A DNA stretch of 64,000 bases from Bacillota bacterium (lineage in GTDB: Bacteria > Bacillota > Dehalobacteriia > UBA4068), in NCBI GenBank assembly GCA_024679955.1, contig JAILCQ010000009.1, forward strand, positions 3,467 to 67,466, read 5' to 3'. Every line of letters begins with the position of its first letter. The stretch's first letter is position 1. Positions 1-64,000 of the stretch are shown here, in pieces. The position numbers and the translations under genes are program-made. Below the pieces are notes generated by a model. The model saw only the letters and a program-made list of their open reading frames with translations, was not told the origin of the DNA and did no database searches.

Positions 1-755
1 TCCTGCACGATGGTTTGGCCTTGGCTCAGCAGCTCCTGTTGTCGCTGTTCCTCGTATTTTATCGCCCGGTAAACCGCTTTGAAGGAATTCAGGTTTTTGA
101 TCTCCACCTTTACCCCCAGTTCCTGCTGTTCCCGGGGCCGCAGGGAAATATTCACGTCGCAGCGCAAAGACCCCTGCTCCATTTTCACATCGGACACCTG
201 GGCATAGGCCAGGATCAGCCGCAGCTTTTCGCCGAAATCCCGGGCTTCCTCGGCGCTGGACATATCCGGCTCGCTGACGATCTCGATCAAGGGAACGGCC
301 GCCCGGTTATAATCCGCCAGGGAATAGTCGCTGTCGGCAATGGAATCGCCGGAATGCACCAGCTTGCCGGCATCTTCTTCCAAATGGATGCGGTTGATGC
401 GCACCTTTTTGTCCCGGCCTTCGGCGTCCTGGACGATAATGTAGCCTTCCCGGCAAACGGGCAGGGGATATTGGGTCACCTGATAGCCCTTGGGCAGATC
501 GGGATAAAAGTAATTCTTGCGGTCGAATTTATTTAAAGGGGAGATTTGACAATGCAAGGCCAAACCGGCTTTCACCGCCAATTCCACGGCATGCTTGTTC
601 AGTACCGGCAAAACGCCGGGCAGGCCCAGACAAACCGGACAAACCTGGGTATTGGGTTGGTCGCTGAATTTGGTGGGGCAAGAGCAGAAAATTTTGGTTT
701 TGGTTTTCAACTCGGCATGAAATTCCAGGCCGATGGTGGAGATATATTGAGACAT
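1..755 (-). CDS. gatB: Asp-tRNA(Asn)/Glu-tRNA(Gln) amidotransferase subunit B, N-terminal part (gene runs off the window start)
   Basis: Absent from the ORF track because there is no stop in the window. My reverse-complement translation from CAT at 753-755 reads [53 protein letters not shown]..., a canonical GatB N-terminus. It starts 15 nt after the gatA stop, completing the gatC-gatA-gatB order. Confidence 0.9.
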
Positions 756-769
756 AGCAAAACTCCTTT

Positions 770-2224
770 TTATTGTACCGCCGGCAGATCCGGTTTCAGA
801 CGTTCCGTTTCCAGGGCGCTGCCGATGGCGAACAGGTCGCTTTCGCCAAAGGGTGCGCCGATCAGCTGCAAACCGATGGGCAAGCCCTGGCTGAGCGCCA
901 CAGGCACCACCAAGGCCGGCAAACCGGCCAGATTCACCGGAACGGTGCAAACATCCTGCATATACATGGTCAAAGGATCGTCGATATTGGCGCCGATGGC
1001 AAAGGCCTGGGTGGGGGCTACCGGCGTCAGCAGGCAGTGGAAGCCGGCGGCAAAGATCTGATCGTAATCTTGTTTGATCAAGGTGCGTACCTGCAGGGTC
1101 TTATTGTAATAGGCGTCGTAATAGCCGGAAGACAAAGCGTAAGTGCCCAGCATGATGCGGCGCTTGACCTCGGCGCCGAAGCCCCGGCTGCGGCTGGCCA
1201 CAAACATATCCTGCACATTGTCCGCTTCCTGCCGCATGCCGTAGCGCACCCCGTCGTAGCGGGCCAGATTGGAAGAGGCTTCGGAGCAGGCCAGTACATA
1301 ATAGGCGGGCAAAGCGTATTGGGTATGGGGCAGGGAAACGTCTTCCACCGTGGCCCCGGCCTGCCGCAATTGTTCAATGGCTTTTTGCAGCTGTTCTTTG
1401 ATGGCGGGTTCGATGGCGTCGCTTAAGAATTCCCGGGGCACGCCGATTTTCAGGCCCCGGACCGGCCGTTGGCAAGCCTGCCGGTAGGCTTCCTGTGGCG
1501 TGTCGAAAGAGGTGCTGTCCATGGGATCCACGCCGGCGATCTGTTCCAGAACGATGGCGGCGTCCAGACAGCATTTGGCCAATATCCCCACCTGATCCAG
1601 GGAAGAGGCGTAAGGCACCACGCCGAAGCGGGAGATCCGCCCGTAGGTGGGCTTCAGCCCTACTACGCCGCAGAAATGGGCCGGTTGGCGGACGCTGCCG
1701 CCGGTATCGGTGCCCAGGGAATAGCAAGCCAAATCGGCGGCTACGGCGGCTGCGGAACCGCCGGAAGAACCGCCGGGCACTTTTTGCAGATCGAAAGGAT
1801 TGTGGGTCAGTTTAAAGGCGGAGCTTTCGGTGGAGGAGCCCATGGCAAATTCATCCATATTGCATTTGCCCAAAAGCACGCCGCCGCCCTGTTTCAGCCG
1901 GCTCCAGCAGGTGGCGTCATAAGGGGGGATATAATTGGCCAAGATACGGGAGGCGCAGGTGGTGGCGATCCCTTTGGTGCAGATGATATCTTTCAAAGAC
2001 ATAGGCACGCCGTCCAGGGAAGAAAGCTTTTCACCTTTGGCCCGCCGGCTGTCGGCGGCGGCGGCCTGCGCCAGAGCGTTTTCTTCATCTACGCTGATAT
2101 AGGCGCCGATTTGCGGCTCCAATGCCCGGATGCGCCGCAAATAGGCCTCGGTCGCTTCCGTAGAGGACACTTGTTTGGCGTCCAGGGCGCTTTCCAATTC
2201 GCCCAGGGTCATATCGGTTATCAT
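770..2224 (-). CDS. gatA: Glutamyl-tRNA(Gln) amidotransferase subunit A
   Basis: 484-aa ORF with the amidase signature region ([27 protein letters not shown]). It lies between gatC and gatB, with a GGAG RBS 8 nt upstream of the ATG. Confidence 0.95.
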
Positions 2225-2248
2225 AGAGGTTGCTCCTTACTGTAAAAA

Positions 2249-2548
2249 TTATATGATTCTCGGTACTTTGAAATAGCCTTCCCATTGCTGGGGGGCATTG
2301 GCCAAAGCGTCTTCCCGAGACAGGCAGGATGCGGTTTCGTCTTCGCGAAAAACGTTTTGCAAAGGCAATACATGGGTGGTGATGGGCACGCCCGTTACGT
2401 CAATTTTTTGCAATTCCTGCATATAATTTAAAATAGCCGCCAATTTGGCGGTGCAGTCCGCCGATTCTTCCGGCGTGAATTGCAAATGGGCCAATTTCGC
2501 CACATAATCCACGTCTTCGGCAGAAATAATGGTTTTGCGATCGCTCAT
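2249..2548 (-). CDS. gatC: Glutamyl-tRNA(Gln) amidotransferase subunit C
   Basis: 99-aa ORF 24 nt upstream of gatA. Its size and the segment LQELQKIDVTGVPITTHVLPLQNVFREDE fit GatC. A GAAGGGA RBS is present. Confidence 0.9.
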   Translation of the reverse strand: MSDRKTIISAEDVDYVAKLAHLQFTPEESADCTAKLAAILNYMQELQKIDVTGVPITTHVLPLQNVFREDETASCLSREDALANAPQQWEGYFKVPRII

Positions 2549-2592
2549 AGTCTATCCCTTCTTGAAAAAAGACTTTGTTTCAATAACAATTT

Positions 2593-2621
2593 ATTATATA
2601 CTATTCATTTTTTCTCATCAA
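2593..2621 (-). promoter_or_regulatory. Putative sigma-A promoter of gatCAB (TTGATG-17-TATAAT on the minus strand)
   Basis: Plus-strand CATCAA at 2616-2621 and ATTATA at 2593-2598 read TTGATG and TATAAT on the minus strand, with a 17-nt spacer, about 45 nt upstream of the gatC ATG. Confidence 0.45.
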
Positions 2622-2636
2622 GTATTTTTTTTATGT

Positions 2637-2665
2637 TTGCAATTTGCGGCAAAAAGTAATATAAT
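2637..2665 (+). promoter_or_regulatory. Putative sigma-A promoter of cysK (TTGCAA-17-TATAAT)
   Basis: TTGCAA at 2637-2642, a 17-nt spacer, TATAAT at 2660-2665. The short leader has no room for a riboswitch. Confidence 0.5.
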
Positions 2666-2703
2666 GATTGAGCTCTATGTTTTAAGGGAAAGGTGGAGTA
2701 AAC

Positions 2704-3636
2704 TTGATTTACAGTAACGTTTTAGAAGCGATGGGGCAAACCCCTATGATACGGCTGAATAAAATGGCCGATCCCAACGGGGCCCAGGTTCTGGTCAAAT
2801 ACGAGGGGTTGAACGTAGGCGGTTCCATTAAAACCAGAACGGCTATGAATATGATCAACGCGGCGGAGGAAGAAGGCATCATCGATAAGGATACCATCAT
2901 CGTAGAACCGACTTCCGGTAATCAGGGCATCGGTTTGGCCCTGGTGGGGGCGGTCCGGGGCTACCGCACCATTATCGTCATGCCCGACTCGGTCAGCGAA
3001 GAAAGACGTAAGCTGGTGCAGCATTACGGCGCGGAAGTGATATTGATCCACGACAGCGGCAATATCGGCGATTGCATAGAAGAATGCCTGAACACGGCGA
3101 TGCGCATGGCCAAGGAAAATCCCAAGGTTTATGTGCCCCAGCAGTTTACCAACAAAGCCAATCCTTTGGTGCATAAGCATTATACCGCTTTGGAGATCAT
3201 GGAACAGGTGGCCGGCCCCATTCACGGCTTTTGCTCCGGCGTCGGCACCGGCGGCACCATTTCCGGCGTGGGAGAAGTGCTGAAAGCCATGTATCCGGAT
3301 GTGGTGATCTGGGCCGTGGAGCCGCAAAACGCGGCGATTTTGGCTGGCGGCAATATTGGCACCCATTTGCAGATGGGCATCGGCGACGGTTTGATCCCGG
3401 AGAATCTCAACGTGGATATCTACGACGATATTTACATCGTTTCCGATGAAGAAGCTTTGCAAACGGCCCGGGATCTGGCCCGTTTGGAAGGTTTGATGTG
3501 CGGCATTTCCAGCGGCACCAATGTGGCGGCCGCTTTGCAAATGGCCCGCAAACTGGGAAAAGGCAAAACGGTGGTGACGATTTTACCGGATACGGCTGAA
3601 CGGTATTTCAGCACGCCGTTGTTTGCCGGCGAATAA
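2704..3636 (+). CDS. cysK: Cysteine synthase A / O-acetylserine sulfhydrylase (PLP fold type II)
   Basis: 310-aa ORF with a TTG start after an AAAGGTGGAG RBS. Motifs GGSIKTRTA, TSGNQGIGLA and GVGTGGTISG are typical of CysK. Confidence 0.9.
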   Translation: MIYSNVLEAMGQTPMIRLNKMADPNGAQVLVKYEGLNVGGSIKTRTAMNMINAAEEEGIIDKDTIIVEPTSGNQGIGLALVGAVRGYRTIIVMPDSVSEERRKLVQHYGAEVILIHDSGNIGDCIEECLNTAMRMAKENPKVYVPQQFTNKANPLVHKHYTALEIMEQVAGPIHGFCSGVGTGGTISGVGEVLKAMYPDVVIWAVEPQNAAILAGGNIGTHLQMGIGDGLIPENLNVDIYDDIYIVSDEEALQTARDLARLEGLMCGISSGTNVAAALQMARKLGKGKTVVTILPDTAERYFSTPLFAGE

Positions 3637-3722
3637 AACCGTTCCCCGCTTTTTATTATAAGATGTTTCTATCACAAAGACAAAATGCACTTTTGGCCCG
3701 GCTGCCCGACAGCCGGGCTTCT

Positions 3723-4679
3723 TTATTTGATAAAGCTGTGATAGCCTTGCCGCAGGGCCGCCGGATGGATGACCAGGGCGACGGCGGCTGCCAATACTTC
3801 CGCCACTTTGGCGATCAAGTCGTCCACGTCCTTGGGCGTGACCATCAGCACGCCGGAAAAGGCCTGCAGCAATTCCCCGGCGGCGAAAGCCACGGCTTCG
3901 CCGCTGCCTGCGGGATAGCTTTTCCCTTGCCTTTGCCAATACCGGCCCAGGCTTTCGGCGGTTTCCCGGATGATGGAATAGGCGTTTACCACCGTAGGCA
4001 CGCCGACGGCCACCACCGGCACGCCCATGGTCTGGGCGGTGATGGCCTGCCGGGCGTTGCCCACGCCGCTGCCGGGACAGATGCCGCTTTCCGACATTTG
4101 CACGGTGACGCCTACCCGGCTGACGGAAGCGGCGGCCAGAGAATCCACCACCAGTATGGCGTCGGGACGGACATATTCCGCCGCGCCTTTGAGGATTTCC
4201 GCGGTTTCAATGCCGGTGGCGCCCAGCACCCCCGGGGCCAAAGCGCAAAGCATGCCGAAATCCTCGGGCGAGGGCTGCAAATGCCGGGTGGCATAGGTTT
4301 TGTCCACCACTTTGGGGCCCAGGGAATCGGCCACCGCCGAATCGTTGCCCAGGCCTACCAGCATTAGGCCGCCTTTTCCCAAGGGCGGCAGCAGCGAGGC
4401 CAGATAGCCGGCGGTGATTTGCGCCACCTGCTCCATGGTTTCCCCGTCGTCCAGATCCGGCAGGCTCAGGGTGATATACCGCCCCCGGCTTCTACGCAGC
4501 AGCCTTTCACCGGTTTGATTGTATATGGTGACGGTATGGGCTTTCACCGGGCCGTTTTGGCAAACCTCTTCTTTAATCCCCGGCAGTTCCCGGTTTCCCT
4601 GTCCCCGCAATAATGCCGCGGCCTCGTCCGCCAGATCATAATAAGCGGCCAGGGCCGTGTAATCCGCAGCGTTTGTCAT
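3723..4679 (-). CDS. gpr: Germination protease GPR (spore endopeptidase, peptidase A25)
   Basis: 318-aa ORF. LVGLGNDSAVADSLGPKVV, PGVLGATGIET and MGVPVVAVGVPTVV match the GPR family. Confidence 0.85.
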   Translation of the reverse strand: MTNAADYTALAAYYDLADEAAALLRGQGNRELPGIKEEVCQNGPVKAHTVTIYNQTGERLLRRSRGRYITLSLPDLDDGETMEQVAQITAGYLASLLPPLGKGGLMLVGLGNDSAVADSLGPKVVDKTYATRHLQPSPEDFGMLCALAPGVLGATGIETAEILKGAAEYVRPDAILVVDSLAAASVSRVGVTVQMSESGICPGSGVGNARQAITAQTMGVPVVAVGVPTVVNAYSIIRETAESLGRYWQRQGKSYPAGSGEAVAFAAGELLQAFSGVLMVTPKDVDDLIAKVAEVLAAAVALVIHPAALRQGYHSFIK

Positions 4680-4741
4680 AAGAACCTCTTTTCTGATTTT
4701 TTTTAAAGCTGTCCTGGAACAGCGGCTGAAGATAGCTTGTT

Positions 4742-4751
4742 TAGTATGTCC
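4742..4751 (-). promoter_or_regulatory. Forespore-type (sigma-F/G-like) -10 element upstream of gpr
   Basis: The minus strand reads GGACATACTA, which fits the GGnnAnAnTA / CATACTA forespore -10 consensus, about 65 nt upstream of the gpr ATG. I could not identify a convincing -35. Confidence 0.35.
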
Positions 4752-4914
4752 GCCCGGTGTAAAAATATCGAATTGTTTTTGCCTTGATGCAGGAAGAACA
4801 AAAGAATAAAGAGAATAATATTACTATTTGGAGTGGAATAAAAAACGTTCTATCTTAGCCTACGGCGTTTGGCAACGGCCGCCGGTATACGGTTGATATA
4901 AAAAAGAGGCGGAT

Positions 4915-5082
4915 ATGAAAGTTCGTTGCGCGATTTGCGGAAAAGAAGAAGAAATCAATAAAGTACATAAGGATTACAATAAACTAATGGAAAACCCGCA
5001 GGCGGTTTATATTTGTCAGGCCTGCCGTATCATACTGTCCAGCCAGGCCACGCGGGAACATGTTTCGAGAGGCAAACGTTGA
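4915..5082 (+). CDS. Small zinc-ribbon protein (55 aa, CxxC...CxxC; YlaI/DUF2197-like)
   Basis: Below the ORF-track cutoff. My translation: MKVRCAICGKEEEINKVHKDYNKLMENPQAVYICQACRIILSSQATREHVSRGKR. It has two CxxC pairs and a purine-rich AGAGGCGG just upstream, and it sits directly upstream of rsmD. Confidence 0.5.
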   Translation: MKVRCAICGKEEEINKVHKDYNKLMENPQAVYICQACRIILSSQATREHVSRGKR

Positions 5083-5136
5083 AGCAGCCGTGGCATTTCC
5101 GACGCTTTTGCCAAAAGGGGATGGAGGTTTGGTATT

Positions 5137-5703
5137 GTGCGCATCATTGCGGGAAGCGCCGGCGGCAGAAGGCTGCGGGCGCCGAAAGGGCAAAATACCA
5201 GGCCTACTACGGATCGGGTGCGGGAAGCGGTTTTCAGCGTTTTGGCGGATCGCCTGGCCGGCGCCCGGGTGCTGGACGCTTTTGCCGGCAGCGGCGCTAT
5301 GGGCCTGGAAGCGTTGAGCCGGGGGGCGGCGGCAGCCGTCTTTCTGGAAAAAGACCCGGCGGCCCAGCGGGTCATCGCCGCCAATATCCAGGCGGCGGCT
5401 TTGCCCGGCGCAACTTTGTATCGGGGGGCGGCGGAACGTCTGTTGCCGCGGCTCAAGACCGGCGGCGCGGTGGAGGATTTCGACATTATTTTCCTGGATC
5501 CGCCCTATAATCAAGGTTGGCTGGAAAAACTGTTGCAGATCATTGAAACTTGGCGATTGTTGGCCCCGGATGGCGTGCTTGTGGTGGAAACCAGCGGCAA
5601 AAATTCGGAATTTGCGCCTACGGACCGGTGGCAGATCCTGAAACGCCGCGCCTACGGGGACACGGAAATATATTATTGCGGTTGGCGTACAGATGAGAAA
5701 TAA
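5137..5703 (+). CDS. rsmD: 16S rRNA (guanine966-N2)-methyltransferase RsmD
   Basis: 188 aa with a GTG start 8 nt after GGAGG. Motifs RPTTDRVREAVF, LDAFAGSGAMGLEALSRGA and FLDPPY. Confidence 0.9.
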   Translation: MRIIAGSAGGRRLRAPKGQNTRPTTDRVREAVFSVLADRLAGARVLDAFAGSGAMGLEALSRGAAAAVFLEKDPAAQRVIAANIQAAALPGATLYRGAAERLLPRLKTGGAVEDFDIIFLDPPYNQGWLEKLLQIIETWRLLAPDGVLVVETSGKNSEFAPTDRWQILKRRAYGDTEIYYCGWRTDEK

Positions 5704-5714
5704 GGAGGGCGACT

Positions 5715-6173
5715 ATGGACGGCAGCAGTATGCAAATGGCGACGATTTTGAAAGAACTGGAAGAAACGATCACCGGCGCTTCTCGCGTGCCTTTGACCGG
5801 CAAGGTTATGGTGGACGGAGACGTTATCCTGGAATTCGTGGATAAGATTTACGCGGCCTTGCCCGGCGAATTGCGTCAGGCCCAGCAGGTTTTGGAACAA
5901 AGCGATAAACTGCTGGAAAGCGTAGAAGGCCAGGGTAAACGCATTTTGCAGGACGCCAGGGATCAGGCTGCCCAGCTGTTGCAGGAAACGGAGATCTACA
6001 AAGAGGCCACCAATCGGGCAGAGGCCCTGATGAACCAAGCCGAAACCGCTTCCGCCGAATTGAGAAAACAATCGGTTCTGTATTCCGACGATATCCTGTC
6101 GCAATTGGAAAACAATTTGGATCAGCTGTTGCTTACGGTGCGTAAGAACCGCAGCGATTTGAAAAAGTTTTAG
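5715..6173 (+). CDS. Coiled-coil protein of unknown function, 152 aa (resembles ATP-synthase-b / V-ATPase-G heptad repeats)
   Basis: ORF with an AAGGAGGG RBS 6 nt upstream. Heptad-rich, E/Q/L/A-dominated sequence. It sits 12 nt after rsmD, where coaD is usually found. Confidence 0.6.
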   Translation: MDGSSMQMATILKELEETITGASRVPLTGKVMVDGDVILEFVDKIYAALPGELRQAQQVLEQSDKLLESVEGQGKRILQDARDQAAQLLQETEIYKEATNRAEALMNQAETASAELRKQSVLYSDDILSQLENNLDQLLLTVRKNRSDLKKF

Positions 6174-6205
6174 CGGCAAACGCTTTTTGCCAGCGATATT
6201 GCACG

Positions 6206-6235
6206 ACCGCCGTCCCTTTTGGCCGGCGGTTTTTC
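6206..6235 (+). terminator. Rho-independent terminator after the rsmD operon
   Basis: ACCGCCG (6206-6212) pairs with CGGCGGT (6224-6230), followed by TTTTTC. Confidence 0.6.
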
Positions 6236-6294
6236 TATGGGCCGGCGCAGGCGGCTGCGGTCAGAGGACGATCCGGCTGCCGTATTGACGGGAT

Positions 6295-6323
6295 TTGGCA
6301 AAACGTTTATTATATGTTATAAT
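6295..6323 (+). promoter_or_regulatory. Strong sigma-A-type promoter with extended -10 (TTGGCA-17-TGtTATAAT)
   Basis: TTGGCA at 6295-6300, a 17-nt spacer, TG at 6315-6316, TATAAT at 6318-6323. This places the transcription start near 6330, inside the ORF-track 6219 reading frame. Confidence 0.6.
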
Positions 6324-6470
6324 AAGACGTTTAGTAAGCAAAATTTTATGCTGGCAGACAAACGTTTGCCGCCGAATGCTTTTGCGGGCGGTCCTTGTAT
6401 CAGTCATCGTTTGCCGGCATGTGCGCCGCCGTCCAGCGGATGGCGGGATGCAGCCAATGCGGAGGGAAAC

Positions 6471-9053
6471 ATGCGGCCAGAGAATCTAAAACCATGGAAC
6501 GAAAAGCAAGAAATGCCGGTATCCCTGGATCATGCGGCCCAGGCCGGGCCGGACGGCGCTATGCCGCCGGCAAGTCCGGCAAATGCCGGAGACGGCGGGA
6601 ATGGGGATTCCACCGGGGATCTGCCGGAACAGGCCGGTTCTTTTCAGCGCTTGGCGTCTCTGCTGCAAATCCGGCCCGAAGTATTGGCGGCGGCGGAAGC
6701 CCAGGTGGAAGGGGATAATACCGGTTTCCTTCCCGACTTTGGCCATATCCCTCCCATCGGCGGCAGCCCGGCGGAAAAGGGCCGGGACGGCTTTGCCGGC
6801 GGCGGGACGGCGCAACAGGAGGCGCAGGTATCGCGGCTGCAGGAAGAAGCTAGTCGGGAGTTGGCGGCGCTGAAACAAAGCCTGACCGCCCGGAAAAAGG
6901 ATGCATCATCCTTGCGGCAGATCGATGCGGAGGCCGCCGGCCGTTTCTTTGCGGCCAAAAGACAGGCGGCCCAGGCCAACGCGGATTTGCAAAACCGGAT
7001 CAGCGTCAAGGCGTTGCGCATCCAGAAACAAAAGAGCAAAAAACCGGCGGTTCTGGCGGACCCCATCGCCAGGCCGGGAATCATGGTAACGCTTCCTCCG
7101 GCGGAAACGGCGGAAAAAGACAAAGCGGAACAGGCTGCCCGGCGTTTATGCGAGCTGGAAGCATTAAAAGAACAAACGCGGCAGGCGGAATGGCTCCGGC
7201 AGGAATTGGCCCGGAAAATGCAGCTGCAGCAGGAATCCGACCAGAGATTGCAGGCGGCCAAAGAGAGCGCCGCCGCCGCCAATAGCGGCCTCAAACGGCT
7301 GCCCAGCGAAAGCAGCCGGGTCCAGGACAGATGGGAACGGAACGCTTTTGCCGCAAAGCACGGTTTGCCGGATATACCGCCTGCCGGCCAGGAAAAACGG
7401 TACAGGCCCAAAAGGGAAGAGCTCCCTGCGGATCAGGAATCGCCCGCTCCGCAGGAACAGCAAGAGTCTGCCCGGCCCGCCAGCGATAGGATCAAACCTG
7501 CCGACACCCCTCAAACGCAGCGGAATAGCCAACCCGCTTTTGACCCCGCCCATAGTTTCGTGATCAGCGAGGCCATGGATTTGGCCGCGGGCGGCGATAT
7601 CGACCGGGCCATGGAACTGGTGCGCAAGCGTTTCTCTCGTGCCTATGGAGCAATTGCCGGCGGCGGCCATCCGCTGTTCCAGACCATACAGGAGATGTTG
7701 ACGGAAGTTGCCCGGGAAGAAGCGGACAAAAGGGCGGCCCGTCTGGCGGCGGCCATCGAGGAACAGGCGGCGGAAGAACCCACGCTGCCGGAAAACACCC
7801 CGGCCGTGGAGGATCGGGCAGCGGAAGATGCTGCGCCGGTGGAAGCGACGGCTATCGAAGAGCATGAGACAGAAGCCGCCGCACCCCAGGCGGAAGAAAC
7901 GGCGGCTATAGAAGAGAAAAAAGAAGAATCTATAGAAGAAGCTATTAAAGAGGACGCTATCATAGCGCCAGCGGAAACGGTCGAGGATATCGAAGAACAG
8001 GAAGCGGAAGCTTTGTCCGCTTCCCGGGAAGAGCCTGTGGCCGTGGAAAAATCGGAAACGGAAGAAACGCCGGCCGTCGAAGATTTAGAGGAAGATATGG
8101 AAGCGGAAGAGCTCCCGGCTATGGAAGATATGGAAGCAGCCGGTTTTGCGCCGGCAGAAGAGCTTCCGGCTATCGAAGAGCTGAAAGCGGCGGCTTTGGC
8201 CATGGGGCAGGAAACCTCCGCGCCGGATTTGGATGAGGAGGACGCGCTGGAGGAAGACGTTCGCCTGGCGGCCTTGGAGGAAGCGCGGCGCCAGGAACAA
8301 CAGGCCCAGCGGGAAGCGGCGGCCCTGGCGGTGAGCCGGGCGGCCAAAGCGGCGCAATTGGCCGCGATCTCGGAGGCGCAAGCCGCGGAAACTTTTGCGG
8401 CGCCTGAAAACGAAAGCATACCGGGGGATGAAGACAGCCGCCGTATGGAGCAGGCGGAGTCGGCCGCCTGGCAAATGGCGGCGCTGTGGCGGGCCGGTCT
8501 CTCTGAGGAAAGCGCCATGTCCATGCGGTGCCTGCCGGAAGAGGAAAATCCTTATGCCGCCGAACAGCAATTGACCGCCATCTGCCAGGAACTGTCGGCG
8601 GTGTCCCTGCCAGTGGATACCCTGTCTGGGGAAGCGGCCGGCCGCCGCTGTCTGGATCTGTCCCGCAAAGGCCGGGAGATCGCCGGCTCCTTGCTGGGCC
8701 GGGCCCAGTCCGCCATTGCCCGGCAGGAAGAGGCAGTGGCCGCGGCGGAAGAGGAACTGCGCCGCATCCTGGCCGCAGACGATTGCCAACAGCCTTCCCA
8801 AGTCAGGGAATGGCAAGATGAGGAGGAAGAAGAAGAGGATATCCTTCTGGCCATCACCAAGGATTTGCAGCTGGAAGGGCAGCCTGCGGAAGAAGATTTG
8901 CCCGTAGAACGGCCCGGCAGCCGCAACGAAGGAGCTTTGGCAGCCGCCCAGGCAAAAGCGGTGAAAGAAATGAAACGGCTGGCCGCCCTGGAGCAATATG
9001 CGGAAAAAACCCAACAGCGTTTGGCGGAAATGCAAGCTGCCGGCGATATATAG
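6471..9053 (+). CDS. Hyper-acidic Ala/Glu/Gln-rich coiled-coil or disordered protein, 860 aa, function unknown
   Basis: The ORF-track frame 6219..9053 is trimmed to the ATG at 6471, which follows GGAGGG (6461-6466) and lies downstream of the 6295 promoter. The coding strand is purine-rich (GAA/GCG/GCC). No signal peptide or TM segment is visible. Confidence 0.7.
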   Translation: MRPENLKPWNEKQEMPVSLDHAAQAGPDGAMPPASPANAGDGGNGDSTGDLPEQAGSFQRLASLLQIRPEVLAAAEAQVEGDNTGFLPDFGHIPPIGGSPAEKGRDGFAGGGTAQQEAQVSRLQEEASRELAALKQSLTARKKDASSLRQIDAEAAGRFFAAKRQAAQANADLQNRISVKALRIQKQKSKKPAVLADPIARPGIMVTLPPAETAEKDKAEQAARRLCELEALKEQTRQAEWLRQELARKMQLQQESDQRLQAAKESAAAANSGLKRLPSESSRVQDRWERNAFAAKHGLPDIPPAGQEKRYRPKREELPADQESPAPQEQQESARPASDRIKPADTPQTQRNSQPAFDPAHSFVISEAMDLAAGGDIDRAMELVRKRFSRAYGAIAGGGHPLFQTIQEMLTEVAREEADKRAARLAAAIEEQAAEEPTLPENTPAVEDRAAEDAAPVEATAIEEHETEAAAPQAEETAAIEEKKEESIEEAIKEDAIIAPAETVEDIEEQEAEALSASREEPVAVEKSETEETPAVEDLEEDMEAEELPAMEDMEAAGFAPAEELPAIEELKAAALAMGQETSAPDLDEEDALEEDVRLAALEEARRQEQQAQREAAALAVSRAAKAAQLAAISEAQAAETFAAPENESIPGDEDSRRMEQAESAAWQMAALWRAGLSEESAMSMRCLPEEENPYAAEQQLTAICQELSAVSLPVDTLSGEAAGRRCLDLSRKGREIAGSLLGRAQSAIARQEEAVAAAEEELRRILAADDCQQPSQVREWQDEEEEEEDILLAITKDLQLEGQPAEEDLPVERPGSRNEGALAAAQAKAVKEMKRLAALEQYAEKTQQRLAEMQAAGDI

Positions 9054-9141
9054 GTCTTGCCCTTACAGGCCCGATCGTTTGAACGGAAAACGAAACGATG
9101 CCGCCGGCCGGTCGAAACCTGTGCCGGCGTGGTTTTATACG

Positions 9142-10227
9142 ATGAAACGTCAGATTCGTACGATTTTACCATTTTTCATACCGATGGAAGGTTGTCCCCA
9201 TCGCTGCATTTATTGCGATCAATCCTCCATCAGCGGTTATGACCACAGCCCATCGCCGTCCCAAATCGCCTGCGCGGCCATGGAAAACCGGGGCGGCGAG
9301 GATGCGGAGATCGCTTTTTACGGCGGCAGCTTTTCCTGCCTGCCCTTGGAACGTCAGGCCGCCTATTTGGACGCCGTGCAGCCGGCCTTGGCGGCAGGAT
9401 GCTGGCAAGGGGTGCGCATTTCCACCCGGCCGGACGGCGTCGATGGGGCGGAGCTGGATTTTTTGGCTGCCAAAGGGGTGACCACCATCGAATTGGGCAT
9501 ACAAAGCTTTGACGCCGGCGTTTTGCGCCGGGCCGGCCGGGGCTATGGGCCGGAACAGGCCGTCGCCGCCTGCCGTCTTATTCGCAGCCGCGGCTTTGCC
9601 CTGGGCATACAGCTGATGACCGGCCTGCCGGGTGACGATAGAGAAAAAAGCCTGGCTACGGCGGCGATCACCCGTTCTTTGGCCCCGGACGTCATCCGTT
9701 TGTATCCCACGGTGGTGTTGGCGGGCACGCCTTTGGCGGAAGCCTGGCGGCGGGGGGATTACCAGCCGCAAACGGTGGAAGAGGCCGCGGCCCTGGCCGG
9801 CGATATGCTGGCATTGTTTCAGGCGGCGGATCTGACGGTGATCCGTTTGGGCCTGAACCCCAATCCGCAAACGGAAAAGGCGCTTTTGGCGGGGCCGTAT
9901 CATCCCGCCTTTGGCCATATCGTCAAAAGCCGGCTGAAATATCTCCAGGCCCGGGCTTTGCTGCAAAGGGCGGCCTGGAAAAAACCGGCGGTTTTGCAAT
10001 ATCCCCCGGCGGATCTGCCGCTGTTGGCCGGTCAAAAGAATCGGGGCTTGCTTGCTCTGCGAAGAGAGTACCCGGATTTGCGCCTGCAGGAAGCGGATAT
10101 AGAAAGAGGAACGTTGATTTTGCGCTGGAAGGGCGGCGAAGCCGTTTCTACCTACCGGCGTTTTTTAGAGGACTATACGGCAGGTTTCCCGCCTTGCCCC
10201 CGGCGGGAAGCGGATATTCCAAATTAG
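9142..10227 (+). CDS. Radical SAM protein (ELP3/MiaB/NifB-like family)
   Basis: MKRQIRTILPFFIPMEGCPHRCIYCDQ carries the CxxxCxxC cluster motif. This family typically sits immediately upstream of smc in Clostridia. The start was chosen at the first ATG after the upstream stop; the RBS is weak, so the start is uncertain. Confidence 0.8.
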   Translation: MKRQIRTILPFFIPMEGCPHRCIYCDQSSISGYDHSPSPSQIACAAMENRGGEDAEIAFYGGSFSCLPLERQAAYLDAVQPALAAGCWQGVRISTRPDGVDGAELDFLAAKGVTTIELGIQSFDAGVLRRAGRGYGPEQAVAACRLIRSRGFALGIQLMTGLPGDDREKSLATAAITRSLAPDVIRLYPTVVLAGTPLAEAWRRGDYQPQTVEEAAALAGDMLALFQAADLTVIRLGLNPNPQTEKALLAGPYHPAFGHIVKSRLKYLQARALLQRAAWKKPAVLQYPPADLPLLAGQKNRGLLALRREYPDLRLQEADIERGTLILRWKGGEAVSTYRRFLEDYTAGFPPCPRREADIPN

Positions 10228-10256
10228 CATAAACGGTTCACAGGGCGGAGGATTCG

Positions 10257-13200
10257 ATGTATCTGAAACGGATGGAATTATTGGGCTTCAAATCATTTCC
10301 CACCAAGACCCCAATCGAATTTGGGCCGGGCATATCCTGCATCGTCGGGCCCAACGGCAGCGGCAAAAGCAATGTGGCGGACGCTTTGCGTTGGGTTTTG
10401 GGGGAACAAAGCACAAAAATGCTGCGCGGCGGCAAGCTGGAGGACGTGATTTTTTCCGGCAGCAAAAACCGCAGCCCCTTGGGCATGGCGGAAGTACGCT
10501 TGATCCTGGACAACAGCGATCATACTTTGCCTGTGGATTTTGCGGAAGTGGAGGTTTCCCGCCGCAATTTCCGGGGCGGCGTCAGCGAATACTCCATCAA
10601 CAACCGCAATTGCCGCCTGAAAGATATTTTGGATCTGTTCGTGGATACCGGCGTCGGCGCGGACGGCCTGTCCCTGATCAATCAGGGGCGCATCAATGAA
10701 TTGATATCGGTGCGGCCGGAGGAGCGCCGGGCCTTGGTGGAAGAAGCGGCGGGTATCGTCAAATACCGCAACCGCAAAAAGGACGCCTCCCGCAAATTGG
10801 CGGAAACGGAGCGGCATTTGGAGCGCATCGGCGATATCATCGGCGAATTGTCCGGCCGTTTGCAGCCCCTGCGCCTGCAGTCAGCCAAGGCCGAGGAATA
10901 CTTGCGGCTGAAAAAAGATGCGGACAACAGCGAGATCGCTTTATCCGTCAAGATATTGGACGCCATCAAGACCCAGATGGAGCAAATCGACGCGGATACC
11001 GGTGCAATAGACGACCGTTTGCTTACCTGCGCCGCGGAACAATCCCGCCGGGCGGCGGCGGCAGAGGCTTTGCGCCTGGAATTGGCCGGTTTGGACGATA
11101 TGGTGCAGCAAACGTCGCAGCAATATTATGATTTGCAAGCCCGCCGGGAACAGTGCGCCGGGGAACTGAATCTGGCCCGCAGCCGCCGGGAAAACGCGGC
11201 GGCGCAGCAAAGCCGTTTGCGGAGCGAATTGGATCGCCTGGAGGAAGAAGCCGCCGCTTTGCGCCTGCAAGGGCAAGAACTGGCTGCGGATTTGGCGGCG
11301 GAACGGCAGCATGCGGCGGAGTTGCAGGAGGCCATCCTCAGCGGCGCCGGCGGCGAACAGGCCAATCGCCAGGCCGTGGCCGCGCTGGCGGAAAAGCTGG
11401 AGGAAAAAAAGGCCGCCGCTTACGCCCTGGCCAGCTCCATCAGCGGTTTACGCAACGACCGCAATTTCCAAACGCAGCTGAAAAGCAAAGCTCAGGCCCG
11501 TTTGGAAAAACTGGAACGGCAAAATCAGGAATTCGCCGACGCGGAGGCGCAAAAGCAAGGGCGTATTGCGCAAATCGAGACGGAAGTCCGGCAAATACAG
11601 CAAAAAAGCGAGGCGACAAGCCGGGAGCTTGCCGAGAAACAAAACCAATTGCGCCAAAGCGCCGCCGCCCACCGCCAATTGGCGGAGCAGGAGGCGGAAT
11701 ATAAATACCAGGCGGCCAGCCTGAAGGCAAAAACGGCGATGCTGCGGGAAATGGTGCAATCCTATGAAGGCTTTTATCCCGGCGTCCGGGAATTGCTGCG
11801 GGCCAATCGCCAGGGGCAGGCCCCGGCGGGCGTCATCGACGCGGCGGCCAATATCCTGGACGTGCCAGTGGCCTATCAGGTGGCAGTGGAAACCTATTTG
11901 GCGGGTTCTTTGCAGAATATCGTCTGCCGCAGCGCCCAAGCGGCCAAGGCGGGCATCGCCTGGCTGAAGCAAAACCGGGCAGGCCGGGCCACCTTTTTGC
12001 CTTTGGACCGTCTGCAGCCCCGGCGGGCCGAGGATTATCGGGCGGCCCTGGACATACCCGGCGTATTGGGCTGCGGCGCCGACCTGGTGCAATGCCCGCC
12101 GGAGTATGCGCCGGTAAAAGATTATTTGCTGAACCGCATGCTGATCGTGAAAGATATGGACGCGGCTTTGCAGGCGGCGGCCGCCGTTCGTTACCGGGCG
12201 GCCATGGTGACCCTGGACGGGGATATGGTAAGCCCCGGCGGCAGTATGACCGGCGGCTTTCGCAAACAGAAGAGCAATGAGCTCCTGGGCCAAAAGCATA
12301 AACTGGCGGAGGCGGAAAAAGAGGCAGCCCGAGCCGAGGCCGCTTTGACGGAAATGCGGCAAAAACTGACGGAGGCCCAGGAAAATATGGAAGCGGTTTC
12401 CCAGGCCATCGACGGCCTGAATGAGGTTTTGCGGCAAACGGAACAAAACCGGGAACGACTGCAGGGAGAAGGACAGCGTTTGTCCCAAGAAATACAGGCG
12501 GGACGGCGTCTGGCCGCCGGCGTAGACGAGGAACGGCGGCAAATGCTGGATGAGATCGCCGAGGCGGAGGAAGCCATAGAAGAATTGAGCCAAACCTGCC
12601 GGCTGAAAGAACAGGAGGAGCAGGAAAGGGCCGGGGAAATCGCCGCATTGGAAGAAGCCTATAAAACCAAATCCATCACCCTGGATGAAAACCGCGCCGG
12701 CGTGGCCCAGAAAAAAGAAGACTTGGCGGCCCTGAAGCAAAAATTGCAAACCTTGACGGAAAACGTGCAGAAGAATAGCAAGGAACAGGAAAACATATCC
12801 TGGGAACAGGAAGAAAAAGCCGCGGATCTGGCGGATGCGGAGAAAGATTTAGCGGAATGGGAAGCCGCCGTGACCGCCCAGGAAAAGGATATTAGCCTGC
12901 TGACCAAAGAATTGCAGGCGGCCAAAGACCTTATGGAAGAAAAACAGCACGGCCTGGCGGCGCAAACCGGCGAGCTCAACCGTTTGGATCAGGAGGAAAA
13001 GCACTGGCAAAAGCAATTGGAGCAAAACCGGCAGCAACTGCATCAGCTGGAATTGAAAAAAGCCCGTCTGGAAGCGGATTGGCACAATGAAGAAGAAAAA
13101 CTTCAGGAAAAATTCCAGCTCAGCTTCGAGCAGGCCGCCGCACTTCCCTTGGGGGAAGATTCCAAGGAGGCGTTGAACCGGCGCTTGCATACGCTGCGGC

Positions 13201-13817
13201 AAAGCATCGCCGCCATCGGCAACGTCAATTTGGACGCCATAGAAGAATGCCGGGAAGTGGAAGAACGCTACGATTTTTTAAGCGGCCAGCGGGATGATTT
13301 GGTGGAGGCCGACCGGCAATTGAAGCAGGTGATCGAGGAAATGGACGCCATCATGAGCAGCCGCTTCCGCAAGGCTTTTACCAGATTGAGCCAGGAATTC
13401 AACGAAAGCTTCCGCCGTTTGTTCGGCGGCGGCGAGGCCGCCTTGGTTTTGTGCGAGCCGGAGCGGATTTTGGAAACCGGCGTGGAACTGTCCGTGCATT
13501 TGCCGGGGAAAAAAATCAGCAATTACAATCTGCTCTCCGGCGGCGAAAAATCCATGATCGGCATCGCCCTGCTTTTCGCCATGCTGGCGGTGCGGCCCAC
13601 GCCGTTTTGTATGATGGACGAGGTGGACGCTGCTTTGGACGAAGCGAATATCCAGCGTTTTACCGATTATTTGCAGGAGCAGGCGGGGAAAAGCCAGTTT
13701 GTGATGATCACCCACCGGCAAAGCACCATGGAGGCCGCCTCCGCCCTGTGGGGCGTGACCATGGAAGAAGAAGGCGTTTCCAAAATCGTCAGCGTCAAAT
13801 TGAATCAAAACGATTAA
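10257..13817 (+). CDS. smc: Chromosome segregation protein SMC
   Basis: 1186 aa. Walker A GPNGSGKSN, long coiled coils with a hinge, signature LSGGEKS, Walker B FCMMDEVDAALD. Confidence 0.97.
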   Translation: MYLKRMELLGFKSFPTKTPIEFGPGISCIVGPNGSGKSNVADALRWVLGEQSTKMLRGGKLEDVIFSGSKNRSPLGMAEVRLILDNSDHTLPVDFAEVEVSRRNFRGGVSEYSINNRNCRLKDILDLFVDTGVGADGLSLINQGRINELISVRPEERRALVEEAAGIVKYRNRKKDASRKLAETERHLERIGDIIGELSGRLQPLRLQSAKAEEYLRLKKDADNSEIALSVKILDAIKTQMEQIDADTGAIDDRLLTCAAEQSRRAAAAEALRLELAGLDDMVQQTSQQYYDLQARREQCAGELNLARSRRENAAAQQSRLRSELDRLEEEAAALRLQGQELAADLAAERQHAAELQEAILSGAGGEQANRQAVAALAEKLEEKKAAAYALASSISGLRNDRNFQTQLKSKAQARLEKLERQNQEFADAEAQKQGRIAQIETEVRQIQQKSEATSRELAEKQNQLRQSAAAHRQLAEQEAEYKYQAASLKAKTAMLREMVQSYEGFYPGVRELLRANRQGQAPAGVIDAAANILDVPVAYQVAVETYLAGSLQNIVCRSAQAAKAGIAWLKQNRAGRATFLPLDRLQPRRAEDYRAALDIPGVLGCGADLVQCPPEYAPVKDYLLNRMLIVKDMDAALQAAAAVRYRAAMVTLDGDMVSPGGSMTGGFRKQKSNELLGQKHKLAEAEKEAARAEAALTEMRQKLTEAQENMEAVSQAIDGLNEVLRQTEQNRERLQGEGQRLSQEIQAGRRLAAGVDEERRQMLDEIAEAEEAIEELSQTCRLKEQEEQERAGEIAALEEAYKTKSITLDENRAGVAQKKEDLAALKQKLQTLTENVQKNSKEQENISWEQEEKAADLADAEKDLAEWEAAVTAQEKDISLLTKELQAAKDLMEEKQHGLAAQTGELNRLDQEEKHWQKQLEQNRQQLHQLELKKARLEADWHNEEEKLQEKFQLSFEQAAALPLGEDSKEALNRRLHTLRQSIAAIGNVNLDAIEECREVEERYDFLSGQRDDLVEADRQLKQVIEEMDAIMSSRFRKAFTRLSQEFNESFRRLFGGGEAALVLCEPERILETGVELSVHLPGKKISNYNLLSGGEKSMIGIALLFAMLAVRPTPFCMMDEVDAALDEANIQRFTDYLQEQAGKSQFVMITHRQSTMEAASALWGVTMEEEGVSKIVSVKLNQND

Positions 13818-13830
13818 CGGGAGGAACAGT

Positions 13831-14745
13831 ATGTCTTTTTTTAGTAAATTGACCGCCGGTTTATCCAAAACGAGAAAAGGCTTCAAAAATTCTTTGGGCG
13901 CGATTTTCCACGGCAAGATCGATGAGGAATTCTATGAAGAATTGGAAGAAGCGTTGATTTTGGCGGATATCGGCGTGGAAACATCCATGTCTTTGTGCGA
14001 AAACCTGCGGCAGCGGGCCAAAGCGGAAAAGCTGAAGGAAAGGGAACAGCTGTGGCAAGCTCTTCAGGAAGAAATCGCCCGGGTTTTGGCGGCCAAAGGG
14101 GAAGGCGGTATCGTCCTGGATGAAGACAAACTCAATATCCTGGTGCTGATCGGCGTAAACGGCGCCGGCAAAACCACCACCGCCGGCAAATTGGCGGCGG
14201 CCTATACCCAGGAGGGGCGCAAAGTGATCATGGCGGCCGCCGATACCTTTCGCGCCGCCGCTGCCGAGCAATTGGCGGCTTGGGCCCAGCGCAGCGGCGC
14301 CGACTTGGTGCGCCAGGGCGAGGGGGCCGATCCGGGGGCGGTAGTATTTGACGCCATTGCCGCGGCCAAATCCCGAAAAGCCCAGGTGCTGCTGATCGAT
14401 ACCGCCGGCCGGCTGCAAAACAAAAGCAATTTGATGGCGGAATTGGCCAAGATCGGCCGGGTGATACAGCGGGAGGCGCCGGACGCCGTCTGCCAGAATA
14501 TTTTGGTACTGGACGGCAATACCGGCAGCAATATGATTTCCCAGGCCCGGCAATTCGGCGAGACGCTGCCCCTGACCGGTTTGATCCTTACCAAATTGGA
14601 CGGCACGGCCAAAGGCGGCGCGGTGATCGGCGTGGTAGACGGCAGCGGCGTGCCGGTGCAAATGATCGGCGTAGGCGAGGGTATAGAGGATTTGCGGCCT
14701 TTTGTGCCTGCGGATTTTGCCGCCGCTCTGTTCGAGGAGGAATAA
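13831..14745 (+). CDS. ftsY: Signal recognition particle receptor FtsY
   Basis: 304 aa. GVNGAGKTTT, DTAGRLQ, TKLDGTAKGG. Confidence 0.95.
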   Translation: MSFFSKLTAGLSKTRKGFKNSLGAIFHGKIDEEFYEELEEALILADIGVETSMSLCENLRQRAKAEKLKEREQLWQALQEEIARVLAAKGEGGIVLDEDKLNILVLIGVNGAGKTTTAGKLAAAYTQEGRKVIMAAADTFRAAAAEQLAAWAQRSGADLVRQGEGADPGAVVFDAIAAAKSRKAQVLLIDTAGRLQNKSNLMAELAKIGRVIQREAPDAVCQNILVLDGNTGSNMISQARQFGETLPLTGLILTKLDGTAKGGAVIGVVDGSGVPVQMIGVGEGIEDLRPFVPADFAAALFEEE

Positions 14746-14799
14746 TCGCCGCATAGAAGCCGGGAACGACCGGTATGAAAAGAAAGCGGGGTTGGACAA

Positions 14800-14946
14800 A
14801 TGGAAAATATGGGACAGGCGATCATCGCTTTGGCATTGGTGCTTTTCAGTATCACCTTTTTTGAAAAGCGCAAAGCCAAATATCGGGATGAAGCGGATGA
14901 ACAAAGCCAAAATGGCCAGGATAAAGCGAAAAAAGCGGAAAAATAA
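14800..14946 (+). CDS. Candidate small membrane protein, 48 aa (not in ORF track)
   Basis: My translation: MENMGQAIIALALVLFSITFFEKRKAKYRDEADEQSQNGQDKAKKAEK. It has one clear hydrophobic helix and a charged tail. The RBS is weak. It lies between ftsY and the ylxM promoter. Confidence 0.35.
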   Translation: MENMGQAIIALALVLFSITFFEKRKAKYRDEADEQSQNGQDKAKKAEK

Positions 14947-14974
14947 ATAGCCGTTTGCACGGCAAAATTTTTTC

Positions 14975-15004
14975 TTGACAAAAGCGGTCCGGATTCTTTA
15001 TAAT
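14975..15004 (+). promoter_or_regulatory. Putative sigma-A promoter of ylxM-ffh (TTGACA-18-TATAAT)
   Basis: TTGACA at 14975-14980 and TATAAT at 14999-15004, about 50 nt upstream of the ylxM TTG start. Confidence 0.55.
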
Positions 15005-15052
15005 TAACTGTCAAGTGAAATGCCTTTACAGATATAGAGCGGAGGGAGCCCT

Positions 15053-15412
15053 TTGAGCAAGAAAACCGACGGAAAATTGGAAAAGATCGCTGCCACCGCT
15101 CAATTGTATGATTGTTATGCCGGCCTGCTTACGGAAAAACAAGCCACGGCGCTGCGCTTATTCTATGAAGAAGATTTATCTTTAAGCGAAATCGCCGAAG
15201 AAAGCGGCGGCAGCCGCCAATCCGTTCATGAATCGATACAAAGAGGCGAGGAATTGCTGCTGCAATATGAGCGGGTGCTGGGCCTTGCCGCCCGCCGGCA
15301 GCGGCAAACGCTTTTGCTGTCGCAGATCCGGGCGGCCCTTCGGAAATCGACGGCGGAAAAACTGCTGTCAACGCTGACGCCGCTGCTGGACGCTTTGGAA
15401 GAAGAGATTTAG
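15053..15412 (+). CDS. ylxM: UPF0122 helix-turn-helix protein YlxM
   Basis: 119 aa with a TTG start after GGAGGGAG. LYDCYAGLLTEKQATALRLFYEEDLSLSEIAEE. It holds the conserved position upstream of ffh. Confidence 0.85.
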   Translation: MSKKTDGKLEKIAATAQLYDCYAGLLTEKQATALRLFYEEDLSLSEIAEESGGSRQSVHESIQRGEELLLQYERVLGLAARRQRQTLLLSQIRAALRKSTAEKLLSTLTPLLDALEEEI

Positions 15413-15443
15413 CCTTGGACAAGGCGAAAAACGGAGACAAACA

Positions 15444-16790
15444 ATGGCGAATTTAAGCGAACGTTTACAGGATATTTTCAGCAAACTGAAAAGCAAAGGC
15501 AAATTAAGCGAAGCGGACGTTACCGCCGCTTTGCGGGAGATCCGCGTGGCCCTGCTGGAAGCCGACGTCAACTATAAGGTGGCCAAAGATTTTTGCGCCA
15601 AAATCAAGGATAGGGCCATCGGTTCGGAGGTACTGCAAAGCCTCACCCCCGGACAGCAGGTCGTCAAAATCGTCAATGAACAGCTGATCGAGTTGATGGG
15701 CGGCGGCCAGGCCAAGCTGAACGTATCGCCCAAGCCGCCTACCACGATCCTAATGGTCGGCTTGCAGGGCAGCGGCAAAACCACCACCAGCGGCAAATTG
15801 GCGGCCTACCTGAAAAACCAGGGCAAGCGGCCTTTGCTGGTAGCCGCAGACGTCTACCGTCCCGCCGCCATCGATCAACTGGTGGTTCTGGGCGAAAAAA
15901 CCGGCGTGCCCACCTTTGCGCCGGGGGCCGGCGTGCATCCGGTGGAGATCGCCAAACAGGCTTTGGCCCATGGCAAGACCCACGGCAACGACTATATCAT
16001 CATCGATACGGCGGGCCGCCTGCAGATCAACGACGAATTGATGCAGGAGCTGGCCGATATACGCCAGGCGGTGGAGCCCACGGAAATCCTTCTGGTTATC
16101 GACGCCATGTTGGGCCAGGAAGCGGTGAACGTGGCCAAAACCTTCCATGAACGCCTGGCTGTCACCGGCACCGTGCTGACCAAATTGGACGGTGATACCC
16201 GGGGCGGCGCGGCCCTGTCGGTGAAAGAGGTCACCGGCGTGCCCATCAAATTCACCGGTGTGGGAGAAGGCCTTACCGCCCTGGAGCCCTTTTATCCGGA
16301 ACGCATGGCCTCCCGCATTTTGGGCATGGGCGACGTGCTGTCCCTGATCGAAAAGGTGGAAAACAACATGGACGTCGAAAAAATGGCGGACATGGAAAAA
16401 AAACTGCGGGAAAGCCGCTTTACCCTGGAAGATTTTTTGGATCAAATGGCGGAGCTGCGCAAAATGGGCGACATGAAAGAAATGCTGTCCATGATACCCG
16501 GCATGGGGAAACAGTTGAAAAACGTGCAGCTTGACGAAAAGCAATTGGTGGTCTCAGAATCGATCATCCATTCCATGACTCCGGCCGAGCGGAATAATCC
16601 GGCCATCATCAACGCTTCCCGCAAAAAACGCATCGCCGCCGGCTGCGGCCGGCAGGTGCAGGATGTGAACCGTTTGCTGAACCAATTCGATCAAGTGCAG
16701 AAATTGATGAAGCGTCTGAACGGACAGCAGCCTGTCAGCAAGAAAAAAGGCAAAAAAGGGCTTTTCGGCGGCATCCCTTTCCCCATGTAA
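15444..16790 (+). CDS. ffh: Signal recognition particle protein Ffh
   Basis: 448 aa. GLQGSGKTTT, DTAGRLQ, TKLDGDTRGG, and a Met-rich M domain. Confidence 0.97.
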   Translation: MANLSERLQDIFSKLKSKGKLSEADVTAALREIRVALLEADVNYKVAKDFCAKIKDRAIGSEVLQSLTPGQQVVKIVNEQLIELMGGGQAKLNVSPKPPTTILMVGLQGSGKTTTSGKLAAYLKNQGKRPLLVAADVYRPAAIDQLVVLGEKTGVPTFAPGAGVHPVEIAKQALAHGKTHGNDYIIIDTAGRLQINDELMQELADIRQAVEPTEILLVIDAMLGQEAVNVAKTFHERLAVTGTVLTKLDGDTRGGAALSVKEVTGVPIKFTGVGEGLTALEPFYPERMASRILGMGDVLSLIEKVENNMDVEKMADMEKKLRESRFTLEDFLDQMAELRKMGDMKEMLSMIPGMGKQLKNVQLDEKQLVVSESIIHSMTPAERNNPAIINASRKKRIAAGCGRQVQDVNRLLNQFDQVQKLMKRLNGQQPVSKKKGKKGLFGGIPFPM

Positions 16791-16887
16791 AGTTTAGGCC
16801 GCCGCTTGGATTTTGCTTATTTTAATGTTTTGAAACATTTAAAATAAAATATGACAAATTTTTGATATGTGATGAAGGAGGAACAAC

Positions 16888-17130
16888 ATGACTACGAAAA
16901 TCAGACTGAAAAGAATGGGTGGAAAGAAAGCGCCTTTTTATCGCTTGGTGGTAGCCGATTCCCGCTATCCCAGAGATGGCCGTTTCATTGAAGAGATCGG
17001 CTATTACGATCCCACCAAAGACCCCATCGAATTGCATGTGAACGAAGAAAAAGCCAAAAAATGGTTGGCTTGCGGCGCCGCCTGCTCGGATACGGTGAAT
17101 ACGCTGTTGAAAAAAGCCGGCGTCAAATAA
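16888..17130 (+). CDS. rpsP: 30S ribosomal protein S16
   Basis: 80 aa. [53 protein letters not shown]. Confidence 0.95.
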
Positions 17131-17163
17131 TAAGCCGGGCTTGCGTCTAGCGGAGGTGAAAGT

Positions 17164-17391
17164 ATGAAAGAATTGGTGGAGCATATCGTCCGCACCTTGG
17201 TCAACGATCCGGCAGCGGCGACGGTTACCGAAACGGAAAACGAAGAAGGCATTTTTTTGCTGCTGAAAGTGGCTCCGGAAGATATGGGAAAAGTCATCGG
17301 CAAACAAGGCCGTATTGCTAAGGCCATTCGTGTCGTGCTGAAAGCCGCCGGAACGCGGGAAGGCCGCAAAGTTACTCTGGAAATAGAATGA
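17164..17391 (+). CDS. KH-domain RNA-binding protein (YlqC family)
   Basis: 75 aa with the GKVIGKQGRIAKAIR GxxG KH motif, in the conserved slot between rpsP and rimM. Confidence 0.85.
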   Translation: MKELVEHIVRTLVNDPAAATVTETENEEGIFLLLKVAPEDMGKVIGKQGRIAKAIRVVLKAAGTREGRKVTLEIE

Positions 17392-17891
17392 AACAAGAGA
17401 ATGCCGCTATCCTGGTGGGGGTGATCATCGCGCCCCATGGAATAAACGGATTGGTAAGCGTGGAATGTTTGAGCGATAACCCCAATCGTTTTGCTCCGGG
17501 GGCGCGCTTATATACCGACCGGGGGCAAACCTTGACCGTGGAAAAGCAACAGGCGCATAAGGGCCGTCTGCTGATCGGTTTTTCCCAGGTGGAGGATAGG
17601 AACCAGGCGGAAAAACTGCGCGGGGTCCGGCTTTTTGTCGATCCTGCGCAAGTGGAGGATTTGCCGCCCGGGGTGTATTATCATTTTCAAATCATCGGTT
17701 TGCAGGTATGGCAGCAGGGACGTTTATGGGGCGAAGTCAGCGATATCCTCGACAACGCCGCCAACGACGTCTATGTGGTGACCCGGCCGGAAGGCGGGCA
17801 ATTGCTGTTGCCCGCTTTGAAAAGCGTGGTCAAAACCATCGATTTGGAAAAAGGCGTAATGGAAGTGGAAGTTCCGGAAGGATTGGTCTAA
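17388..17891 (+). CDS. rimM: Ribosome maturation factor RimM
   Basis: 167 aa. ATGA overlap with the KH gene. GVIIAPHGINGLV and PPGVYYHFQIIGL are typical of RimM. Confidence 0.9.
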   Translation: MKQENAAILVGVIIAPHGINGLVSVECLSDNPNRFAPGARLYTDRGQTLTVEKQQAHKGRLLIGFSQVEDRNQAEKLRGVRLFVDPAQVEDLPPGVYYHFQIIGLQVWQQGRLWGEVSDILDNAANDVYVVTRPEGGQLLLPALKSVVKTIDLEKGVMEVEVPEGLV

Positions 17892-17893
17892 GC

Positions 17894-19189
17894 ATGCTCT
17901 ATATCGATATTCTGACTTTGTTTCCGGAAATGTTCGCGCCTTTGCAGGCCAGCATTGTGCAGCGGGCGCAAAATAAGGGTATCGTCGATATCCGTTTGAC
18001 CAATATCCGGGATTACGCCACGGATAAACATCATCTTACCGACGACCGGCTGTACGGCGGCGGCGCGGGTATGGTCATGAAGCCGGAACCGCTGCTGGCG
18101 GCTGCCCAGGCGGTGCGGCGGGTGGAAAAGCCCCGCATCTTGGTGATGTCCCCCGCCGGCCGGGTGTATGATCAAAGCCTGGCCCGGGAATTGGCCCAGG
18201 AACGGCAATTGATCCTGATCTGCGGCCATTATGAGGGCATCGACCAGCGGGTCATCGAGTCTTTGGATTGTCAATTGATCTCTTTGGGCGATTTTGTGCT
18301 GACCGGCGGCGAGACCGCTGCCATCGCCGTGGCCGACAGCGTGACCCGCCTTTTGCCCGGCGCTTTGGGGGACGACCGTTCGGCGGAGGACGAAAGCTTC
18401 AGCGACGGTTTGCTGGAATATCCCCAGTATACCCGCCCGCCGGAATATCAGGGCCTGTGTGTGCCGCAGGTGCTGCAAAGTGGAGATCATGCCAAAATCG
18501 CCGCCTGGCGGCGGCGGCAATCCCTGGCGCTGACCTGGCGCAACCGGCCGGATTTGCTGAAAAAAGCCGCGCTTAGCCCGGAAGACGCGGCCTATTTGTA
18601 TGAATTGCGCAGCCGGGAGGAACAACCATTTCGCTTATACGCGGCTTTGCTGCATTATCCGGTGTATAATAAAAAAAAGCAGATCATCCATACCAGTTTG
18701 ACCAATCTGGATTTGCATGATATCGCCAGAGCGGCCTGCACCTACGGCTTATCCGGCTATTTTGTGATCCAACCTATGGAACAGCAGCGCCGCTTGATCG
18801 GCGACTTGCTGCAATATTGGCAAACCGGCTTCGGCGCCCGCTATAACCCGGACCGGCAGCGGGCCCTGTCGGCGGTAAAACTGTTGCCGGACTTGGCCGC
18901 AGCTATAGAGGAAATCCGGACGGCGGAGGGCGCGCCGCCGGCTTTGATCGCCACTTCGGCCAAAGCCTGGCCCGATTCCGTGGGCTATGAAGAAATGCGC
19001 GGCTTGATGCGGCAAAAAGGCGGCAGTTATCTTTTGCTTTTCGGCACCGGCTTCGGCCTGACCGATTCTCTGATGGAAGAGGCCGGCTACCGCTTGCGTC
19101 CGTTATACGGCGCCGGCGGCTACAATCATCTTTCCGTACGCAGCGCCGCGTCGATCATCTTCGACCGGTTGTTGGGCCGGGATCTATAA
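17894..19189 (+). CDS. trmD: tRNA (guanine37-N1)-methyltransferase TrmD fused to a C-terminal ~185-aa second domain (predicted SPOUT-like RNA methyltransferase)
   Basis: Start trimmed to MLYIDILTLFPEMF at 17894. The TrmD core covers about 245 aa (YGGGAGMVMKPEP, ICGHYEGIDQRV). The ORF then continues without a stop for about 186 more aa (PFRLYAALLHYPVYNKKKQIIHTSLTNLDLHDIARA...GGYNHLSVRSAASIIFDRL). Confidence 0.85.
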   Translation: MLYIDILTLFPEMFAPLQASIVQRAQNKGIVDIRLTNIRDYATDKHHLTDDRLYGGGAGMVMKPEPLLAAAQAVRRVEKPRILVMSPAGRVYDQSLARELAQERQLILICGHYEGIDQRVIESLDCQLISLGDFVLTGGETAAIAVADSVTRLLPGALGDDRSAEDESFSDGLLEYPQYTRPPEYQGLCVPQVLQSGDHAKIAAWRRRQSLALTWRNRPDLLKKAALSPEDAAYLYELRSREEQPFRLYAALLHYPVYNKKKQIIHTSLTNLDLHDIARAACTYGLSGYFVIQPMEQQRRLIGDLLQYWQTGFGARYNPDRQRALSAVKLLPDLAAAIEEIRTAEGAPPALIATSAKAWPDSVGYEEMRGLMRQKGGSYLLLFGTGFGLTDSLMEEAGYRLRPLYGAGGYNHLSVRSAASIIFDRLLGRDL

Positions 19190-19243
19190 ACGTTTCATCG
19201 CCAATGACTTTTTTCGGCCCCAGTCCGGAAAGGGATCAACGGC

Positions 19244-20086
19244 TTGGCGAAATTGGGGGGTAGGGAATTGCTTGTAAGACCACAAAGTGAGAAAATCAAA
19301 TTATACGGTTTCAACAATTTAACCAAAACGCTAAGCTTCAACATGTACGACATTTGTTATACGAAAACCGTGGAAGACCGGCAAGCCTATTTGGAATATA
19401 TCGACGAGCAATACAATGCCCAAAGGCTTACGGGTATTTTGCGGGAAGTCACCCGTATCATCGGCGCCCATGTGCTGAATATTTCCGTGCAGGATTATGA
19501 ACCCCAGGGCGCATCGGTAACCATTTTGATCTGCGAAGGCGACGGGCCCGTGCCTATGCATTCTTCGCCGCTGCGCAACGGCTCCGCGGATCAAATGATC
19601 CTGGCTCATCTGGACAAAAGCCATTTAACAGTACATACCTATCCGGAATACCATCCCGACGGCGGCGTTTGCACGTTTCGGGCGGATATAGACGTATCCA
19701 CTTGCGGCGAGATTTCCCCATTGAACGCTTTGAACTATTTGGTCAACAAATTTGACGCGGATATTTTCACCATGGATTATCGGGTGCGGGGCTTTACCCG
19801 GGATATCCGCGGCAAGAAATTATTCATCGATCATGACCTGGTTTCCATACAGGATTATATAGACGACGATATCATCGACCGCTACCAAATGATAGACGTC
19901 AACGTCTATCAGGAGCATATTTTCCACACCAAATGCAAATTGAAAGAGGCGGATCTGGACGAGTATTTGTTCCATTTCAGCAAATCGGATATCAGCGAAG
20001 AAGAGATCCGCCAGATCACCGCCAAACTGAATAAAGAGCGGGATGAGATCTTTTACGGGCGCAATATGGGCTTCCAGGATATATAA
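19244..20086 (+). CDS. speD: S-adenosylmethionine decarboxylase proenzyme, E. coli-type (class 1B)
   Basis: [34 protein letters not shown] and [15 protein letters not shown] closely parallel E. coli SpeD, including the LDKS self-cleavage serine. The start is uncertain: TTG at 19244 or in-frame TTG at 19268. Confidence 0.85.
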
Positions 20087-20097
20087 GGAGTAAGCAT

Positions 20098-21000
20098 ATG
20101 AATCAAACAGACGACCATGCGCAATACGGCGCTTCATCCATACCTGCCGGCGATCTATGGTTTGGGGAATACTATGCCCCCGATGTGCGTTTTGCCTTGC
20201 AATGCCAGCCTTTGGCCCGGGAAAGTTCGCCGTATCAACAAATCGACTTTTATCAAAATGCCACCTTCGGCACTTTCTTTACCCTCAACGGTTTTGTGCA
20301 GGTCACGGCAAGGGACGAATTCATATATCATGATATGATCGTCCATCCCGCCATGGCGGTGAACCCGGATATCCGCCGGGTATTGATCATCGGCGGCGGC
20401 GACGGCGGCACGGCCAGAGAAGTGTCCCGTTATCCCGGCGTGGAAAAAATCGATATGGTGGAAATCGACGAGGCGGTGATCCGTTTGTGCCGCCGCTATC
20501 TGCCGCAGACCGCGGCGGTCTTCGATCAGGAGCCCCGGCTGCATTTGACCGTCGGCAACGGCGTGGATTTTGTGGCCCAGGCGGCGGACGGGGCTTACGA
20601 TTTGCTGCTGGTGGACAGCACCGATCCGGTGGGGCCGGGGGAAGGCTTGTTTACCACGGCTTTTTACCGGGATTGCTACCGCATTTTAAGCGACCGGGGC
20701 ATTATGATCAATCAGCAGGAAGGGGCTTTTTATCCCCAGGACAGATGGGAAATGCAAAGGGCCCATAAAAAAGTGGACGCGGTTTTCCCCGTCTCTCTGC
20801 TGTACGGCTTCAATATGCCCACCTATGCCTCCGGCTATTGGTATTTTGGTTTCGCTTCCAAGGGGCTGCATCCCTTGGACGATCTGCAGGCCGGCGCATG
20901 GCGCAGCCTGGGCTTGCAAACCAAGTATTATAACGAGGATATACATCGGGCCAGCTTTGCTTTGCCCAATTATGTGCGGGACGTTTTGCGCCCGGAATAA
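20098..21000 (+). CDS. speE: Spermidine synthase (polyamine aminopropyltransferase)
   Basis: 300 aa with an AAGGAG RBS. VLIIGGGDGGTAREV, VEIDEAVI and LLLVDSTDPVGPGEGLF. Confidence 0.9.
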   Translation: MNQTDDHAQYGASSIPAGDLWFGEYYAPDVRFALQCQPLARESSPYQQIDFYQNATFGTFFTLNGFVQVTARDEFIYHDMIVHPAMAVNPDIRRVLIIGGGDGGTAREVSRYPGVEKIDMVEIDEAVIRLCRRYLPQTAAVFDQEPRLHLTVGNGVDFVAQAADGAYDLLLVDSTDPVGPGEGLFTTAFYRDCYRILSDRGIMINQQEGAFYPQDRWEMQRAHKKVDAVFPVSLLYGFNMPTYASGYWYFGFASKGLHPLDDLQAGAWRSLGLQTKYYNEDIHRASFALPNYVRDVLRPE

Positions 21001-21095
21001 ACCGATGCTATACAAAAACTGCCCTAACCAAGCCGCGGCAATCCTGCGCGGAACGGGGATGGGCGGTTTATTTTTGAGAAGATCGAGGTATGATT

Positions 21096-22352
21096 ATGTG
21101 GCGGTTGATCGAATTGGAAAACGGCGTGACTCTGCTGGTGCAGCCGATGCCCCATATGCGTTCCGTATCCGTGGGCATTTGGGCTGCCTCGGGTTCGGCG
21201 GGAGAACCTGCGCCATTGGCCGGGGTATCCCATTTTCTGGAACATATGCTGTTTAAAGGCACCGAAACCCGCCCGGCGCTGGAGATCGCCTCCGCCATGG
21301 AGCGGGTGGGCGGTGTGCTGAACGCTTTCACCGCCAAGGAATATACCTGCTATTACGCAAAATCCCTGGACGAGCATTTTCCCCAGGCCGTAGAATTGCT
21401 GGCGGATATGTATCATAATTCTTTATTGACCGCCGAAGAATTCGACCGGGAGAAGAACGTCATCATCGAAGAGATCCATATGTATGAGGACAGCCCCGAT
21501 GATACAGTGGTGGATCTGCTGTCTTCCGCCATGTGGCCCGATCATCCCTATGGCAGGCCCATCGCCGGCAGCGTTCAAAGCGTCCAGGCCCTGACCTGCC
21601 AGCAAATGCGCGACTATTACCGCAGCCGCTACGTTCCCGCCGCTACGGTGGTGGCTGTGGCCGGCAATATCGAAACGCCCCGGGCGGAAGAGATCATCCG
21701 CCGCTATTTTGCCGCCGCCCCGCCGGCAGCGAAGGTCGCGCCCGCCTGTCCCGACACCCGTTTGGCTGGGGCCTGCGCCGTTTATACCCACAAGGATATC
21801 GAGCAAACCCATGTGTGCCTGGGTTTCCCCGGCGTGGCTTTGGAAGACGGGGATTATTACCCGCTGCGGGTCTTGATCAATGCTTTGGGCGGTGGAGCCA
21901 GCTCCCGCCTGTTCCAGGAGGTGCGGGAAAAACGCGGCCTTTCCTATTCCGCCTATGCCTTTGCCGACAGTTATAAACATGGCGGCAATATCGTGGCTTA
22001 TGCTTCTACCCGCCCCGCCAATGCTCGGCAACTGATCGAAGTGATGGCGGAGCAATTCGCGATCGTGGCCCAACATGGTCTGGGGGAAGAGGAGATCCGG
22101 CGCAGCGTCACCCAAATGAAGGGCAATTTGCTGCTGAGTATGGAGAGCACCGGCAATGTGATGAACCGTTTGGCCCGGACCCAGTTGAATTTGGGCCGGG
22201 TGGTCACCGCGGAAGAAACCGCGGCAAAGCTGGCGGCGGTAAACGAAGCGGATATCCAAAGGGTATGCGGCCGCTTGCTGCAGCCCGGCAGCATGTTTGT
22301 GGCCCTGGTGGGGCCGGAGGATTGCCCCGTGGATGTGAAAAAGCTGTTCTAA
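21096..22352 (+). CDS. M16 family zinc peptidase (insulinase-like, YmxG/MlpA type)
   Basis: [11 protein letters not shown] is the inverted HxxEH zinc motif. I prefer the ATG at 21096 (6 nt after GAGGT) to the ORF-track 21090. Confidence 0.85.
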
Positions 22353-22365
22353 AGGAGTTTTGCGG

Positions 22366-22809
22366 ATGGATACCTTGGTAAAATATCAGATTTTGCCTCA
22401 TGGACAAGGCCTGCCTCTGCCGGCCTATCAGTCGCTGCAGGCGGCGGGCTTGGATTTGCCGGCGGCTGTGGCGCAGCCGGTGATCCTGGCCCCGGGGGAA
22501 AGGGCTTTGATCCCTACCGGCCTGGCCCTGGAGATCCCCGCTGGCTTTGAGGGGCAGGTGCGCCCCCGCAGCGGCCTGGCTTTGCGGCAGGGTATTACGG
22601 TTTTGAACAGCCCCGGCACCATCGATGCGGATTATCGCGGGGAAATACAGGTCATTTTGATCAACCTGGGGCAGGAAGCCGTGGAAATCAGCCGCGGCAT
22701 GCGCATCGCCCAATTGGTGATCGCCCCGGTGATGCAGGCCAGTTTGGCGGAAGCCGGGCTCAGCGACAGCGAAAGAGGGGCCGGTGGCTTCGGCCATAGC
22801 GGAAAATAG
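22366..22809 (+). CDS. dut: dUTP diphosphatase
   Basis: [21 protein letters not shown] and a C-terminal [11 protein letters not shown] motif. The ATG at 22366 lies 8 nt after AAGGAG; the ORF-track TTG at 22360 is too close to the RBS. Confidence 0.9.
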
Positions 22810-22836
22810 CGATTGTATTTATAAGAAGTAAGAAAA

Positions 22837-22910
22837 CGGCAGCCGGTCCCTTGCTGCAGGCAAGGGCCGCTGCCGCTGGAAAAGGCCGGCGTGGCAGCGC
22901 CGGCCTTTTG
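22837..22910. terminator. Two GC-rich hairpins forming a bidirectional terminator between dut and mazF
   Basis: CGGCAGCCGGTCCCTTGC / GCAAGGGCCGCTGCCG (22837-22875), and a perfect AAAAGGCCGGCG-TGGCA-CGCCGGCCTTTT hairpin (22880-22909). Confidence 0.7.
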
Positions 22911-22949
22911 TATGACGGGAGCAGGGAAGGAAAAATATGCAGGGGCCGG

Positions 22950-23294
22950 TCAAACGGTGAGGCCGATGCTTACCGCCATGGCTTCGCTGATCTTGTACAT
23001 GGCGCTCTTGTCCAAAACCGCTACCCTTTGCTTCAAACGGCTTTTGTCAATGGTGCGGATCTGTTCCGCCAACAGCACCGAATCCCGGGACAAACCGCTT
23101 TCCCGGCGGCTCAATTCCACATGGGTAGGCAATTTGGTTTTGTCGGTTTTTGATGTAATCGGCATAACGATGGTGGTGGGGCTGTAGGTGTTGCCGATAT
23201 CGTTTTGCACGATCAGCACCGGCCTGGTGCCGCCCTGTTCGGAACCTAATACGGGGTTCAGTTCCGCAAAATAGATTTCTCCTCTCTTCACCAT
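22950..23294 (-). CDS. mazF: MazF/EndoA-type mRNA interferase toxin (PemK family)
   Basis: 114 aa. MVKRGEIYFAELNPVLGSEQGGTRPVLIVQNDIGN...KLPTHVEL...RDSVLLAEQIRTIDKSRL is nearly collinear with B. subtilis EndoA (NdoA). AGGAAGTGA RBS. Confidence 0.9.
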   Translation of the reverse strand: MVKRGEIYFAELNPVLGSEQGGTRPVLIVQNDIGNTYSPTTIVMPITSKTDKTKLPTHVELSRRESGLSRDSVLLAEQIRTIDKSRLKQRVAVLDKSAMYKISEAMAVSIGLTV

Positions 23295-23509
23295 AGGATC
23301 ACTTCCTGTTTTCGCCGTGCCGGAGGCCGGCCGTTATGCCGTGGCCCTGCGCTCCATGGACAAGCGTTTGTTCTATTCTGATTATTGCCGGAAGAAATGA
23401 ATTTTATACTGCATATTGATTGATTTTTAACGGGGAGGGTGATAAAATTTATATATTGATGGGATGCAAACCACCGTCAATTTTGCAAAATAATAGAAGG
23501 AGGAACATC

Positions 23510-24910
23510 ATGAAATATCAGCTCATCATTAAGAACGCCCATTATTTCGCAAACGGCGACTTTTTCTATGGCGATATTTTGGCTGCCGGCGGCAAAATCG
23601 TCGGCATAGTCGCGGCGGGTACTGCTGATTATGATCAGGCCGAGCGGGTGATCGACGCTGCCGGTTTGGAAGTCTTGCCCGGCATCGTGGATTCCCACGT
23701 GCATTTCCGTGATCCCAGCCGTCCGGACCGGGAAGATTTCTATACCGGGTCTTCCGCCGCCGCCGCCGGCTGCGTTACCACATTCTGCGAAATGCCTTTG
23801 GCTATTCCGCCCCCCTGCAATGTAGAGAATCTGCACAATCGCATCCGTTTGGCGGAAGAACGCTCCATCGTTGACTTTGCCATGTTCGGCGCTGCCGGCT
23901 ATGATAACCGCTATCTGCTGCAGGATATATTGGACGAAGGGGCCATCGCTTTTAAAACTTTCCTGCATCCGGCCCCGGCTGGCAGGGAAAAAGAATTCGA
24001 CGGCCTTACCGTTAACGATGACGGCCAGCTCTATATCATGATGCAAGCCGCCGCCTCCACCACCGGCCGGTACTTTTTCCATTGCGAAAACGCCAAGCTG
24101 ATTTCCGCCATCGAAGCAGACCTGCATGAAAAAGGCGTCAACGGCAATGAATTCCACTATCTCTCCCGGGCGGAAGTGGCGGAAACGGAAAGCGTATCTA
24201 CCATTATCCAGTTTGCCAAAGCCACCGGCTGCAAAGTGGGCGTGGTCCATATTTCCGTGCCGGAAGCCTGCCAAATGGTCAAAGAAGCCAAAATGGACGG
24301 CGTGGACATCGTGGCGGAAACCTGCTTCCATTATCTTACCTACGATCACAGCCATATCGATGAATTCGGCCCCTATGCCAAATGCAATCCGCCTCTGCGC
24401 TCCGCGGCCGACAAAGAAAAACTGTGGGGCTATCTGCTGGACGGCACCATCACCATGGTGGGTTCGGATCACGCGCCCTTTACGCCGGAAGAAAAATCCA
24501 TCGGCCTTACCCAGGGCATTTGGAAAGCCTACTCCGGCATGCCCGCCATTGAAATGCTGCTGCCGATCATGCTGACCCATGTGAATTCCGGACGTATTAC
24601 TTTGGCGCAATTGGCCCGTTACATTTCCGAGAACACGGCGAAACTGTTCCATCTGTATCCGCAAAAAGGCTGCATCGCCGTGGGTTCCGACGCCGACTTC
24701 GCGATCATCGATATGAACGAGGAGTATGTTACTTCTATCGAAAAGATGTATTCCAAGTCCAAAGCCATCAACAAGCTGTTCGACGGCACGAAAGTAAAAG
24801 GCAAACCCAAATATACCGTGGTACGCGGTACCGTGGTCATGGAAAACGGCGTTGTGGATATGAGCAAAAAAGGCTACGGCCAATTTGCCCGTCCGCAAAA
24901 AGCCAAATAA
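23510..24910 (+). CDS. Cyclic amidohydrolase (allantoinase / dihydroorotase / hydantoinase family)
   Basis: Start trimmed to the ATG at 23510 after GAAGGAGGA. VLPGIVDSHVHFRDPSRPDREDFYTGSSAAAAGCVTTFCEMP carries the HxH metal site. VGSDHAPF is near the C-terminal part. Confidence 0.8.
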   Translation: MKYQLIIKNAHYFANGDFFYGDILAAGGKIVGIVAAGTADYDQAERVIDAAGLEVLPGIVDSHVHFRDPSRPDREDFYTGSSAAAAGCVTTFCEMPLAIPPPCNVENLHNRIRLAEERSIVDFAMFGAAGYDNRYLLQDILDEGAIAFKTFLHPAPAGREKEFDGLTVNDDGQLYIMMQAAASTTGRYFFHCENAKLISAIEADLHEKGVNGNEFHYLSRAEVAETESVSTIIQFAKATGCKVGVVHISVPEACQMVKEAKMDGVDIVAETCFHYLTYDHSHIDEFGPYAKCNPPLRSAADKEKLWGYLLDGTITMVGSDHAPFTPEEKSIGLTQGIWKAYSGMPAIEMLLPIMLTHVNSGRITLAQLARYISENTAKLFHLYPQKGCIAVGSDADFAIIDMNEEYVTSIEKMYSKSKAINKLFDGTKVKGKPKYTVVRGTVVMENGVVDMSKKGYGQFARPQKAK

Positions 24911-24932
24911 AGTACGTAAACCGTTATTTTGC

Positions 24933-24969
24933 AAAAGACCGGTTCGATTTTTCCGAACCGGTCTTTTTG
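24933..24969 (+). terminator. Rho-independent terminator
   Basis: AAAAGACCGGTTCG-ATTTTTC-CGAACCGGTC followed by TTTTTG. Confidence 0.8.
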
Positions 24970-25167
24970 TATGGAGCAGGCGGCATGGCATTCTGCTGCC
25001 CGCTTTGCCGGCAAATAGGCCGCGAAAAGCCATGGGTTTTCTTAGCATAGCCGCCGTTTTTCTGTTTTATCTCCGGGCGATAAGCCGGTCAAGATATTTG
25101 TAGGATATATAAATAGGAAGGAATAATGATTCAAGATTGCTCCATATTTAGGGGTGGGTGACCCTCC

Positions 25168-25276
25168 GGTTGGATTTTTTTATGGCTGGGTGATTACAAG
25201 GTTGGTTTGTATCAGTTTGGATTATTTTAATTTTGGATTATTTATTAAAAAAACAGAAAATTGGTTGATTTTTCCA
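25168..25276. repeat. Five head-to-tail 15-16-nt degenerate repeats (consensus about GGTTGGATTATTTNA) plus a sixth copy overlapping the -35
   Basis: Units: 25168 ggttggatttttttat, 25184 ggctgggtgattacaa, 25200 ggttggtttgtatca, 25215 gtttggattattttaa, 25231 ttttggattatttatt, then 25261 ttggttgatttttcca. They are embedded in a conspicuously AT-rich stretch of a GC-rich genome. Confidence 0.7.
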
Positions 25277-25293
25277 TGAATCAAAAGTATACT
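25265..25293 (+). promoter_or_regulatory. Putative sigma-A promoter of the SLH/giant-protein genes (TTGATT-17-TATACT)
   Basis: TTGATT at 25265-25270, a 17-nt spacer, TATACT at 25288-25293, with a second TATACT at 25294-25299. This leaves a leader of about 105 nt to the ATG at 25403. Confidence 0.45.
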
Positions 25294-25402
25294 TATACTG
25301 TACATCTGTGGAGGTATATCCAAATTTGTTTTTCGGCGGTATGTCTCCGCTAAACCCGGTTTTTGCCGGGAATAAAAAAATTTTTTTAAAGGAGGGCTTG
25401 TT

Positions 25403-26353
25403 ATGAGAAAACGGGACAGAAAATCGTTTGTCAGGGATATAGCCGCGGTAGCGCTGGTTTTTGCCCTGGTATTCGCATTTTCCGTAACGGCTTTTGCTGC
25501 GGGAACCGTCCAATATACCGATATTGACGGCCACTGGGCAGAAGCGACAATCGACAGGGCTGCGGCGAACGGCCTTGACATGCTTACCGGCGACAAGTTC
25601 TATCCGAATGCAGCCATCACCAGAGAGGAATTTACGCATATGGTGAGTTGGGCTTTCGGTTTGGAAACCGCTGCCGATAAGGTGACCTTTAAGGATGTTC
25701 CTGCATCCGGTCTTTACTATGAGGATATCCTCAAAGGCGTTTATTCCGATATTATCCATGGTCGCAGCGATGATGCTTTCGATCCGAAGACGACCATCAC
25801 CCGCCAGGAAGCTTGCGTTATTTTCTACAACATGCTTCCGCTCTACGGCGTCCCGGCTACCGGCGCCATTGAAAGATTCAACGACTATGCGGATATCAGC
25901 TCCTGGGCTCTGAAAGAAACCGGCACCATCGCCAGCGCCGGCTATATCCAGGGTTATCCGGATAACACCGTTCGTCCGTTGCGTACCATCACTAAAGCGG
26001 AAGCTCTGGTCATGATCATGCGCATCGTTGACGCCAGCAAGATCGTTCATGGCGATTTCACCGTCAAAGACGGCGAAGTCTTCAAGGATACCATCTTCAC
26101 CGGTACCATCTATGTGCCCGCCGGCTACGAAGCCACCTTCGACAGTTGCTCCATCCTGGGCAAACTGGTCAGCGGCACCACCAAGGACAAAACGGAATGG
26201 GAACTGCCCCATGACACCAAAGTGGCCAACGTGGAATATCAGACTCCTTCCGGCAGCGGCGGATCTTCCGGCCATACGCCGACTCCCACTCCCACTCCCA
26301 CTCCCACGCCCACTCCTGAACCCGACGATGAGGATTTTAACGTCTGGTTCTAA
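25403..26353 (+). CDS. Secreted S-layer-homology (SLH) domain protein, 316 aa, with a C-terminal beta-rich domain, (TP)7 linker and acidic-aromatic tail
   Basis: AAAGGAGGG RBS. Signal peptide ...VFAFSVTAFAAG. Three SLH repeats: YTDIDGHWAEATIDRAAANGL..., FKDVPASGLYYEDILKG..., FNDYADISSWALKETGTIASAGYIQGYPDNT.... The protein ends TPTPTPTPTPTPTPEPDDEDFNVWF. Confidence 0.9.
   Translation: MRKRDRKSFVRDIAAVALVFALVFAFSVTAFAAGTVQYTDIDGHWAEATIDRAAANGLDMLTGDKFYPNAAITREEFTHMVSWAFGLETAADKVTFKDVPASGLYYEDILKGVYSDIIHGRSDDAFDPKTTITRQEACVIFYNMLPLYGVPATGAIERFNDYADISSWALKETGTIASAGYIQGYPDNTVRPLRTITKAEALVMIMRIVDASKIVHGDFTVKDGEVFKDTIFTGTIYVPAGYEATFDSCSILGKLVSGTTKDKTEWELPHDTKVANVEYQTPSGSGGSSGHTPTPTPTPTPTPTPEPDDEDFNVWF
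26276..26317 (+). repeat. In-frame (ACN CCN)7 microsatellite encoding a (Thr-Pro)7 linker
   Basis: acgccgactcccactcccactcccactcccacgcccactcct, with ACTCCC repeated in tandem. Confidence 0.8.
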
Positions 26354-26437
26354 ACCGATTCCCGTTGTTTCCTTTTGTTGATTTTCCTTCTAGGGAATAA
26401 TGCATAAAATGCAAAAAATAATAAAGGAGGTTTTGTG

Positions 26438-29400
26438 ATGAAGAAGTTCAACCGCGCATTGGTAATCTTACTGGTTTTTGCCTTAGCGTGCGTTGGCTTG
26501 GCCGCCATGGCTTTTGCAGCACCCGACACGGATGCAACGCCGTATGACGGTGAAGGCGCTGTCATCGTCAACTGGACCAAGCTTTCGAACGTACAAGATT
26601 ATCACGTGGATCTGGTGGTTGATAGTAAAACGATCGATATATCACCGGCAGATTTCTCGTCCAGAGTCAACAGCCTGGACATTACCCAGTATGTAAAAGA
26701 GAACGGCCCTGGCGTCTATACGGCGCTGGTTACCGCTCACCGTGGTAATTATGGCGATAAACATGCCAGCGATACCATTGTCATTAAGCAAATGGATCAG
26801 CCCCAAAACATCGCCTGGAATATCGACGCTGAAAAAGCCGTCGTTTCCTGGGACGCTGTGGAAGGCGCTACCCTCGGCTACAATGTCAAGGTCACCTTGA
26901 CCGATGCCGAAGGCAATGTGGTTGACGAGCAGATCTACGAAAAGGTCGACGCTACCTCTCAGGACGTCACCAAATTCGTCGCCCCATATGCCGCCAATGA
27001 AGATCCGCTGACGCTCTCTGCCGCCGTGCAGGCTGTCGGCGAATTGACCTGGAAATATGTGGGCGGCCAAAAGACCGGCTATCTGAACAGTGATTATACC
27101 GATCCTGTGGATGCCGATCAATTGGTCGGTTCTTTGCCCAAAGGCTACATCACCAACGACAAAGTCGAAGTCGTCAACCCCGGTCAACTGACTGTGGATT
27201 ACGAACTGGTTCCTGTGGCCGACGGTATCGACTACACCTACGTTGACAAACTGAACCTCAAACTTGAGGGCAGCAGCATCAGTCTGAACAAGAATGTTAC
27301 CGAGAATATCGGCGCGACCGGCACCATCGACGTGACCGAAATCAACGCCAATCCGGACACCTACGACTGGACGGTCAGCCTGACCCCCAAATATGTGGTC
27401 AACGCCGCTACGGTAAACGATAAGACCCAAGACGGTGAAGACGGCCAGGTCGTGTTTGAAAAATTTGACCTGCCGAAACCCGTTCTGACCGTAGCTGACG
27501 ACGCCAGCTTGCTCAGTTGGCCCGCCGTCAATGCCGATCCGGAAGTGGTGGACGATCCCACTTTGTTCGACGACCCCGAAAGATATGAAGTCTATGTCAA
27601 AGGCCCGGCCGGCACTTGGCAGCTGTTTACCGGCGGTGCCGACACCAAAGTGGTCTATGACGACGCGACCGGTGAAATGTCCGTCGATATCAGCGACGCC
27701 ATCGATGAAGGCGAGACCAAGGAATTCAAAGTCAAGGTCCTCAACCGCATCAGCAGCGTTGCCGATACCCTGGATCTGAGATTCACCGACAACTCCGAAG
27801 CCGTGGTGGAAGTCTACAAGACCATCCGTCCCACCAATGTGGCTTTCGATGTGGAAACCTACGCGTTTGACAATCCTCCCGCCGAAGACGTGGAAGATTT
27901 GGTTTACCTTACCTGGACCCTGCCGGATACCACCGGTATCGACCATTATCTGGTAACCATCTATGAAGACGGTGAAGCAGCGGCCACCTTCGAGACGGAA
28001 GACGCCAATACCAATTCCATCGACGTCACCTCCGCCATCGATAACGTGGAAGTCCATACGTACACCGCCGACGTGGTTTCCATCGGCAAACATGCCAATG
28101 ACGACTACAGTCACTTTGACGCCGATTCCGGCGCGGCCGCTACGGCTGAAGACGGCAGCATCCTCTCCGGTGCGGTAGCTTCCGCTGAGGAAGAAGCCGT
28201 TATCGAACAGCAAGATGATACGTTGGTGCTGGTGGTCAAACTGACCGATACCAATGACAACTTCGACAAAGTCGAATCTGTCTATGCCACCAACCTGAAA
28301 AACGGCAAAACCTCTTATGAAGGTCCCATCCAGGGCACGCTGAGCACCGAAACGGACAGCGAAACCGGCGACACCATCCACATCGCCACCTTCGATCTCG
28401 GCGAAGTCTATGAAGGACAGGATCATCTGAAACCCGGCGAATGGACCGCTGACATTACCGTCTATTCCTTCAACAACGGTCTCAACGCCGATACCACCGT
28501 CAACGTCTCCGCCACCTATGATCCGGAACAACTGGAAATCCGCGGCGAAGAACTGGTGGATGAAGAAGGCAATCCCACCGGCGAATATGGCGATCCTCTG
28601 GTCGTCGATCCGGAAAGCGGCGAAGTCTCCTGGCTGACCGCCTATGCTTACGACGATGAAACCGATGAAAAGATCGAGGATTCCTACTCCCCGGACAACT
28701 ACTACATGGTCAAGCTGGAATACTACAACGGTTCCAGCTGGAAGAGCATCAAGCTGCAGGGCGGCAACGATGAAGAATGGGAAAACATCGGCAATGTAAC
28801 CTCCTACGAGATCAATGATCCGGACGCTCCGGATGGCGTAGGCATGGTTCCCGGCCGTGTTTACCGCGTCGTCGTTCAGGCCTTCAGCGACAGACCGCTG
28901 GTCTATGCGGAAAGCGATGAAGAAAGCGCTTATCTGTGCAAATTCCCGGCCGTCATCGCTGACATCACCGCCGATGCGGATTATCCCGCCGGCGCGCTGA
29001 GCTGGGTCGGCTCTGACGACAGCTTCACCTATCCCGACGGTACGGAATATGAGATCAATGCCGGCGATTATACCGATACGGCTACCGAATCTCCCTATTC
29101 CCTCTATGAACTGTTGGAAGAATACGGTACCTATGACGCCAACGTCACCGTTCTGCCTATGGTGGTAGACGATGTGGCCGTGGGTCAGGAAAACGTTACC
29201 GTAAATTATGTGAAATCCGATGTTTCCAATGACGTGACCGCTTATCGCGGCGTGGTTCCGGCGGAAGACACCGAAGACGTCGAATTCCAACTGGAATCTG
29301 ACGGCAAGGTATCCTTGCTCTTCACGCTGCCCACCGCGGACGATTACACGGATGACTATGACAAGGCGATGGCCGACGCCATCGATACCGCCAATGTCAC

Positions 29401-32400
29401 CGTGAAACTGTTCACCGACAACGGCACGCTGTTGGGTAAATACGATTCTGTTTACGATGACGCTACCGGCGTCAGCACCGCCGACGTCACCGTGGCCAAT
29501 GAGGTCTCCACCGCTCCCAACCTGACGGAAGTCATTGATCCCGGTGAAAAGATCTTCGTCGCCATCTGCGTCGGTTCCGTTACCGAATACGTAGACGGCT
29601 ATGCGGATTTTGAAGTCCTGGAAGGCGATAAGAGCAAAGAGACTCTGGCCATTTACCTGTCCAGCGACGTGGAAGACGACGCCGTTAAGGTCGCCGAGCT
29701 GACTCTGCCCGAGCGCGAGAAACTGAACGTCACCGCGGAGATCAACACCGAGGACGGCACCGTCGTGATCAACGACGATGAGGTCCAGGAAGACGCACAG
29801 CCCACCTACACGGTGGATATCGCGGTCAAGAACGCGGACGGCAGCACCACCAAGACCACCTATGACGGCGTGGATCCCGATACCCCGCTGGATACCTCCA
29901 GTGTGATCAAACCCGGTACGGAAGCCACCGTCACCGTCACCGCTTCTGACGACAGCGGCAAATATGCCGACGCCGTGACCGAGATGAAGGCTTACAAGCT
30001 GACCGATCCCAGCGACGCCGCTGTGGATAACGGCACCGGCGAGCTGACCTTCACCAGCGACACCACCGAGTATGCATACACCAACGAGGTCACCTTCGCT
30101 CCCGAAGGCAAGGCTACTTATGATGAAGAAAGCGGCGTCATCACCTTCGATCTCACCGAAGACGCTGCCAACGTCACCACCACCGTGGCCTCCATCGGCG
30201 GTTATGATGAAACCAACGAGATCTTCGTAATCGACGCGGACAACACCACCAGTGTTGACACCATGGCCGGCCTGGTGCCTGAACTGACCTTCGTGGACAA
30301 TGTGTTCCATAACAATGACGAAGGCAAACAGTACACCGAAGCCACCATCGATACCAACGATGACCTCTATGACGCCATCGATTGGGAAAACACCACGGTC
30401 ACTGCGAAGATCGGCGGCACCACCTACAGCGGCAAAGCCGAAGTCACCAACGTGGCTGATGACGGCACCGCTACCGTGACGCTGACCATGGACCAGACCC
30501 TGGACGAAGGCGAATACGAAGTCACCGTCACCCCGGCCATCAAAGCTGACTACGCTGCCGTAGCCGCTGCCGAAGATTTGGAAGGTACCGTTACCTACAC
30601 CAAGCAGCAGCTGCAAATCGTGGATTTGGCTGTGACCGATTTTGCTACCGGCGAAGCGGCTTGGTCCGTCGATCCGGAAGGCAAAGCTACCAATTACAAA
30701 GTCACCGTTTCCAAGCCCTCCAGCGATCCTAGCGGTTGGACCACTTATTGGGAAGGCACCGTAGACGAGCCCACCTTCGACCTGACTGAAAAAGGCTATG
30801 AATATGAAGCGGGTATCGAATATCAGCTGAAAGTTCAGGCCATCAGCGGGGATCCGGACTATGCCGACAGTGGTGAAGATGACGCCATCATCCTCATTTA
30901 CCGTCTGACCGATCCGGCCATCACCAAGATCGCCAAGAGCAACGGCGCTGTAACGTATACCCACGACACGACCTATGCGCATGTCGATACGTTCACTACC
31001 AGCGATGCCAACGCTAATGTTTCCGTGGATGGAGAAGGTAAAGCTACCGCTACCTTTGATCTGACCGTGGATCCGCAGGACGTCACCGTCACCCTGACCT
31101 GCACCGGTCAGTATGACTCCGACGCCAGCGTCTATGTACTGGATGCCGTGACGCCGGCCGACTATGTCGTGACCGCCGGTCTGGATCCGCTTCTGTCCGA
31201 TCCGACCCTCAGCATCGATCCCGCCACCGGCAATCAGATCCTGATGCTGAAGATAGACGAGAACAACCCGCTGTATGCTGCCGACTGGGATAACACCCCC
31301 AACGATTGGGCCAATATGTCCGTTACCTTGAGCGGCGGCGGCAAAGAAGTGACCGTTGACAACATTACCCATAAGGATAATGTCAGAACGAACCCCGGTT
31401 ACCTGAAAGTCAATTTTGGCACATCTCTGGAGAACGGCGTGGATTACACCATCACCGTGGATGACGCCATCCGGAGTAAATTCCAGGCTGTGGCCGGCCC
31501 CCGGGACTACGATGGTCCTTACACCATTGTGGACGAAAATCAGGATCCGATCACGGTCAGCCTGACCGCCAATCAGCTGGTCGTCAGCAATCTTCATGTT
31601 GAAGATTTTGCTACCGGCAAAGCTGCCTGGGACGTAGAAGAAAACTCTGACAAAGTCGCCAATTACAAAGTCACCGTTTCCAAACCTTCCAGCGATCCTA
31701 GCGGTTGGACTACTTATTGGGAAGGCACCGTAGACGAGATGGCCTTCGACCTGACTGAAAAAGGTTATGAATATGAAGCCGGAACCGAGTACCAGCTGAA
31801 AGTTCAGGCCATCAGCGGCGACCTCGGCTATGACGACAGTGGTGAAGATGACGCCATCATCTTCATCTATCGTCTGACCGATCCTGAAATCACCAGGATA
31901 CTGAACAGCGGCGTGATCGAATATACCCATGACACGACCTACGATCATGTGGATACGTTCTCTGCCGACAACAATGCTACCGTTGACGATAGCACGGCTA
32001 CCGTCACCTTTGATCTGACCGCGGATCCTCCGCAGGAAGTCACCGTTACCTTGGCCTGCACCGGTAAGGAAATCACCGCCAATGAACGCTATGTTCTGGA
32101 CGCGGAGAATGTAGCCACCGCTACCAAAACCGCCGGTCTGGCGCCTATCTTCTCTGACGCGACGCTCACCATTGATGAAAATGGCGATCAGATCCTGACC
32201 TTGAAGATAGACATGAACAACCCGCTGTATGGCAAAAAATATTCCCTCTATCCCAGCATGTGGAAAGATGTGAAGATCACTGCCAGCAACAGCACGGAAG
32301 GCGACGTTACCGTTCCGATCACCTCCGCGAACAATGTGGATTATGCGACCGGCACGATAACCATCAACTTCAAGAATAAGTTGGTTGAAGATACCGAGTA

Positions 32401-34372
32401 TGATATCCTGGTTCAGGATGTCATCAAAGACAGCTACAGCCATATCGCCGGCGCCCGTCCGGAATACTCCGCAGGCACGGTCAACGTAGCCGCTCCCGTC
32501 ACCCCTCCGGATGCGCCCGTTTTGAGCGTTGACCCCGAAGAGGGCGTGATTTCCTGGGGCGACGGCGGCAGCTTGAGCCCTGAAAAGAAGATCATGACCA
32601 GAGCTCTCCTCCGTGATGACGCGGCCAGCGAAATCACCTATCACGTAGTTGTATCCCAGTACGATGATTCGATCTGGGAAGATGAAAATTATCAAGGCAC
32701 CTCCTTCACCCCCAATTTTGGGGGTGGGGAGGGCGAACCCGTCCTCAATGTCGGTGAAGTCTACACCGTGACCATTCATGCTGTGAAAGACGGCGTAGAG
32801 AGCGAAGGCACTTCTGTGGATATCTACAAACAGGAAGCCCCCGTTGCCGCCACTCTGGCTTTCGAGAAGAATGAAAACGGCGCTTACACCGGCAACTACA
32901 CGGCTGAAGGCGGCGTGGAAGGCGCTACCCTTACCGCCGATGTTTTCATCGGCCAAGAAGAAGTGACCAAAGAAGTGGAAGCTCCCTCTTATGTAAACGA
33001 TGACATTATCGCGGGTGAGCTCAATACGGTCACCATCCAAAACGCCAAATTCTCCGGCTTCCAAGGCGCCACAGATAATGTATATTACTTCGCCTCCGAA
33101 GCGGCGGAGCGTGATCTGGTTTCCGATTTCAAAGTTGGTAAGCTGCCGGCGCTCACCGTTGTCGATCCGACTGCGGACGACGGCTTGACCACGGAAGATA
33201 TCGCCAATGAAGACGGCACCGGCACGGTGGAATTCACCTTCACGCCGGATGAGAAAGCCGCTATAGAAAAAGCCTTGCTGGCTTTGGGTGAGGCTGATCC
33301 CATTGAAGGCAATATCGTCGAAGGTAAGGCTACCTTCACCATCCCCGCCGAGACTATGGCAGCCATCGCCGCTAACGTGGAATACACTGCTACCCTGGTT
33401 GCCGCCAATCCGGCGGTCAATGCGGACAGCACTGCCGAAGGCACCATCGCCTATGTGGAACCTGCGCCTGCGAAGGAACCCATCCCCGCGGTGGATCCTC
33501 TGTATTACGGCGTGTTTGCGGACAGAGCCAACACCTTCAACACCGCCAATAACGGCGGCGCCACCCTGTACTTCAAGGAAGTCGAATTGGCCAAGCTGAA
33601 AAAGAACGGCGGCTATGTAGTCACCATCGCAGACAGCTCCACCAATGACAGCTATACCTTCTCCAACGATCAGCTGAACGGCCGCAGCCAGCTGCCTGCG
33701 GCTTGCGTAACCGACGACTACTTTGTTTCCGTGAAGCGCATTGCCATCAACAGAGCCGTCAATGAGGAAAAGATCACTGCTAATCCGGCCAACTGGACCG
33801 TGACCATCACCGACTATCCGCTGGATGAAGAGACCTACATGGAAAATACCGCTGTTTTCACGCTTGACGGTACCGGCGACGGCAGCGAAGAGTCTCCGGC
33901 GGGCTTCGCCGAAGGCCTGATCGAAGCCATCCCGGTGGAAACCATCCTGGCCAATGCCAAAGCTTTTGTGTATCCCGGCGATGACGGTACTTCCAATGCC
34001 TATAAATATATTGGTATCTTCACCGTTTCCGGCAGCACCGTCACTTACAGCTGCAGTTATGCGGCTGCTATAGAGTCTGAACATCAGGGTCTTGCAGCTG
34101 CGGCCATCGCCGATATGGCCCGTTTCCTGGGCGCTATCCATCGCGGCAACGAAGATGGTACTGTGAACGCCATCACCTATAACGGTGTGGACTACACCTG
34201 GGATACCGCCAGCACGCTGAAGGGCTCCAAGTGGACCGATGCGGACAGCAATACGCTGGTCAGCGTACTTACTGCTGATCTTGGTGCCCAGATCACCGGA
34301 CTTGGTGAATATACCGTTTCCTTCCAGATCGACGGCAAAGATGTGAACGTAACTATCGCTTTGACGAATTAG
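26438..34372 (+). CDS. Giant secreted hyper-acidic repeat protein, 2,644 aa (Fn3/Ig-like modules, no recognisable wall anchor)
   Basis: AAAGGAGG RBS 7 nt before the ATG at 26438; the ORF track starts at GTG 26435. Signal peptide MKKFNRALVILLVFALACVGLAAMAFA|AP. Many ~100-aa modules carry SW.AV..A..Y.V-type signatures. The protein is rich in D/E/T/V and contains large internal duplications. A strong terminator follows. Confidence 0.9.
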   Translation: MKKFNRALVILLVFALACVGLAAMAFAAPDTDATPYDGEGAVIVNWTKLSNVQDYHVDLVVDSKTIDISPADFSSRVNSLDITQYVKENGPGVYTALVTAHRGNYGDKHASDTIVIKQMDQPQNIAWNIDAEKAVVSWDAVEGATLGYNVKVTLTDAEGNVVDEQIYEKVDATSQDVTKFVAPYAANEDPLTLSAAVQAVGELTWKYVGGQKTGYLNSDYTDPVDADQLVGSLPKGYITNDKVEVVNPGQLTVDYELVPVADGIDYTYVDKLNLKLEGSSISLNKNVTENIGATGTIDVTEINANPDTYDWTVSLTPKYVVNAATVNDKTQDGEDGQVVFEKFDLPKPVLTVADDASLLSWPAVNADPEVVDDPTLFDDPERYEVYVKGPAGTWQLFTGGADTKVVYDDATGEMSVDISDAIDEGETKEFKVKVLNRISSVADTLDLRFTDNSEAVVEVYKTIRPTNVAFDVETYAFDNPPAEDVEDLVYLTWTLPDTTGIDHYLVTIYEDGEAAATFETEDANTNSIDVTSAIDNVEVHTYTADVVSIGKHANDDYSHFDADSGAAATAEDGSILSGAVASAEEEAVIEQQDDTLVLVVKLTDTNDNFDKVESVYATNLKNGKTSYEGPIQGTLSTETDSETGDTIHIATFDLGEVYEGQDHLKPGEWTADITVYSFNNGLNADTTVNVSATYDPEQLEIRGEELVDEEGNPTGEYGDPLVVDPESGEVSWLTAYAYDDETDEKIEDSYSPDNYYMVKLEYYNGSSWKSIKLQGGNDEEWENIGNVTSYEINDPDAPDGVGMVPGRVYRVVVQAFSDRPLVYAESDEESAYLCKFPAVIADITADADYPAGALSWVGSDDSFTYPDGTEYEINAGDYTDTATESPYSLYELLEEYGTYDANVTVLPMVVDDVAVGQENVTVNYVKSDVSNDVTAYRGVVPAEDTEDVEFQLESDGKVSLLFTLPTADDYTDDYDKAMADAIDTANVTVKLFTDNGTLLGKYDSVYDDATGVSTADVTVANEVSTAPNLTEVIDPGEKIFVAICVGSVTEYVDGYADFEVLEGDKSKETLAIYLSSDVEDDAVKVAELTLPEREKLNVTAEINTEDGTVVINDDEVQEDAQPTYTVDIAVKNADGSTTKTTYDGVDPDTPLDTSSVIKPGTEATVTVTASDDSGKYADAVTEMKAYKLTDPSDAAVDNGTGELTFTSDTTEYAYTNEVTFAPEGKATYDEESGVITFDLTEDAANVTTTVASIGGYDETNEIFVIDADNTTSVDTMAGLVPELTFVDNVFHNNDEGKQYTEATIDTNDDLYDAIDWENTTVTAKIGGTTYSGKAEVTNVADDGTATVTLTMDQTLDEGEYEVTVTPAIKADYAAVAAAEDLEGTVTYTKQQLQIVDLAVTDFATGEAAWSVDPEGKATNYKVTVSKPSSDPSGWTTYWEGTVDEPTFDLTEKGYEYEAGIEYQLKVQAISGDPDYADSGEDDAIILIYRLTDPAITKIAKSNGAVTYTHDTTYAHVDTFTTSDANANVSVDGEGKATATFDLTVDPQDVTVTLTCTGQYDSDASVYVLDAVTPADYVVTAGLDPLLSDPTLSIDPATGNQILMLKIDENNPLYAADWDNTPNDWANMSVTLSGGGKEVTVDNITHKDNVRTNPGYLKVNFGTSLENGVDYTITVDDAIRSKFQAVAGPRDYDGPYTIVDENQDPITVSLTANQLVVSNLHVEDFATGKAAWDVEENSDKVANYKVTVSKPSSDPSGWTTYWEGTVDEMAFDLTEKGYEYEAGTEYQLKVQAISGDLGYDDSGEDDAIIFIYRLTDPEITRILNSGVIEYTHDTTYDHVDTFSADNNATVDDSTATVTFDLTADPPQEVTVTLACTGKEITANERYVLDAENVATATKTAGLAPIFSDATLTIDENGDQILTLKIDMNNPLYGKKYSLYPSMWKDVKITASNSTEGDVTVPITSANNVDYATGTITINFKNKLVEDTEYDILVQDVIKDSYSHIAGARPEYSAGTVNVAAPVTPPDAPVLSVDPEEGVISWGDGGSLSPEKKIMTRALLRDDAASEITYHVVVSQYDDSIWEDENYQGTSFTPNFGGGEGEPVLNVGEVYTVTIHAVKDGVESEGTSVDIYKQEAPVAATLAFEKNENGAYTGNYTAEGGVEGATLTADVFIGQEEVTKEVEAPSYVNDDIIAGELNTVTIQNAKFSGFQGATDNVYYFASEAAERDLVSDFKVGKLPALTVVDPTADDGLTTEDIANEDGTGTVEFTFTPDEKAAIEKALLALGEADPIEGNIVEGKATFTIPAETMAAIAANVEYTATLVAANPAVNADSTAEGTIAYVEPAPAKEPIPAVDPLYYGVFADRANTFNTANNGGATLYFKEVELAKLKKNGGYVVTIADSSTNDSYTFSNDQLNGRSQLPAACVTDDYFVSVKRIAINRAVNEEKITANPANWTVTITDYPLDEETYMENTAVFTLDGTGDGSEESPAGFAEGLIEAIPVETILANAKAFVYPGDDGTSNAYKYIGIFTVSGSTVTYSCSYAAAIESEHQGLAAAAIADMARFLGAIHRGNEDGTVNAITYNGVDYTWDTASTLKGSKWTDADSNTLVSVLTADLGAQITGLGEYTVSFQIDGKDVNVTIALTN
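30638..30915 (+). repeat. Near-identical core of an internal ~969-nt super-repeat, copy 1
   Basis: gattttgctaccggc...caattacaaagtcaccgtttccaa...cgtctgaccgatcc recurs 966-969 nt downstream, with roughly nine in ten positions identical by eye. It encodes ...NYKVTVSKPSSDPSGWTTYWEGTVDE..FDLTEKGYEYEAG.EYQLKVQAISGD.... Confidence 0.85.
31604..31884 (+). repeat. Near-identical core of an internal ~969-nt super-repeat, copy 2
   Basis: Matches 30638-30915 with one 3-nt indel. The flanking ~700 nt of each unit are also homologous at the protein level (YRLTDP.IT.I..., TFDLT.DP..VTVTL.CTG, ...ILMLKIDENNPLY / ILTLKIDMNNPLY). Confidence 0.85.
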
Positions 34373-34415
34373 TTTTTTCATCGTTTAAGCCTTTTGCCGT
34401 TGTTGACAAAACAAC

Positions 34416-34452
34416 AAAAACCCAGCGCGTCCCTGTGGCGCGCTGGGTTTTA
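34416..34452 (+). terminator. Rho-independent terminator after the giant gene
   Basis: AAAAACCCAGCGCG-loop-CGCGCTGGG followed by TTTT. Confidence 0.8.
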
Positions 34453-34656
34453 AGTTGCGGAAATAAAAACCCCCGGCCGGATGGATGGTCAAACAACCGT
34501 CTGCCGTGGGATTCTTTTTCGCCGCGCCCGGCCGGTTTTGGCCGGGCTGGGGCGGAGCAGGGCAGGGTCGCAAAGCGGGAAAACCGGAAGGGCCTGCGGT
34601 TTTCCGCAGGCCCTCAGAGCATCATAGCAGGCATCTGCAGGTCTCACCGGCATGCT

Positions 34657-35763
34657 TTAATAGAGATAATAGCCGAACAACAGCAATATGACCAAAATGG
34701 AGAAATTGACCGCGCTGAATTCCAGCAAATATTTGCCACTTTTGGCTTGCCTGCGGCGGCTGTACAGTTTATAGGAAATCAAACTGGCCAGGGACGCCAC
34801 CAAAGTGCCCATGCCGCCGATATTCACCCCCAGCAGCAAATGCCGGGCGTCCTCAGTAAAGGGGGATAGCAGCATCACCGCCGGCACATTGCTGATCAGT
34901 TGGCTGGTCAAAGCGGATATCAGCATTTCCCGTCCGGCCAGCGCGCTTTGCAAAAACTGGCTGAAGGCGGGCCAGCGGGAAAGATTGCCCACAAAGATGA
35001 AAAAGGCGATAAAGGTCAGCAGCAAACCGTAATCCACATAGGCCAGGGCTTTTCTATCCGTTAGCCCGATGGAAGCAATCACGACGAGGGCGCACAGCCA
35101 CACCGGGATCATGTTCAATACGGAGAGAATACAGATGACGAACAGGGATGCGTACAGACACAGGCGGCCTTTGCTTCGTTCCGGGTTTTTTCGCGGTTTT
35201 TGGCTGATTTGACCCGGGGCGGCAAACCGCCACAGAAACAGCAGGATCAAGGCCAGGCAAAATGCGCCCAAAGGCATGGTGACGGTGAAAAACTGCCCCA
35301 GCGTAAAATGATAGCGGCTGAACAAATACAGGTTTTGCGGATTGCCGATGGGCGTCAGCAGGCTGCCCAAGTTGGCGGCGGCCGTTTCCATGACGATGAT
35401 AAAGATCAGCTTTTCTTCTTTTATGCTGTCGAACAGGGTGATGGTCAGCGGCACAAAGGTCAGCAAAGCCACGTCGTTGGTGATCAGCATGGAGCTGAAA
35501 AAGCAGATCAGCGTCAGGATAAAAAACAGCTTGCGGCAGTTGTCCGTATAGGAGAGCAGGCGGCAGGCCATAATGCGAAAAACATTTTCCTGCTGCAGGG
35601 CGGCCACCACCGCCATCAAACAAAACAGCAAGCCGATGACCCGGAAATCGATATAGGCCAAATATTGCCGGTCCGGCGGTATGAAAAACAGGGAAATAAC
35701 GGTCAATAGCGCCGTCACTGTCAAAACGCATTCCCGGCGGCAAAACTCACGGATCTTATGCAT
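34657..35763 (-). CDS. Polytopic anion/citrate-type permease (ArsB/NhaD/CitMHS superfamily)
   Basis: About 368 aa of multi-TM protein. FFSSMLITNDVALLTFVPLTI and GNPQNLYLFS are typical of this permease superfamily. I prefer the ATG at 35763, which is preceded by GAGG, to the ORF-track 35778. Confidence 0.75.
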   Translation of the reverse strand: MHKIREFCRRECVLTVTALLTVISLFFIPPDRQYLAYIDFRVIGLLFCLMAVVAALQQENVFRIMACRLLSYTDNCRKLFFILTLICFFSSMLITNDVALLTFVPLTITLFDSIKEEKLIFIIVMETAAANLGSLLTPIGNPQNLYLFSRYHFTLGQFFTVTMPLGAFCLALILLFLWRFAAPGQISQKPRKNPERSKGRLCLYASLFVICILSVLNMIPVWLCALVVIASIGLTDRKALAYVDYGLLLTFIAFFIFVGNLSRWPAFSQFLQSALAGREMLISALTSQLISNVPAVMLLSPFTEDARHLLLGVNIGGMGTLVASLASLISYKLYSRRRQAKSGKYLLEFSAVNFSILVILLLFGYYLY

Positions 35764-35833
35764 GGCAGCCTCGATCATGGAATATAAAAAACATTTGCGA
35801 CAAAGGATTTACCACAAAATATTGGCGCACACT

Positions 35834-35903
35834 ACTTGCGAAAGCGTATTTGCGGAAGCGCATTCGCGAAAGGCTTTCGCGCAAAAACCCTTGCAAAAAA
35901 TGC
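35834..35903. repeat. Five head-to-tail 14-nt degenerate repeats (consensus about ATTYGCGAAAGCNN) in a divergent promoter region
   Basis: Units: 35834 acttgcgaaagcgt, 35848 atttgcggaagcgc, 35862 attcgcgaaaggct, 35876 ttcgcgcaaaaacc, 35890 cttgcaaaaaatgc. An isolated sixth copy, atttgcgacaaagg, lies at 35793-35806. Confidence 0.65.
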
Positions 35904-35918
35904 GCAACCTTATATAGT
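35891..35918 (+). promoter_or_regulatory. Putative plus-strand promoter (TTGCAA-16-TATAGT) overlapping the last repeat unit
   Basis: TTGCAA at 35891-35896 and TATAGT at 35913-35918. A second candidate -10 (TATAAT, about 36066) lies closer to the 36137 gene. Confidence 0.35.
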
Positions 35919-36136
35919 ATACGCTTCCTTTTTCTTTATGGCAATCCTTTTTGCAGCCTTTTTACCAGTTCAAGGCCGGTTTTTGCCGCCGGCGATCTGC
36001 CGGGACAGGGCACAGCCGGTAAGGGGAGAGCGCCGGAAAAAAGACAAGGAAAAGGCAAGCCGCGGGTATAATCCCGGGGTATTCGCTTCATACTACCTGC
36101 GTATTTTATCATTACATTCCGGCAAAGGGGTACGGT

Positions 36137-36571
36137 ATGCGCAAATTCTTCTGTCATTTTATCATCGGGGCGATTGCTTATCCTCTGATGGAAATCGCTT
36201 TTCGCGGTTATAGCCATTGGACCATGAGCATCACTGGCGGCTTGGCTTTCAATCTGTTGCTGGGGGTGGGAAAGCGCTTCCGCTATAAGCCGTTGGCGCT
36301 GCAAAGCCTGTTGGGGGCGGAAGCCATCACCGCTTTGGAGTTCGCCATGGGCTGCATCGTCAACAAGTGGTTGAAAATGGCGGTGTGGGATTACAGTCAC
36401 CTGCCGGGGCATATTATGGGGCAGATTTGCCTGCCTTTTTTCGCCTTGTGGTATGCTCTTTGCCTGCCGGTGCTGTGGGCTGCTTCCCGCTTTCGCCGCC
36501 ATCCCCATCCTTGGCTGAAAGCGTTTGCTATTGCCGGAAAAGCGCCGGAACAGGCGGGCTCCGGCCGGTAA
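36137..36571 (+). CDS. Small polytopic membrane protein (putative ABC-transporter type IV / DUF1113-like)
   Basis: 144 aa. YPLMEIAFRG..., WDYSHLPGHIMGQICLPFFALW resembles that family as I remember it. AAAGGGG RBS. Confidence 0.6.
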   Translation: MRKFFCHFIIGAIAYPLMEIAFRGYSHWTMSITGGLAFNLLLGVGKRFRYKPLALQSLLGAEAITALEFAMGCIVNKWLKMAVWDYSHLPGHIMGQICLPFFALWYALCLPVLWAASRFRRHPHPWLKAFAIAGKAPEQAGSGR

Positions 36572-36679
36572 AGCCGGGGAAGCCTTGCCGGCAAAAATAA
36601 AATGCCGTATAATGAGGATATACAGCGGCAAACCCAGGGTTTGCGCCATTTTTGCAAAGGAAATAGAAAACGGCGATAT

Positions 36680-38095
36680 ATGATAGTCCATGCTAAGGCC
36701 GGTTGGCGGCGGTTTGCCGCCATATGCCGGCAAATGCCTCCTCCCTGGCGGGAAGGGGCGCTGGCCCAATGGGGGGAGGCTTTGACCGCCCTCTACATAC
36801 TGTTTACGCTGCTGCCCTTTCTTTTGATTTGCCTGCCCCACGGCTATCTGTCGGTCACGGCCTGCAAATACCATATGTTTACTGCGGCGGTTTTGCTTTA
36901 TGCCGGGCTCAGCCTGGTTCTGGTCACATTGGCGGTGTGCAAGGGCTATCCCTGGCGCAGATGGCTGGCCTCCGGCGGCCTGGGGCGGCTCCACGGCAGT
37001 ATCCCCTGGATCGCCGCCTTTTTGGCGGCGGCTTTTCTTTCCGCTTTGTGCAGCGACTGTCCGCAAACCGTCTGGTGGGGCGGCGGCCGCTACGAAGGCT
37101 TTTTCACCTTGCTTTCCTATGGCATAAGCTTTTTCTTGATCGCTTTATGGGCCAGGCCCCGGCGCATTTATGTGTACGCCCTGGCTTTCTCCACAGCGGT
37201 CAATTCCGGGCTGGCCTGGGCCCAATTTGCCGGCTATAACCCTTTGGGCCTATACCCGGCCGGATACAGCTATATGGACGCTCATATTCGCTACAGCGGC
37301 GAGTTCTTAGGCACGATTGGCAATGCGGATCTGTTCTCCGCCTTTTTGGTCCTGGCCATCCCCGTTTTGGCGGTGTATGGCCTTCGCTTCCGGGGGGACA
37401 AGCTGCGCTGGCCGGTGCTGGCCACGGCGGCGGCGGCGACGGCGGTTTTGCTGCGGGCCCGGGTGGCGGCGGGTGCGCTGGCCTTGGCCCTGTGCTTTGT
37501 GGTTGCCGTGCCGCTGCTGTACGGCAACAGCGCCAGATGGCGCAGGCGGTGGTTTGCATTGGCGGCTTTGGCCGCCCTCTGTCTGGCGGCGGCTGTGTTT
37601 TGCTTAGGCGAAAGCTGGGGCGGCTTTTGGGGCGAGCTGGCCCAGGTTTTGCATGGCCATATAGAAGACGGCTTTGGCTCCAGCCGCATCCTGATTTGGC
37701 GGAAGACCTTGGCTCTGGTACCGGAGCATTGGCTGCTGGGCGGCGGGCCGGATACTTTGGCCGCCCGTTTGCAGCTTTATTTTAGCCGCTATGTGCCGGA
37801 AAGCGGCGTCACCCTGCGCACCGTGGTGGATTGCGCCCATAACGAGTATTTGAACGACTTGGTCAATCTGGGCCTGCCGGCCCTGTTGTTCTATCTTACC
37901 GCTTTGGCTGTCACCGCCAGGGATTGCCTGAAGCATTACCGGCAGCCGGCGGTGGCTGCTTTGGCTTTGGCAGTTTTTGCCTATTCGGCGCAGGCCTTCT
38001 TTTGTTTTCGTTTATGTGTGACGGCCCCGTTGTTCTGGTTGGCCTGGGGCTTATTGGCGGCATGTTTGCGGCGGCAGGAAAGGCGGGAGGTATGA
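36680..38095 (+). CDS. O-antigen ligase/polymerase-like (Wzy_C) polytopic membrane protein
   Basis: About 10-12 TM segments, then GGGPDTLAARL...CAHNEYLNDLVNLGLPALLFYL, typical of the O-antigen ligase family. The start is uncertain: the ORF-track ATG at 36602 sits upstream of the -10 of a TTGCCG-17-TATAAT promoter (36585-36613), so I chose the next ATG at 36680. 36734 is also possible. Confidence 0.7.
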   Translation: MIVHAKAGWRRFAAICRQMPPPWREGALAQWGEALTALYILFTLLPFLLICLPHGYLSVTACKYHMFTAAVLLYAGLSLVLVTLAVCKGYPWRRWLASGGLGRLHGSIPWIAAFLAAAFLSALCSDCPQTVWWGGGRYEGFFTLLSYGISFFLIALWARPRRIYVYALAFSTAVNSGLAWAQFAGYNPLGLYPAGYSYMDAHIRYSGEFLGTIGNADLFSAFLVLAIPVLAVYGLRFRGDKLRWPVLATAAAATAVLLRARVAAGALALALCFVVAVPLLYGNSARWRRRWFALAALAALCLAAAVFCLGESWGGFWGELAQVLHGHIEDGFGSSRILIWRKTLALVPEHWLLGGGPDTLAARLQLYFSRYVPESGVTLRTVVDCAHNEYLNDLVNLGLPALLFYLTALAVTARDCLKHYRQPAVAALALAVFAYSAQAFFCFRLCVTAPLFWLAWGLLAACLRRQERREV

Positions 38096-38622
38096 GCGGA
38101 GAAAAACAGCCCTATTCCTATGAGATCATTCGCAGCGGGCGGCGCAGCCTGTGTCTGGAGATCAGCGACGACATGCGCATTTTGGTTCGCGCGCCCCGGC
38201 AAATCAGCCCGGAAGCGGTGGAGCAGTTTGTCTGCAAGCACCGCAAGTGGCTGGATAAGCATTTGCCTTTGCAGCAGCAACGTCAGGCTTTTCAGGCTGC
38301 CATCGATAGTCAGGAGCAAACCCTGCGGCAACGGGCGCAGGAGGAGATCCCGCCTTTGGTCCGGCGCTATCAGGCGCAAATGGGGGTGGAGGCGGCCGGC
38401 ATACGCATCACCGGGGCGGCCAAGCGTTTTGGCAGCTGCAGCGCCGTCAACCGTTTGTGCTTTTCCTGGCGGCTGATGGCCTATCCCCAGGCCGCTATAG
38501 AATATGTGGTGGTACATGAATTGTGCCATATCGTGCACAAGAACCACGGCCCGGCCTTTTACGCCCTGCTGGCCTCGGTGTTGCCGGATCATCGCAGCCG
38601 GGAGCGATTGCTCCGTTTTTAG
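38092..38622 (+). CDS. YgjP-like (DUF45, M48/WLM-type) HExxH metallopeptidase
   Basis: Start at the ATG at 38092 after GGCGGGAGG, in an ATGA overlap with the upstream stop. It contains YVVVHELCHIVHKNHGPAFYALL. Confidence 0.8.
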   Translation: MSGEKQPYSYEIIRSGRRSLCLEISDDMRILVRAPRQISPEAVEQFVCKHRKWLDKHLPLQQQRQAFQAAIDSQEQTLRQRAQEEIPPLVRRYQAQMGVEAAGIRITGAAKRFGSCSAVNRLCFSWRLMAYPQAAIEYVVVHELCHIVHKNHGPAFYALLASVLPDHRSRERLLRF

Positions 38623-38645
38623 CGCCTTCTTCCCGGCAGGGGCTA

Positions 38646-38928
38646 TTGACAAGGCATAGAGCGGATGGTAAAATCGAAATATTGGAAGAATTGCATAGAC
38701 AAAACGATGATCCGGACATGATGGCAAGAATACCGCTTTCCAGAGAGTGCGCCGTTTGCTGCAAGGGGCATAAGCCGGTTTTTGCCGTTACCGCCGGGGA
38801 GTGCGGGGGCGAACCCCTGCCGTGGGCCGCGTCAAGGCCGTCGAGAGGCCGCCGGGGCATAAGCCGCAGCGGCAATTCGGGTGGAACCGTGGAGCATAGC
38901 TTCACCCCGAGGGGGTGGAGCTTTTTTT
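38646..38928 (+). promoter_or_regulatory. T-box leader (tRNA-Thr-responsive transcription attenuator) with its promoter, upstream of thrS
   Basis: Promoter TTGACA (38646-51)-17-TGgTAAAAT (38669-74). AGAGAG bulge at 38742-47. Candidate ACC (Thr) specifier at 38790-92. T-box sequence AATTCGGGTGGAACCGTGG at 38874-92. Terminator GCTTCACCCC-GAG-GGGGTGGAGC plus T7 at 38899-38928. Confidence 0.85.
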
Positions 38929-38946
38929 ATGGATAAGGAGGTTTTT

Positions 38947-40854
38947 ATGCGTATTGAAATCAAAGGCTACGGCCAGGTGGAGGCTGGAGAAGGCCTGCCG
39001 GCCATCGCTATATTGAAAGAAACCGATAAGGATTTTGCCAAAAAAGCCTGCGTGGTTTTGGTCAACGGCCAGGCCAAGGATGTAAGCGTCTTGCCCCAGG
39101 AAGGGGACACTTTGGAATTTTTGACCTTTGACGACGAGGCGGGGGCCCATACCTTCCATCACAGCACCGCCCATATCATGGCCCAGGCCATACAGCATCT
39201 GTTCCCGGAAACCAAATTCGGCATCGGCCCGGCGATCAAAGACGGTTTTTACTATGACGTGGACAGCCCCCATGTGTTTACCGAGGCGGATCTGGCGGCG
39301 ATAGAAAAAGAAATGACCCGTATTGTCAAGCAGAACCTGCCTTTCCGCCGGGAAGAATTGCCCCGGCAGGAAGCCTTGGCCCTGTTTGGCGAAAAAGAAG
39401 AGATCTATAAAGTGGAATTGATCAACGATTTGCCGGAGGACGCGGTGATCAGCGTCTACCGGCAAGGGGATTATCTGGATTTATGCGCCGGCCCCCATTT
39501 GCCTTCCACCGCCCAGGTCAAAGCCTTTAAACTGATGAGCCTGGCCGGCGCCTATTGGCGGGGCAGCGAAAAGAATAAAATGCTGCAGCGCATTTATGGC
39601 GTATCTTTCCCCAGCAAAGAGCAGTTGGCGGATCATTTGTATAAATTGGAGGAGGCCAAAAAGCGGGATCACCGCAAGCTAGGCAAGGAGCTGGGCCTCT
39701 TTGCCTTCCGGGATGAAGCCCCCGGCTTCCCCTTCTATCTGAACAACGGCATGACCCTACGAAATACGCTTATCGAATACTGGCGCCAGGTGCACAAAAA
39801 GTGGGATTACCTGGAGATCATGACGCCGCAGATCATGCGCAGGACCCTGTGGGAAACCAGCGGTCACTGGGAGCATTACAAGGACAATATGTATACGACC
39901 CTGATCGACGGCGAGGATTTTGCCATCAAGCCCATGAATTGCCCCGGCAGTATCCTGGTCTACGATCTGGAGCCGCATTCTTACCGGGAACTGCCTTTGC
40001 GCTATTCCGAGCTGGGCACCGTTCACCGTCATGAACTCTCCGGCGCGCTCCACGGCATGTTCCGCGTCCGCTGCTTTACCCAGGATGACGCGCATATCCT
40101 GCTGGCCAAGGAACAGATCAAGGATGAGGTGATGCGCATCACGCAGCTCTTTGACGAAGTATACTCCCTCTTCGGCCTGTCCTATACGATCGTACTCAGC
40201 ACCATGCCGGAGGATCATATCGGTACGGAAGCGGACTGGGAGGTAGCGACCAACGCCCTGGCGGACGCCATCGCCAGCCTGGGCAAGCAATATACCATCA
40301 ATCCCGGCGACGGCGCCTTCTACGGGCCGAAGCTGGATTTCCACATTGAGGATAGCTTGGGCCGGACCTGGCAGTGCGGCACCATCCAGTTGGATTATCA
40401 GCTGCCGGGCCGCTTCAACCTGGACTTCATCAACAGCAAGGGCGAGAAAGAATGTCCTGTGATGATCCATCGGGTTGTGTTCGGCTCCATCGAGCGGTTC
40501 ATCGGCGTTATCACCGAGCATTTCGCCGGCGCTTTCCCGCTGTGGCTGGCCCCGGTGCAGGTGAAGATCACCACCATTACCGACCGGCAAAACGAATACG
40601 CCCATCAGGTGGCGAAAAAGCTGGAAGAAGCCGGCATCCGGGTGGAAGTGGATGACAGAAATGAAAAAATCGGCTATAAACTGCGGGCCGCCCAGGCGGA
40701 AAAGGTTCCCTATATGCTGGTATTGGGCGACAAAGAGCAGGAAGCGCAGGGCGCGGCCCTGCGCAAACGGCGCGAGGGCGATTTGGGATTTATGACCTTG
40801 GACGATATCATCCGCCGCCTGCAGGAAGAAATCGCTTCCAAATGCAACGATTAG
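38947..40854 (+). CDS. thrS: Threonine--tRNA ligase
   Basis: Start at the ATG at 38947 after AAGGAGG. TGS domain, editing-domain HSTAHIMAQA, and class II motifs (FRDEAPGFPF, HRHELSGALHGMFRVRCFTQDDAH, GAFYGPKLDF). Confidence 0.97.
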   Translation: MRIEIKGYGQVEAGEGLPAIAILKETDKDFAKKACVVLVNGQAKDVSVLPQEGDTLEFLTFDDEAGAHTFHHSTAHIMAQAIQHLFPETKFGIGPAIKDGFYYDVDSPHVFTEADLAAIEKEMTRIVKQNLPFRREELPRQEALALFGEKEEIYKVELINDLPEDAVISVYRQGDYLDLCAGPHLPSTAQVKAFKLMSLAGAYWRGSEKNKMLQRIYGVSFPSKEQLADHLYKLEEAKKRDHRKLGKELGLFAFRDEAPGFPFYLNNGMTLRNTLIEYWRQVHKKWDYLEIMTPQIMRRTLWETSGHWEHYKDNMYTTLIDGEDFAIKPMNCPGSILVYDLEPHSYRELPLRYSELGTVHRHELSGALHGMFRVRCFTQDDAHILLAKEQIKDEVMRITQLFDEVYSLFGLSYTIVLSTMPEDHIGTEADWEVATNALADAIASLGKQYTINPGDGAFYGPKLDFHIEDSLGRTWQCGTIQLDYQLPGRFNLDFINSKGEKECPVMIHRVVFGSIERFIGVITEHFAGAFPLWLAPVQVKITTITDRQNEYAHQVAKKLEEAGIRVEVDDRNEKIGYKLRAAQAEKVPYMLVLGDKEQEAQGAALRKRREGDLGFMTLDDIIRRLQEEIASKCND

Positions 40855-40942
40855 CATGCGATGATCCGTATGCATCCATCAGCGGCAAAACGGCCGGTCG
40901 GGATACAGGCCCGGCTGCGGCGGTTGCCGCGGCTGCCCCGAT

Positions 40943-40986
40943 AAAAACAGGCTTCGTTTGCAAGGCAAACGAAGCCTGTTTTTTCT
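40943..40986. terminator. Bidirectional terminator between thrS and rnc
   Basis: AAAAACAGGCTTCGTTTGC-AAGG-CAAACGAAGCCTGTTTTTT, a perfect hairpin flanked by A and T tracts. Confidence 0.85.
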
Positions 40987-41009
40987 TTGGATGGAAGATA
41001 GTGCAGGGA

Positions 41010-41786
41010 TCAATCTTCCATAGGGGAATGTTCTTTTACTGCCGGCAGCCACTGTTCTTTATCGGCCAGGGCGGCCTGCGCTGCGGCTTGTTCGCTTTCT
41101 TTTTTGCTGCTGCCGGTGCCGCTGGCCAGCAAAAGCTTGCCCCAATAGGCGCCGCTTTTGAAGGTGGGGGCATGATCCGGGCCCCGGCTGTCCAATAATT
41201 TATAGGTTACCCCTTTGGTACTGTACTTTTGCACCGTTTCCTGCAGCAGGCTTTTTTTATCCTCGTAGTCTTCGGCGGAAAGCCGGTCCATTCTCTCTTT
41301 GAACTGGGCGTATAAAAACTGCCGCGCCTGCTCCAGGCCGCCGGCTTCAAACAATGCGCCCACCACGGCCTCAAAGGCGTCCGCCAAGACCGAAGGACGG
41401 CGGCGGTCGCCGCTTAGCTCCGAGCCTTTGCCCAGGAGCAGGGCCTCATCCAGACCCAGCTTTTTGGCCTGGGCGGCCAGAGACGATTCGCAGACGATGA
41501 TGGCCCGCATTTTGCTTAATTCGCCCTCTCGAGCATTGGGGTAGGCAAGATACAGGTATTCGCCGATCAGCAGATCCAAAACCGCATCGCCCAGGTATTC
41601 CAGCCGCTGATTGTCTTCTGGGCGGCGTCCGCCCCTTTTTTTCCCCTCGAAAAAAGCGGGATGGGTAAGGGCTTGCCGCAGCAAATCCAGCCGTTGCCGG
41701 GGAAAAGACAGCGTGCCGGCCAAATCCGATATTTTCTGCATATGCGCGGCAGATTTATCCGCCGTCGATGAAAAATGCCGGTTCAT
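41010..41786 (-). CDS. rnc: Ribonuclease III
   Basis: RLEYLGDAVLDLLIGEYLY signature and a dsRBD at the C-terminus. The start could instead be the internal Met (MQKISD, 41741). Confidence 0.93.
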   Translation of the reverse strand: MNRHFSSTADKSAAHMQKISDLAGTLSFPRQRLDLLRQALTHPAFFEGKKRGGRRPEDNQRLEYLGDAVLDLLIGEYLYLAYPNAREGELSKMRAIIVCESSLAAQAKKLGLDEALLLGKGSELSGDRRRPSVLADAFEAVVGALFEAGGLEQARQFLYAQFKERMDRLSAEDYEDKKSLLQETVQKYSTKGVTYKLLDSRGPDHAPTFKSGAYWGKLLLASGTGSSKKESEQAAAQAALADKEQWLPAVKEHSPMED

Positions 41787-41790
41787 AGCT

Positions 41791-42027
41791 TTATTCTCTG
41801 ATTCTTTCTGTAATGATTTCCGCCATTTGGCGCAAGCTTTTGATTTGGCGCAATTTTATATCCGCCAAAGGAATGTCGAATTCTTCTTCCAGGGCCACGG
41901 CCAATTCCATCCATTCCAGGGAATCCATGGCCAATCCGTCGAAAGCAAAATCGCCGGTCAGGTCTTCTTCCCGGAGAGAGAACTGTTCCGCCAGGATTTG
42001 TTTCAGCCGCGCTTCTGTTTTCCTCAC
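41791..42027 (-). CDS. acpP: Acyl carrier protein
   Basis: 78 aa with the LAMDSLEWMELAVALEEEF phosphopantetheine-attachment DSL motif. Confidence 0.9.
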   Translation of the reverse strand: MRKTEARLKQILAEQFSLREEDLTGDFAFDGLAMDSLEWMELAVALEEEFDIPLADIKLRQIKSLRQMAEIITERIRE

Positions 42028-42992
42028 AGTATGGCCTCGGCGATTTTATCGGTCAAACGGTGTTGATAACAGTTTCTGGCCTGTTGGAAAGAGGCGGCGA
42101 TGGCCTCCGCCCCGGAGGAACCGTGGCAGACGATGCTCAAGCCCTTGACGCCCAACAGCGGCGCGCCGCCGTAGGCCTGATAATCCAGGGCTTTTTTCAT
42201 TTCGCGGAGGGCCGGTTTGATCAACAGCGCGCCCATCTTGCGGCTGAAACCGGCGGTCAGTTCTTTTTTGAGTATGGTGGTCAAAAGATGAAAGGCGCTT
42301 TCCATGCTTTTGATGGCGATATTGCCGGAAAAGCCGTCCGTCACCATTACGTCGTAGCCGCCGTTCAGCAGATCCCGTCCTTCCCGGTTGCCGATAAAAT
42401 TCAGATCAGATCGGTTGAGCAAAGCATAGGCTTCCTGGGTCAAAGTATTGCCCTTATGTTCTTCCGTGCCATTGGAGAGCAAGCCTACCCGGGGCTGCTC
42501 CGCCACGCCGATGGCTTGAGCGTATACAGCGCCCATTTGCGCAAACTGCAAAAGCATCGGTGGCTCCACATCGGCGTTGACGCCGATATCGAGAAAGATC
42601 TTTTGCCCTTCCAGACTGGGCAGGGTGATGGCGATGGCCGGGCGCAGCAAATGGTCGATCTTGCCCAGAAGAATCACCGCCACCGCCATTTGGGCGGCGG
42701 TGGAACCGGCGGAGATCACCGCGTCGGCTTCGCCGTCTTTTACCATTTTGGTGGCGATCCAGATGGAACTGTCCCGCTTTTTCAGCAGGTTCTGCACGTT
42801 TTCATCCATGGCCATCACCTGGCTGGACGTCCGCCAGGATACATTGGCCGGCAGGGGTTGGGCTGGGCGGGCTTCTTCGCCGCCTACCAGAATAAACTGA
42901 TCCCCGGCGGCATGTTCAGCCGCCTGCAGCGTGCCTTGAATCAAGGCGTCGGGTGCTTTGTCTCCGCCCATGGCGTCGATCGCAAAACGCAT
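42024..42992 (-). CDS. plsX: Phosphate acyltransferase PlsX
   Basis: MRFAIDAMGGDKAP... Start at the ATG at 42992, 5 nt after GGAGG; the ORF-track TTG at 43004 lies inside the RBS. Confidence 0.95.
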   Translation of the reverse strand: MRFAIDAMGGDKAPDALIQGTLQAAEHAAGDQFILVGGEEARPAQPLPANVSWRTSSQVMAMDENVQNLLKKRDSSIWIATKMVKDGEADAVISAGSTAAQMAVAVILLGKIDHLLRPAIAITLPSLEGQKIFLDIGVNADVEPPMLLQFAQMGAVYAQAIGVAEQPRVGLLSNGTEEHKGNTLTQEAYALLNRSDLNFIGNREGRDLLNGGYDVMVTDGFSGNIAIKSMESAFHLLTTILKKELTAGFSRKMGALLIKPALREMKKALDYQAYGGAPLLGVKGLSIVCHGSSGAEAIAASFQQARNCYQHRLTDKIAEAIL

Positions 42993-43049
42993 ACAAACCT
43001 CCAAGCATTGTTCAGTGGCGAGAAACGGTTCGTTATTATTACCGCTACT

Positions 43050-43079
43050 ATTATATCAAGGGGGCGGGCAAATTATCAA
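43050..43079 (-). promoter_or_regulatory. Putative promoter of plsX-acpP-rnc (TTGATA-18-TGaTATAAT on the minus strand)
   Basis: Plus-strand TATCAA at 43074-79 and ATTATA at 43050-55 (with TCA at 43056-58) read TTGATA ... TGATATAAT on the minus strand. Confidence 0.5.
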
Positions 43080-43098
43080 TACAATTTGCGGCAAACGC

Positions 43099-43130
43099 AT
43101 AAAAAGAGACCGCCCCATGGGGCGGCCTCC
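43099..43130 (-). terminator. Terminator after rpmF
   Basis: The minus strand reads GGAGGCCGCCCCATGGGGCGGTCTCTTTTTAT. Confidence 0.7.
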
Positions 43131-43159
43131 TGACATTGCGGAAGCAAAGCGGCATTGGC

Positions 43160-43351
43160 TTAGGCCTTGGCCGCCTTTTTCTCCGGGGCCGTACGGCCGT
43201 TATAAGAACCGCATTCCGGGCAAGCGTGATGCGGTTGACGCAAAGCGTGGCATTGCGGACATTCGGACAGAGCCGGTCCTTCCAGCGTATAGCGCATGGC
43301 CCGGTTCATCCGCCGGTTGGCTTTGGAGGTTTTCCCTTTGGGTACGCCCAT
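43160..43351 (-). CDS. rpmF: 50S ribosomal protein L32
   Basis: 63 aa. MGVPKGKTSKANRRMNRA and a CPQC...CPEC zinc ribbon. Confidence 0.93.
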   Translation of the reverse strand: MGVPKGKTSKANRRMNRAMRYTLEGPALSECPQCHALRQPHHACPECGSYNGRTAPEKKAAKA

Positions 43352-43354
43352 TTG

Positions 43355-43897
43355 TTACACTCCTTTCTTACTCTCTACAAAATCCTTCAGTTTTTGCCAG
43401 CGGGGGTCGATTTGTTCCCCCTTGCAGGCGCAACTGCCGTTGTTTAGATCCTGGCCGCATACCGGACATAATCCGCGGCAATCCGGACGGCATAACGGCT
43501 GCATGGGCAAAGACAAATAAATTTCCGTCAAGATCTCCTGCGTGATATCGATGTCATTGCCGCTGAAATGGATGGTTTCTTCTTCTTCCGAGTCGTCGCT
43601 ATCCTCCGGGGCAGGCTTTGCCTGCTGGGCGATATAAGTCCGGTGCAGATCGCCTGCGGCCGGCAGGAAAAACGCCTGCGCGCAGCGGCTGCAGGTCAGA
43701 ACCAGCTTTCCTTGATAAGCGCCGTCGATTTTATACATGCCGTTGCCGCAGTTTTCTACCTGTCCGCGGAAAGTCAAATCCTCCGCGAACCGCAAATCGT
43801 CGTAGCCATAGCGGCTGCATTCCGGCATACAGCGCAAATCCATATCCAGATGCGCCCCGGGAATATTTCTCAGTTTGCTGATGTTAATCTGAATCAT
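43355..43897 (-). CDS. YceD/DUF177 family protein (23S rRNA accumulation / L32-associated)
   Basis: Start trimmed to MIQINISKL (CAT at 43895-97). C-terminal CRPDCRGLCPVCGQDLNNGSCAC. It holds the conserved position upstream of rpmF. Confidence 0.85.
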   Translation of the reverse strand: MIQINISKLRNIPGAHLDMDLRCMPECSRYGYDDLRFAEDLTFRGQVENCGNGMYKIDGAYQGKLVLTCSRCAQAFFLPAAGDLHRTYIAQQAKPAPEDSDDSEEEETIHFSGNDIDITQEILTEIYLSLPMQPLCRPDCRGLCPVCGQDLNNGSCACKGEQIDPRWQKLKDFVESKKGV

Positions 43898-43945
43898 AAT
43901 CGCATACCATACTATTATACCGGCTTGCAAACGCTCTGTCAATTA

Positions 43946-45145
43946 TTATTTTTTCAGGCTTTCCACCAGTTCTTTGGTGTCTCTGGCGATCAACAATTCT
44001 TCATTGGTGGGGATGATATAAATCTTCGTTTTGGAGCCGGGTTTGCTGATTTCTTTTTCTTCACCGGCGCATTCATTGGCTTCTTCGTCGAAATCCGCGC
44101 CTAAGTAGGAGAGATGTTGGCAGATGGCACGGCGCATGGGCACGGAGTTTTCGCCGATGCCGGCGGTGAAGACGATGGCGTCCACGCCGTTTAATTCCGC
44201 CGCATAGGCGCCGATAAAGCGTACCACGGTGGTGACGAAGACTTCCAGCGCCATTTTGGCCCGGTCGTTGCCGTTTTTGGCGGCCTCAACCACGTCGCGC
44301 AAATCGCTGCCCACGCCGGAAAGACCCAGTAAACCGGATTTTTTATTGATCAAATCGCTCATTTGCGCCGGGGTAAGATTCTCTTTTTCCATGATATAAG
44401 GCACCAAAGAGGGATCGAAATCCCCGGTGCGGGTGCCCATCACCACGCCGGCCAGAGGGGTGAAGCCCATGGAGGTATCCTGCACTTCGCCGTTTTTGAT
44501 GGCAGCCAGGGAAGAGCCGTTGCCCAGATGGCAGGTGATGATTTTGCAATCCTGCCGGCCCAACAATTCGGCGCAGCGCTGGGCGACGAAACGGTGGGAG
44601 GTGCCGTGGCAGCCGTAACGGCGGATCTGATATTTTTCATAGTATTCATAAGGCAGTCCGTACATATAGGAAGAGCGAGGCATGGTTTGATGGAAAGCGG
44701 TATCCACCACCACGGTCATGGGCACGCCGGGTATTTTTTCCTGGCAGGCCCGCATACCTTTTACCGCCGCCGGATTGTGTAAAGGCGCCATTTCGGTCAG
44801 GCTTTCCAGGGTATTGATGGCTTGTTCGTCGATCAAGCAGGCTTTGATAAAGGCGGTGCCGCCATGGACCACCCGGTGGCCTACGGCGTCGATTTCTTTC
44901 ATGCTCTGAATAACGCCGTGTTCCGGCGAGGTCAGGGCCGCTACCATGGTCTCGATGGCCACCCCGTGATCGGCGATATCCTGTTCCAGGAAAATCTTGT
45001 CTATGCCTGGACGTTTGTGGGTGATGGTAGAACCGGGAATACCGATTTTTTCTATGTAGCCGCTGGCCATAACCTGCTCGGTGTTCATGTCGAACAATTG
45101 ATACTTCAGCGAGGAACTGCCGGAATTCAAAACCAAAATATTCAT
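43946..45145 (-). CDS. ackA: Acetate kinase
   Basis: 399 aa. MNILVLNSGSSSLKYQLF, VGHRVVHGG, CHLGNGSS, FTAGIGENS. Confidence 0.97.
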   Translation of the reverse strand: MNILVLNSGSSSLKYQLFDMNTEQVMASGYIEKIGIPGSTITHKRPGIDKIFLEQDIADHGVAIETMVAALTSPEHGVIQSMKEIDAVGHRVVHGGTAFIKACLIDEQAINTLESLTEMAPLHNPAAVKGMRACQEKIPGVPMTVVVDTAFHQTMPRSSYMYGLPYEYYEKYQIRRYGCHGTSHRFVAQRCAELLGRQDCKIITCHLGNGSSLAAIKNGEVQDTSMGFTPLAGVVMGTRTGDFDPSLVPYIMEKENLTPAQMSDLINKKSGLLGLSGVGSDLRDVVEAAKNGNDRAKMALEVFVTTVVRFIGAYAAELNGVDAIVFTAGIGENSVPMRRAICQHLSYLGADFDEEANECAGEEKEISKPGSKTKIYIIPTNEELLIARDTKELVESLKK

Positions 45146-45241
45146 TCGTCTGCCTCCATCATTATTTTCTTTGGAAATAATTTATATTTAATTATATACC
45201 AAAGCACAGTTGCATAACAAGTATTTTATTGAGGAGTTTGT

Positions 45242-46285
45242 ATGAATAGTGTGAATAAAATAAAATCTACGGCGAAGGTACTTTTGCCGCTGATTTTTGT
45301 GGGTATGTTATTGTGGCCGCAGCAGGCCGCCGGGGCGGCGGCGGAGGCTTTGCAGTTGTGGTGGCAGGCTATCGTCCCGGCTTTGCTGCCCTTTTTTATC
45401 TGTTTTGAATTGTTCATGGCTCTGGATACGGTCCAGGGTTGGGCCCGGCCTTTGGAGGCGTTGATGCGGCCGCTGTTTGCTTTGCCCGGCGCGGCCTCTC
45501 TGGCGGTGGTCTTGGGCTTTTGCTGCGGTTTCCCCAGCGGGGCGGTGATTGCCGCCGCTTTGCGCCGCCGGGGGCAAATCAGCCGGGAGGAAGCCGCCCG
45601 GCTGATCGCTTTTACCAATAATGCCAGCCCGTTGTATATCAGCCTGGGTGTGGCCGGGGGCATTCTGGGCTGCCGCCAGGCCGCGCCGGTGTTATTGTTT
45701 TGCCAGTATTCCGGCAATTTGCTGTGGGGCCTGCTGTTGTCTTTGGGAAAGCGGCGCCATCCCGGCCCGTCCGGGCCGTACGTTCTGTCTCTGCCGCCGG
45801 CGGCCGGCCGTCCTGCCTGGGGTCTGCTGTTGAAAGAAAGCGCCCGGCAGGCGGCGGAAAACGTGACGTTGATCGGCTGCTATATGTGCTTTTTTTCGGT
45901 GCTGACCGCTTTGCTGCTGTCCCTGTGGCAGCTGGCTGCGCCGGCCGGGGTCGGCCAGGGCCTTTCCGCCGCCGTGGCCGGGTTTTGGGAGATGAGCCTG
46001 GGCGTCAAAGCCCTGGCGGATTTGCCTCTGCAACAGGCCCTACCCTGGACGGCGCTGATCTTGGCCTGGGGCGGCGTTTCCGTCCAGGCCCAGGTGGCGG
46101 CGATGGTCGCCGGCGGCGGCGTTTCCCTGCGCTGGTATTTCCTGGGCAGGGTGTTTCACTGCCTCTATTCCTATGCCATGGCCCGCTTTTTGCTGTCTTT
46201 TCTCCCACTGCCTGCAGCCGCCTGGCCCGTGACTGGGCCGGAGCCTTCCGTTTTCTGTTTTGGCGGCAGGGGGTTTTGGCCCTGA
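45242..46285 (+). CDS. ylbJ: Sporulation integral membrane protein YlbJ-like (nucleoside-recognition/Gate domain)
   Basis: 347 aa, polytopic. VPALLPFFI, GFCCGFPSGAV and FTNNASPLYI resemble YlbJ. Confidence 0.7.
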   Translation: MNSVNKIKSTAKVLLPLIFVGMLLWPQQAAGAAAEALQLWWQAIVPALLPFFICFELFMALDTVQGWARPLEALMRPLFALPGAASLAVVLGFCCGFPSGAVIAAALRRRGQISREEAARLIAFTNNASPLYISLGVAGGILGCRQAAPVLLFCQYSGNLLWGLLLSLGKRRHPGPSGPYVLSLPPAAGRPAWGLLLKESARQAAENVTLIGCYMCFFSVLTALLLSLWQLAAPAGVGQGLSAAVAGFWEMSLGVKALADLPLQQALPWTALILAWGGVSVQAQVAAMVAGGGVSLRWYFLGRVFHCLYSYAMARFLLSFLPLPAAAWPVTGPEPSVFCFGGRGFWP

Positions 46286-46421
46286 CGGTTTGGCTGGCCC
46301 TGGCTTTATGTCTGAGGTTACGCGGCAAACACGATGGCAAACGGTGACGGTTTTCTATATTCGCATATTTGGCGCGGATCCGGTTACAATAAGCGGAGAT
46401 GAAAAGCCAGGAGGGATGATT

Positions 46422-46856
46422 ATGTTTGATCTGATGCCCTATGACCGGCGCCGCCGTTTGGCCGCCTATGATCCCTTTGCGGAAATCTTGGATTGGCGAA
46501 AATCCTTATTGGACGGCAGCGGCTTGAAAGACTTTCGTACCGATATCAAGGACGCAGGCGACGCCTACGAACTGGCGGCGGATCTGCCCGGCTGCCAAAA
46601 AGAAGACATCCATGTGGAGCTGAACGACGGCTATTTGACCGTGCGCGCCGAACGCCGCTGCGAAAATGAGGAAAAGGATGAAAAAGACCGCTATATCCAT
46701 CGGGAACGCAGTTGGGGCGTATACAAGCGCAGCTTCGATGTGGGCCATGTGGATACGGACAAGATCAGCGCCGTTTATAAAGACGGCGTGCTGAAGCTGA
46801 CCTTGCCCAAACGCGATCCGGAAAAACCCGTTTCCCGCAGCATCGATATCCAATAG
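46422..46856 (+). CDS. Hsp20/alpha-crystallin family small heat-shock protein
   Basis: ATG at 46422, 7 nt after GGAGGG. Alpha-crystallin domain DIKDAGDAYELAADLPGCQKEDIHVELNDGYLTVRAER...GVLKLTLPK. Confidence 0.85.
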   Translation: MFDLMPYDRRRRLAAYDPFAEILDWRKSLLDGSGLKDFRTDIKDAGDAYELAADLPGCQKEDIHVELNDGYLTVRAERRCENEEKDEKDRYIHRERSWGVYKRSFDVGHVDTDKISAVYKDGVLKLTLPKRDPEKPVSRSIDIQ

Positions 46857-46974
46857 GCGGATCGGTCTGTTTTTCCGGCATCCAATGCCTCGTCCGGCGG
46901 AGGCCGGCGCGGGAAGCCAAAAAAACGCGGCGTATAGCTGGTGCTATGCGTCGCGTTTTTTTGGGCGCAAGGCT

Positions 46975-47002
46975 TTGTTGTGTGATGGATATATGCTATA
47001 AT
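46975..47002 (+). promoter_or_regulatory. Putative promoter of the mscS-like gene (TTGTTG-16-TGcTATAAT)
   Basis: TTGTTG at 46975-80, TG at 46994-95, TATAAT at 46997-47002. Confidence 0.4.
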
Positions 47003-47048
47003 TGGTAATGTGTGTAATAAAATCAAATAAATGAAAAGGGGAGTATCA

Positions 47049-47879
47049 ATGGAACAAATCGGCGATTTTTTGTTGCAATTGGGTATGACGGCCGGCGTGC
47101 GGATCTTGGAAGCCCTGGTGGTGCTGGTGGTCGGTTGCCAACTGATCAAATGGCTGCTGCGTAAGCTGCCCAAGGGCATCGCTTTTTCCCGTTTGGACAA
47201 AACCCTGCAATCCTTTGCCCTTAGTTTTATCAAGGTTTTGCTGTATGTGCTGCTGTTCCTCATTCTTGCTTACATACTGGGCCTGCCTACCACGTCTTTG
47301 ATCACGGTATTGGCTTCCGCCGGTATCGCCGTGGGCCTGGCTTTGCAGGGCGCTTTGAGCAATTTGGCCGGCGGCCTGATGATACTGCTGTTCAAGCCCT
47401 TTAAAATCGGGGATTATATCGAGGCCGGCTCTTGCAGCGGCTATGTGGAAAAAATCACCATTTTTTATACCATCATCCGGACCATCGACAATCGCCTGGC
47501 TTCTTTACCCAACGGCGCGCTGACCAATTCCAACATTATCAACTATACCGCCAATCCCTATAGGCTGGTATGTCTGGATATCGGCGTGGCATACGGCGCC
47601 GATATCCAGCAGGTAAAACAGGTCCTTATGGAAACGGCAAAGGCCCATCCATTGTGCGAACTGGATCAGGGAGAACCGCTGGTGGCCCTGAACAAATATG
47701 GCGAAAGCTCGCTGGACTTTATCCTGCGGGCCTGGGTCAAAACGGAGAACTATTGGGATATGTATTTTTCCCTGAACGAGCAGATCAAGGCGGCCTTGGA
47801 TCAAGCGGGCATAGAGATCCCTTTCCCCCAGATGGATGTGCATTTGCATCAGCCGCTGCAACAGGCGGACGGACAGTAG
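47049..47879 (+). CDS. Small-conductance mechanosensitive channel (MscS family)
   Basis: Start at the ATG at 47049 after AAAGGGGAG. TM helices, then LFKPFKIGDYIE..G..GYVEKITIFYT.IRT.DN....LPNGALTNSNIINY, typical of the MscS beta domain. Confidence 0.85.
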   Translation: MEQIGDFLLQLGMTAGVRILEALVVLVVGCQLIKWLLRKLPKGIAFSRLDKTLQSFALSFIKVLLYVLLFLILAYILGLPTTSLITVLASAGIAVGLALQGALSNLAGGLMILLFKPFKIGDYIEAGSCSGYVEKITIFYTIIRTIDNRLASLPNGALTNSNIINYTANPYRLVCLDIGVAYGADIQQVKQVLMETAKAHPLCELDQGEPLVALNKYGESSLDFILRAWVKTENYWDMYFSLNEQIKAALDQAGIEIPFPQMDVHLHQPLQQADGQ

Positions 47880-48031
47880 CAAGGCTTTGCCTTTGGCTCG
47901 ATGGTGAAGATAAACGTACGAAACCGGAAATAGAAAAAAGCCCGACGCCTAGAAAGCGCCGGGCTTTGGCTTATGGCAAGCTTGGTTGTGCAAAATCCGA
48001 TTACAGGAAAGGGCTAAAGTATGCCGCCGGT

Positions 48032-49861
48032 TTACGGTACGGTAACGCTTTTGGCCAAATTGCGGGGTTGGTCAATGTCGCAATCCCGGTACAGGGCCGC
48101 GTAATAGGCCAAGAGCTGCAAGGGGATGACGCTCAACACCGGGGTCAGAAGCTCGTCGGTTTCCGGCAAATGAATGACGGCGTCCGCCACATGTTCCACT
48201 TCCGGCGCCGCGCCCCGGGTCAGGGCGATGACATAGGCGCCCCGGGTCTTCAGCTCCACGATATTGCTGACCATCATTTTCAGCAGCGGTTCCTGGGTGG
48301 CCAGGGCGATCACCGGCACTTTCGGGGTGATCAAAGCGATGGTGCCATGTTTCAGTTCGCCGGCGGCATAGGCCTCGGCATGAATATAGGAAATCTCTTT
48401 GAGCTTCAGCGCTCCTTCCTGGGCCACTGCATAATCCAGCCCCCGGCCGATGAAAAAGGCGTCTTGCCAATCGCTTATGGTTTTGGCCAGGGTCTTGATG
48501 GTTTCTTCATTTTCCGCAAGCAAAGCCGCCGCCAGTTGCGGCAATTGATACATCGCCTTCAGCCAGACGTTCAGCTGTTCATCGCTATGCCGCTGCAAAA
48601 TTTGGGCCAGATGGAAAGCCAGCATGTACAGCAGCATCAATTGGCTGCTGTAGGCTTTGGTAGAGGCCACGGCGATTTCCGGCCCCGCCATGGTGTAGAG
48701 CACCTGATCCGCTTCCCGGGCAATGGTGGAATCCACCACATTGCAGATGGCCAAAACCTTGGCGCCGTTTTCCCGAAATACGCGCAAAGCCGCCAAGGTA
48801 TCCATGGTTTCCCCGGATTGGGAGATGACGACGCCCAAAGTATGCTGGTCGATCAGCGGATCGTTATGGATAAACTCCGAAGCCAGCTCCACCATGACCG
48901 GCATGCGCAGCAGCTTTTCGATGACCTGTTTGCCGATGAGGCCGGCGTGGTAGGCGGTGCCGCAGGCCACGATGGCGATTTGATCGATATTCTGCAGATC
49001 CTGCTTTTGCAAAGCCAGTTCGTTTAAATCGACGCGCCGGCAATCTTCCTGAAGCCGTCCCTGCATGGTTTGGGCCAACACCTTGGGTTGTTCATGGATT
49101 TCTTTCAGCATGAAATGGGGGTAGCCGCCCTTTTTGGCTGCTTCTTTGTCCCAGTCGATATGCTTGACGCTGCGTTCCACTTTTTGCCCCTGGTTGTAAA
49201 TGACCACGCCCTGATCGCTTACATCCGCAATATCTCCGTTTTGCAGGATGATCATCTCTCTGGTGTAATCGATCAAAGCGGACATATCGCTGGCAAAGTA
49301 ATATTCCCCTTGCCCGATGCCGATGATCAGCGGATTGTCCAATCTGGCAGCCACGATGCGCCGGGGTTCCTCCAGGCACAGGGCCAGCATGGCGTAAAAG
49401 CCTTTTACATGGCCGCAGGCTTCCTGCATGGCGGCCAATAGATCGCCCTGATAATATTGTTCCAGCAGATGGGGCAAAACTTCGGTATCGGTGTCGGAAA
49501 GAAAATGATGCCCCTGGTCTTGCAGCGCCGCTTTTACTTCCTGATAGTTTTCGATGATGCCGTTGTGCACCAAAGCGATTTTTTGCCGGCAATCCACATG
49601 GGGATGACAATTGATATCCGAAGGTTTGCCATGGGTAGCCCAACGGGTGTGGCCGATACCGGCGGTGGCCGAACCGTATTGCCCGCCGATCTTTTTGTCC
49701 AATTCGGCGATTTTGCCGGTGGATTTGTAAATATTCAGACGGCCTTCTTCGATGGTGGCTATGCCCGCAGAATCATATCCCCGGTATTCCTGGGCGTATA
49801 AACCTTCCAGAAGCACAGGGATAGCCAAGCGGGACCCTAGATAGCCGATAATTCCGCACAT
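48032..49861 (-). CDS. glmS: Glutamine--fructose-6-phosphate aminotransferase
   Basis: Start trimmed to MCGIIGYLG (Cys2 nucleophile; CAT at 49859-61). Two SIS domains. The C-terminus ends ...AKSVTVP rather than the usual glmS ...KSVTVE. Confidence 0.97.
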   Translation of the reverse strand: MCGIIGYLGSRLAIPVLLEGLYAQEYRGYDSAGIATIEEGRLNIYKSTGKIAELDKKIGGQYGSATAGIGHTRWATHGKPSDINCHPHVDCRQKIALVHNGIIENYQEVKAALQDQGHHFLSDTDTEVLPHLLEQYYQGDLLAAMQEACGHVKGFYAMLALCLEEPRRIVAARLDNPLIIGIGQGEYYFASDMSALIDYTREMIILQNGDIADVSDQGVVIYNQGQKVERSVKHIDWDKEAAKKGGYPHFMLKEIHEQPKVLAQTMQGRLQEDCRRVDLNELALQKQDLQNIDQIAIVACGTAYHAGLIGKQVIEKLLRMPVMVELASEFIHNDPLIDQHTLGVVISQSGETMDTLAALRVFRENGAKVLAICNVVDSTIAREADQVLYTMAGPEIAVASTKAYSSQLMLLYMLAFHLAQILQRHSDEQLNVWLKAMYQLPQLAAALLAENEETIKTLAKTISDWQDAFFIGRGLDYAVAQEGALKLKEISYIHAEAYAAGELKHGTIALITPKVPVIALATQEPLLKMMVSNIVELKTRGAYVIALTRGAAPEVEHVADAVIHLPETDELLTPVLSVIPLQLLAYYAALYRDCDIDQPRNLAKSVTVP

Positions 49862-49968
49862 ATAGTAACCCCCAAACGTTAGATTCAATTGGATTCAAAA
49901 CATATTTATATTCTGTATTTGATTTTTTTATTCCTGCTTTTTTCGACTTCGGGGCGGCGGGGCAAAGC

Positions 49969-50760
49969 TTAAAGCAATTTGTCCAGACCCACCGTTACCC
50001 CGCTCAATTCGCCGATTTTCCGCAGGGCCAAAGCCACGCCGGGGAAAAAGCAATGCTGGTTGATGGAATCCTGGCGTATGGTCAGGGTTTGTCCCGGCGC
50101 GCCGAAAACCACTTCCTGACTGGCTACATAGCCGGGCAGGCGCATGCTGTGCACCCGGGCCCCCTGATAATCGCCGCCGCGGCTGCCGGCGATCATTTCG
50201 ATTTCATGGGCCGCGCCCTGGGCATGCACTTGGCGAACGGCGCTGATCATTTCCATGGTGCGCAAGGCGGTGCCGGAAGGCGCGTCCATTTTATTTTCAT
50301 GATGCCGCTCGATGATTTCGTATTGCGGCAAATAGCGGGCCGCTTCCACGGCGAAACGCATCATCAGCACGGCGGTGATGGCGAAATTGGCGGCGATGAA
50401 CAGCGGCGCATGATGCAGCTCGCTCAATTGCCGCAATTCGTTGATATCCCGCTCCGTTAAGCCGGTGGTCCCCACTACGCAGGGCAAATCTTCGCCCAGG
50501 GCCAGGCGTAAATTGCGCAGTACGGCCTGGGGATTGGTGAAATCCAGCATCACGTCTGGTTTGCTGCGGCGGATGGCCTGCACCAAATCTTTTTCCACGG
50601 TCACGCCAATGGGGCCGCAGCCTGCCAACAGGCCGATATCTTCGCCTTCCTGGCGAATGTCCACCGCGGCGACGATTTGCATGTCCGCTTCGCCGATGAT
50701 GCCGGCGGACATGGCTTTGCCCATTCTTCCGGAAGCACCGTTGACCAATACGTTTATCAT
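49969..50760 (-). CDS. dapB: 4-hydroxy-tetrahydrodipicolinate reductase
   Basis: 263 aa. VNGASGRMGK, ERHHENKMDAPSGTA. Confidence 0.93.
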   Translation of the reverse strand: MINVLVNGASGRMGKAMSAGIIGEADMQIVAAVDIRQEGEDIGLLAGCGPIGVTVEKDLVQAIRRSKPDVMLDFTNPQAVLRNLRLALGEDLPCVVGTTGLTERDINELRQLSELHHAPLFIAANFAITAVLMMRFAVEAARYLPQYEIIERHHENKMDAPSGTALRTMEMISAVRQVHAQGAAHEIEMIAGSRGGDYQGARVHSMRLPGYVASQEVVFGAPGQTLTIRQDSINQHCFFPGVALALRKIGELSGVTVGLDKLL

Positions 50761-50828
50761 AAAAAGAGCTCCTTCCTGACATTTTTAGGAAGGAGTTCTG
50801 CGAAAAATGCTAAAATCCTGCAAAACGC

Positions 50829-51566
50829 CTATTCTTCTGCTTTTTCTTCCTCTTCTTCCACGGCCTGCGCATAGGAAAAGCGGCTGGGGGCGGCAGCCGG
50901 TATGCTCAAGGAAGATTCCAGGCGTATAATGGGATACACGCGGTATAAAGTGTTGAGGCTTTCGATGATGCCGCCGGGATAAGTCAAACCGGCGGATAAA
51001 GCTTCGGCGTCGCCGATGGCTTTGATCACCACGGGAAAGAGCAGGGGATCCCCGTCTATGGTGATGGAATAGCCGTCCGCCCGGTTGTCGATCTCCGAAA
51101 TGGCGGTATGAATGGTCACCCGCGTATTGTTGATGGCCACCGCTTCCGCGCCGGTGACGAACATTTCGTTGATGATATCGATCACGTCGTAAAACATCAG
51201 GTTGGAATCGCCGGTGATGGTGACACTGATCCCCGGGCCTTCCACCGGCGCGTCGCCGATGGCGGATTGCAAAGTCTCGATACGGCTGCGCAAGGCGGTG
51301 GAAAGGCTTTCCCCGGACATGTTCAGCGTTTCCAATTCCTGCAATTCGCTTTCCAGGCTGTCCAGTTCTTCCTGCAATTGCTCTTTGTTGTCATTGACGC
51401 TTTTCAAGATCATCGCCAAATTGGACTGGCTTTCCGAGGACAGATCGCCGGAAAGCACGGTATTGGTTTGATATTGCGCCGCCAGCAAAAAACCAAAGCA
51501 GAGAAACATCAAAGTCAGGGGCCATTGCCAGTTGCGAAAGACCGGCTTCCGTTGTTTATTGGTCAT
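50829..51566 (-). CDS. DUF881 (YlxW/division-initiation-associated) membrane-anchored protein
   Basis: Start trimmed to MTNKQRKPVF (GAGGGGG RBS). One TM segment, a coiled coil, then a GPGISVTITG...AINN.R DUF881-type core. Confidence 0.75.
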   Translation of the reverse strand: MTNKQRKPVFRNWQWPLTLMFLCFGFLLAAQYQTNTVLSGDLSSESQSNLAMILKSVNDNKEQLQEELDSLESELQELETLNMSGESLSTALRSRIETLQSAIGDAPVEGPGISVTITGDSNLMFYDVIDIINEMFVTGAEAVAINNTRVTIHTAISEIDNRADGYSITIDGDPLLFPVVIKAIGDAEALSAGLTYPGGIIESLNTLYRVYPIIRLESSLSIPAAAPSRFSYAQAVEEEEEKAEE

Positions 51567-51951
51567 CGTCCGCCCCCTCTCTTTCCGCCAATTGTTTCGC
51601 TTTTTCCAGCTTTTTCCGGCGGTGGCGCAGGATCGCCCCATGGCGGATGGCGCCGATATTGGAGAAAATGCGAATGCCGAAAGCGATTACCGCCGCCAAA
51701 TACAGATCCAGCCCCACCATATCGCCAAAGAAAGCCAAAAACGCGGCGATAACGGCGTTCAGGAAAAAGCCGGATATCAAAATCATACCGTCGAATTTAT
51801 TCTCCAGCACGGCCCGCCAGCCGCCCAACAGTGAATCCATGCCGGCCAAAACGGCGATGGCCAGATAGCTGGAATAGGCGATGGGGATGGAAAAGGTCAG
51901 CAAAGAACCCAGCAACAGACCGATGATCAACCCCAAAATCGGTAACCACAT
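51556..51951 (-). CDS. sbp: Small basic membrane protein Sbp (DUF1290)
   Basis: 131 aa. MWLPILGLIIGLLLG..., three or four TM segments and a basic tail. It is flanked by two DUF881 genes, as in the Bacillus ylxW-ylxX-sbp region. Confidence 0.8.
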   Translation of the reverse strand: MWLPILGLIIGLLLGSLLTFSIPIAYSSYLAIAVLAGMDSLLGGWRAVLENKFDGMILISGFFLNAVIAAFLAFFGDMVGLDLYLAAVIAFGIRIFSNIGAIRHGAILRHRRKKLEKAKQLAEREGADDDQ

Positions 51952-51968
51952 GACGACAGCCTCCTCAT

Positions 51969-52748
51969 TTATTCGGTTTCCGTGGTACGGTTTTCCCGAT
52001 ATACTTGCATATAATTGGTGGAATAGGTGCCGGTGTAGGCCGGGATGACGATATTGTCGGCTTTGACGGCATTGATCGGTATTTCTTTATAGACCAGGGC
52101 GATATACCGTCCGCTGGCCTGCAGCTGTTCCATCAGGGCGTCGCCGTTGCCGATAAAGGAAATCTCATAAGGCGGGGCGATACGGGTGGAGTTCACCATG
52201 ATCACCGTGCCCACGCAGCGAATGCTGGAAGAATCAATGATGCGGATACCGTTGATGGATATGGCTTCCGCATTGGTCAAAGCTTTTACCAAATACAGCA
52301 GATCTTTATCATGTACGATAAAATTCTCCGCGTTATAGGTAACGGGATTGTTCTTTTTGGCCAATTCCGCACCGGCGCTGTTGTCGTCCAGGGTCACGAC
52401 GATGCCCGGGCCCGATACCGGGGTATAGCCGGCCACCAGATTGATCTTTGCCAGGGAATCGTTTAGAATGTTCAGCATGCTTTCGCTCTCGGCGGATTCT
52501 TTATGGATGTTTTCTATATTTTGCCGGATATTGACGATTTTCTGCTCCAGTTCCGCGCTTTCCGCTTCCTGCTTCTCGATATAATCGATCAGTTCCTGGT
52601 TATTGTTGTCGATTTGAGCCAGCTGCGCCATATTGGTACGGGCGGCAATGATGATCATTACCCCCAGCAAAAGCGCCAAAGCGCTCAAATATAAAACATT
52701 TTTCATCCGGATATGGTTCGGCGTATGTCGGGAATTGCTTTTTTCCAT
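51969..52748 (-). CDS. DUF881 (YlxW/YlxX-like) membrane-anchored protein
   Basis: Start chosen at MEKSNSRH (52748); the ORF-track Met at 52811 is also possible. TM segment, coiled coil, GPGIVVTLDD...SINGIR core. Confidence 0.75.
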   Translation of the reverse strand: MEKSNSRHTPNHIRMKNVLYLSALALLLGVMIIIAARTNMAQLAQIDNNNQELIDYIEKQEAESAELEQKIVNIRQNIENIHKESAESESMLNILNDSLAKINLVAGYTPVSGPGIVVTLDDNSAGAELAKKNNPVTYNAENFIVHDKDLLYLVKALTNAEAISINGIRIIDSSSIRCVGTVIMVNSTRIAPPYEISFIGNGDALMEQLQASGRYIALVYKEIPINAVKADNIVIPAYTGTYSTNYMQVYRENRTTETE

Positions 52749-53077
52749 ATCTTTGCCTTTCTCTGGGGTTACCGGCTTGCGAAACCCATGGTAAGCGCGT
52801 TTTCGACGCACAAAAACATTATACTATAAAATAGGGGATGCGCAAATGGTATTTGAAAAAAATAACAGTTCTTTGTTGCGTAAAGGTTTTTTTGCGCCCG
52901 CCGTCGAAACTATTTATGGTTTTTAATTGTCTTTAATCAGGGAAAAACGCAAGCGAAGGCGGAGGTTTTTTCTGTTATCCGGCGGGGCCGGCCTTGCTTT
53001 GGCGGCCTGCGCCTGTATGCCCCCGGATGGGGGCGAAGCATACGCCCCTGGGGAAATGCCGTAAGGAGGGAATACGT

Positions 53078-53911
53078 TTGTCGTTTTTTACGTCTGTGAA
53101 TTGGACGGTAGGAAAGGTGATCGCTTCCGTTTGCGATATCGCCATTTTATCCTATATTATATATCGCCTGCTGATTTTAATACGCGGTACCCGGGCGGTG
53201 CAGCTGATCAAAGGCTTGCTGTTTTTGCTGATTTTGGCTACGGTAAGCGATTGGTTGGGTTTGCGGGCGTTGAATTGGATATTGGAACAGTTCTGGGCGG
53301 TGATTTTCGTGGCCTTGGCGGTGGTGTTCCAGCCGGAATTGCGCCGCACTTTGGAACAATTGGGCCGGGGACAATTTTTGCCCGTGCATAGTTCATCGCT
53401 GACCACCGGCGATATCGTTCATATTATAGACGAAATTACCGGGGCAATTGTTTCCTGCGCCAAAACGAAAACCGGCGCTTTGATCATCGTGGAGCGGGAT
53501 ACGGGCTTGAACGATTATATCGAAACCGGCGTGGCCATCGACGCCGCCGTCTCGGAGGAATTGTTGACCAATATTTTTGTGGTCAATACCCCTCTGCATG
53601 ACGGCGCGGCGATCATCCGCGGCGACCGGGTAGCCGCCGCCGCCTGCTTTTTGCCGTTATCCGACAATCCGTATATCAGTTTGTCTTTGGGCACCCGGCA
53701 TCGGGCCGCCATCGGTATATCGGAAGTTTCCGATTGCCTGGCCTTGGTGGTATCGGAAGAAACGGGCGTCATTTCTTTTGCCCAGGATGGCAAACTGGTG
53801 CGGCATCTGGATGAAAAACAGCTGCGGGAAATGCTTTCCATGCAGTTGACCATGGAGGGCGGCAAGGAAACCATATGGCAAAAGGGTAAGGGGGTGTTAC
53901 GCCGTGGTTGA
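53078..53911 (+). CDS. cdaA: Diadenylate cyclase CdaA (membrane-bound DisA_N domain)
   Basis: TTG start at 53078, 7 nt after AAGGAGGG. Three TM segments, then GALIIVERDTGL, NTPLHDGAAIIRG and LGTRHRAAIGISE. Confidence 0.9.
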   Translation: MSFFTSVNWTVGKVIASVCDIAILSYIIYRLLILIRGTRAVQLIKGLLFLLILATVSDWLGLRALNWILEQFWAVIFVALAVVFQPELRRTLEQLGRGQFLPVHSSSLTTGDIVHIIDEITGAIVSCAKTKTGALIIVERDTGLNDYIETGVAIDAAVSEELLTNIFVVNTPLHDGAAIIRGDRVAAAACFLPLSDNPYISLSLGTRHRAAIGISEVSDCLALVVSEETGVISFAQDGKLVRHLDEKQLREMLSMQLTMEGGKETIWQKGKGVLRRG

Positions 53912-55403
53912 GAATATCGGTAAAGAGCCGGAAAACATTTTGCCGGATGCGCAGCCGCCGGCAGCCCCGGAGCCTGTAATCGAGGAAGATACCGGGTCTG
54001 TTCAAGACGTTGACGCCGGCCCCGCCTTGTCAGATTCCACGGAGGAACAGCCCCCGGAAGAGGAGCGTGAACCCTTTTTTGAGCAACCCCATGAAACGGA
54101 CAATGCCGGCGATTTGAAAGAGAGAATCAAACGTAGGATACAGCATAATCTATTGTATAAAATATCCGCCATTATTTTGGCGGCCCTGCTATGGACTTAT
54201 GTGACGGCCAGCCAGAATCCCTTGACCGAGGCCACTTATACCATACCCATCGAGCAGAGAAATTTGTCCTCGGAATTGGCGCTGATGGAGCAAAACCATC
54301 AGGTGCAGATCCGCGTGCAGGGCAATTCCACCGTGATCGGCGACTTGACCACCAAGGATTTCGCCGCCTATATCGATTGCACGGGGGTATTGGCCGGTGA
54401 AGCCACTTTGCAGGTAAAGGTGGATTTGCCCCCCGGCGTACAATTGGTTTCCCAAAGCCCGGAGTCCATCGACGTGACCATCGAAAACGTGGTTTCGGAA
54501 GTTTTTTCCGTGGAATTGAAGATCATCGGCCAGCCGGCGGAGGGCTTTTCCCTGATGGACGCTATGCTGACGCCGTCGCAGATCACCGTGTACGGCCCGG
54601 CGGAGCGGATGAAGCAAGTCAGCGCCGTGGCGGTCAGCGCCGACGTTACGGATGCGGTAAACAGCTATAATCAGAATCTGTCCCTGGAGGTTTTGGACGC
54701 CTCCGGCGTCAATATCAGCCAATGGTTCACGATCGTGCCCAACACCTGCAATGTGGTGATCCCCATTTCCGCCTCCATGCCGGAAAAAGAGGTGGCGGTG
54801 TCGGCGGTGGTCAACGGCCAACCCGCCGCCGGTTTCCAGGTCAGCCAGGTGGTGGTGGAACCCTCCACGGTAAGGATACTGGGCGATATGGATACGTTGA
54901 GATCGCTGTATTATGTGGAAACGCAGCCCATCGACGTGAGCGGCCTGCGGGAAAGCATCACCCGCACGGTGGATCTGGTGGCCGAAAACGGCGTCACCCT
55001 GAGTACCGCCAGCGTGACTGTGGCCATTAAGATCGACGCGGTTTCCACGGCCTCTGTCAGCAAACACTTGCTGCATGTGGAAAACCTGAAGGATACTTTA
55101 AGCGCCGCCGTGCCTGATCTGACGGTGGAGATCACCGTATCCGGCCCCGCCGCGCTGATCCAGGATTTGGATCCCACCATGGTGATCCCTTATGTGGAAT
55201 GCTCGGAAATCACCGAGCCGGGCACGTATACGCTGCCGGTCCGGGTATCCTTGCCTTCCAATCTCAGCGCGGTATCCTGCGCTCCCGATACGGTATCCGT
55301 GCAGATCAGCGCCAAAAGCGGCAACGAGCCGTCAACGGAAAACGGCGCGGCCGGCGACGGAGAAGCCGTCAACGGGGCCGATGTAAAGGTAGGGAGCGAA
55401 TGA
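53904..55403 (+). CDS. cdaR: CdaA regulatory protein CdaR (YbbR-domain repeats) with an acidic N-terminal extension
   Basis: GTG start overlapping the cdaA stop. One TM segment (LYKISAIILAALLWTYV), followed by four YbbR-like beta repeats. Confidence 0.8.
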   Translation: MVENIGKEPENILPDAQPPAAPEPVIEEDTGSVQDVDAGPALSDSTEEQPPEEEREPFFEQPHETDNAGDLKERIKRRIQHNLLYKISAIILAALLWTYVTASQNPLTEATYTIPIEQRNLSSELALMEQNHQVQIRVQGNSTVIGDLTTKDFAAYIDCTGVLAGEATLQVKVDLPPGVQLVSQSPESIDVTIENVVSEVFSVELKIIGQPAEGFSLMDAMLTPSQITVYGPAERMKQVSAVAVSADVTDAVNSYNQNLSLEVLDASGVNISQWFTIVPNTCNVVIPISASMPEKEVAVSAVVNGQPAAGFQVSQVVVEPSTVRILGDMDTLRSLYYVETQPIDVSGLRESITRTVDLVAENGVTLSTASVTVAIKIDAVSTASVSKHLLHVENLKDTLSAAVPDLTVEITVSGPAALIQDLDPTMVIPYVECSEITEPGTYTLPVRVSLPSNLSAVSCAPDTVSVQISAKSGNEPSTENGAAGDGEAVNGADVKVGSE

Positions 55404-56974
55404 GCCGGGGGCAAGCGGCCCCCATCACCGTGAAAATACCTTTGGGACAGCTGCACAGCCGGGAAGAAGAACAACAAATCCTGCGCTGTCTGGCGGCGAA
55501 AAAACTGCGGATGAAACCGGGGGAGGTATTCCGCCTGGCTTTGCGAAAAAAGTCTTTGGACGCCCGGGATAAAAACAATTTGCTGTTTATTTATCAGGTG
55601 GAAATCAACGGCAAGGAAGAAGCGCCGCTGCGCTGGCCGCAGAGAAGGCCCGCTTCCCAAAGACCGGTGGTGATCGGGTTGGGGCCTGCCGGTTTGTTCG
55701 CCGCTTTGGCTTTGGCGGAGGCCGGTTTGCAGCCTGTGGTGATAGAAAAAGGCCTGCCGCTGCAGGAACGCCTGGGGGCGGTGGAACGTTTTTGGCAAAC
55801 CGGCCGTCTGGACTGCAGCAGCAATATCCAATTCGGCCAGGGCGGCGCGGGGGCTTTTTCCGACGGCAAACTCACCAGCCGCAGCAAAGACCCGCTGGCG
55901 CGGCAGGTGTTCCGCCTGCTGCGGCAGTACGGCGCCGAAGGCGAAATCGAGTACTGGTACCGGCCGCATATCGGCAGCGACCGTTTGCCGGCTATCGTCG
56001 ACGGCATATGCCGGCGCATTGCCGGTCTGGGCGGCAGCTTTTATTATCAAACCGCTTTGACGGATATGGAAATCGTCCGGGGCCGTTTACGATCCCTTAC
56101 TTTGGAAAAAGAAGGCGCGTCATGGCAGGCTGCCGCGGAAAACGTGATCCTGGCTGCCGGCAACGGCGCTTGGGATCTTTACCGCCTGGCCTACCGGCGC
56201 GGTCTGGCCATGGAGGCCAAACCTTTTGCCGTGGGCCTGCGCCTGGAGCACAGCCAGGAAAAGATCGACCGCGGCCGCTATGGGGATTTTGCCGGTCATC
56301 CGCTGCTGCCGGCGGCGGATTATCAGCTGACCTATCGCAATCCTGCGGACGGCCGGGGGGTGTACACCTTTTGCATGTGTCCCGGCGGGCATGTGGTCAA
56401 CGCCTCGTCGGCGGAGGCCGCGCTGGTCACCAACGGCGCTTCTCAGGCCGCCCGGGACAGCGGACGGGCCAACAGCGCGGTGGTGGCGGCGGTAGCGCCG
56501 GGACGGGATTTCGGCGACGGGCCTTTGGCCGGCCTGGAATGGCAGATGGCCTTGGAAAAACAGGCGTATCAGGTCAGCGGCAGCTACGCCTTGCCCAGCC
56601 AAAGCGTGGAAGAATTCTTAGCCGGGCAACCGGCGCGAAAACCTTTGTATGGGTTTCAGCCTTTGAGCTGCGGCGTGGCAGCCGCGGATTTGCGGCGTTT
56701 GCTGCCCGGCCCATTGGCGGGCGCCATCGGCGACGCCATAACGTATTGGCAAAGGCAGATCCCGGATTTTCACCGGCAGGGTTTTTTGGCGGCCATCGAA
56801 ACCAGGACTTCGGCGCCGGTACGCCTGCTGCGGGGGGAAAACCGGCAAAGCCTGTCCGCGGAAGGTTTGTTCCCGGCAGGCGAAGGCGCGGGATATGCCG
56901 GCGGCATCATCAGCAGCGCCGTGGACGGGTTAAAAAGCGCCTATGCGCTTATGGAAAGGATAAAAACAGAATGA
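55400..56974 (+). CDS. FAD-dependent oxidoreductase of the uncharacterised COG2509 type
   Basis: ATG at 55400 in an ATGA overlap with the cdaR stop, AAGGTAGGGAG RBS. VVIGLGPAGLFAALALAEAGLQPVVIEKG dinucleotide fold, NIQFGQGGAGAFSDGKL, CMCPGGHVV. Confidence 0.8.
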   Translation: MSRGQAAPITVKIPLGQLHSREEEQQILRCLAAKKLRMKPGEVFRLALRKKSLDARDKNNLLFIYQVEINGKEEAPLRWPQRRPASQRPVVIGLGPAGLFAALALAEAGLQPVVIEKGLPLQERLGAVERFWQTGRLDCSSNIQFGQGGAGAFSDGKLTSRSKDPLARQVFRLLRQYGAEGEIEYWYRPHIGSDRLPAIVDGICRRIAGLGGSFYYQTALTDMEIVRGRLRSLTLEKEGASWQAAAENVILAAGNGAWDLYRLAYRRGLAMEAKPFAVGLRLEHSQEKIDRGRYGDFAGHPLLPAADYQLTYRNPADGRGVYTFCMCPGGHVVNASSAEAALVTNGASQAARDSGRANSAVVAAVAPGRDFGDGPLAGLEWQMALEKQAYQVSGSYALPSQSVEEFLAGQPARKPLYGFQPLSCGVAAADLRRLLPGPLAGAIGDAITYWQRQIPDFHRQGFLAAIETRTSAPVRLLRGENRQSLSAEGLFPAGEGAGYAGGIISSAVDGLKSAYALMERIKTE

Positions 56975-58311
56975 GTAGAAAATTTGGTACGGACGGAATA
57001 CGAGGAAAAGCCGGGGTGATGTTGACCCCCGAATTGGCCTACCGGCTGGGCTTGGCCGCGGCCGTGGCTTTAAGCGATAAAGGCAAGGAAAAATCCACGA
57101 TTCTCATCGGTAAAGATACGCGGATATCCGGCGACATGCTGGAATCTGCTTTGGCGGCGGGTTTGGTTGCCGCCGGCGTGGACGTGGTGCTGCTGGGCGT
57201 GATCCCTACCCCTGGCGTGGCGGCGCTGCTGCGTCATTTGCACGGAGACGCCGCGGCGGTGATTTCCGCCTCCCACAATCCGTATTATGACAACGGCATT
57301 AAATTCTTCGCCCGTGGCGGCTATAAATTGCCGGATGAAGTGGAAGATCAACTGGAGGCGCTGATGGACGATCCCCAGGCGATCCCCAGGGCTACGGACG
57401 GCCGTATCGGCCGCATCCATATGTATCCGCAGGCCATCGAAACCTATGCCGGTTTGCTGCTGCAGCAGCAAAGCCCGGATCTGCAGGGCATGAAGATCGC
57501 TTTGGATTGCGCCAACGGCGCGTCCTATCAGCTGATGCCGGCATTGCTGCGCCGTTTAGGCGCGGAAGTGACGGTATGCGGCGACCGGCCCAACGGCGTG
57601 AACATCAACGACCATTGCGGCAGCACCCATCTGGCCGCTTTACAAAAACTGGTATTGCAGGAGAAGGCTGATTTGGGCCTGGCTTTTGACGGCGACGCCG
57701 ACCGTTTGCTGGCCATCGACGAAACCGGCGAGGAAGTGGACGGCGATCATTTGCTGGCCATTATCGCCACCTGGCTGAAAGAACAGGATATGCTGACCGC
57801 CAATCGCATCGTGGTGACCCAAATGAGCAATATGGGCTTGAAGCTGGCCATGGAAAAGATCGGCGTGGAGGTGGAAGACACCAAGGTCGGCGACCGCTAC
57901 GTGCTGGAAAGGATGCTGGCCACTGGGGCCGCCGCCGGCGGCGAGCAATCGGGGCATTTGATCCTTTCCCATTACAATACCACCGGGGACGGCCCTGCTG
58001 CCGCCTTGCAGCTGCTGCGCATCATCCGGGAATATAAGAAGCCCCTGAGCCAATTGAAGGGGATCATGGAGCGTTTGCCCCAGGTTTTGGTCAATGTCAA
58101 GGTGGCGCAAAAAGAAGGCTGGCAGGAAAAAGAAGCCATCCGTCAGGCCATCGCCGCCGGCGAGGCGGATTTGAACGGCCAGGGCCGCATCCTGCTGCGT
58201 CCCTCCGGCACCGAGCCGGTGATCCGGGTCATGGCCGAAGGCCGGGATCTGGCCCTGCTGGAATCCGTGGTGGATCGCATCGCCAGGGCGGTGGACGCTT
58301 CTTTGAATTAG
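56971..58311 (+). CDS. glmM: Phosphoglucosamine mutase
   Basis: ATG at 56971 in an ATGA overlap with the upstream stop. MSRKFGTDGIRGKAG, active-site ISASHNPYYDNGIKFF, GGEQSGH. Confidence 0.95.
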   Translation: MSRKFGTDGIRGKAGVMLTPELAYRLGLAAAVALSDKGKEKSTILIGKDTRISGDMLESALAAGLVAAGVDVVLLGVIPTPGVAALLRHLHGDAAAVISASHNPYYDNGIKFFARGGYKLPDEVEDQLEALMDDPQAIPRATDGRIGRIHMYPQAIETYAGLLLQQQSPDLQGMKIALDCANGASYQLMPALLRRLGAEVTVCGDRPNGVNINDHCGSTHLAALQKLVLQEKADLGLAFDGDADRLLAIDETGEEVDGDHLLAIIATWLKEQDMLTANRIVVTQMSNMGLKLAMEKIGVEVEDTKVGDRYVLERMLATGAAAGGEQSGHLILSHYNTTGDGPAAALQLLRIIREYKKPLSQLKGIMERLPQVLVNVKVAQKEGWQEKEAIRQAIAAGEADLNGQGRILLRPSGTEPVIRVMAEGRDLALLESVVDRIARAVDASLN

Positions 58312-58353
58312 ATCTGCGAAGGAAACCGCTTTTTATTTTAATAGCATAGACAG

Positions 58354-58406
58354 AAAAAAACCTTGCGGGGGATGCGCTTGACCGTTCTTTCCCCGCAAGG
58401 TTTTTT
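58354..58406. terminator. Bidirectional terminator between glmM and the SASP gene
   Basis: AAAAAAACCTTGCGGGG-20 nt loop-CCCCGCAAGGTTTTTT. Confidence 0.7.
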
Positions 58407-58416
58407 CGCAAAAGGG

Positions 58417-58695
58417 CTAGTAATTGTTGTTGCCGCTATTGCTGTTGTTGCCATAAATGGTAGAAGAAGCGCTGTTTACCGCAGAAGTCTGGCCCTGAGA
58501 CAGAGCGTGTTCGGCAAAAGCGACCATTTTTTTGGTCATATTGCCGCCCACATAACCGTTTTGACGGGAAGACAGCTGACCTTTATCGATCTGATCGTAA
58601 TTGGAAATACCCAGTTCGTTGGCAACTTCCATTTTGAAGTTATTCAAAGCATGAGAAGCGCCGGGAACGGAAGGCATATTGTTGTTGCTGCGCAT
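58417..58695 (-). CDS. Alpha/beta-type small acid-soluble spore protein with an extended Asn/Ser-rich C-terminal tail
   Basis: 92 aa. ALNNFKMEVANELGI...LSSRQNGYVGGNMTKKMVAFAEHAL matches the SASP alpha/beta signature, including a GPR-type EVANE cleavage site. AGGAGGTG RBS. Confidence 0.9.
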   Translation of the reverse strand: MRSNNNMPSVPGASHALNNFKMEVANELGISNYDQIDKGQLSSRQNGYVGGNMTKKMVAFAEHALSQGQTSAVNSASSTIYGNNSNSGNNNY

Positions 58696-58726
58696 TGATT
58701 TTCACCTCCTTTATGCTTGCTGAGGC

Positions 58727-58756
58727 TATTGTGTGAGAAAAGCATATCTCTTATAC
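58727..58756 (-). promoter_or_regulatory. Forespore (sigma-G/F-like) promoter of the SASP gene
   Basis: The minus strand reads GTATA (58752-56), an 18-nt spacer, then CACAATA (58727-33). This fits GnATR / CAtnnTA. Confidence 0.5.
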
Positions 58757-58953
58757 CGTGCAATTTTTTCCTTTTTGGATAAATTGTTTTTTAATATTCA
58801 AAATAACGACGAACGGCGGCGGCAAAAACGGACGTCGCCGGGACAGGCTTACTAAAAAGCCGCTTTGGGAAAATTGCCGCGCCTGGACACAATAGAAAAC
58901 AGGCGCGACCGTTGGCCGCGCCTGTTTTGTCACGCTGTTGCGGATGGGCAAAA

Positions 58954-59718
58954 TCATCTTTTTTTGTAAAGAACGAGTTCCGGATCGGCGCCGTCCTTGC
59001 CGTAGGTGCTGACCATAATGAAATCCATGTTGGCCAGCACGCCAAAGCACCGTTCTCCGCCGAACTGGGATTCCAGTTGATTCCCCAGATAGGTCGTGCC
59101 GTCATCCAGGAATTTCACGACCTCTCCGTTGGGCAGCCGGTAGGGGAGATTCACAAATTTCCCCACCAGAGCGTTGAGCTTTTCTACCCGGGGCATGCCT
59201 TCGATATGGAGGCTGTTGATTTCTTCCGTCAATTGCTTTTTGAAGGCCTCAAATTGACCGCCGTCGCTGAGGGCTTCGTATCTTTTCCAATAGTCCAGCT
59301 TCGGCAGGGTCTGCTTTAAATAAGCCCGGGCCTGTTCTTCGGAAAAATTTTCACTGACCATATGTCCGACGCAGACGTCGATCAGATCATCCATATCGTG
59401 ATAGGTATAGGTCCCGTCCGCATAGCACCATTGGCAATAGTCCTCATTGAGGGCTCCGTCTTTGTCCCGGCCGATGATGCCGTCTTCCAGCGGCATGCCG
59501 CAGCATTGGCAGATCAGCTGCCGGGGAGAACCCAGCAGAGTATTGATGGAAACGTTGAAAACTTTGGAAAGCTGTTTCAGCGTCTCGGTGTTGGGCACCG
59601 TTTCGCCGTTTTCCCAACGGGATACCGCCTGCCGGGTGACAAAAACCTTTTCCGCCAATTCGTCCTGGGACAAGCCGTGCTTTGATCTTAGCTCATATAG
59701 TACGTCTTTTGTGTCCAT
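58954..59718 (-). CDS. XRE-family HTH regulator fused to a zinc-ribbon and a C-terminal domain of unknown function
   Basis: Start at MDTKDVLYEL (GGGAGG RBS). LSQDELAEKVFVTRQAVSRWENGETVP HTH. CQCCGMPL...YCQWCY zinc ribbon. Confidence 0.8.
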   Translation of the reverse strand: MDTKDVLYELRSKHGLSQDELAEKVFVTRQAVSRWENGETVPNTETLKQLSKVFNVSINTLLGSPRQLICQCCGMPLEDGIIGRDKDGALNEDYCQWCYADGTYTYHDMDDLIDVCVGHMVSENFSEEQARAYLKQTLPKLDYWKRYEALSDGGQFEAFKKQLTEEINSLHIEGMPRVEKLNALVGKFVNLPYRLPNGEVVKFLDDGTTYLGNQLESQFGGERCFGVLANMDFIMVSTYGKDGADPELVLYKKR

Positions 59719-59738
59719 GCAATCGCCTCCCATACCTG

Positions 59739-59766
59739 ATTATAATACGAAACCGCCGGATTGCAA
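59739..59766 (-). promoter_or_regulatory. Putative promoter of the XRE regulator (TTGCAA-16-TATAAT on the minus strand)
   Basis: TTGCAA at 59761-66 is self-complementary. Plus-strand ATTATA at 59739-44 reads TATAAT on the minus strand. Confidence 0.45.
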
Positions 59767-59880
59767 GCAACCGGCTGTTGCCCCAGCCGCTGCCGGCCGA
59801 AAGCAAGAAACCCGCCGTCGCTTTCTTTCAGAAAGGAAAGCGCAGCGGGTATTCCTATATATTTTGCATGCGAAAAAAGC

Positions 59881-60621
59881 TTACCGATTTTTTGCCGTTT
59901 TTTTGGCGTCCCGGCGCACCGCCGCCATAAAACGGGGCAGAACCAGATAGCGCCGCCAGCGGGAGGGTTGCTGAAGCAGACGGTACAGCCATTCCAGACG
60001 CAATTTTTGCATGAACTGCGGCGCTCTTTTTAAATTGCCGCATATCACGTCAAAACTGCCGCCGACGCCCATGGCTACCGCCGCGCCCAAACGGTGGGCG
60101 TTTTCGGCCAGCCATTTTTCCTGGAAGGGCATGCCCAAACCGGCGAACAGCAAAGCCGGGCGGGCCTTTTGTATGGCGGAAATCACCTGTTCTTCCCGGT
60201 CGCGGAAATAGCCGTTTTCCGTGCCGGCGATCTGCAGGCCGGGATATTGCTTTTGCAGTTTTTCCGCGGCAGCCGCCGCTACGCCGGGCTTGGAGCCCAG
60301 CAGATATACCGGCCAGCCTTGTTCCGCCGCCAAACGGCAAAGCTGCTGCATCAGATCGATGCCCGTCAAGCGCTGCAGTCCGCGAAAGCCGTAGCGTTCC
60401 GCCGCCCATACCAGACCGTTGCCGTCCGCCGTGACCAAAGCAGCCTGCTCCACGATGTTTTGCAAAGATGGGTCGCCGATGGCCAGCATGACGCCTTCCG
60501 GATTCAGGGTGACGATTTGCTGCATTTGCGCAGGCGCCGGATAGCCGGCCAGCCATTGCAAAACTTGTTCCAGGGCTTGCTCCATGGCGCAAGCATCCAC
60601 TCTGATTTGTAGAATCCGCAT
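59881..60621 (-). CDS. WecB/TagA/CpsF-family glycosyltransferase (ManNAc transferase-like)
   Basis: Start trimmed to MRILQIRVDA (AGGAG RBS). VTLNPEGVMLA, GLVWAA and VAMGVGGSFDVICG are typical of the TagA family. Confidence 0.8.
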   Translation of the reverse strand: MRILQIRVDACAMEQALEQVLQWLAGYPAPAQMQQIVTLNPEGVMLAIGDPSLQNIVEQAALVTADGNGLVWAAERYGFRGLQRLTGIDLMQQLCRLAAEQGWPVYLLGSKPGVAAAAAEKLQKQYPGLQIAGTENGYFRDREEQVISAIQKARPALLFAGLGMPFQEKWLAENAHRLGAAVAMGVGGSFDVICGNLKRAPQFMQKLRLEWLYRLLQQPSRWRRYLVLPRFMAAVRRDAKKTAKNR

Positions 60622-60646
60622 AAAACGCTCCTGTGTCTTCGGCAGC

Positions 60647-61921
60647 CTATCCGACGGCATTCTCGGTCTCCTGCAAGTCGGTGGGGATTTCCTGCGAATC
60701 GTCCCAATTGTCTATGACTTCTTCCTGGGGCGGTACCACGTTTTCCCCGTTTTCTTCACCGGTATCGCCGGTATCGATTTCTTCGCCGCCGTCGGGAACG
60801 GTGACTTCCGTGTCGCTTTCGTTGCTATCCGTATGCTGCCGGCGCGCGGTTTCTTCTTCTTCCACCTCATCGTCATCCGCCTGGGAGGGGATGGAATAGA
60901 CGCCGCTGCCTTCGTCGCCCGTCAAATGGAGATTGATATCTTCATTACCGGTGATTTCCACCAGCATGGAGCGGAGTTTATTGGGGGAGACCACCCAGAA
61001 GGAAATGTTCTGATTGCCGTAGGGGAGATATTTGCCCACGCCGGGGACCATATACGTTTGCAGATTATCCAGATCCATATTGGATAAAGCGGTGGCCATG
61101 GACAGGCATTCGCTTAAGCTGAAAGAGGTGGTGACATTATCCATGGCGATGGATACCAGCTGCGGGGTTTTCAACACATTGGACAGGGAGAACAGCTTAT
61201 CCGCCAACAGTTTGAGGAATTTCTGCTGCCGTTCGATACGGCCGATATCGGCGGTGGCCGTATCGCGATACCGGACATAGGCCAGGGCATCCACGCCGTC
61301 CAAGGTTTGCGAACCGGCCTTGAGGTCGATGTTTTCCCATTTTTTATACATATCCGTTTCCACATCGACTTCCACGCCGCCGATGGCGTCGATCAGGTCG
61401 GTGAATCCCTGGAAATCGATGAGCACATAGCCGTCTATTTCCACGCCGAGAAAGTCTTCAATGGTTTTCATTGTCAGATTAATGCCGCCATAAAAAAAAG
61501 AATGGTTTATTTTCGTTTTGGTACTGGTGCCGGGGATTTGCACATAGGTATCCCGGGGAATGGACAGCAGCTTGACGGATTTGTTGGTCATATCCAAAAA
61601 GGCCAGGATAATGGTATCCGTCCGTCCGGCGTTTTCGCCTTCCCGATTGTCAGCGCCTACCAGCAGGATGACTCTCGTGCCCTCCAGGCTGACGATATCC
61701 TCTCTGGGCGGGGCGCTGACGTTTTCGGCGGTGACCACTTCGCCTTCCAGTTTTTCCGCCGCCGCTACCGCGGAGACGAAGCCCAGATAAAAGAACCAGG
61801 CCAGAACAAACAGCACGATCAGGACAAAGCATATCCTTTGCGGCGTGGTCAAACGGAAAAACCAAGAACGTTTTTGATGGATGGTGGTACGATCCTGTTC
61901 CCAAAAAATATTTTCGCTCAT
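60647..61921 (-). CDS. LytR-CpsA-Psr (LCP) family cell-wall glycopolymer ligase with an acidic C-terminal tail
   Basis: 424 aa. N-terminal TM segment. LLVGADNREGENAGRTDTIILAFLD...LSIPRDTYV LCP core. About 90 aa of D/E-rich tail. Confidence 0.85.
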   Translation of the reverse strand: MSENIFWEQDRTTIHQKRSWFFRLTTPQRICFVLIVLFVLAWFFYLGFVSAVAAAEKLEGEVVTAENVSAPPREDIVSLEGTRVILLVGADNREGENAGRTDTIILAFLDMTNKSVKLLSIPRDTYVQIPGTSTKTKINHSFFYGGINLTMKTIEDFLGVEIDGYVLIDFQGFTDLIDAIGGVEVDVETDMYKKWENIDLKAGSQTLDGVDALAYVRYRDTATADIGRIERQQKFLKLLADKLFSLSNVLKTPQLVSIAMDNVTTSFSLSECLSMATALSNMDLDNLQTYMVPGVGKYLPYGNQNISFWVVSPNKLRSMLVEITGNEDINLHLTGDEGSGVYSIPSQADDDEVEEEETARRQHTDSNESDTEVTVPDGGEEIDTGDTGEENGENVVPPQEEVIDNWDDSQEIPTDLQETENAVG

Positions 61922-61935
61922 AATTCACCTCAAAA

Positions 61936-62532
61936 TTATCTGCGATATATATCTACCTGACGTTTTTGCGGGTCCCAGTTGAAGGTGCAGCCCAAGGCTT
62001 CCGCAAAACGGACGTGAACCAAGGTACGGTTGGCGCTGTTGATGATGGGCGCATAGGGCAGGGTATAGGCGGCGCCGTTGACATAGGCGGTGGTGCTGCC
62101 GATTTTCAAAACCATGGTATTGCCGCCATAGCCATAGCTGACCTGCCGTTTGGCGGCGTCCCAGGAAACCGTCATGCCCATGGATTCGCCGATCATTCTG
62201 GCCGGCACCATGGTATAGCCGGCTCCCATGATGGCCGCTTCCGTATCCATGACCACGGCCTTGCCGTTTACATAAGCGGTGCGGCTGCCGATGGTCAGCA
62301 CGATATGGCAGAATTTGGACATTTCTTGTTTTAAACTGTCTATTTGATTCTGTAAGTCCTTAAATTGTTCCTGCACATATCCATCCACCCAGCTTTTGCT
62401 TACCAATGGATCGGCGGCGGAACCGGGGTCCGCAGCGGAAGCCGGACTGAAAGCGGCGGCCAGGAGGCAGAGCAAAAGCGCGGCGATGCGGATGAATCGG
62501 GGAACCATGTTTGACATAGCCGGTTTTTTCAT
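61936..62532 (-). CDS. Secreted copper-amine-oxidase N-terminal (stalk) domain protein
   Basis: Start trimmed to MKKPAMSNMVPRFIRIAALLLCLLAAAFSPASA (signal peptide, GAGGG RBS). Two IGS.TAYVNG...VP.R repeats. Confidence 0.75.
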   Translation of the reverse strand: MKKPAMSNMVPRFIRIAALLLCLLAAAFSPASAADPGSAADPLVSKSWVDGYVQEQFKDLQNQIDSLKQEMSKFCHIVLTIGSRTAYVNGKAVVMDTEAAIMGAGYTMVPARMIGESMGMTVSWDAAKRQVSYGYGGNTMVLKIGSTTAYVNGAAYTLPYAPIINSANRTLVHVRFAEALGCTFNWDPQKRQVDIYRR

Positions 62533-62936
62533 GCTTTTCCCTCGATTTAGACGAATTATCGATACATACCTCGACTGATATATCTTCGACGCTTCCCCCT
62601 CCTTTCCTGCTTTGCCTGTAAAATACCTGCTTCCCTTTTGCCGGCCCCGCGGGGGATAGGAAGGCTTTCCCATGTGATCTCCAATGCCGGCAGCCGTCGG
62701 GCCGCAAGCCTTTGCCGGGCCAAGGCCAGGTTTCTTACGCCGGGAAGCGCAAAAAAAGAGAAAAAACTGGACAAAAGGACAAGCGGCGGCTATAATAGGT
62801 AACGACCGAAGCGAAAGCCATAAAACCTTTAGCAATAAAACAAGAAGCCAACAACTAGCCGGTTGACTTCTTGTTTTATTTTTATTTTCAATTGAAATCC
62901 GTGACGCCGCAGGCGGCGTCCTGCCGGCGGCAGGGT

Positions 62937-64000
62937 TTATTCAAAAAACATTTCGTTCACCCGGTCGCTGGGTTTGGGTCCCAGATAGGTACCGATGATA
63001 AAGAATACCAAACCCACCGCCAAACCGAAGATGATATTGTTCATGCCATGGAAACTGAAGCCCAGCCCGCCCAGGATCAGGAAGGTGGCCACGCCGCCGA
63101 TGGCGGAGCAGATCGCGCCGCTGGCATTGGCCCGCCGCCAGAACAGGCCCAGAACGGTGGGCCAGAAAAAGGCCGCTTCCAAACCGCCCATGGCGAACAG
63201 ATTGATCCAAACGATCAGATCCGGCGGTTTGACGGCGCAAAGGAAGGTGATGACGCCGATCACGGCGGTGCAGAGGATGCTGATTTTCTTCAGTTGGCGA
63301 TTGTCGTATTGTTTTTTGCCAAAGCGCAGCAGCATGTCTTTGATGATGGCGGCGGAGGCCAGGATCAGCAAGGAGCTGACGGTGGACATGATGGCCGCCA
63401 AGGGACCGGCCAGGAAAATGCCCGCCCAAAAGCTGGGCAAAACCTGCATAACGATCATGGGGATGACCGAGTCGGAGGTTTCCGGCGTGCCGGCCAGTAC
63501 GCCGGCGGAGAAAAATCCGGCCAAATGCATGCCCAGCATCAAAAAGCCCACCACGACCGTGCCGATGATGATGGAGTTGTGCAGGGCTTTGGTATCTTTG
63601 AAGCTCATGGCCCGCACCGTGGTTTGGGGCAAGCCCAGCAAACCGATACCGACCAGCACCCAGAAGGACAGGATCTGCGGTTTGGGTACGGCGTTGGCGT
63701 CCAGCATGGAGGGGTTCGCCGCGGCGATCCGGTCGACAATGCTTTCCACGCCGCCGCCGGCTTTGATGATGGCACAGGTGATGGTAACGGTGGCCACCAC
63801 CATCACCACTGCCTGGATGGCGTCGGTGAATACCACGGCCCGGAAGCCGCCTACGGTGGTGTAGATGATCACGATCAAACCGAATAGGATCAAACCGGTA
63901 AGATAGGAATAGCCGGTCATATTTTGGAACAATACGCCGCCGCCGATGAATTGGGCCACCATCATGGCGGTGAAGAAGGCCAGTATGGCCAGGGAGGCCA
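62937..64000 (-). CDS. Sodium:solute symporter family transporter (PanF/PutP-like), C-terminal part; N-terminus beyond the window end
   Basis: The frame stays open to nt 64000 (upstream residues ...ASLAILAFFTAMMVAQF). GGFRAVVFTDAIQAVVM is typical of SSS transporters. A hairpin terminator follows at about 62840-62880. Confidence 0.8.
   Translation of the reverse strand, partial: ASLAILAFFTAMMVAQFIGGGVLFQNMTGYSYLTGLILFGLIVIIYTTVGGFRAVVFTDAIQAVVMVVATVTITCAIIKAGGGVESIVDRIAAANPSMLDANAVPKPQILSFWVLVGIGLLGLPQTTVRAMSFKDTKALHNSIIIGTVVVGFLMLGMHLAGFFSAGVLAGTPETSDSVIPMIVMQVLPSFWAGIFLAGPLAAIMSTVSSLLILASAAIIKDMLLRFGKKQYDNRQLKKISILCTAVIGVITFLCAVKPPDLIVWINLFAMGGLEAAFFWPTVLGLFWRRANASGAICSAIGGVATFLILGGLGFSFHGMNNIIFGLAVGLVFFIIGTYLGPKPSDRVNEMFFE

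Follow-up and report, generated by a model that had tools for sequence, protein, structure and literature searches.

The window, as we refer to the whole 64-kb stretch of DNA analysed here, carries two adjacent genes on its forward strand: gene 1 (25403..26353), which encodes an SLH anchor protein of 316 residues, and gene 2 (26438-34372, the ORF opening at 26435/26438), which encodes a secreted giant of 2,644 residues. Both had been placed at these positions by a preliminary description of this DNA, and the ORF listing and translations confirm them.

Gene 1 opens with a signal peptide (25403-25498, forward strand, with cleavage between AFA and A at residue 32), followed by three tandem SLH repeats (approximately 25508-26017). 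The repeats were recognised as three stretches by Pfam SLH (PF00395; E 4.6e-29), and a profile of gene 1 orthologues, searched against the PDB, matched the SLH trimer of B. anthracis Sap (3pyw, 6bt4; best E 2.7e-9). Three motifs of the TRAE type occur, namely TREE (R74), TRQE (R134) and TKAE (K198), and in the six orthologues compared both R74 and R134 are invariant. In solved SLH complexes the arginine of the TRAE motif contacts the pyruvate of the wall polymer (PMC6081394), and by analogy with the rest of the SLH family the product of gene 1 would be expected to bind such a polymer.

Beyond the repeats, gene 1 encodes a conserved domain of approximately 77 residues (residues ~206-282; 26018-26248, forward strand), a linker composed of a Gly/Ser stretch and (TP)7 (26249-26317, forward strand), and an acidic-aromatic tail, EPDDEDFNVWF (26318-26350, forward strand). 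Pfam searches found no family besides SLH in the protein, no cohesin module, and no match when residues 205-316 were searched alone. An AF2 model of the whole anchor, built with six orthologues, reached a pLDDT of only 41.6 and was too poor for a fold search. The layout proposed in the preliminary description stands as regards the signal peptide, the SLH repeats, the (TP)7 stretch and the acidic-aromatic end; the domain that follows the repeats appears beta-rich solely in that low-confidence model.

The start of gene 2 is most likely the ATG at 26438, 7 nt downstream of the RBS AAAGGAGG. A Sec signal peptide (residues 1-27, cleaved between AFA and A; 26438..26518, forward strand), apparent in the translation and conserved in orthologues, leads into a protein with three distinct regions. 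The conserved N-terminal half (residues 28-1099; 26519..29734, forward strand), delimited by the conservation profile and a module HMM, consists of diverged and for the most part unique beta modules, the fn3-like ones among them including residues 27-107, 119-202 and 475-551. It is succeeded by a variable array (residues ~1100-2500; 29735..33937, forward strand) in which self-comparison revealed about 4.5 copies of a super-repeat of ~315 residues, and by a unique C-terminal module (residues ~2500-2644, the last ~145 residues), which together with the stop codon occupies 33938..34372 of the forward strand. The description of the giant as a series of ~100-residue Fn3/Ig-like modules is accordingly right about the kind of module and too uniform about their arrangement. 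As had been claimed, the protein is acidic and poor in Lys and Arg (D+E 18.2%, K+R 5.4%, net charge -337); it is also rich in Thr, and its computed pI of ~4.05 is the floor of the routine used.

Assignment of the modules to the fn3 class relies on several searches of differing strength. Pfam fn3 passed narrowly on the giant, with 27.8 bits against a whole-protein cut-off of 25, and matches to Filamin and Big_5 stayed below threshold. Starting from residues 118-215, iteration of a module HMM over all giants gathered 46 modules. An alignment of 17 modules (A5) displays the fn3 signature, with an invariant Trp in strand B and a Tyr in strand C, and the profile made from it matched fn3 structures of fibronectin in the PDB (E 2.4e-7). 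Structure prediction for single modules had been among the checks suggested, and an AF2 model of module 119-215 based on A5 attained a pLDDT of 84.5. The consistent Foldseek matches of this model were fn3 domains (those of tissue factor, cytokine receptors, LAR and monobodies), although they were weak (TM 0.5-0.6, E >= 0.014).

The giant thus possesses the long stalk of tandem beta-sandwich (fn3/Ig-like) domains by which fibrillar adhesins are recognised. A cell anchor, in contrast, was not found on its own polypeptide and sits on the neighbouring gene product. Searches of the whole protein and of its segments gave no SLH repeat and no anchor domain of Pfam or NCBIfam; there is no LPXTG-type sortase signal, and the signal peptide is the sole hydrophobic 19-mer, leaving no second hydrophobic segment. 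Profile-HMM, motif and hydrophobicity searches hence agree with the earlier claim that the giant lacks an anchor. Dockerin was likewise absent at E <= 1 for the whole protein and at E <= 0.1 for its segments, and no Ca-loop motif was seen. NCBIfam and PDB sequence searches with the whole giant returned nothing. No non-stalk part of the protein gave a Pfam, NCBIfam or PDB match that would identify an adhesive (tip) domain, and the C-terminal module has no Pfam or PDB relative. Gene 2 is, on this evidence, an fn3-type stalk protein with neither a recognised adhesive domain nor an anchor. An antisense "shadow" ORF of 2,579 codons runs across the giant gene (window:26642-34381, reverse strand), as similar ORFs do in the related loci L014 and L016; rather than a gene, it is most likely a side effect of the giant's biased codon content.

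By their anatomy, genes 1 and 2 make up one transcription unit, with terminators on either flank, none between them, and an RBS for each. Upstream, the intrinsic terminator of an amidohydrolase gene (24930..24971, forward strand; -23.9 kcal/mol, z -6.5) contains a perfect 14-nt inverted repeat (24933-24946 / 24954-24967) followed by a T run. Downstream, a 15-bp stem and UUUU terminate the giant gene (34417..34451, forward strand; -29.7 kcal/mol, z -5.7). The insulation of the pair by strong terminators, noted in the preliminary description, is borne out by these values. The spacer of 84 nt (26354..26437, forward strand) contains the RBS AAAGGAGG (26423-26430) and neither a terminator nor any significant structure (fold z -0.3), again as described; in the orthologous spacers the RBS is the only conserved part.

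Ahead of gene 1, a consensus scan located a promoter-like site (TTGATT, 17 nt, TATACT; 25265..25293, forward strand), a consensus match only, which would give a 5' UTR of ~105 nt. The orthologues show partial conservation of a TTGAT...CATGAATCA block in their upstream regions. The leader had also been described as bearing repeats. These exist upstream of the promoter-like site (window:25147-25242), as the direct repeats GGTTGGATTT and TTTGGATTATTT, but they are imperfect (~70% identity), and we dropped them as a part of the system since the regions ahead of the orthologous operons do not share them. Rfam gave no match in the leader or elsewhere in the window.

Several other genes in the window touch on the cell envelope. 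A 497-residue membrane protein with an O-antigen ligase-like Wzy_C domain is encoded 2.2 kb downstream of the Thr-rich giant (window:36602-38095, forward strand). S-layer O-glycosyltransferases of some Bacillota carry a Wzy_C domain, and this protein might glycosylate the giant; the gene is not conserved as a neighbour in L001 or L007. At window:60647-62835 of the reverse strand, the gene for a LytR-CpsA-Psr (LCP) transferase (60647-61921), of an enzyme family that attaches wall polymers to peptidoglycan, adjoins a gene for a protein with a copper-amine-oxidase N domain; both are envelope genes and could be relevant to wall-polymer display. A csaB gene was not found among the scanned ORFs of the 64-kb window. 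Elsewhere, a low-complexity ORF of 944 residues, rich in Glu, Ala and Gln and with no Pfam match (window:6219-9053, forward strand), lies upstream of a radical-SAM gene and smc.

Relatives of the pair are few. The anchor has five close orthologue clusters, with 64-78% identity, and the giant just four other clusters among 5.8 billion proteins, with 40-48% identity. A scan of GTDB genomes found a single species representative, the sheep rumen MAG RGIG7041, and a scan of JGI metagenomes added one further locus. Close pairs are present in the window, L001 (the sheep rumen MAG), L006, L007, L019 and L020. The eight distinct giants (window, P0038/L007, P0039/L020, P0040/L001, P0041/L019, L006, L015 and L016) are all preceded by an anchor gene, which lies 51-81 nt upstream. 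On every sufficiently long contig an anchor is followed by a giant, so that co-occurrence is strict in both directions. The genes flanking the pair, on the other hand, are of at least three unrelated contexts, comprising an oxidoreductase and LysR in L001, a mur operon in L006, an aminotransferase and ADH in L007, and housekeeping genes in the window, and the pair therefore moves as a unit. In the rumen-MAG relatives a small SLH-only ORF of 145-147 residues is situated just upstream of the anchor gene (L001:4903-5340, L003:172-615, L005:197-640); the window lacks an equivalent ORF.

When the conserved domain of the anchor was used in an exhaustive HMMER search, it turned up only in the present anchor family, among whose more distant members are P0042 (58% identity) and P0043 (46%). 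The anchor P0042 (at L015) and a similar anchor at L016 are followed ~50 nt downstream by giants with a signal peptide. The L016 giant exceeds 3,272 residues, and the fragment available at L015 shares 30% identity with the N-terminus of the window giant (E 3e-19). Two other HMMER matches, P0046 and P0047, were rejected as noise; they are repeat proteins, one with a Rib domain, that share a short GT[IL]YVP[AS]GY-like stretch. Although orthologues exist, a word-indexed homology search found none with the alignment of the conserved domain (A4), which we take to reflect a limit of the tool and not biology.

Conservation is unevenly distributed over the pair. The anchor is far more conserved than the giant (64-78% against 40-48% identity). 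Conservation of the giant peaks at residues ~350-1300, with 50-67% identity per 50-residue window, and the C-terminal half differs among orthologues through low identity, indels, module shuffling and differing numbers of super-repeats. The unique C-terminal module occurs in three of five complete orthologous giants, and terminal modules in general are found in only some orthologues. The first ~150 residues of the mature giant have 30-44% identity, below that of residues 450-1200, and this weaker conservation of the N-terminus counts against a tight dock to a highly conserved partner. The sequence of the anchor tail is itself poorly conserved.

A sister clade offers a comparison with a fused state. 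In L014 the ORF P0043, comprising three SLH repeats, the conserved domain, a Gly linker and the first part of a module, overlaps an ORF of 2,666 residues that begins mid-module and has neither a signal peptide nor an RBS. A single fn3-like module spans the ORF junction, and the sequence rebuilt across it matches a complete module further downstream over the full length (E 9e-5). In the L014 giant, 13 modules are matched by the window module HMM, the best at E 8.5e-23. The two ORFs are separated by one frame shift (L014:1480-1510, CCT TGA / TTG ACA), which may stem from misassembly, mark a recent pseudogene or be programmed. In L018 the whole SLH-plus-giant protein of L014 is colinear with one long gene broken by several frameshifts, and one frame covers the whole region that corresponds to the L014 junction. 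The assemblies of L018 (9600-17850) and L017 are rich in errors, with a cation ATPase, the SLH-giant gene and others split into overlapping ORFs in different frames. In this clade, then, a single polypeptide combines the SLH part, the conserved domain and a giant belonging to the same module family. A point against this evidence is that the fused examples amount to one short-read contig with a frameshift (L014) and one error-rich assembly (L018).

The fused proteins provide Rosetta-stone evidence that the two proteins of the window work together. The functional coupling proposed in the preliminary description is strengthened by them, as well as by the retention of the pair in every relative found despite differing flanks; in the survey of relatives suggested at the same time, where missing co-occurrence would have spoken against the proposal, co-occurrence is complete and no giant is parted from its anchor. 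SLH proteins are usually fused to the part that they display, and the fused clade is the outgroup, so that a single fission, predating the separation of the two split clades, appears the simplest history, with the direction of change presumably from fused to split.

Comparison of the two states indicates what changed. In the fused proteins a Gly-rich linker joins the conserved domain to module 1. At the C-terminus of every split anchor, a P-rich linker leads into an acidic run and then a few aromatic or hydrophobic residues (for instance DEDFNVWF, DEDFNAWFE, DEDWDGGWGWPN, EPSVWFE, DEDLDFGWT and DDDVHIEFG), an ending that the fused proteins lack. The split giants, for their part, gained a signal peptide, and near the mature N-terminus they have in common a motif in which an aromatic residue is followed by D-G-E-G. 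The ~77-residue conserved domain occurs in fused and split proteins alike and is therefore not specific to docking, and no dedicated dock. The acidic-aromatic tail, found in the split anchors only, would be the better candidate for an interface, judging from this distribution.

Taken together, the locus looks like that of a surface fibre that lost its wall anchor to a separate gene through fission, in a Gram-positive, uncultured bacterium of the gut or rumen. We consider it probable (roughly 0.6) that the operon specifies a giant fibrillar surface protein of the SLH-anchored kind in a form split by gene fission, in which the SLH protein holds the separately secreted fibre non-covalently. Each product would be exported separately by Sec. 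The 316-residue protein would bind the secondary cell wall polymer linked to peptidoglycan by way of its SLH trimer, and would project the short conserved domain, the proline-rich linker and the acidic-aromatic C-terminal tail. The acidic fibre of 2,644 residues, an anchorless stalk built of fn3-like modules, would be held non-covalently on the anchor protein by its conserved N-terminal half, most likely via the tail. Its variable, module-shuffled C-terminal half would face outward as the interaction or antigenic end. Such an orientation is consistent with the conservation gradient and with the N-terminal position of SLH in the fused state, both of which fit a conserved stalk close to the wall and a fast-evolving distal end.

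As to how the fibre might be held, simple charge attraction is excluded because both partners are acidic, and the conserved anchor domain, being present in the fused proteins as well, need not be the interface. It is conceivable, if on balance doubtful, that fission created a docking pair independent of cohesin and dockerin, in which linker and tail act as a peptide tag captured by the conserved N-terminal fn3 modules of the giant, perhaps with the aid of Ca2+ or by beta-strand addition.

Other explanations of the pair have to be weighed against non-covalent docking. The one we regard as most credible, albeit unlikely, is that the two products are co-transcribed relics of the fission which no longer associate, the small SLH protein having a separate role in the wall and the giant being released to the medium or matrix, or else bound to the wall by an unrecognised domain of its own, for example through its C-terminal module or through Ca2+ bridges to anionic wall polymers. 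The only moderate conservation of the extreme N-terminus of the giant would be in keeping with a lost partnership, and the C-terminal ~145-residue module and the LYYGVF-type modules, having no known function, leave room for an attachment of this kind; no known anchor has been assigned to around half of the fibrillar-adhesin-like proteins surveyed (PMC8286594). Yet the split genes stay adjacent in different contexts even where identity between the conserved domains of the anchors has dropped to ~55-58%, the higher conservation of the anchor relative to the giant would be unexpected were it left with nothing to display, and the candidate C-terminal modules are missing from two of the five complete giants and so cannot constitute a general anchor.

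We deem it improbable that the giant is the lattice subunit of a true two-component S-layer, spaced from the wall by the SLH protein as Sulfolobus SlaA is by its SlaB stalk. Variation in length from 2,200 to over 3,270 residues and in the copy number of tandem beta-sandwiches gives the giants the look of a fibrillar stalk, not of a compact subunit; even close relatives differ strongly in the C-terminal half, and no similarity to any solved S-layer assembly domain emerged from a search of PDB sequences. These points outweigh, in our judgement, the very acidic, Thr-rich composition of the giant and the strong RBS, long leader and strong terminators of the operon, features that are typical of abundant S-layer genes. 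That the split is itself an artefact, a single SLH-giant gene having been disrupted, whether by erroneous sequencing or by a nonsense mutation that arose recently, is scarcely credible, even though genes 1 and 2 share a reading frame and L014 contains an artefact-like frameshift. Two in-frame TAA stops (26351, 26405) and the non-coding 84-nt spacer lie between the genes, the giant has an RBS of its own and a full signal peptide, and the same split, with spacer, RBS and signal peptide, recurs in all relatives of two clades from independent assemblies. The frame shared by the window genes appears to be coincidental, as the genes of L001 differ in frame. Fusion of the two window products by read-through or frameshifting was considered in addition, and is ruled out by the two stops, the internal signal peptide and the L001 frames.

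Docking of the giant on the SLH protein, were it to proceed through a peptide tag, would mean that some fibrillar adhesins which seem "anchorless" are anchored in trans by the product of a neighbouring gene. The family offers a concrete and testable explanation, an anchor supplied by the adjacent gene, for a part of the fibrillar-adhesin-like proteins in which no anchor is seen. The occurrence of fused and split states in one family also points to where a new dock would have had to evolve, namely in the sequences changed at fission: in the anchor its tail, and in the giant its signal peptide and N-terminus. As the hosts are uncultured Bacillota of the gut or rumen, the practical impact is modest unless the dock should prove to be a useful short-tag display system.

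The closest known counterparts are the SLH-anchored giants and fibrillar adhesins of Bacillota, which share with the pair three N-terminal SLH repeats, an acidic stalk of the fn3/Ig-like kind and export by Sec; among fibrillar-adhesin-like proteins, SLH is an acknowledged means of anchoring (PMC8286594). Where anchor and stalk are a single polypeptide, the architecture is exactly that of the fused proteins of L014 and L018. In the window, by contrast, they are two genes and two secreted proteins, of which the anchor has gained an acidic-aromatic tail and the stalk a signal peptide. The preliminary description had presented the division of anchoring and display between polypeptides as unusual. 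It is less without precedent than was supposed, since cellulosome scaffoldins, SlaA/SlaB and C. difficile SlpA also separate the two.

Among the anchoring scaffoldins of the cellulosome (C. thermocellum SdbA, OlpB and Orf2p with CipA), a small or medium-sized SLH protein docks a large anchorless scaffold non-covalently, and the genes are clustered. The likeness to our pair is in the SLH protein, its large anchorless partner and the clustered genes, with docking in the present case being presumed. However, the SLH protein described here has no cohesin and the giant no dockerin, the domain that follows the SLH repeats is only ~77 residues long, and there are no carbohydrate-active modules.

Anchoring and display are likewise divided between two adjacent genes in SlaA and SlaB of Sulfolobus. 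According to a review (PMC12175726), a surface layer made of two proteins leaves the exposed one free to evolve apart from a conserved anchor. The conserved anchor and fast-evolving giant reported here match this idea, and they illustrate the advantage proposed for such layers. The Sulfolobus system differs in being archaeal and in having a membrane helix, not SLH, as its anchor, and the giant of the window looks like a fibre and not like a lattice subunit. Homology to SlaA or SlaB was not detected, the PDB search with the giant being empty and the anchor profile matching SLH domains only.

A further parallel is found in Clostridioides difficile, where the wall-binding fragment of CwpV holds the displayed fragment non-covalently. 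The LMW and HMW fragments of C. difficile SlpA are related in the same manner, the wall-binding fragment holding the displayed one non-covalently (PMC12175726). In both of these proteins the two parts arise by proteolysis of one precursor and the anchor is CWB2, whereas the fibre and anchor of the window are the products of two genes and the anchor is SLH.
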